IMG/VR virus record: IMGVR_UViG_3300030107_004497
Reading direction: 5' to 3' (one strand)
Source of the DNA: an uncultured virus (IMG/VR IMGVR_UViG_3300030107_004497)
Lineage: Duplodnaviria > Heunggongvirae > Uroviricota > Caudoviricetes > Crassvirales
Length of the DNA stretch: 20,000 nucleotides
This document shows, in pieces, positions 1-20,000 of the stretch. Position 1 is the stretch's first letter, and every line of letters starts with the position of its first letter. The position numbers and the translations under genes were made by a program. The notes under the pieces are model-generated. The model was not told the DNA's origin and did not search any database. It saw only the letters and a list, made by a program, of their open reading frames with translations.

Positions 1-1
1 G

Positions 2-3000
2 ATGGATGATAAAAAGTTTTTAGAACCAATAGGTGTTATAGATGGAAAATCTTTCAGAGAAATGAAAGGTAAGGAACAACAAACTATTTTAAATCTTGCT
101 ACACTACTTGATAAAACAATGACTTATCAAGCCATTAAAGAGCAAAAGTTAGAAGAAGGATATACACTTGATGATACTAAAACAATTTCTGATGGTGTAA
201 GTGAGTTTTCGTTTAGTAAAGCTGTTAGAAAGCTTAATCCTAGTCAAACTGAAATTTTTTATACAAAACTACCAGAACTTGGTGCCACTGTAAATCCAGC
301 ACTAAAAGATTACACTAAAGTTTCTGAAATGAAAAAAGCTTTAGAAGAGGTTTATGGTAAAGATTTGCCAGCGCCCGTTAAAACAGCTATAGCAAAAGAT
401 TTTGTAGGTTTAATTAAGAGATATCAAAACGTTATCGCTAATAACCAAACTATAGACGAGGGAACTTGGACTGAATATATAGCTGATAGCTTTAATCAAG
501 AGGCTGATAACATAGTTAAAATGCTTAATCTTGAAATTGATGGTAAAAAAATATCCGCCGCTTCTATATATGACAATCAACAAAATATAGAAAGAGGTAG
601 AAGAAAGCTTATTGAATACGGAAATAATCTTGTTAAACAAGGTAAATCTTTAGAGGAGGTTGCTAGAATAATGGCTATACTAAAACCAATGTACGCTGGT
701 AACTCTAAAGTTGGTAGAGGTATGTTTACTACTGACAAGAACGGTAAATTACAAATGGTAGAGGGTATAGAGTTTGGAACTCCTAGAAATCAAATATTTG
801 AAAGTGTGCCTATGTTTGAGAAATGGGGAGTTATGCAAATTGACGGCATGACGCCTGAAATATGGAAAAACGCTAATACAAAACTAAAGGCTCAAAATTC
901 TAAAGCTGCTATAAAAGATAGAGATTTTGACGGTAGACTAGCAGAAGCTAAAGAAGCTAGACAGGTTATAGATAGTATGATGAAATTCTTAAATAAAGAA
1001 GGCAATGATCTTGATATAGCAATGTTTATGATTAGTAATTTATCTAGCATGGACGCTCCGCTTAGAAGAGCAGCTAACTTACAATATATAGCTGATAGCG
1101 TTTTAAACATGGAAGATATAGGGAAAAATGCAGAGTACGAGCATATGATACCAGCTAATTATATGGCTTTAAAAATTATCGACCAATATAAAAACAAAGG
1201 TGGAATAAAAAACTTAGATAATTTTTATAAAAACTACAATGTAGCTATTATACCTAAAACTATGGATAAGGTTTTAAAATTACAAGGATTACAAAGTAAG
1301 ATGATGCCTGGTTATAATTTTGAAACAGACCCATCAACCAATAGATATTATAACTTTTTAACCAATGGTTTTGATGATATAGTTTCTATAAGAGATATTA
1401 ATAGTAACGAAATCGTTGGTCCTCAAGTTCAATATAGTAAAGGTATAAAACAAAACAAAGTGCTAAGCAAAGCTATGCAATTTTCAAAAAAGAAAAACAA
1501 ACCTCGAGGTATTACTGTTTTAGACTTTGATGATACATTAGCTACAACTAAATCTTTAGTTAAATACACAACGCCAAATGGTAAAACTGGTACTTTAAAC
1601 GCTGAGCAATACGCTGCTACTTATGAAGATTTATTAGACAAAGGTTATAAGTTTGATTTTTCAGAATTTAACAAAGTTGTAAAACCACAGTTAGCACCAC
1701 TGTTCAACAAGGCAATGAAACTACAAAAAAAGTTTGGTCCTGAAAATATGTTTGTATTAACAGCTAGACCACCTGCTGCTCAGAAAGCTATATTTGATTT
1801 TTTAAAAGCTAATGGCTTAAATATACCTTTAAAAAATATTACTGGTTTAGGTAATAGCACTAGTGAGGCAAAAGCGCTTTGGATAGCTGATAAAGTTGGC
1901 GAGGGTTATAATGACTTCTATTTTGCAGATGATGCATTGCAAAACGTACAAGCTGTTAAAAATATGTTAGATCAGTTTGATGTTAAGTCAAAAGTACAAC
2001 AAGCAAAACTTCAATTTAGTAAATCATCATTAGATAGTCAGTTTAATAAAATACTAGAAGAATCATCTGGTGTAGGTAGAGAAAAAGAATTTGGTAAAGC
2101 TAAAGCTCAATTAAGAGGTAAAAACAAAGGTAAATTTAAATTTTTCATACCTTATTCAGCGGAAGATTTTAATGGTTTAATGTACGCGATTTTACCCAAA
2201 GGTAAAAAAGGAGAAGAAGCTTATAATTTTTTAAAGAAAACACTTATAGATCCATACGCTAGAGGTTATAGAGACTTAAACGCAGCTAAACAGACTATAG
2301 CAAATGATTACAAAGCTTTACGAAAAGCAATGCCTGATGTTCGTAAAAAATTAACTAAAAAAATACCTAATAAAAAAGACTTTAGATATGCAGACGCTGT
2401 AAGAGTCTACTTATGGGATAAATCAGGTTTTGATATACCTGGTTTATCTGAAACAGATAGAAAGTTTTTAGTTGATTTAATAAATAAAGATAATAAATTA
2501 AAAAGTTATGCTGACGCATTAAGTTTGGTTTCTAAAAGACCAGAGGGATATACCCCACCACAAGAAAATTGGTTAGTAACAAATATACTAGGTGATTTAC
2601 AAGATGCTGTTGATAAAATTGGTAGAAAAGAATTTTTAGCAGAATGGAAGGAAAATAAAGATATTATATTTAGTCCTAAAAATTTAAATAAATTAGAAGC
2701 GGTATATGGTACTAAATATAGAGAAGCTTTAGAAGACATGCTTTTCCGTATGGAAAACGGTACTAATAGAACTAATGGTGATAATAAACTAGTAAACGCG
2801 TTTATGAATTGGACAAATAACTCTGTTGGTGCTATTATGTTCTTTAATACTAGATCCGCTGTACTACAAACATTGTCATCTGTTAATTTTATAAACTGGG
2901 GAGACAATAATATAGCTAAAGCAGCTGTCGCATTTGCTAATCAACCCCAATTTTGGAAAGATTTTGCTACATTATTTAATTCTGATATGTTAAAACAAAG

Positions 3001-4345
3001 ACGTAAAGGATTAAAAACAGATGTTAATCATGCTGAATTAACTGAAGCTGTTGGTAGATCAAAAAACCCAGCTATGGCTGCTTTAAACTACTTGTTACAA
3101 AAAGGTTTTTTACCTACGCAAATAGCTGACAGTTTTGCAATATCTTCAGGTGGTGCTACCTTTTATAGAAATAGAATAAATACTTATTTAAAACAAGGAT
3201 TAAGTCAAAAAGAAGCAGAAGAAAGAGCATTTACTGATTTTCAAGAAATAGCAGAAGCAACACAGCAATCTTCTAGACCAGATTTTATATCACAACAACA
3301 AGCGTCAGCATTAGGTAGGTTAATATTAGCTTTTCAAAATACACCTATGCAGTACATGAGATTAACTAAAAGAGCCATGCAAGATTTAGTTAGTGGAAGG
3401 GGAGATTGGAAAACACACGTGTCTAGAATATTATATTATGGCGCTATACAAAATGTAATATTTTATGCTTTACAACAGGGATTATTTGCTTTAGCTTTTG
3501 ATGATGAAGAAGATGACGAGAAAAAAGCCGCTAAAGAGGAGGAGAAGATGGAGAAAATAATGAATGGTATGCTTGATAGTATATTGAGAGGTATAGGCGT
3601 TGGAGGTGCGGTAGCTTCAACTATTAAGAACATGATAATAAAAATTGGTGAAGAAGATGAAAAAGATTGGAACTCAGACTTTGATAATGTAGTAATTGAA
3701 GGCTTGCAATTATCCCCACCAATAGGATCTAAAGTTAGAAAAGCTAGAAGCGCTGGAAGATCTTATAAATACAATAAAGACGTGATAAAAAACATGAGCA
3801 TGTTTAACATAGACAATCCTGTTTGGGATGTTGTTGGTAATGTAGTATCTTTTAGTACAAATTTTCCTTTAGATAGATATGTAAATAAACATAGAAATAT
3901 TAAAGACGCTCTTGATGATCAAAATGAAGCTTGGCAAAGAGTTGCTTTAATGTTAGGTTGGAATCGCTGGGGATTAGATATGGGTAAACCAGAAGAAGTT
4001 GAGCTTATTAAAACAGAGCTTAAACAAAAAAAGCAAGAACAAAGAAAACAAAAAGAAAAAATAAAAAGAGAGGAAAAGAAAAAAGAAAAAGAAAAAGAAA
4101 ATGAAGCTGTAATAGAAAGTAATAAAGAAAAAAGTAAAAAAGACGGTGTTTGTTCAGCTGTAAGTAAAAGCGGTAAAAGATGTGGTAATTCTGTGGTTCC
4201 TGGAAAATTATTTTGTACTGTTCACGAAAAAGTTGAACAAAGAGCGGGTGGAGAAAAATCTCAATGTAAAAAGATAAAAGGTGATGGTAAAAGGTGTAAA
4301 ATGCAAACTAGTAATAAATCAGGGTATTGCTACTATCACGATTAA
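2..4345 (+). CDS. Giant multidomain (polyvalent-type, probably virion-ejected) phage protein, likely 5'-truncated; contains an HNH-like segment, a HAD-superfamily phosphatase domain, a long helical region and two C-terminal CCCH zinc-finger-like motifs
   Basis: 1447-aa ORF open from the window edge. HAD motifs: VLDFDDTL (1523-1537), VLTARP, EAKA, YFADDA. EYEHMIPA at about 1133-1156. C-terminal CSAVSKSGKRC...FCTVH and CKKIKGDGKRC...YCYYH. Lies upstream of structural and lysis genes. Confidence 0.75.
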   Translation: MDDKKFLEPIGVIDGKSFREMKGKEQQTILNLATLLDKTMTYQAIKEQKLEEGYTLDDTKTISDGVSEFSFSKAVRKLNPSQTEIFYTKLPELGATVNPALKDYTKVSEMKKALEEVYGKDLPAPVKTAIAKDFVGLIKRYQNVIANNQTIDEGTWTEYIADSFNQEADNIVKMLNLEIDGKKISAASIYDNQQNIERGRRKLIEYGNNLVKQGKSLEEVARIMAILKPMYAGNSKVGRGMFTTDKNGKLQMVEGIEFGTPRNQIFESVPMFEKWGVMQIDGMTPEIWKNANTKLKAQNSKAAIKDRDFDGRLAEAKEARQVIDSMMKFLNKEGNDLDIAMFMISNLSSMDAPLRRAANLQYIADSVLNMEDIGKNAEYEHMIPANYMALKIIDQYKNKGGIKNLDNFYKNYNVAIIPKTMDKVLKLQGLQSKMMPGYNFETDPSTNRYYNFLTNGFDDIVSIRDINSNEIVGPQVQYSKGIKQNKVLSKAMQFSKKKNKPRGITVLDFDDTLATTKSLVKYTTPNGKTGTLNAEQYAATYEDLLDKGYKFDFSEFNKVVKPQLAPLFNKAMKLQKKFGPENMFVLTARPPAAQKAIFDFLKANGLNIPLKNITGLGNSTSEAKALWIADKVGEGYNDFYFADDALQNVQAVKNMLDQFDVKSKVQQAKLQFSKSSLDSQFNKILEESSGVGREKEFGKAKAQLRGKNKGKFKFFIPYSAEDFNGLMYAILPKGKKGEEAYNFLKKTLIDPYARGYRDLNAAKQTIANDYKALRKAMPDVRKKLTKKIPNKKDFRYADAVRVYLWDKSGFDIPGLSETDRKFLVDLINKDNKLKSYADALSLVSKRPEGYTPPQENWLVTNILGDLQDAVDKIGRKEFLAEWKENKDIIFSPKNLNKLEAVYGTKYREALEDMLFRMENGTNRTNGDNKLVNAFMNWTNNSVGAIMFFNTRSAVLQTLSSVNFINWGDNNIAKAAVAFANQPQFWKDFATLFNSDMLKQRRKGLKTDVNHAELTEAVGRSKNPAMAALNYLLQKGFLPTQIADSFAISSGGATFYRNRINTYLKQGLSQKEAEERAFTDFQEIAEATQQSSRPDFISQQQASALGRLILAFQNTPMQYMRLTKRAMQDLVSGRGDWKTHVSRILYYGAIQNVIFYALQQGLFALAFDDEEDDEKKAAKEEEKMEKIMNGMLDSILRGIGVGGAVASTIKNMIIKIGEEDEKDWNSDFDNVVIEGLQLSPPIGSKVRKARSAGRSYKYNKDVIKNMSMFNIDNPVWDVVGNVVSFSTNFPLDRYVNKHRNIKDALDDQNEAWQRVALMLGWNRWGLDMGKPEEVELIKTELKQKKQEQRKQKEKIKREEKKKEKEKENEAVIESNKEKSKKDGVCSAVSKSGKRCGNSVVPGKLFCTVHEKVEQRAGGEKSQCKKIKGDGKRCKMQTSNKSGYCYYHD

Positions 4346-4375
4346 AGAATTAAAAAAATAAGTGACTATATAACA

Positions 4376-5476
4376 ATGGTGAAAAGATTAATAATATTAT
4401 TAACAATATTTTTAGTGGCTTGCTCAGCTCCTAAAAAATGTTGTTCGCAAACAGATTTAAATATAGATGTTAAAAAACTATTAAAGTTTTCTACGTTTTA
4501 TGCTGCTGTTAATGGTGGTACCTCATTGTCTGATGTTGATATATTTTCTGTAGATAACGGTTTGTCTACACAAACTATTTCAACTCCTTATGATTATAAT
4601 TTTACCATAGGTTTACGTAAGATAGCAAGATTTGGTTATGAAAATAAAGCACAAACGTTTTATGATGGAACGGAATCTAATTACAGTGACGCAGCTACTG
4701 TAGGTAAAGTTAAAGGAGTTGAATACTTATTTGAAGTTGACTACAAAAGACAAGAAGGTGTAGATTACATGGATCAACACCATTTTATTAGATTTAGTTC
4801 TGACGATGGTTGTCCTAGCGGTTTGTGTGTAAATTTCTTTGCTTTAAAAGTAGAATATTTACAAGATGGTTTTGCTGATGTAGAATACTTCGAAGCATCT
4901 GAAAGATATAGGCATCGTAAAGGTAAAAACTTATCTTGGAACATTGGTTTAGCACATAGATTAGCGGAGCCTTATGGTTATGATCCGCTTGCTAGTTGGA
5001 TGTTATCAAACGGTAATATTCATTATACTTATTTAGCTATAGAAGAAGGTTACAATGTAGATGTTCATAAAGGTTTTTATTATGATCCATCTGGCAAGTT
5101 AGTAGCAACTAGTTCTGAAGTTTGGGAAGCTGTTGTTATACCAGAAGTATTGTCTGATTATACTGAAAAGAAAAGAGACGAATTAAGTAGAATAATGCAA
5201 CACTCTATAGTAATGGGTTTTGATTATTATAAATATTCTAAAAAAACATGGCTACACGCTTGGGGAAATTTATTACCGTATCATTACGATGATGGCAGCG
5301 AATTTAGTTATCACAATTACATAGAAGATGATCAATGGTATGATTATTCGTTTGGTTTTATATACGGTATAAAACAAAATAAAAACTTAGGATATTTTTT
5401 AGAAGGTAAATATAATAAGTACTGGAATAGAGAATGGTATGATTTTAAATTAGGGTTAAATTATACAATATTTTAA
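4376..5476 (+). CDS. Exported protein, putative outer-membrane beta-barrel
   Basis: N-terminal signal (MVKRLIILLTIFLVAC, possible lipobox). Tyr/Phe/Gly-rich alternating strands (YSFGFIYGI, LGYFLEGKY). C-terminal YDFKLGLNYTIF ends in Phe like a BAM beta-signal. Confidence 0.65.
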   Translation: MVKRLIILLTIFLVACSAPKKCCSQTDLNIDVKKLLKFSTFYAAVNGGTSLSDVDIFSVDNGLSTQTISTPYDYNFTIGLRKIARFGYENKAQTFYDGTESNYSDAATVGKVKGVEYLFEVDYKRQEGVDYMDQHHFIRFSSDDGCPSGLCVNFFALKVEYLQDGFADVEYFEASERYRHRKGKNLSWNIGLAHRLAEPYGYDPLASWMLSNGNIHYTYLAIEEGYNVDVHKGFYYDPSGKLVATSSEVWEAVVIPEVLSDYTEKKRDELSRIMQHSIVMGFDYYKYSKKTWLHAWGNLLPYHYDDGSEFSYHNYIEDDQWYDYSFGFIYGIKQNKNLGYFLEGKYNKYWNREWYDFKLGLNYTIF

Positions 5477-5486
5477 ATAAATAATT

Positions 5487-5720
5487 ATGGGATATACAAT
5501 GAATGGGTTTAGTGGTTTTGGAAACTCACCAAATAAAAGTGTTAAAGATTGGGGAAAAAGGGCATTAACAGTAGCTAAACCATTTTTAAAAGGAGCCGTG
5601 AAAAGAGTTACTGGTCCAGTAGGTTTAGTATTAGGCTCTACGTCAACGTCTTCAACTGATCAACCAGGCACTGGAGGACATGGAGGTAGAAAAACAGGTA
5701 GTATTCGTGATATGATATAA
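5487..5720 (+). CDS. Small basic Gly-rich hypothetical protein
   Basis: 77-aa ORF filling the gap in the plus-strand operon, with an A-rich leader (aaataaataattATG). N-terminus MGYTMNGFSGFGNSP. Confidence 0.6.
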   Translation: MGYTMNGFSGFGNSPNKSVKDWGKRALTVAKPFLKGAVKRVTGPVGLVLGSTSTSSTDQPGTGGHGGRKTGSIRDMI

Positions 5721-5732
5721 CTTTGATAAAAT

Positions 5733-6014
5733 ATGGCAAAAGAATTAAATGAAAATACTAGTTTTAAAATTAGTATACAAACACTAATAGCTATAGGTTT
5801 TGGTATGGCTACAATTATTGGAATGTGGTTTGCGTTACAAGCAGATATTGCGGAAGCAAAAGAATTACCCGTAATACCACCGGATGAAGTTACCCGAATG
5901 GAGTTTAACATGAAGGATCAGATGATTCGTAATACCATTATGGAAACTCAAGATGATGTAAAAGAAATTAAAGCTTCTATAGAAAAAATAGAGGATAAAT
6001 TATATAATAGATAA
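5733..6014 (+). CDS. Single-TM membrane protein with C-terminal coiled coil (holin-like or accessory membrane protein)
   Basis: Hydrophobic helix TLIAIGFGMATIIGMWFAL, then heptad-like DDVKEIKASIEKIEDKL. Its stop abuts the next ATG. Confidence 0.6.
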   Translation: MAKELNENTSFKISIQTLIAIGFGMATIIGMWFALQADIAEAKELPVIPPDEVTRMEFNMKDQMIRNTIMETQDDVKEIKASIEKIEDKLYNR

Positions 6015-6377
6015 ATGAAAAAATATAATGGTATTGGGAAATTATTTGTTAGCTGCGGGCTTGTTATTTTGTTTATGTTATTTTATAACACAACCTTTGG
6101 ACAAATTCAAGTAACGCATTTTAACGCCGGTTGGAATAGTTCTAACGATGTTTCTTGGGTAATGGATCTAGAGGATTGCAAAACTATAGGGCACACAGAT
6201 ATAGCTAAAGATACGAAAGCACAAGCAAAATACAAAATAGCAGTAGTACCTACTATTATAATATTTAAAGACGGCGAAGAGGTTGCTAGATTTCAAGCAG
6301 ATTTAAGTTTTAAAATGGTAGCAACTAAAGAAGAAGTACAAGAAGAAATAGATAATCAATTAATGAGCGATTTTTAA
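6015..6377 (+). CDS. Exported thioredoxin-fold protein lacking CXXC
   Basis: C-terminal half AKYKIAVVPTIIIFKDGEEVARF is a typical Trx cis-Pro/beta3-beta4 segment. The position of WCxxC reads HFNAGWNSSN. N-terminal hydrophobic signal ends TTFG|Q. Confidence 0.7.
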   Translation: MKKYNGIGKLFVSCGLVILFMLFYNTTFGQIQVTHFNAGWNSSNDVSWVMDLEDCKTIGHTDIAKDTKAQAKYKIAVVPTIIIFKDGEEVARFQADLSFKMVATKEEVQEEIDNQLMSDF

Positions 6378-8975
6378 ATGAAAAAGATTTTAATATTATT
6401 ATTATTACCAGTACTTACCCACGGGCAAGTTATAAATACTTTTCCTTGGACACATGACTTTGATAATAACATAGGATTAGAACAAGACACTAATGATTTT
6501 GGTGATTGGCTCTTGCATCAAGGAACAACAAGTTCTTTTAATACAGGACCAACAGGAGATCATACCACAGGTAATGGTATCTACTTTTATGTAGAGTCTT
6601 CTGGGCAAAACTACGGTGGTAAAGTTTTTACAATATACACACCAATGTTTGATATATCACAAACGCCTGGTAAAGTATTATCTTTTTGGTACCATATGTA
6701 CGGTGCGGCTATGGGCGATTTAGAAATAGGTGTACTAGACAGTGTTGGATATACAGCTTTAGATACTATATCTGGTGACCAAGGTAATAATTGGAAATTA
6801 GCTTATTATCCAATAACAACAAACACACCGTTTAAAATAAAGTTTAAAGCTGTAACTGGTTCTAGTTATACTAGTGATATATCTATAGACGACGTGATGA
6901 TTAGTGATCCGTATACAGTTATATATGGTTGTACTGATACTGTATCATCTAACTATGATTCAACAGCTACGCATGATAATGGTACGTGTATATATGTTAC
7001 AGGTTGTATTGATCCTAGTGCTACTAATTATAATCCATGGGCTAATGTAGATGATGGTAGTTGTATAATGGATATTGCCTGTAACGATTCTATAGAATCT
7101 TTAGTTAATGTGGCAATACTATTAGACAATTGGCCAGGTGAAACATCTTGGGAAATAAAAGCAAACGGAAACGTCATACATTCCGTTGCACAAGGTACTT
7201 ATAGTTACACACAAACAGGACAAACTGTACATACGCAAGTTTGCGTACCTATAGGTGACACAATAGTGTTTACAATTAATGATAGTTACGGGGATGGTAT
7301 TGGAGGTGGTTCTGTAGTTGGTAGTTGTTTAGTAACAAATATAGATTGTCAAGATACTTTATTTTTACTAAATCCACCAAACTTTGGTTATACAGCTTCT
7401 TCTAATCCTTATATATCTGATCAATGTAATAATGATACTATAATATATGGCTGTACAAACTCAAGTTATTTAGAGTATGATTCGCTTGCTACTGTTGATA
7501 ATGGTAATTGTATGACACTAGCTACTTATGGTTGTACTGATTCTACACAATTCAACTACGATCCAAATGCTGACCGCATGTTATTAACATCACCTTGCGA
7601 TTATGATTTAATATTATTTGATGATGGTGGTGATTCTTGGGGTAACTGTTGGTTAGGAGTTTCACAAGGAGATTCATTGTGGCAATTTAAAATTAGTAGT
7701 AATGGTATTTATTCTGATACATTTGCTTTAGAATTAAATTCTTATGATGAAGTATATTTTTATTATTTTGAAATACCTACACCTCAACAAAATCCACAAC
7801 AATTAGATATACAAACTATACAAAACTCTTTCAAACTAGAAAATAGTTACGGTGTAATTATACATGAGGGAAATAACCCTTGGCCTGGTCCAAATGAAAA
7901 TAAACTAAGACACTATGTAAGTGATTTAGATATATACGAAGCTCAACCTTATTGCGGCAATGAATGTATACCAGTTGTTACTGGCTGTATGGATACTTTA
8001 GCTTATAATTACAATCCACTAGCTAATACTAACACAGTGTGCTATTATAATCCTGGTTGTACTAATCCAGGTTATTTAGAATATTATACCCAAGGTTTTA
8101 CCGCTGGTATTGATGATGGTAGTTGTAATACTATAGCTGTGTTTGGTTGCATGGATCCTAACGCTTTTAATTATGACCCTACTGCTAATGTTAGTAATGG
8201 AGGTTGTGTACCAGTTATACTTGGTTGTATGAACGAGTTAGCATTTAATTACAATCCTAATGCTAATACTCCAGACACTTGTATACCTTTAATTTATGGA
8301 TGTACTGACCCAACTATGTTTAACTATTGTGATACTTGTAATACTGATGATGGTAGTTGTTTACCGTACGTATTTGGATGTACTGACTCAACAATGTTTA
8401 ATTTTAATCCATTAGCTAATGCTGACAACGGTTCTTGTATACCTTATATATATGGCTGCACGGATCCTTCTATGCTTAATTATAACTCACAAGCAAACAC
8501 GGAGGATTTTAGTTGTATTCCTTATGTTTATGGGTGTATGGATAGTTTGGCTCTTAACTATGATTCACTTGCTAACACGGATAACGGTTCGTGTATCGAA
8601 ATCATTATGGGTTGCATGGATCCAGGAGCGTATAACTACGAACCAATTGCTAATGTTAACGATACTTTATCTTGTTTATATAGTGCTGGTTGTGTTACTG
8701 GTGCAGGTATACCTTATTGGTTGAATGATCCTTGTTACGCATGGGTGATTGACGTAGATGAATACTGTTGTGAAAACGAATGGGATGAAATATGTCAACT
8801 AACTTATAATTACTGTGATAGCTCTTGGTCTGGACCTATACCAAAAAGAATTTTAAACAAAACATTAATATCTATTACAGATGTTTTAGGTAGACCAACA
8901 AAAGAAAATAAAAATAAACTTTTATTCTACTTATATAGCGATGGCACAGTGGAAAAGAAATTAATAAAAAAATAA
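6378..8975 (+). CDS. Secreted Cys-rich repeat protein: signal peptide + MAM-like domain + 13 GC[TMI][DN] repeats + T9SS-like C-terminal domain
   Basis: Signal MKKILILLLLPVLTHG|Q. MAM hallmarks TGPTGDHTTGNG.YFYVESS, LSFWYHMYG, GDQGNNW, DISIDDV. Repeats GCxD...NY...A..DDGSC. Tail LISITDVLGR...LFYLYSDGTVEKKLIKK. Confidence 0.8.
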   Translation: MKKILILLLLPVLTHGQVINTFPWTHDFDNNIGLEQDTNDFGDWLLHQGTTSSFNTGPTGDHTTGNGIYFYVESSGQNYGGKVFTIYTPMFDISQTPGKVLSFWYHMYGAAMGDLEIGVLDSVGYTALDTISGDQGNNWKLAYYPITTNTPFKIKFKAVTGSSYTSDISIDDVMISDPYTVIYGCTDTVSSNYDSTATHDNGTCIYVTGCIDPSATNYNPWANVDDGSCIMDIACNDSIESLVNVAILLDNWPGETSWEIKANGNVIHSVAQGTYSYTQTGQTVHTQVCVPIGDTIVFTINDSYGDGIGGGSVVGSCLVTNIDCQDTLFLLNPPNFGYTASSNPYISDQCNNDTIIYGCTNSSYLEYDSLATVDNGNCMTLATYGCTDSTQFNYDPNADRMLLTSPCDYDLILFDDGGDSWGNCWLGVSQGDSLWQFKISSNGIYSDTFALELNSYDEVYFYYFEIPTPQQNPQQLDIQTIQNSFKLENSYGVIIHEGNNPWPGPNENKLRHYVSDLDIYEAQPYCGNECIPVVTGCMDTLAYNYNPLANTNTVCYYNPGCTNPGYLEYYTQGFTAGIDDGSCNTIAVFGCMDPNAFNYDPTANVSNGGCVPVILGCMNELAFNYNPNANTPDTCIPLIYGCTDPTMFNYCDTCNTDDGSCLPYVFGCTDSTMFNFNPLANADNGSCIPYIYGCTDPSMLNYNSQANTEDFSCIPYVYGCMDSLALNYDSLANTDNGSCIEIIMGCMDPGAYNYEPIANVNDTLSCLYSAGCVTGAGIPYWLNDPCYAWVIDVDEYCCENEWDEICQLTYNYCDSSWSGPIPKRILNKTLISITDVLGRPTKENKNKLLFYLYSDGTVEKKLIKK
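6927..8675 (+). repeat. Coding repeats of about 25-27 aa (GC[TMI][DN]xxAxNY[DN]xxAxxD[DN]GSC), 13 copies; nine tandem at about 7983-8675
   Basis: Counted in the translation: GCTDT, GCIDP, GCTNS, GCTDS, GCMDT, GCTNP, GCMDP, GCMNE, GCTDP, GCTDS, GCTDP, GCMDS, GCMDP. DNA is diverged at synonymous sites. Confidence 0.9.
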
Positions 8976-8978
8976 AAC

Positions 8979-9416
8979 ATGGCAACATTAACAGCTTCTA
9001 AAATAACAGAATCAGGTCTTACTTCTAGCCCTACTACAGCAGCGGTAAGTGGAGATCAATTTAGAAATACAGGTGTTGAATTTTTACGTATTAGTAATTT
9101 TCATAGAACAAAAACGTATACTGTTAAAATTGAAGTTCAAAACTCATCAGTAGTACATCCACAATATGGACCAACTACTAAAAATCATATTTATAAAACT
9201 ATTGCTCCTCCTGGTAGTGGTGCTAGCGCCAACGTTGGTGAAGTTACAGCTTATTTTGGACCTTTTAAACCAAAAGCATTTAACGACGCTAACGGAATGG
9301 TTAAAATTTATTATAAAGATGGTAGTGTAGCTAGTGATACTGGTTTTTCTGGAGGATCAGCTATACCTTCTTCTAACGCATTGTTAGAAGTTGACGTAAT
9401 ATACTTAGATAATTAA
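8979..9416 (+). CDS. Putative virion structural protein (beta-rich, capsid-decoration-like)
   Basis: MATLT...GL...AA.SGDQF.N.G.EFL.I.N...GPF....FND..G.V.I.Y pattern resembles small phage virion beta-sandwich proteins. Ser/Thr/Ala/Gly-rich and located in the structural module. Confidence 0.55.
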   Translation: MATLTASKITESGLTSSPTTAAVSGDQFRNTGVEFLRISNFHRTKTYTVKIEVQNSSVVHPQYGPTTKNHIYKTIAPPGSGASANVGEVTAYFGPFKPKAFNDANGMVKIYYKDGSVASDTGFSGGSAIPSSNALLEVDVIYLDN

Positions 9417-9427
9417 AACAATAAAAA

Positions 9428-10177
9428 ATGGCAATAACAGCGGCAATCACCTTAACTAGTGCGGCAGGTGACTTAGTAACAGACGCACTATCGCTTTCTA
9501 CAAGTGCAAATTTAACAAAAGCTGGTACTTCAACAGCTATTGCTAATACTAGTGGTTTAGCTAGAAAAACAACATCATATGCTAGTTCAGGTGTTATAGA
9601 TACTGTAGTTCTTTATAGAGGGGACGACTATACTAACGATGGAGCTAACAAAATATATTTAAAAAATACTTCGTCTACAGCGGCAGAATATTTCACGGTT
9701 TATATGACTGGTGATAGAGCTACTGATGTACATACAAACGCAGACCCTGGTTTAACAGAATTAGGTAGATTGTATGCTGGAGACTGGGCGTTTTTTCCTT
9801 GGAATGCTAGTGGAGGAACAAAAGAACAGTTTACAGTAACTATCGCTAATACTTGGGCTTCTGGAGATACCTTCGCATTTGATGGTGTTACGGTTGTAGC
9901 TGCTGACTCCACAGTAAATAATATAGCAGCTCAAATTGATGCTGCTCAATACCCTAATTGGGTAACATCTGTTTCTGGAGCAGTAGTTACATTTGTAGCT
10001 AGATATAGTAATGCTGGTATAGAAATAGATACTTCAGAAGCTGTAAGCACAACAGCTGGTGATGGTACTGGAGCAGTAGCAACTACAGTAGAAGGAACAA
10101 AATCTGTTTCAGATATATATATAAAACCAAGTGTACATACTGATATGACAATAGAAAGTATGTTATTTTACGAATAA
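9428..10177 (+). CDS. Putative virion structural protein, paralog 1 (with about 100-aa inserted domain)
   Basis: Shares MAxTAxxTL, AGT, NKIYLKN, GRLYAGDWAFFPW and C-terminal ESMLFYE with the next two ORFs. Thr/Ala-rich. Confidence 0.7.
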   Translation: MAITAAITLTSAAGDLVTDALSLSTSANLTKAGTSTAIANTSGLARKTTSYASSGVIDTVVLYRGDDYTNDGANKIYLKNTSSTAAEYFTVYMTGDRATDVHTNADPGLTELGRLYAGDWAFFPWNASGGTKEQFTVTIANTWASGDTFAFDGVTVVAADSTVNNIAAQIDAAQYPNWVTSVSGAVVTFVARYSNAGIEIDTSEAVSTTAGDGTGAVATTVEGTKSVSDIYIKPSVHTDMTIESMLFYE

Positions 10178-10201
10178 ACAAAAATAAATAAATAAATAAT
10201 T

Positions 10202-10624
10202 ATGGCAACAACAACAGCAGCGGTAACGCTAACTAGTGATCTATTATCAGATTCTTTGTCTGTTTCTACATCTACAACATGTATGAAAGCAGGTACGACG
10301 GCTGATGGTTTGGATCAAATGAGAATGGGATATAATGAAGTCCCTACAGGTACAAGTTTTGACCTTCTTGATGCTACAGCAGCAGCTGTAGATAAAGGAA
10401 ATAAAATTTACATATGCAACGAGTCAACTGATGAAACCTACTATATAATTGTAACTATAGACGCAAAAGTTATAGGTAGATTATATGCGGGTGATTGGAT
10501 GTTTATGCCTTGGAATTGTGATGACGCAACACATGACATTGAAATAGAAGCTTTCGTTGGTACTAACAATGTAACTTGGATGTGTTTTCACGAAGGAGAA
10601 ACATTAACAACTTCTGCAGATTAA
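10202..10624 (+). CDS. Putative virion structural protein, paralog 2
   Basis: MATTTAAVTLTS, KAGT, NKIYICN, GRLYAGDWMFMPW, WMCFHE. Confidence 0.7.
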   Translation: MATTTAAVTLTSDLLSDSLSVSTSTTCMKAGTTADGLDQMRMGYNEVPTGTSFDLLDATAAAVDKGNKIYICNESTDETYYIIVTIDAKVIGRLYAGDWMFMPWNCDDATHDIEIEAFVGTNNVTWMCFHEGETLTTSAD

Positions 10625-10649
10625 TATTAACTAATAAAAAATAAAAATT

Positions 10650-11069
10650 ATGGCTACAACAGCAACAATAACTTTAAATACAGACATAATACCATATTTT
10701 AGTAGTTATAGTAAGACTATGACTTTGACAGAAGCTGGTACTTCAATTGATTTAAAGGAAACAACAGGTTATTCAAGAAAAAAATTAACATCAGCAAGTA
10801 AAGTTGATTTGTTTACTATGGCTAATACAGCTGTAGACACAACAGCTACTACTACAGGTGCTAAAGTGTTTATTAAAAATATTGGGTATTTAGGAGTAAC
10901 AAACAAAGATAAAGGTGTAAAAGTATTAATAAACTCTGTAGAAATCGGTGTTTTATACGGTGATGATTGGATGATGATTCCGGTTACAGCCGCTGACGGC
11001 GAGGATATAGAAGTGCAACCAGACACAGATGACGCGGTTGTACTAGAGTACGCCATGTTCTTCCAATAG
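10650..11069 (+). CDS. Putative virion structural protein, paralog 3
   Basis: MATTATITLNT, EAGT, AKVFIKN, GVLYGDDWMMIPV, EYAMFFQ. Confidence 0.7.
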   Translation: MATTATITLNTDIIPYFSSYSKTMTLTEAGTSIDLKETTGYSRKKLTSASKVDLFTMANTAVDTTATTTGAKVFIKNIGYLGVTNKDKGVKVLINSVEIGVLYGDDWMMIPVTAADGEDIEVQPDTDDAVVLEYAMFFQ

Positions 11070-11070
11070 G

Positions 11071-11526
11071 ATGATAAGCGAGCACATTTCTTATCGTGAG
11101 GGCGTGTATAGCACAACAGCAACCCGCCTTGGAATTGATAACACTCCTAATGATGAGCAGCTAGAAAATATGGAATTAGTTGCCGAGGAAGTATTTGAAC
11201 CGCTTAGAGCTTATGTTGGTGGACCTATTAAAATTAATAGTTTTTTTAGGTCACCAAAGCTTAATACAGCTATTGGTGGATCTAGCAAGTCTCAACATTG
11301 TAAAGGTCAAGCTATAGATATTGATGATACATTCGGTAGAGCTACAAATGCCGAAATGTATCATTGGATAAAAGAAAACCTAGAGTTTGATCAAATGATA
11401 TGGGAGTTTGGTGATGATGATAATCCTAATTGGGTACATGTTAGTTATGTCTCCAAAGAAGATAATAGAAATAGATGTTTAAAAGCATATAAAGAAAATG
11501 GTAAAACTAAATATATGGTAATATGA
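11071..11526 (+). CDS. Peptidase M15 family Zn-peptidase (probable endolysin)
   Basis: INSFFRSPKLNTAIGGSSKSQHCKGQAIDI (R, SxH, D ligands) and WVHVSY (third Zn ligand) match the M15A/M15_3 pattern. Confidence 0.9.
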   Translation: MISEHISYREGVYSTTATRLGIDNTPNDEQLENMELVAEEVFEPLRAYVGGPIKINSFFRSPKLNTAIGGSSKSQHCKGQAIDIDDTFGRATNAEMYHWIKENLEFDQMIWEFGDDDNPNWVHVSYVSKEDNRNRCLKAYKENGKTKYMVI

Positions 11527-11798
11527 GAAACAAAGCTTTAAAAGGAATGACAGAATGCAAAGGTAGAATGTCTCCTTTAAAAAACTGGGATTTTAAAAAA
11601 GGACAAGGTAGTAAAAGCATTGCTCCAAAATCAAATAAAAGAGACTATAAAGGAAGTGAAAGAGGTAAAGATACTTGGGCTGCTAAGAAAATTAAAAATT
11701 TTATACCTGAAAACACTCCAAAAGGAATAGTTACTGCTGTTGCTCCTGTAGGTAAAGTAGTTAAGATGGGTAAGTTTCTTAAAAACCTAGTTACATAA
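11523..11798 (+). CDS. Small highly basic hypothetical protein
   Basis: 91 aa, Lys-rich. ATGA overlap with the endolysin stop indicates translational coupling. Confidence 0.6.
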   Translation: MRNKALKGMTECKGRMSPLKNWDFKKGQGSKSIAPKSNKRDYKGSERGKDTWAAKKIKNFIPENTPKGIVTAVAPVGKVVKMGKFLKNLVT

Positions 11799-11800
11799 TC

Positions 11801-12112
11801 ATGGAAAAGTTTTTGTTATTTACAAATGGAGGTGGATCGGCTGATATATTAAATTGGAGTCGTGATGAAGCTGCATTATATCCTGTGTCTAAATTTTTAG
11901 GTATAAGACCTGTTAGTAGTAACGAGCTTGAATTGTATTTTGAAGGTAGTGAAAAAGTTACTTTAAATATAAAAAATAGATCTCATCTTAGAGTTATGAC
12001 ATTAATAGGTACTACTATTGCTACAAGTACACAGCCTGTTATAGTTATAGCAGATGTAGATAATTCTAGATTTATAACAAAGGAAATCTATGGTTGTACT
12101 ATTCATAATTAA
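11801..12112 (+). CDS. Hypothetical protein
   Basis: 103-aa ORF starting 2 nt after the previous stop, in operon orientation. No motif recognised. Confidence 0.65.
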   Translation: MEKFLLFTNGGGSADILNWSRDEAALYPVSKFLGIRPVSSNELELYFEGSEKVTLNIKNRSHLRVMTLIGTTIATSTQPVIVIADVDNSRFITKEIYGCTIHN

Positions 12113-12168
12113 CAATTACTTAACATTATATTAATTAATACTTTATATTTATTAGTAATAATAAATAT

Positions 12169-12249
12169 ATGGAAACAACAGAAACTAAAGATCTTAGCTC
12201 AGTTATATACTTGATACTAATGATCACTATTTTTTTAATAGCATTATAA
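12169..12249 (+). CDS. 26-aa single-TM micro-protein (METTETKDLSSVIYLILMITIFLIAL), not in the ORF track
   Basis: Read by hand. AT-rich leader (aataataaatatATG), hydrophobic C-terminal helix, and a stop immediately before the terminator. Confidence 0.5.
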   Translation: METTETKDLSSVIYLILMITIFLIAL

Positions 12250-12282
12250 AAAAAAGGGAGCTTTTTAGCTCCCTTTATTTAT
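12248..12282. terminator. Bidirectional rho-independent terminator between the convergent modules
   Basis: Perfect stem AAAGGGAGCT (12253-12262), loop TTTT, AGCTCCCTTT (12267-12276). An A-run on the left and a T-rich run on the right give U-tails on both strands. Confidence 0.9.
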
Positions 12283-12477
12283 TTAGAATTGTCTGTTCTT
12301 TTGATCTTGAACCTCAATCCTGACTTCCTGTGCTAGTGATTTAACTAGTTGCATAGCTTTTCTAACTCTCGTTCCTGCAGAGTTATTTCCCTCTACAAAC
12401 TTCGTTACATCAGCTTGACAGTCATTAACAGCATCTTGTAGATCGTCAAACAATCCGTTTAATTTATTAAAACTCAT
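12283..12477 (-). CDS. Histone H1-like Hc1-family small protein (short form, no Lys-rich tail)
   Basis: KFVEGNNSAGTRVRKAMQLVKSLAQEVRIEV matches the GNxxAGTRxRK helical-hairpin signature of Hc1-like proteins of Chlamydia/Bacteroidota. Confidence 0.75.
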   Translation of the reverse strand: MSFNKLNGLFDDLQDAVNDCQADVTKFVEGNNSAGTRVRKAMQLVKSLAQEVRIEVQDQKNRQF

Positions 12478-12509
12478 AATTTAATTTAATTTAATTGTTT
12501 ATATTTAAT

Positions 12510-12755
12510 TTACTTTTTGCTGCATTCTTTTTTACAGTCCATAAAGAAGTACATAACAAATACTAAAGCCACTAGACCTACAAAACCTGCATTGCCTAAA
12601 GCGTTTATCATTGCCATGAAGTTACCTATAATATCCATACCAAATATTACTTCTCCTGTTAATAGACTCCATAAAATTGTTACCGGAATAATATGGATCA
12701 TTATTGTTACTAATCCACCAAAAAATCCCGAAAAATAATTCATTACTTTTTCCAT
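12510..12755 (-). CDS. Small inner-membrane protein (2-3 hydrophobic segments)
   Basis: FFGGLVTIMIHIIPVTILWSLL and AGFVGLVALVFVMYFF helices, basic C-terminus, A-rich leader. Confidence 0.65.
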   Translation of the reverse strand: MEKVMNYFSGFFGGLVTIMIHIIPVTILWSLLTGEVIFGMDIIGNFMAMINALGNAGFVGLVALVFVMYFFMDCKKECSKK

Positions 12756-12777
12756 TGTTTATTTTTTTAGTTAATAA

Positions 12778-13197
12778 TTAAAGTTTATAAGATATACTTA
12801 GGTTAAAGCTTCCTTCTCTTTCACCATTAGCATCTTCTTCTAAAGGCATTGTGATATTTGGATCAATATATAGTTTATCCCATAAGTTAAAGGAATAACC
12901 TAATCCTAAATCCATTCTATCAATTAACTCTTTAGTTTCATCGTTATAATTATATACACATGTAGCCCAAACTCCTGACTTGTGTACAACATAACGTGCT
13001 ATAAACTCGTACTCATCGTCTCCATCCATTGTAACACCAATCATCGCGCAGTCATTTAAATTGTAACCAAATCCAATTTTTTCTGTAAGCGACCAAGCTG
13101 AATCAGCAGTTTCAGTAAGTGTTGTTAACACTGAAAACTGGGCAGATGCAATCATCGTACTAAAAGCCAAAGCCATTGTTAAAAATAATTTGTTCAT
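12778..13197 (-). CDS. Small exported outer-membrane beta-barrel-like protein
   Basis: Signal MNKLFLTMALAFSTMIASA|Q. Amphipathic strands IGFGYNL, YEFIARY, LGLGYSF, LYIDPN and C-terminal FNLSISYKL. Confidence 0.7.
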   Translation of the reverse strand: MNKLFLTMALAFSTMIASAQFSVLTTLTETADSAWSLTEKIGFGYNLNDCAMIGVTMDGDDEYEFIARYVVHKSGVWATCVYNYNDETKELIDRMDLGLGYSFNLWDKLYIDPNITMPLEEDANGEREGSFNLSISYKL

Positions 13198-13212
13198 AAA
13201 TAGTTGTTTTAA

Positions 13213-15087
13213 TTATAAGCCTGTTATTTCACAAGATCCACCGGCACAGGCTAACTCACCAGATAGATTTGTTTCGTCAGTTTCTTCAATGATATTAGAC
13301 AAGTCTATTTCATTTAAAGACTTAACTCTTTTACTAAACTCTGTTTTTGTAATATCTTCAAACGGAGCTTGAGTATACGTTCCACCATCATAAGGTAAAA
13401 CTGATAAACCATTATAACACTCTCTATTTTCCCACATCCACTCACCAGCTTTTTTCCAATCACCTTCTTTTAAACTAATTGTTGCAGACACATTGTGAGT
13501 ATTGGATCCTTTACGGTGTCCAGGTTTAACCCATTCGGTAGCAACTTTTTTAACTCTTTTAAGTAAGTCAAAAGCAGACTCAGTTCTTAATATTGAACCT
13601 TTTGGAGCTGATTGTGGTATTTCAATAACAGCAGTATCATGTGGTCTAAAGTATTCGTCCTGTATTAAATCAGGATTATTTTTCTTTAAGTAACTATATA
13701 TAGGTTCATTTTTACCTACACGTAGTCTACGTATATAATAATCATTATGCCAAGCGTGGATACCTGAAGATGTACCAAGTACTAATGAAGTTGTTCCAGC
13801 TGGTTTAACACAAGTAGTTCTAGCTGCTTTGTTTATTCCTATTAACTTTGCTACTCTTGTGTTTTCTCTTTTTACTATACTTGCAGCTGCCTTCATATCC
13901 AGCGGGAGCACAGCGGCACTCCCTATTCCTGTCATTGACACACCTATAAGCGCGTCTTTCTCTGTTGTTTCTTGCCATATTTCTCTTAGATAGTGGAATT
14001 CCGTATAACCTGCTTGAAGCGTGCCAATAAAAGCCGCAGCTTTCACTCTATTATTTAGCTCTTCTTGGCTTGTGACGTCACTTACATTAACTTCGCACAA
14101 GTTACAGAACTGATATGGGCGTAAAGCTATTTCACAACAAGGATTAGTACCCCAATCTTTATCGTGATTAAAATATATACCAGGCTCACCAGCTCCGGAT
14201 AATTCAATACGTTTCCACAAATCTAAGAAAAACTCTTTTGTTATTTTATGTCTCATTAATACAGCAGAATTGTTAGCTCTACCTCTTTGTGGGTTTGTTT
14301 CCCACCAACTACCTGATTTACAGGATATCATTTCCTCATCATACGCGCTAAATAGCGATATAAGCGCGGCTCTTCGGATTCCTCCAGCAAGAACAGCATC
14401 TGCAATGTGGCAGATAATATCATGGACTTCAAGCGTTGTAAGTTGTACGCCATCTTCTTTTGCATCTAATATTCCTTTAATTTTTACTAAACATTCTTTT
14501 AATGGTTGTGGCCCTGGAGCTTTTCCCCCTGAGGTCACAAGTCTTGCTCCCTTTGGTCTAATATCCGAATAATCAAATTTTATCTTAGATGATCTCTTAG
14601 AGCCCAAATAAGACTTAATTAAAACCTTTACAGCATCTGACCAACCTTCAATACTATCACCAATAACAAATCTCCGTGTTCTTCCTTGAAAAGGTTTAGT
14701 TACATGAGGGAGTTTTTGTACGTGATGATTCTGCACTGAATAACCAACTCCGCAGCCAGATAAAAGCAAAAACATGCACTCACTAAAGCTATCAGTATGA
14801 TCAATAGGTAAATAACTACAGTTGTACAATCTGTTGGGAGATATCTCAATAGGTTTCCCGCTAAATTGTAACGAACGCATAGACGGTAAAACTTTCTTAT
14901 CATAAACGTATTTATAAGTTAATTGTATTTGATCTGTTAATTTTGGATATCTTTTTTGATGCATTTCCTTATTTCTCGTGACTAGTTCCTCCCAAGTTTC
15001 TCTTCTATTTAACTCAGGTATAAACTTAGCATACTTCATGTAGACTGTTAAGTCCGAAAGTATTTTTTTATTTACATCTTTATTCAT
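13213..15087 (-). CDS. nrdJ: Class II (adenosylcobalamin-dependent) ribonucleotide reductase
   Basis: LPSMRSLQF, YNCSY, GCGVGYS, GGIRRAALI, active-site TNPCCEI, CNLCEVN, KPAGTTS, and C-terminal redox tail ELACAGGSCEI. No nrdB-like small subunit is adjacent. Confidence 0.9.
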   Translation of the reverse strand: MNKDVNKKILSDLTVYMKYAKFIPELNRRETWEELVTRNKEMHQKRYPKLTDQIQLTYKYVYDKKVLPSMRSLQFSGKPIEISPNRLYNCSYLPIDHTDSFSECMFLLLSGCGVGYSVQNHHVQKLPHVTKPFQGRTRRFVIGDSIEGWSDAVKVLIKSYLGSKRSSKIKFDYSDIRPKGARLVTSGGKAPGPQPLKECLVKIKGILDAKEDGVQLTTLEVHDIICHIADAVLAGGIRRAALISLFSAYDEEMISCKSGSWWETNPQRGRANNSAVLMRHKITKEFFLDLWKRIELSGAGEPGIYFNHDKDWGTNPCCEIALRPYQFCNLCEVNVSDVTSQEELNNRVKAAAFIGTLQAGYTEFHYLREIWQETTEKDALIGVSMTGIGSAAVLPLDMKAAASIVKRENTRVAKLIGINKAARTTCVKPAGTTSLVLGTSSGIHAWHNDYYIRRLRVGKNEPIYSYLKKNNPDLIQDEYFRPHDTAVIEIPQSAPKGSILRTESAFDLLKRVKKVATEWVKPGHRKGSNTHNVSATISLKEGDWKKAGEWMWENRECYNGLSVLPYDGGTYTQAPFEDITKTEFSKRVKSLNEIDLSNIIEETDETNLSGELACAGGSCEITGL

Positions 15088-15220
15088 AAGTTGTTAAACA
15101 AATGTCAGCAAAAGGAATATAAATAACGTGATTTGTTTTTAATTCTTCTTTATATGTTCTAAAGCCTAATAATATTCCGGGATAAAAACCGAAACTTAAT
15201 TCCCAATCATTTTTTCTCAT
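15080..15220 (-). CDS. 46-aa hypothetical protein (MRKNDWELSFGFYPGILLGFRTYKEELKTNHVIYIPFADICLTTYE), not in the ORF track
   Basis: Read by hand. Fills the gap between the endonuclease stop (15222) and the nrdJ start, and its stop overlaps the nrdJ 5' end. Confidence 0.6.
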   Translation of the reverse strand: MRKNDWELSFGFYPGILLGFRTYKEELKTNHVIYIPFADICLTTYE

Positions 15221-15221
15221 A

Positions 15222-15668
15222 TTATTTATTTTTATTTAATATTAATTCTATTACTTTGTCACATTCCTTCTGGTTTTGAGGTTTATATAAAGTTACATGT
15301 TTCATCTTATGATTTACATATTTTTTAAACATTTTCCAACGTATTGGGAAGCTTTCGTTAGCTCTACCTTTACATTCAATTATAAATGAATCACTTACAA
15401 AATCAGGCGTATATTTAATTGGTAATATCTTTTTACAACCTCTATTTACCATCTCACCTTTACCATTGCTTTGTCTTTCATAACTTTCGTTTTCAAACTG
15501 AAAACCTTCTTGTAAAGTAAACGTACACCCTTCGTATACAGCGTGTATTTTAGCTTTCTTTAATGCTTGATACATATAACGTTCTAAACCTGAAGCAAAT
15601 TGTATCCCGTCGAATGTGACTTTTTTTGCTCTAACAGGACCACGTTTGCGTTTATATTTCTTCTTCAT
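15222..15668 (-). CDS. PD-(D/E)XK nuclease, T7 endonuclease I-like (resolvase/host DNA degradation)
   Basis: FASGLE...ALKKAKI...YE...YTPDFV...IIECKG matches the T7 gp3-like pattern (FRSGLE/YTPDF/ETKG). Start placed at MKKKYKR (15668) rather than 15710. Confidence 0.8.
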   Translation of the reverse strand: MKKKYKRKRGPVRAKKVTFDGIQFASGLERYMYQALKKAKIHAVYEGCTFTLQEGFQFENESYERQSNGKGEMVNRGCKKILPIKYTPDFVSDSFIIECKGRANESFPIRWKMFKKYVNHKMKHVTLYKPQNQKECDKVIELILNKNK

Positions 15669-16002
15669 CGTCGTAATAAGATTCACGGTTATAATCAACA
15701 TAATTATCATCCCTATGTCTATCTATTAACGCTTCTTCAGATAAGTCTTGCAACTCTTCGCGTGCAGCTTGTATATATAATATTGCATCCATTAATTCTT
15801 CTTGAACATCATTTAAATACTTAGTCAAGCCTTTCATTTTAAGTCTACGTTCATCATCTAATGTTGACCCATATTTTTCAAAACCAATATCTGATCTCTC
15901 AACAAATTTATCTACAACGTGTCTAACCACTGGGTCTCTAAACCCATATGATTTTCTTGAATCTATACCATTTTTGGCATCCATAATTTCTCTACTACTC
16001 AT
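15652..16002 (-). CDS. Hypothetical phage protein, possible all-alpha NTP pyrophosphatase-like
   Basis: RSDIGFEKYGSTLD...YLNDVQEELMDAILY carries an acidic EExxD helix. It neighbours the MazG-domain gene. Confidence 0.5.
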   Translation of the reverse strand: MSSREIMDAKNGIDSRKSYGFRDPVVRHVVDKFVERSDIGFEKYGSTLDDERRLKMKGLTKYLNDVQEELMDAILYIQAAREELQDLSEEALIDRHRDDNYVDYNRESYYDDEEEI

Positions 16003-16004
16003 AA

Positions 16005-16844
16005 TTAATCTTTTTTAAATGTTCCATTACTCATTTTACCTGTTCTATCTTTTATTTCGTTGTATGCTTGTGCTATACACTCTTCTATTGACGTGCCACA
16101 GAGATGCGCTAAATTAGTTAATACAACTACACAATCACCAATACCATCTATAATTTCTGGTTCATCTTTTTTAAGCACAGCTCTACATATTTCGCCAGCT
16201 TCTTCCATGAGTTTTAATGTTTGTGTTTTAGGATCACCTTTATGATACAATCCTCTTTCTTCAGCCCAAGTTCTAATTAAATCAAAATGACTTGCTTTTC
16301 CATTAGACTTTCTACCATCAGCGCCAACTGGAAACAAACCTCCAGTTCTAGGATACTCATCTCTTACGTGTAAATCTGCTAAAGTCTTATAAGCATCGTT
16401 ATTGTCAAACCACCTAGCAAATGCTTTGTTATATATATAACATCTTTCTGGATTGTACTTAGAGGTTACTACATTTTTCATTATCCATTTTATAGACTCC
16501 TTAGTAATAATACAGCTTCCGTGTTCTGTCTCCCATTTCATATTTTTATTATCCATAAGTTGTCCTTTTAGTTTATTAATAGGACATGGAAATGTTGTTG
16601 TTTGTTCTGTTACGTTTATATTCATGTTATTAAATTTAAGTTCATTATAAGGTACTTCGTCTACTTTGTAGCCGTAGCACTTTTGCATTATTATTTCACC
16701 TTTTGATATAAAATCTATATCATCAGATGTTTCTATTATTTCGTATTCACCTGGATAATAACCTTGTTGCTTGTGAACACGCTCTTCAAGATTAGTTGTT
16801 ACACCAATCTTTTTTCCTGGTATATGATATATATAATATGTCAT
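16005..16844 (-). CDS. Fusion: N-terminal GIY-YIG-like domain + unknown middle + C-terminal MazG-like nucleotide pyrophosphohydrolase
   Basis: N-term YYIYHIPGKKIGVTTNLEERVHKQ...YEIIE...E. C-term IRTWAEERGL...QTLKLMEEAGEI...IIDGIGDCVVVL...AYNEIKDRTG carries the MazG EExxE/DxxxD motif. Confidence 0.75.
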   Translation of the reverse strand: MTYYIYHIPGKKIGVTTNLEERVHKQQGYYPGEYEIIETSDDIDFISKGEIIMQKCYGYKVDEVPYNELKFNNMNINVTEQTTTFPCPINKLKGQLMDNKNMKWETEHGSCIITKESIKWIMKNVVTSKYNPERCYIYNKAFARWFDNNDAYKTLADLHVRDEYPRTGGLFPVGADGRKSNGKASHFDLIRTWAEERGLYHKGDPKTQTLKLMEEAGEICRAVLKKDEPEIIDGIGDCVVVLTNLAHLCGTSIEECIAQAYNEIKDRTGKMSNGTFKKD

Positions 16845-17497
16845 ATTTTATCATTATATAAATGCATGTTATGCGCAAAATGATAATATACACCATTGTT
16901 AATATTTAGTTTTTTTGCAACCATAGCTTGTAACATTGAAAAACAATATTGATCATTACAAAAACCATACCATAAATCATTTGAACGCATAGTCACGCAC
17001 ATTTCTAATCTATTATTTATTATTGTAAATTGTACAGCGTAAGTACATGGTGTATCATGACTATAATCATCAATCTCTTTACCGTCATATATAGATATTG
17101 CACATTGTCTGTTGTCAGGATTGTCTTGTAACATTTGTATTACTCTATCTAGTTGACCATTACGCTCCCATTGGTAACCATAGTTAGAGTTTACATTGCC
17201 TTTACCATCAGCCATACGTTTCCATATCTCAGGCACTTTACCATATATATCTCCTAATGTATTTATATTAGGATCACCAGTTAAATACCATTGCCATTCA
17301 GCTTCAGCGTAATCTTGCTTCCAAGCTCTTTCTCTATTTATTATTTTATTATCTGTAGGGTTTGTTATATAAAAACCCACATTAAATAAAGCTTTTGTAT
17401 CACCAAAACTTACCCCTTCTTGTAATATTTTATCGTGTAAATACTCATAAGCTTCATTTGCATTCCTAAATATTTTATTATTTATTGTATTTATCAT
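16841..17497 (-). CDS. Thymidylate-synthase-fold pyrimidine-modifying enzyme, dCMP hydroxymethylase (T4 gp42)-like
   Basis: NSNYG, catalytic DTPCT, MRSNDLWYGFCND and HNMHLY. The residue equivalent to E. coli ThyA Asn177 is Asp. Confidence 0.8.
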   Translation of the reverse strand: MINTINNKIFRNANEAYEYLHDKILQEGVSFGDTKALFNVGFYITNPTDNKIINRERAWKQDYAEAEWQWYLTGDPNINTLGDIYGKVPEIWKRMADGKGNVNSNYGYQWERNGQLDRVIQMLQDNPDNRQCAISIYDGKEIDDYSHDTPCTYAVQFTIINNRLEMCVTMRSNDLWYGFCNDQYCFSMLQAMVAKKLNINNGVYYHFAHNMHLYNDKI

Positions 17498-17504
17498 GTT
17501 TTTA

Positions 17505-17783
17505 TTATCCTTTATCGTTTGTATTTGGTTTGTAATAGTGTTTATAATATTCTAAAAACTTATCATAAACATTTTCGTCTTCATATTTACCTGGGTCTGT
17601 GTGTGTTTTATTATTTATATGTATATCTATTTTCCACCGATTCATATCATCTTTCCAATCAGGATGTATACTTACGCTAACACCTCTGTTTATACACCAA
17701 CCAATCATTTTTATTTCTTCTGGACTCCAACTTCTTGTAGGTGGCTTTTTACTTGGTGATTTTTGCCATCTTTTAAAAGCCAT
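17505..17783 (-). CDS. Hypothetical protein
   Basis: 92-aa ORF with TAATG overlap to the primase-helicase stop, in operon orientation. Confidence 0.65.
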   Translation of the reverse strand: MAFKRWQKSPSKKPPTRSWSPEEIKMIGWCINRGVSVSIHPDWKDDMNRWKIDIHINNKTHTDPGKYEDENVYDKFLEYYKHYYKPNTNDKG

Positions 17784-19498
17784 TATGATTCCCAGGGCAT
17801 TGGTTCACCGTCTTCAACTAATGTTTCGTGCGGTATAAAACTACCAGATCTAGGCTCCCAAGTAAAATGAGCTTCAGCTCCATTTTCACCTAAATTTTGA
17901 AATTTAACTTTAAGCACTTTAACTTTTGTTGTTTTTGCTTCGTAGTCTCTATGTACCAATAATCCATGGTAACTAGCATCGTACCATTCACCACCTCCTT
18001 TGATATTGTACATTGTTGGTTCTTCAATTTTTCCATCTTGTGTTTTATACATTTTAGTTGGATGTGCTACAATAAATGTAAGTACATCATATTTTTTACA
18101 AAAAGCTTCTATTTTAGCTAAATAATCCATAGTATAACGATTCACATCATCTGATTTAGCATCTACATCTCTAATTTTATTAAATGGATCAAGTACTAAA
18201 CATTTAATACCTTTACGCTTAACTAATTCAGCACCTTTACGTAACACGGCTTCTAAGCTATATTTATCCATATCAATAAAAAAATAATTATCATTAACAT
18301 GATTAGTTACTTGCTGCCATTTATCATTACCAATATCATCTGTTCTAGGCATATCTTGCCAATGTTTACGCATTAGTTTATGAGCATGTAAATATACCGG
18401 TTGATTTTCTGGACTTGCATACGCAGTTTTCCAACCATAGTTATTGTTATAACCAACAACCATTTGATCAACAAAGTCAGACTTACCAGAACTAGGAATA
18501 CCAGTAACAGTAATAAACTGACCAGTGTAAGTACTAAATATTTTATCAAAGTTTTTAAGTCCAATTTGATAACCGGGTTTAAAACCGTTTTTAACAAAGT
18601 CTCTAAGCTCATCTTCTACATCTTTTAATGTTGATACGTTTTCTAATGGTACAGGTCGCGCGGTATGTATAGCATCACGCAGTGATTCAGCGCCATGTTC
18701 TAATAAATAGTCGTTAGCATCTTTATTACCGTTAAAATCTATTATATAACAGACTTCAGCACCAAGACGTCTAACAAGCTCACGTTGCAACATTTGACCA
18801 GGTTCATCAGCATCAACAGCTAATATAATTCTAGTCTTATCATCAAAATAATCTATACAATTATCTAAGTAATCAAGATTATTATTGTTTAATGTAGCAC
18901 CATTGGGTACTGATATTGCATTTGGTACTCCAGCTTCATGTAATGCTAACACATCCATTTCGCCTTCAACTATAACACAAGTATCATAACCTACAATACT
19001 ATTAATATTATAAAATACTTTTTCAGCACCTTTAAATAACTTAAAGTTTTTTCTACCATCTCTGTATTTTACGTTAATCAATTGATCACCCATAAAATAA
19101 TTGAACTGAATAGTATTCTCTTGTTTACCTGTCTGAGGCATAAACTCAGGACCTTCAGAAACCTGAAGATCTCTAAGTGTTTGTTTTGATATACCTCTTG
19201 TACCGAACCATGTTTCAACATTCGTACTTACCTCGTTAAAGTTGGCCGGCGTTTCCGGTCTAACATAGACACGTTCGCTACTGCCCTTGCGTTGATAAGT
19301 ATGAAGTTGAAAAGTAGTATTACAGTTGTGACAAGTACCGAGACCACGTTCCCAATCATAGCTAGCACATTGTGCTTTCTGGTTCTTAGGTTTCCTAGTA
19401 TGCGAACACAGAGGACAAACCCCCTGTGTTGCATTTTCTTTTAGGCTATGTTGATTGAATTTATCAATCAAAAATCCATTGATCTCCTCTACACTCAT
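17783..19498 (-). CDS. Bifunctional DNA primase-helicase (T7 gp4/Twinkle-like)
   Basis: Zn ribbon CPLC...CHNC. TOPRIM motifs IVEGEMD, DADEPG, KDAND. SF4 helicase Walker A TGIPSSGKS, Walker B LVLDP, and IVAHP. Confidence 0.93.
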   Translation of the reverse strand: MSVEEINGFLIDKFNQHSLKENATQGVCPLCSHTRKPKNQKAQCASYDWERGLGTCHNCNTTFQLHTYQRKGSSERVYVRPETPANFNEVSTNVETWFGTRGISKQTLRDLQVSEGPEFMPQTGKQENTIQFNYFMGDQLINVKYRDGRKNFKLFKGAEKVFYNINSIVGYDTCVIVEGEMDVLALHEAGVPNAISVPNGATLNNNNLDYLDNCIDYFDDKTRIILAVDADEPGQMLQRELVRRLGAEVCYIIDFNGNKDANDYLLEHGAESLRDAIHTARPVPLENVSTLKDVEDELRDFVKNGFKPGYQIGLKNFDKIFSTYTGQFITVTGIPSSGKSDFVDQMVVGYNNNYGWKTAYASPENQPVYLHAHKLMRKHWQDMPRTDDIGNDKWQQVTNHVNDNYFFIDMDKYSLEAVLRKGAELVKRKGIKCLVLDPFNKIRDVDAKSDDVNRYTMDYLAKIEAFCKKYDVLTFIVAHPTKMYKTQDGKIEEPTMYNIKGGGEWYDASYHGLLVHRDYEAKTTKVKVLKVKFQNLGENGAEAHFTWEPRSGSFIPHETLVEDGEPMPWES

Positions 19499-19804
19499 CT
19501 AAAACGGTAAGTCATCCGCTGGAGCAGCTGGCGCTGCTTGAGCAGGAGCACCATCACGTGGCGCTGGTTCAACATTAGTTCCGTTACTCCAAACTACTTT
19601 TACATTTCCTAAGTAAGTCTTAGGTGCTTTCGCATCTCTTTCTTCTTTAGTTTGTTCTACAACTACAGGACCTTGATTTCCGAATTGATCTAATTCATCA
19701 TTCAAAGTAATTGTAATTGGTAAGTATTTACCTTTTTTACCTATAAAGATTTTGTCTTTAGGTATTTCGTTAAGATTAATACTTGCTTTAATAATACTTG
19801 CCAT
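19499..19804 (-). CDS. Probable single-stranded DNA-binding protein
   Basis: About 80-aa beta-rich core, then a Pro/Ala linker and acidic DDLPF C-terminal tip. Directly upstream of the primase-helicase. Confidence 0.7.
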   Translation of the reverse strand: MASIIKASINLNEIPKDKIFIGKKGKYLPITITLNDELDQFGNQGPVVVEQTKEERDAKAPKTYLGNVKVVWSNGTNVEPAPRDGAPAQAAPAAPADDLPF

Positions 19805-19972
19805 TTAATAATTATTTATTTGGTTAAACATTCTTGTTAATTGCTCTTTAGTTGCACCAGTGTTTCTTCTCATATTATCTACAGCTTTAACATGGTTTTG
19901 GTTTGCGTAGAAATTATTAACACTAGTTTTAATTCCTGTTACAGAACATACTTTTGATTTTGTTCTTGCCAT
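19805..19972 (-). CDS. 55-aa basic hypothetical protein (MARTKSKVCSVTG...QINNY), not in the ORF track
   Basis: Read by hand. ATG at 19972 with an AT-rich leader, and its TAA abuts the SSB ATG. Confidence 0.6.
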   Translation of the reverse strand: MARTKSKVCSVTGIKTSVNNFYANQNHVKAVDNMRRNTGATKEQLTRMFNQINNY

Positions 19973-20000
19973 AATTAATTGGTTTAAAGGGTTTTGCTTA

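Follow-up and report, generated by a model that had tools for sequence, protein, structure and literature searches.

A predicted dCMP hydroxymethylase coupled to a nuclease-like/MazG fusion protein in uncultured marine phages: probable cytosine modification, a familiar phage strategy, from a novel set of neighbouring genes

Bacteriophage T4 couples gp42 with the dCTPase gp56 and with the GIY-YIG nuclease EndoII (DenA), which cuts the cytosine-containing DNA of its host. Can the same logic be carried by a few adjacent genes of another phage? The question is raised by a stretch of 20,000 nucleotides of viral DNA (the window), which comes from a marine phage that has not been cultured and whose hosts are of the Flavobacteria type. 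Its replication operon holds a thymidylate synthase (TS) homolog and a fusion protein with nuclease-like and MazG domains. The initial annotation had interpreted four genes between a primase-helicase and a ribonucleotide reductase (RNR) as a candidate cassette that would modify cytosine, purge dCTP and cut unmodified DNA. The four genes are located where it had placed them, all on the minus strand, in the following order:

17783..19498, minus strand: T7-type primase-helicase, the upstream end of the operon, given as context (Toprim and DnaB-like Pfam matches; phrog_239, E 1.1e-86)
17505..17783, minus strand: conserved 92-aa ORF separating primase-helicase and TS homolog, also in many relatives (tblastn)
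16841..17497, minus strand: TS homolog, 218 aa, predicted dCMP hydroxymethylase (5hm-dCMP synthase; PF00303, residue signature)
16005..16844, minus strand: fusion protein, 279 aa, with T5orf172/GIY-YIG-type, middle and MazG domains (Pfam, predicted fold)
15652..16002, minus strand: p116, a 116-aa helical protein with an invariant QEExMD
15222..15668 (ORF to 15710), minus strand: DUF1064 PD-(D/E)xK-type nuclease, probable junction resolvase (PF06356, phrog_190)
15080..15220, minus strand: conserved 46-aa ORF between DUF1064 and RNR, found 3' of DUF1064 in many relatives (tblastn)
13213..15087, minus strand: class II (B12) RNR, RTPR type (monomeric NTP reductase), an accessory neighbour (TIGR02505, PDB 1L1L)

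As read from the sequence, a single ATGA (16844-16841) is common to the stop of the TS homolog and the start of the fusion gene. Only 2 nt separate the fusion and p116 genes, and the likely start of DUF1064 (ATG at 15668) gives a 17-nt overlap with the end of p116. Since this gene order is repeated in about 100 related viral contigs, the arrangement is not by chance. The nearest cultured match of the primase-helicase is from Cellulophaga phage phi10:1 (41%). The 92-aa and 46-aa ORFs, both conserved in many relatives, had not been mentioned in the initial annotation; Pfam and PHROG searches returned no match for the first and no family for the second.

What is the product of the TS homolog? The protein is recognized by PF00303 (E 1.4e-27, 97 bits, cut-off 24.3), and its top PDB matches are the CMP hydroxymethylase MilA (1.4e-17) and T4 gp42 (1.6e-17). 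By alignment, its residues D148, C151, D174 and D182 correspond to ThyA L143D, C146, D169 and N177D. The catalytic cysteine C151 is invariant in alignments of 15 and 24 sequences, D148 lies three residues ahead of it (as in 'DFMC' of T4), and D182 is aligned with D179 of T4 gp42. According to the available text of PMC13326640, N177D brings a dCMP preference and L143D/E a hydroxymethyl product, while Leu at 143 is linked to methyl products and D169N is found in 5-hydroxy-dCMP synthases. D174 is kept and invariant, and the Asn that marks 5-hydroxy-dCMP synthases is thus absent. All 126 TS frames covering the N177 column (127 frames in total) have Asp in it, and none has Asn. The protein stops at 'HLYNDKI', profile position 214 of 266, and the C-terminal segment of ThyA is absent; it therefore has neither the Asn177 nor the segment after HLY that define a canonical ThyA. 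The combination of 'DCDD' and the short form was found in 121 of the 127 frames (window plus related loci), and each of five complete relatives encodes exactly one TS-family protein. We also considered a frameshift that would have fused the TS homolog with the next gene. This was rejected because conservation extends to both the short form and the ATGA junction, and because the next protein opens with a domain of its own. The description of the enzyme as gp42-like and Asp-type was supported, with all published signature residues of 5hm-dCMP synthases present. A hydroxymethyl product is predicted on the basis of L143D and the missing C-terminal segment, and judging by its residues the TS homolog is probably a 5hm-dCMP synthase.

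The fusion protein, encoded by the next gene, can be divided into four parts:

16650..16844, minus strand: residues 1-65, T5orf172-type GIY-YIG-superfamily domain (predicted fold, invariant residues)
16395..16649, minus strand: residues 66-150, conserved alpha/beta middle domain (confident model, invariant residues)
16290..16394, minus strand: residues 151-185, variable disordered linker (low pLDDT, length variation)
16005..16289, minus strand: residues 186-279 and stop, MazG-type all-alpha NTP pyrophosphatase domain (PF03819, fold)

The T5orf172 match of the window protein (residues 5-38) scores 15 bits, below the cut-off of 20. In its relatives (n=27), T5orf172 was matched in 18 (best E 4.9e-5), MUG113 in 13 and GIY-YIG in two. 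The model of the N-terminal domain is beta-beta-alpha-beta-alpha (E3-8, E12-16, H19-26, E35-40, H43-56; pLDDT 88-94). All 27 aligned sequences have Y3, Y6, K12, G14, R22 and E50, and Y6, R22 and E50 correspond to the conserved Tyr, Arg and Glu of the GIY-YIG core. The profiles of the relatives and the model thus support the GIY-YIG-like/MazG fusion that had been proposed, at the level of the GIY-YIG superfamily. When compared with T4 EndoII (DenA), the domain gave an hhalign probability of 0.8% over 12 columns, with only the motif 'IG-T-NL--R' aligned. The middle domain has invariant residues T79, T82, T84, F85, S128, Y138 and N139 in the 27 sequences; no family was found for it, Atlas scores of up to 0.79 being at chance level. 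The Atlas leads, all below 0.8, included T5orf172 and SegE clusters. In the linker, residues 153-182 have pLDDT below 50, the number of residues differs between relatives, and Cys-rich inserts are present in some of them. The ratio dN/dS is about 0.22 in the N-terminal, middle and MazG domains, compared to about 1.2 in the linker, and identity of the fusion protein over the loci ranges from 45 to 85%. Fold searches with the whole fusion model gave matches to the MazG domain only. The sequence features place the T5orf172 domain and the middle module in a homing-endonuclease-type family, and they are predicted to be nuclease-like. We found nothing in the searchable literature on a dCMP hydroxymethylase together with MazG in phage. 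The arrangement is also absent from the titles and abstracts of work on hydroxymethylcytosine, MazG and bacteriophage, and the accessible parts of the literature describe no fusion of MazG with T5orf172 or with any homing-endonuclease-type module.

The MazG domain is matched by PF03819 at residues 206-267 (29.8 bits, cut-off 22), as are all 27 relatives, and a PRA-PH match was obtained in 26 of the 27 fusion proteins. Its fold matches include MazG, HisE, DCTPP1, RS21-C6 and S-2L MazZ, dCTPases and non-dCTPases alike, with 1yvw (Z 10.2, rmsd 2.9, 82 aligned) and S-2L MazZ, 7ODY (Z 9.0, rmsd 2.7, 90 residues aligned) among the structural matches. The acidic residues E214, E215, E218, D233 and D237, invariant in 27 sequences, would by analogy bind the metal. 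No relation to T4 gp56 was detected (hhalign probability 1.3%); gp56 matches PF08761 (dUTPase_2), which is not among the families of the fusion protein. In the closest stand-alone MazG relatives, a TS gene was found in 0 of 30 loci within the flanks examined. We predict that the MazG domain is a dCTP pyrophosphatase, by its linkage to the TS homolog and by the precedents of T4 gp56 and S-2L MazZ. The latter provides PurZ with dGMP, as stated in the available part of PMC8342488. A co-occurrence of TS with a MazG-like PRA-PH domain in modified-cytosine contigs is reported in the accessible text of PMC8670742. In the accessible part of its supplementary table 2, Thymidylat_synt (109 vs 303) and PRA-PH (50 vs 179) are both enriched, Pfam 'MazG' (5 vs 226) is not significantly enriched, and 'MazG-like' (0 vs 64) is absent from the selected contigs. 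DUF1064 (4 vs 82) and T5orf172 (3 vs 159) are unenriched in the same table (corrected p = 1).

Which of these genes belong together? Among 105 unique related loci, TS and fusion are present next to each other in 101, and the fusion alone in none. An Asp-type TS was found at every fusion locus having upstream sequence, and the co-occurrence that the initial annotation had proposed for checking is thereby borne out. In 96 of the 101 loci the fusion frame begins before, or at most 100 nt past, the end of the TS frame. Most of this co-occurrence is contributed by a single viral lineage and to that extent reflects shared descent. Loci L119/L139, from a different phage lineage, have the pair as well; next to it are a PLP-enzyme-like gene and a gene weakly resembling T4 beta-glucosyltransferase, and p116 and DUF1064 are not in the stretch examined there. 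In L045-L049, the TS slot is occupied by a full-length ThyA (L143 kept, N177D), a predicted dCMP methylase by its sequence, and the gene after it encodes the same fusion. On one short contig (L083), no fusion lies downstream of the TS homolog, and another locus (L155) has TS, a dCMP deaminase and a stand-alone MazG. Only TS and fusion behave as a unit, probably a translationally coupled two-gene core. Given the marks of a 5hm-dCMP enzyme in the TS homolog and its coupling to the nuclease-like/MazG fusion, the phage DNA probably contains modified cytosine.

The fusion is followed by p116 in 83/84 loci and by DUF1064 in 84/84. The 'EExxD' motif noted earlier in p116 is real: Q67, E68, E69, M71 and D72 are invariant in 26 sequences. 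The protein is modelled as a helical hairpin (pLDDT 70.7) and has at least 7999 homologs in metagenomes, those listed being unnamed or hypothetical, bar one odd source label. It had been put forward as a second pyrophosphatase, for which we obtained no support: with shallow alignments (Neff about 2.5), from which a remote relation could escape, hhalign detected no relation to MazG (1.6%, against the fusion alignment) or to T4 gp56 (0.4%), and Foldseek gave no fold match. The DUF6378 proteins of L119, L139 and L155 scored 2.7% over 19 columns, though they have a similar 'E(E/D)xLxDAxxY' helix. For p116, a PDB profile search gave nothing below E 0.5, Pfam searches with 26 members nothing consistent, and Atlas unnamed viral clusters only. 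The DUF1064 ORF is matched by PF06356 (43.8 bits, cut-off 24.7) and by phrog_190, 'Holliday junction resolvase' (E 1.4e-15), and its sequence reads 'PDF...ECK'; for the 'endonuclease I-like' label of the initial annotation, a sequence search of the PDB, solved endonuclease I included, gave nothing at E<=1. The nuclease is 40% identical to gp04 of the cultured Flavobacterium phage elemoC (Elemovirus). This phage also has a p116-homologous domain (E 4.7e-16), and the 15.5 kb of it that were examined yielded no TS-family frame. We conclude that p116 and the DUF1064 nuclease are probably general replication and recombination genes of the phage group, outside the modification device. The RNR scored 285 bits with TIGR02505 RTPR (E 1.1e-84), below the cut-off of 340, and its top PDB match is the ribonucleoside triphosphate reductase 1L1L (9.8e-42, vs 1e-4 for NrdJ). 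It adjoins the module in only 41/77 loci, which argues against it being part of the cassette. The initial interpretation is therefore supported in part, as to the enzyme type, the fusion and the co-occurrence; of its single cassette the TS/fusion pair stands, while p116 and DUF1064, with their homologs in elemoC, and the RNR fall outside, and a pyrophosphatase role of p116 is not supported.

The explanation that we favour, and hold with moderate confidence, is a two-gene hydroxymethylase and MazG unit carrying a module derived from the homing type, with p116 and DUF1064 outside. The short Asp-type TS homolog would convert dCMP to 5-hydroxymethyl-dCMP, as its residues suggest, and the MazG domain, by linkage and precedent, would convert dCTP to dCMP and PPi. 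This hydrolysis would both lower the canonical dCTP pool and feed the hydroxymethylase, and an RTPR-type RNR, where present, could deliver dCTP directly. Kinases of the host or others would next turn hm-dCMP into its triphosphate, for incorporation in phage DNA. The T5orf172 and middle module would have descended from a homing-endonuclease-type nuclease and been retained by selection. Five complete relatives were used for whole-genome checks, which also gave evidence against this explanation. The T4-type dNMP kinase PF21448 was found in none of the five at E<=1, and no kinase or glycosyltransferase was recognized in the 43 + 47 ORFs scanned in one relative (G001). With no kinase found in relatives, the pathway lacks a step that takes hm-dCMP to hm-dCTP. 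A family A DNA polymerase was likewise not found in the five complete relatives, so a host polymerase would need to accept the modified dNTP. Further points against are the lack of TS genes around the closest stand-alone MazG relatives, the missing enrichment of Pfam 'MazG' in PMC8670742, the absence of a detectable relation to gp56, the shared descent of most loci, and L083. A bolder proposal makes the fusion a single-polypeptide cytosine-exclusion enzyme, in which a domesticated homing-type nuclease, tied to the dCTPase that supplies the hydroxymethylase, would cut unmodified-cytosine DNA of the host or of competing phages; two genes would then suffice for T4-style cytosine replacement, the phage providing neither kinase nor polymerase. 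We consider it unlikely.

If the module is of homing origin, has it any role in the pathway at all? It may be an intronless Seg-type homing endonuclease that landed beside a MazG gene and fused with it. It would then act to propagate itself or in marker exclusion between phages, and would take no part in nucleotide metabolism or in breaking down host DNA. Among matches to the profile of the N-terminal and middle domains, we scanned 20 representatives chosen for lacking MazG: DNA-binding modules of the NUMOD1 or I-HmuI-NUMOD kind are present in five, and four are attached to fragments of unrelated genes (C5 DNA methylase, PcrB and, below cut-off, peptidase M20 and DsbA). A separate SegE-type GIY-YIG gene lies near the L119 locus, and the dCTPase gene 56 of T4 has a GIY-YIG gene, segF, directly next to it. 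The T2 version of gene 56 is cut by SegF. Homing genes are, however, sporadic and decaying, whereas 101 of the 105 unique loci have this module in fused form, across the range of identities given above, and it is constrained like the MazG domain (dN/dS 0.22 in both). Furthermore, no locus has the Asp-type TS, this type of MazG and the module free alongside. We therefore regard a purely homing role as doubtful. An active part for all four genes, mirroring T4 gp42, gp56 and EndoII, is quite unlikely. In such a device TS would modify cytosine, MazG and p116 would purge dCTP, and the GIY-YIG-like domain and/or DUF1064 would destroy unmodified host DNA. The tight packing in one operon, the regular presence of p116 and DUF1064 after the fusion, and the invariance of Y6, R22 and E50 in a domain under purifying selection are consistent with it, and T5orf172 domains can be active nucleases, as the available part of PMC8263062 indicates for ICP1 Gp88 (Odn). 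Against it, elemoC has both the DUF1064 homolog and the p116 domain with no TS-family frame in the part examined, and L119/L139 have the pair with neither in the stretch examined. The same holds for the absence of a MazG, gp56 or fold match for p116, the insignificant EndoII comparison of the N-terminal domain, and the lack of DUF1064 and T5orf172 enrichment in the accessible data of PMC8670742.

A further alternative concerns the product and the MazG domain. The TS homolog could instead make 5-methyl-dCMP or 5-hydroxy-dCMP, or use CMP like MilA, with MazG as an unrelated house-cleaning NTPase. MilA scores on a par with T4 gp42, phages that have no TS gene commonly carry a stand-alone MazG, and TS homologs of similar signature unexpectedly made 5-hydroxy-dCMP (PMC13326640, available part). 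The tested 5-hydroxy-dCMP synthases described in that part have D169N, however, while D169 is kept here, and position 143 is Asp rather than the methyl-linked Leu. In the sister clade, retention of L143 goes together with a complete ThyA C-terminus, so the two TS forms look like distinct enzymes, and the replication-operon context favours a deoxynucleotide. We thus assign a different product a low probability.

If the favoured two-gene explanation is true, cytosine is replaced or decorated in a very common group of ocean phages with Flavobacteria-type hosts. IMG/VR contains at least 528 relatives of the TS homolog, in addition to the metagenome homologs of the neighbouring p116. Modified cytosine would bear on escape from restriction and CRISPR, on library preparation and sequencing bias of marine viromes, and on host-range models. 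The sister clades, which differ in having an enzyme of hydroxymethylase type or of methylase type in one slot beside the same partner protein, offer a natural experiment, and the fusion of a homing-endonuclease-type module with MazG would be a case of nuclease domestication. The missing recognizable dNMP kinase and DNA polymerase raise the question of how the modified nucleotide reaches DNA.

The cassette would be T4-type logic in a new form. Common to both are a TS-fold enzyme with the Cys, L143D, D169 and N177D, an all-alpha NTP pyrophosphatase alongside, and a GIY-YIG-superfamily domain. The window enzyme differs from T4 gp42 in sequence (27% identity) and in having nothing past HLY. T4 gp56 is of the dUTPase_2 type, while the window pyrophosphatase is of the MazG/PRA-PH type and fused to a nuclease-like module, whose N-terminal domain has no significant link to DenA. 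Counterparts of the T4 gp1 dNMP kinase (DNMK) and glucosyltransferase were not found in the five complete relatives and in G001, respectively. The dCMP methyltransferases of the ThyA N177D type, exemplified by phage Xp12, resemble the sister clade (L045-L049/G004) with its full-length ThyA, N177D and L143; the window enzyme differs from them by L143D and the absent C-terminal segment. In the S-2L Z-cluster (PurZ, MazZ, DatZ), a MazG-like enzyme likewise stands beside a base-replacing enzyme and makes a monophosphate from a canonical dNTP, with purines (dGTP to dGMP to dZ) in place of the pyrimidines here. The MetaGPA contigs (eLife 2021, PMC8670742) share the association of TS-family and PRA-PH domains; the available part of that study names no T5orf172 fusion. 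ICP1 Gp88 (Odn) combines a T5orf172 domain with a second, probably targeting, module (PMC8263062, available part), and Seg-type GIY-YIG homing endonucleases are also close, NUMOD modules being present in relatives of the N-terminal and middle module. Unlike in these, the predicted nuclease module of the window forms one protein with an NTP pyrophosphatase, a fusion that is fixed across a large lineage.

The operon, in a window of about 32% G+C, contains the following genes:

19499-19804, minus strand: SSB-like small ORF, the first gene listed
17783-19498, minus strand: T7-type primase-helicase
17505-17783, minus strand: conserved small ORF, 92 aa
16841-17497, minus strand: TS homolog, 218 aa, thymidylate-synthase family
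16005-16844, minus strand: fusion of T5orf172-type and MazG domains, 279 aa
15652-16002, minus strand: p116, 116 aa
15222-15710 (likely start 15668), minus strand: DUF1064 protein, by family match
15080-15220, minus strand: conserved small ORF, 46 aa
13213-15087, minus strand: class II ribonucleotide reductase (RNR), 624 aa, by family match

Read from the sequence, the TS homolog and fusion genes have an ATGA in common at 16844-16841, a gap of 2 nt separates the fusion from p116, and 17 nt are shared by p116 and DUF1064. These junctions and the family matches agree with the gene placement of the initial annotation, to which the ORFs of 92 and 46 aa are additions. Just 3' of the RNR gene (12283-12477, minus strand) lies a gene for a 64-aa Hc1 histone H1-like protein (PF07432, E 5.4e-19), also present in G001, a complete relative of 71,276 bp with about 80-82% nucleotide identity to the window across 12284-20000. 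On the plus strand, the window encodes a probable tail or receptor-binding protein of 865 aa (6378-8975; N-terminal MAM domain, E 2.5e-23) and a peptidase M15, a likely endolysin (11071-11526).

Among cultured phages, Cellulophaga phage phi10:1 has the closest primase-helicase (41%). The phage group was placed by the large terminase of G001, standing in for the window. It matches 87 phage records, 86 of which are Flavobacterium, Cellulophaga, Tenacibaculum or Maribacter phages; the remaining one is a Caudoviricetes record without a host name. The lineage carrying the TS homolog is large, with relatives of this protein encoded on at least 528 IMG/VR stretches (of 534 pattern matches). Homologs of p116 make up at least 7999 of 8000 scored metagenome proteins.

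The best solved relatives of the TS homolog are the CMP hydroxymethylase MilA (E 1.4e-17) and T4 gp42 (E 1.6e-17), and true thymidylate synthases rank lower. Three ThyA substitutions (E. coli numbering) have been linked to changed specificity: N177D to dCMP preference, L143D/E to hydroxymethyl and not methyl products, and D169N to the recently discovered 5-hydroxy-dCMP synthases (Lee et al., NAR 2026, PMC13326640). The TS homolog has D148 (L143D), C151 (C146), D174 (D169 kept) and D182 (N177D). It stops seven residues past the His of the HLY motif, and the entire ThyA C-terminal segment is absent. This signature and the short form are common to 121 of 127 TS frames (the window and 126 loci), the others being five of the long form and one truncated at the last column; none has Asn at position 177. 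The signature points to a 5hm-dCMP synthase, with the product predicted from these residues. The closest cultured relative of the TS homolog (46% identity) is encoded by Bacteroides phage BF486P2 (L001), where two Asp-type TS homologs (6171-6932 and 9004-9684) stand either side of a dUTPase gene; the MazG fusion was not found in the 18.6 kb examined of this phage.

The fusion was modelled with AlphaFold from 27 sequences (mean pLDDT 84.6). The model has a beta-beta-alpha-beta-alpha domain (residues 3-56), a second alpha/beta domain (82-149), a disordered linker (153-182) and a helical domain corresponding to MazG (186-279). The MazG family matches all 27 relatives (29.8 bits in the window against a cut-off of 22), residues E214, E215, E218, D233 and D237 are invariant, and the fold matches include HisE, MazG, the dCTPases DCTPP1/RS21-C6 and cyanophage S-2L MazZ. 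The N domain matched T5orf172 in 18 of the 27 relatives (best E 4.9e-5), MUG113 in 13 and GIY-YIG in 2, the window protein itself scoring below the T5orf172 cut-off (15 vs 20 bits); Y6, R22 and E50 are invariant. From these matches the N domain is a predicted member of the GIY-YIG clan, and T5orf172 domains can be active nucleases, as described for ICP1 Gp88 (PMC8263062). A profile search with the N and middle domains returned 1211 cluster representatives at E<=0.001, and 20 chosen for absence of a MazG match were scanned for domains. NUMOD1 or I-HmuI-NUMOD DNA-binding modules are present in five, four are fused to parts of unrelated genes, one has T5orf172 only and ten gave no domain match, a mix typical of homing-endonuclease families. 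In the window's lineage this module is fixed. Median dN/dS is 0.22 in each of the N, middle and MazG domains and about 1.2 in the linker, rough values given the saturated dS (161-311 usable pairs of 351). The N and middle module is thus as constrained as the MazG domain. None of 1181 matching cultured-phage records covers 80% of the fusion, and our literature search found no paper describing a homing-type module fused to a MazG pyrophosphatase. The giant 5539-aa protein P0181 contains at least 31 stretches in tandem with a match to the fusion profile at positions 28-90, where the N domain ends and the middle domain begins.

The TS homolog and fusion genes form the core: their translation is coupled and they are inherited together. 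The initial annotation expected Asp-type TS homologs to co-occur with the fusion, and after deduplication on identical TS and fusion frames we found both in 101 of 105 unique loci, the TS homolog alone in four and the fusion alone in none. Among the four, L090 is too short to judge, L151 is cut by the contig end, L083 (a 4.5-kb contig) truly lacks the fusion, and L155 (5447-7369) combines a DUF6378 protein with a short TS of the Asp type, a dCMP deaminase and a MazG that stands alone, lacking the nuclease-like module. The co-occurrence is mostly the synteny of one lineage, and is therefore weak as independent evidence. More independent evidence of linkage comes from three other sets of loci. 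In a sister clade (L045-L049 and the complete relative G004), the slot before the fusion is occupied by a full-length ThyA with about 46-47% identity to ordinary phage ThyA, for example:

L046:5122-5994: full-length ThyA in the slot before the fusion
L049:5198-6004: full-length ThyA in the slot before the fusion
G004:C1:7683-8483: full-length ThyA in the slot before the fusion

These proteins keep Leu at 143 and the C-terminus and have Asp at 177, with 'LPYD' aligned opposite 'VPFN' of a solved TS. By this signature they are predicted dCMP methylases, and 5-methylcytosine DNA would therefore be predicted. The partner thus stays while the cytosine-modifying enzyme would switch type. The pair also occurs in another phage lineage with a different replication module (L119:2349-6002 and L139:2104-5154), directly after genes for a DUF6378 protein, a beta-glucosyltransferase-like protein (a weak match to the T4 enzyme, E 2.2e-4, below cut-off), an unknown 302-aa protein and a PLP-enzyme-like protein (32.2 bits vs a cut-off of 35), with a SegE-type GIY-YIG gene nearby. 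The group has the look of a candidate cluster for hmC hypermodification. Finally, no TS-family frame was found within the flanks examined of the closest stand-alone MazG proteins (44-53% identity; 0 of 30 loci), indicating that the fused form is what accompanies Asp-type TS genes.

The initial annotation had envisaged a T4-like device that modifies its own cytosine, purges dCTP and cuts unmodified DNA. Its core, the TS homolog and the fusion, holds up; the four-gene version does not. Where a locus extends far enough past the fusion, p116 follows in 83 of 84 cases and DUF1064 in all 84. Both have counterparts in the cultured Flavobacterium phage elemoC, which has the same terminase and primase-helicase type, a different, stand-alone NTP pyrophosphatase, and no TS-family frame in the 15.5 kb examined; p116 and DUF1064 are therefore not tied to the TS homolog. 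The elemoC DUF1064 protein is 40% identical to that of the window (E 1e-27), and the C-terminal half of gp89 (L175:4794-5261) matches the p116 profile (E 4.7e-16); the annotation of gp89 as 'ABC-type histidine transport system, ATPase component' looks wrong given this match. PHROGs labels the DUF1064 family 'Holliday junction resolvase'. The proposal that p116 is a second pyrophosphatase found no backing: the model predicts a helical hairpin (pLDDT 70.7) without a fold match, and no relation to MazG, gp56 or DUF6378 was detectable in the shallow alignments. Of 77 loci, only 41 have the RNR beside the module. The enzyme is similar to the monomeric NTP reductase (TIGR02505, E 1.1e-84, below cut-off; PDB 1L1L, 9.8e-42, vs 1e-4 for NDP-type NrdJ). 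In the window its gene is intact, whereas in G001 it is read as two overlapping ORFs (51156-51914 and 51887-53023; L167:11156-13023), possibly through a frameshift or assembly error.

We propose a pathway in which the RNR, where present, would supply dCTP directly, the MazG domain would convert dCTP to dCMP and PPi, and the TS homolog would convert dCMP to 5hm-dCMP. Direct production of dCTP fits the need for a dCTPase. The MazG step draws on the linkage and on two precedents: gp56, to which the T4 record assigns the conversion of dCTP to dCMP, and S-2L MazZ, which produces the dGMP used by PurZ and 'undergoes frequent N-terminal fusions' (PMC8342488). Metavirome data give partial agreement: MetaGPA finds TS together with the MazG-like PRA-PH domain on contigs with modified cytosine, both of them enriched, and Pfam 'MazG', DUF1064 and T5orf172 are not enriched in its supplementary table 2 (PMC8670742). 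Each of the complete relatives G001-G005 (64-71 kb) has exactly one TS-family gene, and searches of all five found neither a dNMP kinase of the T4 type nor a DNA polymerase of family A. In G001, scans covering 43 and 47 ORFs recovered an exonuclease, Erf, a sigma-70-like factor, DenV, an ATP-dependent ligase, GroEL/GroES, Hc1, a SET-domain protein and a staphylococcal-nuclease homolog (SNase), and no kinase or glycosyltransferase. The step from hm-dCMP to hm-dCTP thus has no recognised phage enzyme in these relatives, which is the main argument against full replacement of cytosine.

Modifying dCMP while removing dCTP is textbook T4 logic. No significant relation links the MazG domain to T4 gp56 (probability 1.3%) or the N domain to T4 DenA (0.8%), so the likeness to T4 is one of analogy, not orthology. 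Virome work has already connected TS with MazG-like domains (PMC8670742). What is new here is that the phage kinase and polymerase are apparently absent (T4-type dNMP kinase and family A polymerase, five relatives), that in the window's lineage the hydroxymethylase form is very short and a homing-endonuclease-type module is fixed as a fusion to the pyrophosphatase, and that between this lineage and the sister clade one slot alternates between a hydroxymethylase-type and a methylase-type enzyme.

Follow-up and report, generated by a model that had tools for sequence, protein, structure and literature searches.

The locus examined here raises the question of which reaction is catalyzed by a phage protein that databases call a thymidylate synthase. 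The protein is encoded on the minus strand at positions 16841..17497 of a 20,000-nucleotide stretch of DNA from an uncultured virus (the window), begins with an ATG codon, and comprises 218 residues. It matches Pfam family PF00303 with an E-value of 1.4e-27 and PHROG 160, which is labelled thymidylate synthase, and the JGI name "thymidylate synthase" stands on every relative listed. An earlier note on this DNA had foreseen that pipelines would name the gene thyA while its residues speak for an enzyme acting on dCMP. Based on PF00303, the signature residues, the AlphaFold2 model, and Foldseek, we predict a dCMP 5-hydroxymethyltransferase with a thymidylate synthase fold in minimal form.

Three motifs in this open reading frame lie exactly at the positions given in the earlier note. 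The first, RSNDLWYGFCND (16952..16987, minus strand), corresponds to residues 171-182. It contains Arg171 and Ser172, which contact the phosphate and deoxyribose, as well as Asp174 (E. coli D169), Gly178, and Asp182, which is equivalent to E. coli N177 and acts as the dCMP selector; all five are invariant in an alignment of 77 sequences. The second, DTPCT (17042..17056, minus strand; residues 148-152), carries the catalytic Cys151, Asp148 (E. coli L143, T4 Asp145; the water activator), and Thr152 (E. coli H147), with D148 and C151 invariant in the same alignment. The third, NSNYG (17177..17191, minus strand; residues 103-107), provides the two residues that hold the catalytic water, Ser104 (T4 Ser94) and Tyr106 (T4 Tyr96, E. 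coli Tyr94). Fetched sequences, their alignment, and a HMMER comparison with PDB 1b49 show RSCDVFLGLPFN in the E. coli ThyA record and RSNDVVFGFRND, MCT, and NSNYG in T4 gp42, so the reference motifs given in the earlier note are correct and the proposed gp42 pattern holds at all three places. Moreover, the same 12 active-site residues occur in 118/120 of the closest database relatives, which, together with the PF00303 match, indicates that the motifs are not chance. The polypeptide ends directly after the H-x-Y motif and has no ThyA-type C-terminal tail for sealing the folate site.

Six positions, L143/C146/H147/S167/D169/N177 in E. coli numbering, are diagnostic for the reaction type (PMC13326640, PMC8670742, PMC5175136). 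At these positions the 218-residue enzyme has D C T S D D, identical to T4 gp42; E. coli ThyA has L C H S D N, SPO1 gp29 and PaMx11 have D C N S D N, the enzyme of the 5-methylcytosine phage PaMx74 has N C P S D D, and RB69 gp48, a 5-hydroxy-dCMP synthase, has E C T S N D. An Asp where ThyA has Asn177 (T4 Asp179) is reported to select cytosine, and swapping residue 177 switches specificity both ways, as cited in PMC13326640 and PMC8670742. Asp182, invariant among the relatives, occupies this position. Additionally, the residues whose mutation kills or cripples T4 dCH (S94, Y96, and D145) are kept, as are C148 and D179. In the T4 enzyme, Asp145 serves to activate incoming water and the D145N mutant is inactive (PMC6400193), while Ser94 and Tyr96 hold catalytic waters (PMC6400193, PMC13326640). 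Ser167/Ser169 and Arg126'/Arg123' have been described as the basis of deoxyribose preference (PMC5175136), and Ser172 and Arg130 represent them here.

The core folate site is also retained, with E60, Y56, I81, W82, and D171 of T4 corresponding to E67, Y63, I91, W92, and D174, and with Tyr177 in place of T4 F174. In contrast, several contacts of T4 to the folate glutamate tail and phosphate are changed (R59 to A, R177 to C, R220 to D, R124 to Q, and K28 to T); Asn53, Arg59, and Arg177, which contact the glutamate tail, become K60, A66, and C180. Measured against canonical ThyA, the enzyme has D, D, and T at 177, 143, and 147 and lacks the sealing tail, and all eight NCBIfam thymidylate synthase equivalog models score far under their cut-offs (best score 79.7 vs 327). 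Hydroxymethylases are marked by Asp where ThyA has L143 and by Ser where T4 has Ser94, and both are present here along with a retained D169; the product is therefore most consistent with a hydroxymethyl group. Of the hydroxymethyl, methyl, and hydroxy options that the earlier note had left side by side, the first stands, and the other two are disfavored by the same residues.

The AlphaFold2 model of the enzyme has a pLDDT of 96.1 and a pTM of 0.92. Foldseek places MilA first (TM 0.88) and T4 dCH at TM 0.76-0.79, and in sequence searches of the PDB the matches to MilA (1.4e-17) and T4 dCH (1.6e-17) precede those to any ThyA (2.8e-15 or weaker). Among the best 150 cluster representatives, 113 are at least 185 residues long; Asp occupies position 177 in 113/113 of these, and the full T4 signature is present in 101/113. 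In a tree of 58 rows, the enzyme groups with other short enzymes in a clade of 21 rows that is supported (96/88), while ThyA with PaMx74 and SPO1 with PaMx11 form separate supported pairs elsewhere. The phylogenetic comparison suggested at the outset thus sets the enzyme apart from ThyA and from SPO1/PaMx11, but the node at which its clade joins that of T4 gp42 is weak (86/61). Collectively, every computational test run is in agreement with an enzyme that modifies dCMP at C5.

The gene directly downstream (16005..16844, minus strand) encodes a 279-residue fusion of an N-terminal part of about 185 residues and a C-terminal MazG-type NTP pyrophosphatase, identified by PF03819 (7.4e-07, residues 206-267) and PHROG 1992 (1.2e-36). 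It starts within an ATGA in which the enzyme gene also stops, and the two genes are, as read from this overlap, translationally coupled. The MazG gene holds this place in 71/74 related loci. BLASTP found no similarity of the MazG domain to T4 gp56 or to the PaMx74 pyrophosphatase (PaMx74_53), and a PDB sequence search gave only a marginal MazG-like match (1vmg, E 0.031). Since neither comparison shows similarity, its designation as a candidate dCTPase is a guess. The N-terminal 185 residues give a weak T5orf172/GIY-YIG-like lead, with T5orf172 in 11-14% of look-alike cluster members in the atlas.

The window comes from a lineage of marine podophages akin to phages of Flavobacteriia, which agrees with the expected Bacteroidota-type host and with a phage unlike T4; megablast of the whole window against cultured phages gave no match. 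Gene content beyond the window was read from five complete IMG/VR relatives (G001-G005). A single thymidylate synthase homologue and no ThyX were found in 5/5 of these genomes, so the search for a separate ThyA or ThyX that had been advised gave none, and no alternative route to thymidylate or competing activity is apparent. Dihydrofolate reductase (DHFR) and dCMP deaminase were likewise not found in 5/5, and the absence of DHFR fits a reaction that leaves folate unoxidized. The T4 pathway includes a dedicated dNMP kinase, gp1, alongside the gp56 dCTPase. Two other genes that the earlier note had named as worth seeking, a dNMP kinase and glycosyltransferases, did not appear in the relatives: Pfam and PHROGs revealed no kinase family among the 79 open reading frames of G001, where a divergent kinase could hide among the unannotated ones, and PF02223 was found in 0/5 complete genomes. 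Furthermore, the same searches of G001 detected no glycosyltransferase, sugar-nucleotide genes, or nuclease specific for cytosine-containing DNA, and DNA polymerase A or B was likewise not found. The cassette with the enzyme gene is absent from 7/7 more distant relatives tested, with Calle_1 among the genomes checked for the gene, and comparison with Elemovirus places its downstream edge at the gene for a DUF1064/Holliday-junction-resolvase-like protein (15222..15710, minus strand; Pfam, PHROGs).

Cytosine modification is a known anti-restriction device of phages, and restriction-site statistics separate carriers of the gene from relatives without it. K-mer counts, from which Calle_1, a near relative of phi38:1, was excluded and which covered 34 kb of T4 and the first 50 kb of VPE25, showed that in 7/7 complete carrier genomes 0/12 of the C/G-containing 4-bp palindromes fall under an observed/expected ratio of 0.5. 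Among the TerL relatives without the gene, 5/6 avoid two to six such palindromes, often down to zero; observed against expected counts were CATG 3 vs 150 and GGCC 0 vs 24 in elemoA, GATC 0 vs 263 and CCGG 0 vs 78 in Panino, and GATC 0 vs 201 in MW202828. The contrast gives a Fisher p = 0.005, with the seven carriers constituting one clade. Phage phi13:2, without the gene, also has no purged 4-mer. The hosts of the two groups differ.

According to Supplementary Table S1 of PMC7653180, HaeIII, MspI, NlaIII, MboI/DpnII/Sau3AI, and BstUI leave 5-hydroxymethylcytosine (5hmC) T4gt DNA uncut, and EcoRV, TaqI, and NdeI cut it. GATATC is the strongly purged 6-mer in 4/7 carriers (0-1 observed vs 16.5-19 expected); G003-G005 and the window (4 vs 6.6) show no such depletion. 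In the positive control VPE25 (first 50 kb) the profile is the same, with no purged 4-mer and GATATC at 0 vs 15.6. GGTACC is low in G001 (4 vs 17.6) and G002 (1 vs 9.3). KpnI and Acc65I leave 5hmC DNA uncut, and KpnI cuts the 5-methylcytosine DNA of Xp12 (PMC7653180); the low GGTACC counts thus limit the restriction-site argument for 5hmC. A counter-example is the Bacteroides fragilis phage BF486P2, in which CTAG (0 vs 83) and GATC (7 vs 130) are purged despite the same signature, so the signature is not always paired with loss of site avoidance. The contrast between carriers and relatives without the gene could serve as a cheap computational screen for other predicted base-modifying phages, although this exception means that the screen is not decisive.

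Several other reactions have to be weighed for the enzyme. The Pfam, PHROG, and JGI labels, the position as sole thymidylate synthase homologue in 5/5 complete relatives without ThyX, and the nominal first rank of MilA in the PDB would agree with an ordinary thymidylate synthase, a dUMP hydroxymethylase, or a MilA-like CMP (ribonucleotide) hydroxymethylase. However, residue 177 is Asp where E. coli, SPO1, and PaMx11 have Asn, the equivalog scores speak against a thymidylate synthase, and the ribose preference of MilA is attributed to Ala176 and Lys133 (PMC5175136), whereas Ser172 and Arg130 here resemble T4 dCH and ThyA; we consider these readings extremely improbable. Conversion of dCMP to 5-methyl-dCMP, the reaction of Xanthomonas phage Xp12 and Pseudomonas phage PaMx74, would lead to 5-methylcytosine DNA. 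With PaMx74 as the reference, standing in for Xp12 (MT664984), the residues differ: PaMx74 has N and P at 143 and 147 and Ala at the T4 Ser94 position, where the 218-residue enzyme has D, T, and Ser, and the need of the T4 enzyme for Asp145 also argues against methylation. The PaMx74 ThyA pairs with E. coli ThyA (100/99), far from the 218-residue enzyme in the 58-row tree, and its module includes DHFR and dCMP deaminase, both absent in 5/5 complete relatives. Moreover, ThyA closes its active site for hydride transfer with a C-terminal tail, which is missing here. Asp at 177 is nevertheless common to the PaMx74 enzyme, whose gene also adjoins a pyrophosphatase gene, and the low GGTACC counts of G001 and G002 agree with 5-methylcytosine in view of the KpnI data, so that we regard this reaction as unlikely, to a lesser degree than the readings above. 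The flavin-dependent 5-hydroxy-dCMP synthases (RB69 gp48, DLP3 gp80, and HY126 type), entry enzymes to glycosylated 5-hydroxycytosine, resemble the enzyme in their short form without a folate-sealing tail. RB69 gp48 also shares Asp 177, Thr 147, and an acidic residue at 143, and among size-matched structures the best hit is 9iqc, a flavin-dependent dCMP monooxygenase (TM 0.87 on the query and 0.81 on the target; rank 30 by E-value). Proven members of this type carry D169N (PMC13326640), but Asp174 is retained and invariant in the 77 relatives; W80, G173, and the counterpart of Ile81, which RB69 gp48 no longer has, are likewise kept here, and G001 has no sugar-nucleotide or glycosyltransferase genes, which makes a 5-hydroxy product very unlikely.

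Another reading accepts the dCMP hydroxymethylase and places the difference in what follows: without whole-genome incorporation, the enzyme would serve pool manipulation or partial modification, as host kinases and polymerase would handle 5-hydroxymethyl-dCMP poorly. Published in vivo assays, in which the synthase alone gave only trace incorporation (PMC13326640), are in line with this, as are the failure to detect a dNMP kinase, polymerase, glycosyltransferase, or C-DNA-specific nuclease in G001, the accessory nature of the cassette as an insertion missing in 7/7 more distant relatives tested, and the restriction sites still avoided by BF486P2. In contrast, 4-bp palindrome avoidance is seen in 0/7 cassette genomes vs 5/6 cousins, the carriers match the profile of cytosine-modified VPE25, including purged GATATC in four of them, and retention of the cassette in 71/74 loci and of the active site in 118/120 close relatives points to strong selection. 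We therefore hold restriction to the nucleotide pool or to part of the genome to be the less plausible course, though one that deserves some weight.

Taken together, the enzyme is probably a folate-dependent dCMP hydroxymethylase of the T4 gp42 type, in a minimal form of 218 residues, within a proposed pathway to 5hmC DNA. The fold, residue signature, gene coupling, lineage distribution, and restriction-site statistics are computed results; the substrate, the product, the specificity of MazG, and whether and how far the product enters phage DNA are inferred. In analogy to its homologue T4 gp42, Cys151 would attack C6 of dCMP, and Asp182 would read and protonate the N3/N4 edge of cytosine. Methylene-tetrahydrofolate, activated via Glu67, would deliver the one-carbon unit to C5, and the C5 proton would be removed by the water held by Ser104 and Tyr106. 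With neither the folate-sealing tail nor the hydrophobic Leu143 of ThyA in place, water activated by Asp148 could then attack the exocyclic methylene, giving 5-hydroxymethyl-dCMP and tetrahydrofolate rather than a methyl product and dihydrofolate. As the most economical guess, the coupled MazG-type pyrophosphatase would remove dCTP and regenerate dCMP. Since neither a kinase nor a replicase was detected in the phage lineage, those of the host would phosphorylate 5-hydroxymethyl-dCMP and build the product into phage DNA. The phage would end up with 5hmC DNA free of glycosylation and resistant to most type II restriction enzymes. As the active site matches that of the T4 5-hydroxymethyl-dCMP enzyme, the phage DNA probably carries modified cytosine. 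Genome-wide replacement, which the earlier note had raised, is indirectly supported by the site statistics and weakened by the missing kinase, polymerase, and glycosyltransferase. Accordingly tentative is the proposal that highly abundant ocean flavobacterial podophages fully replace cytosine by unglycosylated 5hmC with two dedicated genes, the hydroxymethylase and the coupled MazG, and host kinases and polymerase; we see it as possible, somewhat short of probable.

Among known systems, T4 gp42 (PDB 1b49, 1b5d, 6a9a) has the same fold, the same six diagnostic residues, all mutationally defined catalytic residues, and the core folate site, likewise without a ThyA-type tail and with a nucleotide pyrophosphatase gene in the same genome. 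It differs in sequence (~24-25% identity), in length (246 residues vs 218), and in the folate glutamate-tail contacts; the pyrophosphatase here belongs to a MazG fusion and shows no sequence relation to gp56, the dNMP kinase, polymerase, glucosyltransferases, and C-DNA nucleases of T4 are undetected in the marine relatives, and a T4-like myovirus contrasts with a podophage of Flavobacteriia-type hosts. The closest homologue in a cultured phage is that of BF486P2 (45.8% identity over 96% of the enzyme). The Bacteroides fragilis phages BF486P2, BF494P1, and BF503P carry it as a second TS-like gene annotated deoxycytidylate 5-hydroxymethyltransferase, with a similar short form (226 residues), an RSND..YGFCND motif, the same signature, and a place in the same tree clade, but they differ in having two TS-like genes and a dUTPase, and BF486P2 in its purged CTAG and GATC. 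No paper on the DNA chemistry of BF486P2-type phages was found in the literature searched. Homologues in Enterococcus phage VPE25 and Lactobacillus phage ATCCB have the same six-residue signature at 34-35% identity, but comprise 269-281 residues, adjoin beta-glucosyltransferase genes, and belong to a different tree clade. VPE25 DNA resists bisulfite conversion and is experimentally cytosine-modified (PMC4999554). Its restriction-site profile is that of the marine lineage, whose toolkit is much thinner than the kinases, Pol III alpha, and glucosyltransferase of VPE25.

The step from Asn177 to Asp as a mark of cytosine modification is already published and has been used on metaviromes and IMG/VR, for uncultured phages of a coastal sample in MetaGPA (Yang et al. 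2021, PMC8670742) and in an IMG/VR screen (bioRxiv 10.1101/2024.12.05.627091). These reports center on deaminase-linked 5-methylcytosine modules and a carbamoyltransferase, whereas the marine lineage is without the deaminase. On this lineage or on 5hmC in marine flavobacterial phages, the literature searched, with its limited coverage, contained nothing relevant. If the favored reading is true, a phage group present in thousands of marine metagenome contigs has 5hmC DNA, which would affect its recovery by some library- or enzyme-based methods and change how host restriction and modification-dependent defenses act in ocean Flavobacteriia. It would also show how few genes a phage needs for base replacement, and no smaller genome-wide base-replacement system than this two-gene scheme from cytosine to 5hmC would be known. 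Purged GATATC would then point to the single widespread type of host enzyme still able to cut 5hmC DNA. As the gene is uniformly labelled thymidylate synthase, surveys of auxiliary metabolism that count it as thymidylate synthesis would then misread it.

The remaining genes of the region lie on the same minus strand. The next operon gene (15652..16002) encodes a conserved helical protein of 116 residues that is present in 68/74 related loci and matches only PHROGs of unknown function. Neither Pfam nor a PDB sequence search returned a match, hhalign does not connect it to the MazG protein (probability 0.1), Foldseek stayed empty at E <=0.001, and the atlas offered just unnamed clusters; its AlphaFold2 model is of low confidence (pLDDT 68.4, pTM 0.38), and we do not read the protein as a second NTP pyrophosphatase. 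A class II (B12-dependent type) ribonucleotide reductase at 13213..15087 (PHROG 367, 1.9e-133; Pfam RNR-II insertion domain) is assigned to deoxynucleotide supply. Between the enzyme gene and the primase/helicase gene lies a 92-residue open reading frame (17505..17783) for which the Pfam/PHROG search gave no family match. The DNA primase/helicase (17783..19498) has Toprim and DnaB-like domains (PHROG 239, 1.1e-86) and heads the string; its closest cultured match is in Cellulophaga phage phi10:1, at 41%.

The 218-aa protein encoded from an ATG start at 16841..17497 (minus strand) is a putative dCMP hydroxymethylase (dCH) of the T4 gp42 type, coupled to a nucleotide pyrophosphatase; this is the best-supported reading of its sequence. 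The query protein belongs to the thymidylate synthase (TS) family (Pfam PF00303, 1.4e-27) and matches PHROG 160 'thymidylate synthase' (8.7e-40), and all eight NCBIfam TS equivalog models score it far under their cut-offs (top, 79.7 bits vs 327). Its motifs are NSNYG (17177-17191, residues 103-107), DTPCT with Cys151 (17042-17056), and RSNDLWYGFCND (16952-16987, residues 171-182), all on the minus strand; in the translation, the last lies exactly where an earlier note on this DNA had placed it. The reference motifs given in that note were also correct: the fetched E. coli ThyA shows RSCDVFLGLPFN, and T4 gp42 shows RSNDVVFGFRND, MCT, and NSNYG, both in the aligned fetched sequence and in the HMMER alignment to PDB 1b49. 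The thyA-type label it predicted occurs in public data, where JGI names 'thymidylate synthase' on named close relatives. Additionally, the protein ends four residues past the H-x-Y motif and therefore lacks the ThyA C-terminal tail, which seals the active site for hydride transfer; T4 dCH likewise has no such tail. This shortness is not a truncation, because 218 aa is the typical length of the 120 closest relatives listed and the stop codon overlaps the start codon of the next gene, the MazG fusion.

The query was aligned with 12 reference proteins from annotated records (MAFFT L-INS-i) and compared at positions 143/146/147/167/169/177 of E. coli ThyA numbering. It reads D C T S D D, as does T4 gp42 (5hmdC). 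E. coli ThyA (dT) reads L C H S D N; SPO1 gp29 (5hmdU) and PaMx11 (TS-like, product not from assay) both read D C N S D N; PaMx74 ThyA (5mC phage) reads N C P S D D; and RB69 gp48 (5hodC) reads E C T S N D. Residue roles of T4 dCH described in the ternary-complex paper (PMC6400193) were transferred onto the query. The catalytic and hydration residues S94, Y96, D145, C148, T149, and D179 are kept, as are the core folate and nucleotide contacts E60, Y56, I81, W82, D171, H216, Y218, R123', R168, and S169, and F174 is replaced by Tyr. The changed positions (K28 to T, N53 to K, R59 to A, V85 to M, R124 to Q, S144 to H, R177 to C, and R220 to D) are mostly surface contacts to the folate glutamate tail, plus one phosphate ligand.

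The AlphaFold2 model of the query is confident (pLDDT 96.1, pTM 0.92). Its top Foldseek match in the PDB is MilA (TM 0.88); T4 dCH scores 0.76-0.79, numerous ThyA structures score approximately 0.78-0.80, and the flavin-dependent dCMP monooxygenase 9iqc ranks 30th (TM 0.87 by query, 0.81 by target). Therefore, the fold alone cannot tell the subfamilies apart; residues can. The specificity rule stems from 1992 mutagenesis, as cited in PMC13326640 and PMC8670742, and has already been used on metaviromes (PMC8670742) and on IMG/VR (bioRxiv 10.1101/2024.12.05.627091). A plain ThyA or dUMP enzyme, as the family matches would name it, is less likely: N177D brings dCMP preference (PMC13326640), positions 177 and 147 are the top two modification-associated positions in 433 metavirome TS sequences (PMC8670742), and the query carries Asp177 and Thr147. 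Asp177 is shared with the 5mC phage enzyme of PaMx74, yet a 5mC synthase is also the weaker reading, as L143D/E is described as accompanying hydroxymethyl, not methyl, products (PMC13326640) and the query has Asp143. The match to 9iqc would suit a 5-hydroxy-dCMP synthase; D169N is reported as the mark of the flavin-dependent enzymes of this kind, with 5hodC produced by all nine additional D169N homologues assayed (PMC13326640), and Asp169 in the query makes this activity less probable. Finally, a MilA-like CMP enzyme has the top structural match in its favor and is similarly less likely, as deoxyribose is selected by Ser167 and Arg126', which are Ala and Lys in MilA (PMC5175136), and the query retains both deoxyribose-selecting residues. 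Collectively, these tested residue rules give a dCMP hydroxymethylase assignment that is strong by computational standards.

When 1.84 billion cluster representatives were searched exhaustively with phmmer, 8032 matches reached E <= 0.001. Among the best 150 of these, 113 representatives of at least 185 aa were scored: Asp177 is present in all 113, the complete T4 signature in 101, and a single difference at 143, 147, or 167 in 11, the remaining row being misaligned. The 12 active-site residues are identical in 118 of the 120 closest relatives listed, and E67, Y106, D148, C151, R171, S172, D174, G178, D182, H212, and Y214 are invariant in a 77-sequence alignment. An IQ-TREE phylogeny of 58 rows, covering 13 named proteins and the first 45 of the 113 scored representatives, places the query among 21 short enzymes in a supported clade (96/88) that includes copy b of Bacteroides phage BF486P2. 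E. coli ThyA with PaMx74 (100/99) and SPO1 gp29 with PaMx11 (100/98) are placed elsewhere. The node uniting the query's clade with the supported six-row T4 gp42 clade is weak (86/61); T4 gp42, RB69 gp48, and BF486P2 copy a form long branches. An Agathobaculum phage AB434P2 gene (OP172633.1, 3838-4500), labelled 'deoxyuridylate hydroxymethyltransferase', shows Asp177 and the full T4 gp42 signature, and its label probably gives the wrong substrate.

The enzyme gene sits within a tight minus-strand string: a primase/helicase (17783-19498), a 92-aa protein of unknown function, the enzyme, a 279-aa protein with a C-terminal MazG pyrophosphatase (16005-16844, ATGA overlap with the enzyme gene), a helical conserved 116-aa protein (15652-16002), DUF1064, and a class II ribonucleotide reductase (13213-15087). 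MazG lies immediately 3' of the enzyme gene in 71 of 74 loci with room for it, and the 116-aa gene is found at 68 of the 74. The 116-aa protein, always within the enzyme gene's cassette, has 24 invariant residues across 22 relatives and no detectable family or fold match; the tests run gave no support for a second NTP pyrophosphatase. The cassette is lineage-specific. The enzyme gene is present in two complete marine genomes chosen by TerL only (75-80% TerL identity) and absent from all seven farther relatives tested (Elemovirus elemoA, the spring-water phage MW202828, Panino, phi38:1, Calle_1, phi13:2, and Gundel_1); Elemovirus has the same order of Erf, exonuclease, primase/helicase, and DUF1064, but without TS, MazG, or ribonucleotide reductase.

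IMG/VR contains 528 enzyme relatives, many on 57-79 kb contigs, and such relatives served in place of the rest of the window's own genome. One complete relative, G001 (66.9 kb), runs colinear with the window (DNA identity 65-85%), and its 79 ORFs include TerL, portal, GroEL/ES, Erf, exonuclease, and a sigma factor. The dNMP kinase and glycosyltransferases that the earlier note proposed to seek in the rest of the genome were not found among these ORFs, nor was a DNA polymerase, other nucleotide kinase, DNA methyltransferase, DHFR, or deaminase found there. As to a separate ThyA or ThyX, six-frame searches of five complete relatives found one TS homologue in each and no ThyX, DHFR, thymidylate kinase, PolA, or PolB; the only deaminase signal was a single sub-threshold stretch with internal stops. 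The predicted enzyme would supply 5hm-dCMP to host kinases and the host replicase, yielding unglycosylated 5hmC phage DNA. The missing phage kinase is the main gap in this reading: a synthase by itself gave only traces in the assays described in PMC13326640, and VPE25, the one experimentally modified relative examined, differs in having its own kinases and polymerase.

The host probably belongs to Flavobacteriia, as the primase/helicase and TerL match only Cellulophaga, Flavobacterium, Tenacibaculum, Maribacter, and Riemerella phages and uncultured records. The Bacteroidota-type host of the earlier note agrees with these matches and with an Hc1 gene in the window. This gene encodes a 64-aa histone H1-like protein (12283-12477, minus strand; PF07432 at 5e-19) of a family typical of Chlamydia and Bacteroidota, which may compact or mark DNA in the phage.

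Incorporation of the modified base, and with it the cytosine-modified genome suggested in that note, is inferred from a k-mer contrast. Palindrome counts were compared with maximal-order Markov expectations, and a C/G-containing 4-bp palindrome was considered depleted if it was expected at least 10 times and had O/E < 0.5. None of 12 sites is depleted in any of seven complete carriers of the enzyme gene (G001-G007), and TCGA alone is depleted in the window (5 vs 11.3 expected). Among gene-less relatives, elemoA (NC_055852.1) has six depleted sites (CATG 3/150, GGCC 0/24, CCGG 0/12, CGCG 0/13, GATC 53/190, and CTAG 73/181), Panino (PP540027.1) three (GATC 0/263, CCGG 0/78, and CGCG 0/21), MW202828 (MW202828.1) two (GATC 0/201 and CCGG 0/26), phi38:1 and Gundel_1 two each, and phi13:2 none; only 0-2 of 240 non-palindromic 4-mers are that low. 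The extreme losses in elemoA, Panino, and MW202828 suggest that type II restriction exerts strong pressure on phages in Flavobacteriia hosts. Depletion thus occurs in 0/7 carriers vs 5/6 gene-less genomes (Fisher p = 0.005), a contrast that counts as one evolutionary observation because the carriers form one clade and their hosts are not known.

As reported in PMC7653180, 5hmC DNA (T4gt) resists 186 of 227 enzymes and is uncut by HaeIII, MspI, NlaIII, MboI, DpnII, Sau3AI, BstUI, HhaI, AluI, BfaI, and HpyCH4IV, whereas EcoRV, TaqI, and NdeI cut it completely; on glucosylated T4 DNA, EcoRV cuts only very partially. In line with cutting by these three enzymes, GATATC is the strongly purged 6-bp palindrome in four carriers (G001, G002, G006, and G007), among which it stands at 1/19, 1/18, 0/16.5, and 1/18.5; TCGA ranks lowest of the 4-mer palindromes in the window and in three complete carriers, and CATATG stands at 0/11.7 in G002. 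The control VPE25, whose DNA is described as bisulfite-resistant (PMC4999554), has no purged 4-mer and a sole purged 6-mer, GATATC (0/15.6), in its first 50 kb (LT615366.1 1-50000). Several observations do not fit. BF486P2, whose homologue is the closest from a cultured phage, purges CTAG (0/83) and GATC (7/130); GGTACC is scarce in G001 and G002, yet 5hmC DNA resists KpnI and Acc65I; and G003-G005 and the window show no purging of GATATC, a site that three gene-less phages also purge. In 34 kb of T4, GATATC is 2/9.9 and GATC 35/110, and, of the strongly purged 6-bp palindromes, only the EcoRV site is common to three unrelated known or predicted 5hmC-type phage groups. Its loss is possibly a general footprint of 5hmC genomes, and some unmodified phages lose it too.

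A search of a limited set of literature found no paper naming this marine lineage or showing its DNA chemistry. This analysis adds the comparison of restriction sites between carriers and gene-less cousins, VPE25 as a control for it, and an explicit list of partner genes that were sought and not found.

The remaining half of the window encodes an M15 endolysin, an 865-aa protein (6378-8975, plus strand) with an N-terminal MAM domain (PF00629 at 2.5e-23), and, at 2-4345 (plus strand), the last 1447 aa of the counterpart of a giant protein. MAM is mostly a eukaryotic adhesion domain, and the 865-aa protein may act in receptor binding or belong to the tail. Moreover, G001 encodes its own GroEL (53456-55018; PF00118 at 5e-52) and GroES (53212-53469), an additional 196-aa GroES-like protein, and giant virion-type proteins of 2292 aa (16694-23572), the one with the window counterpart, and 3166 aa (28938-38438). 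The latter carries the crAss-virus muzzle C-terminal domain (PF25729 at 7e-07), and a 230-aa protein encoded nearby matches the SU10 adaptor; these features tie the approximately 67-kb marine podophages to crAss-like and SU10-like phages at the structural level.
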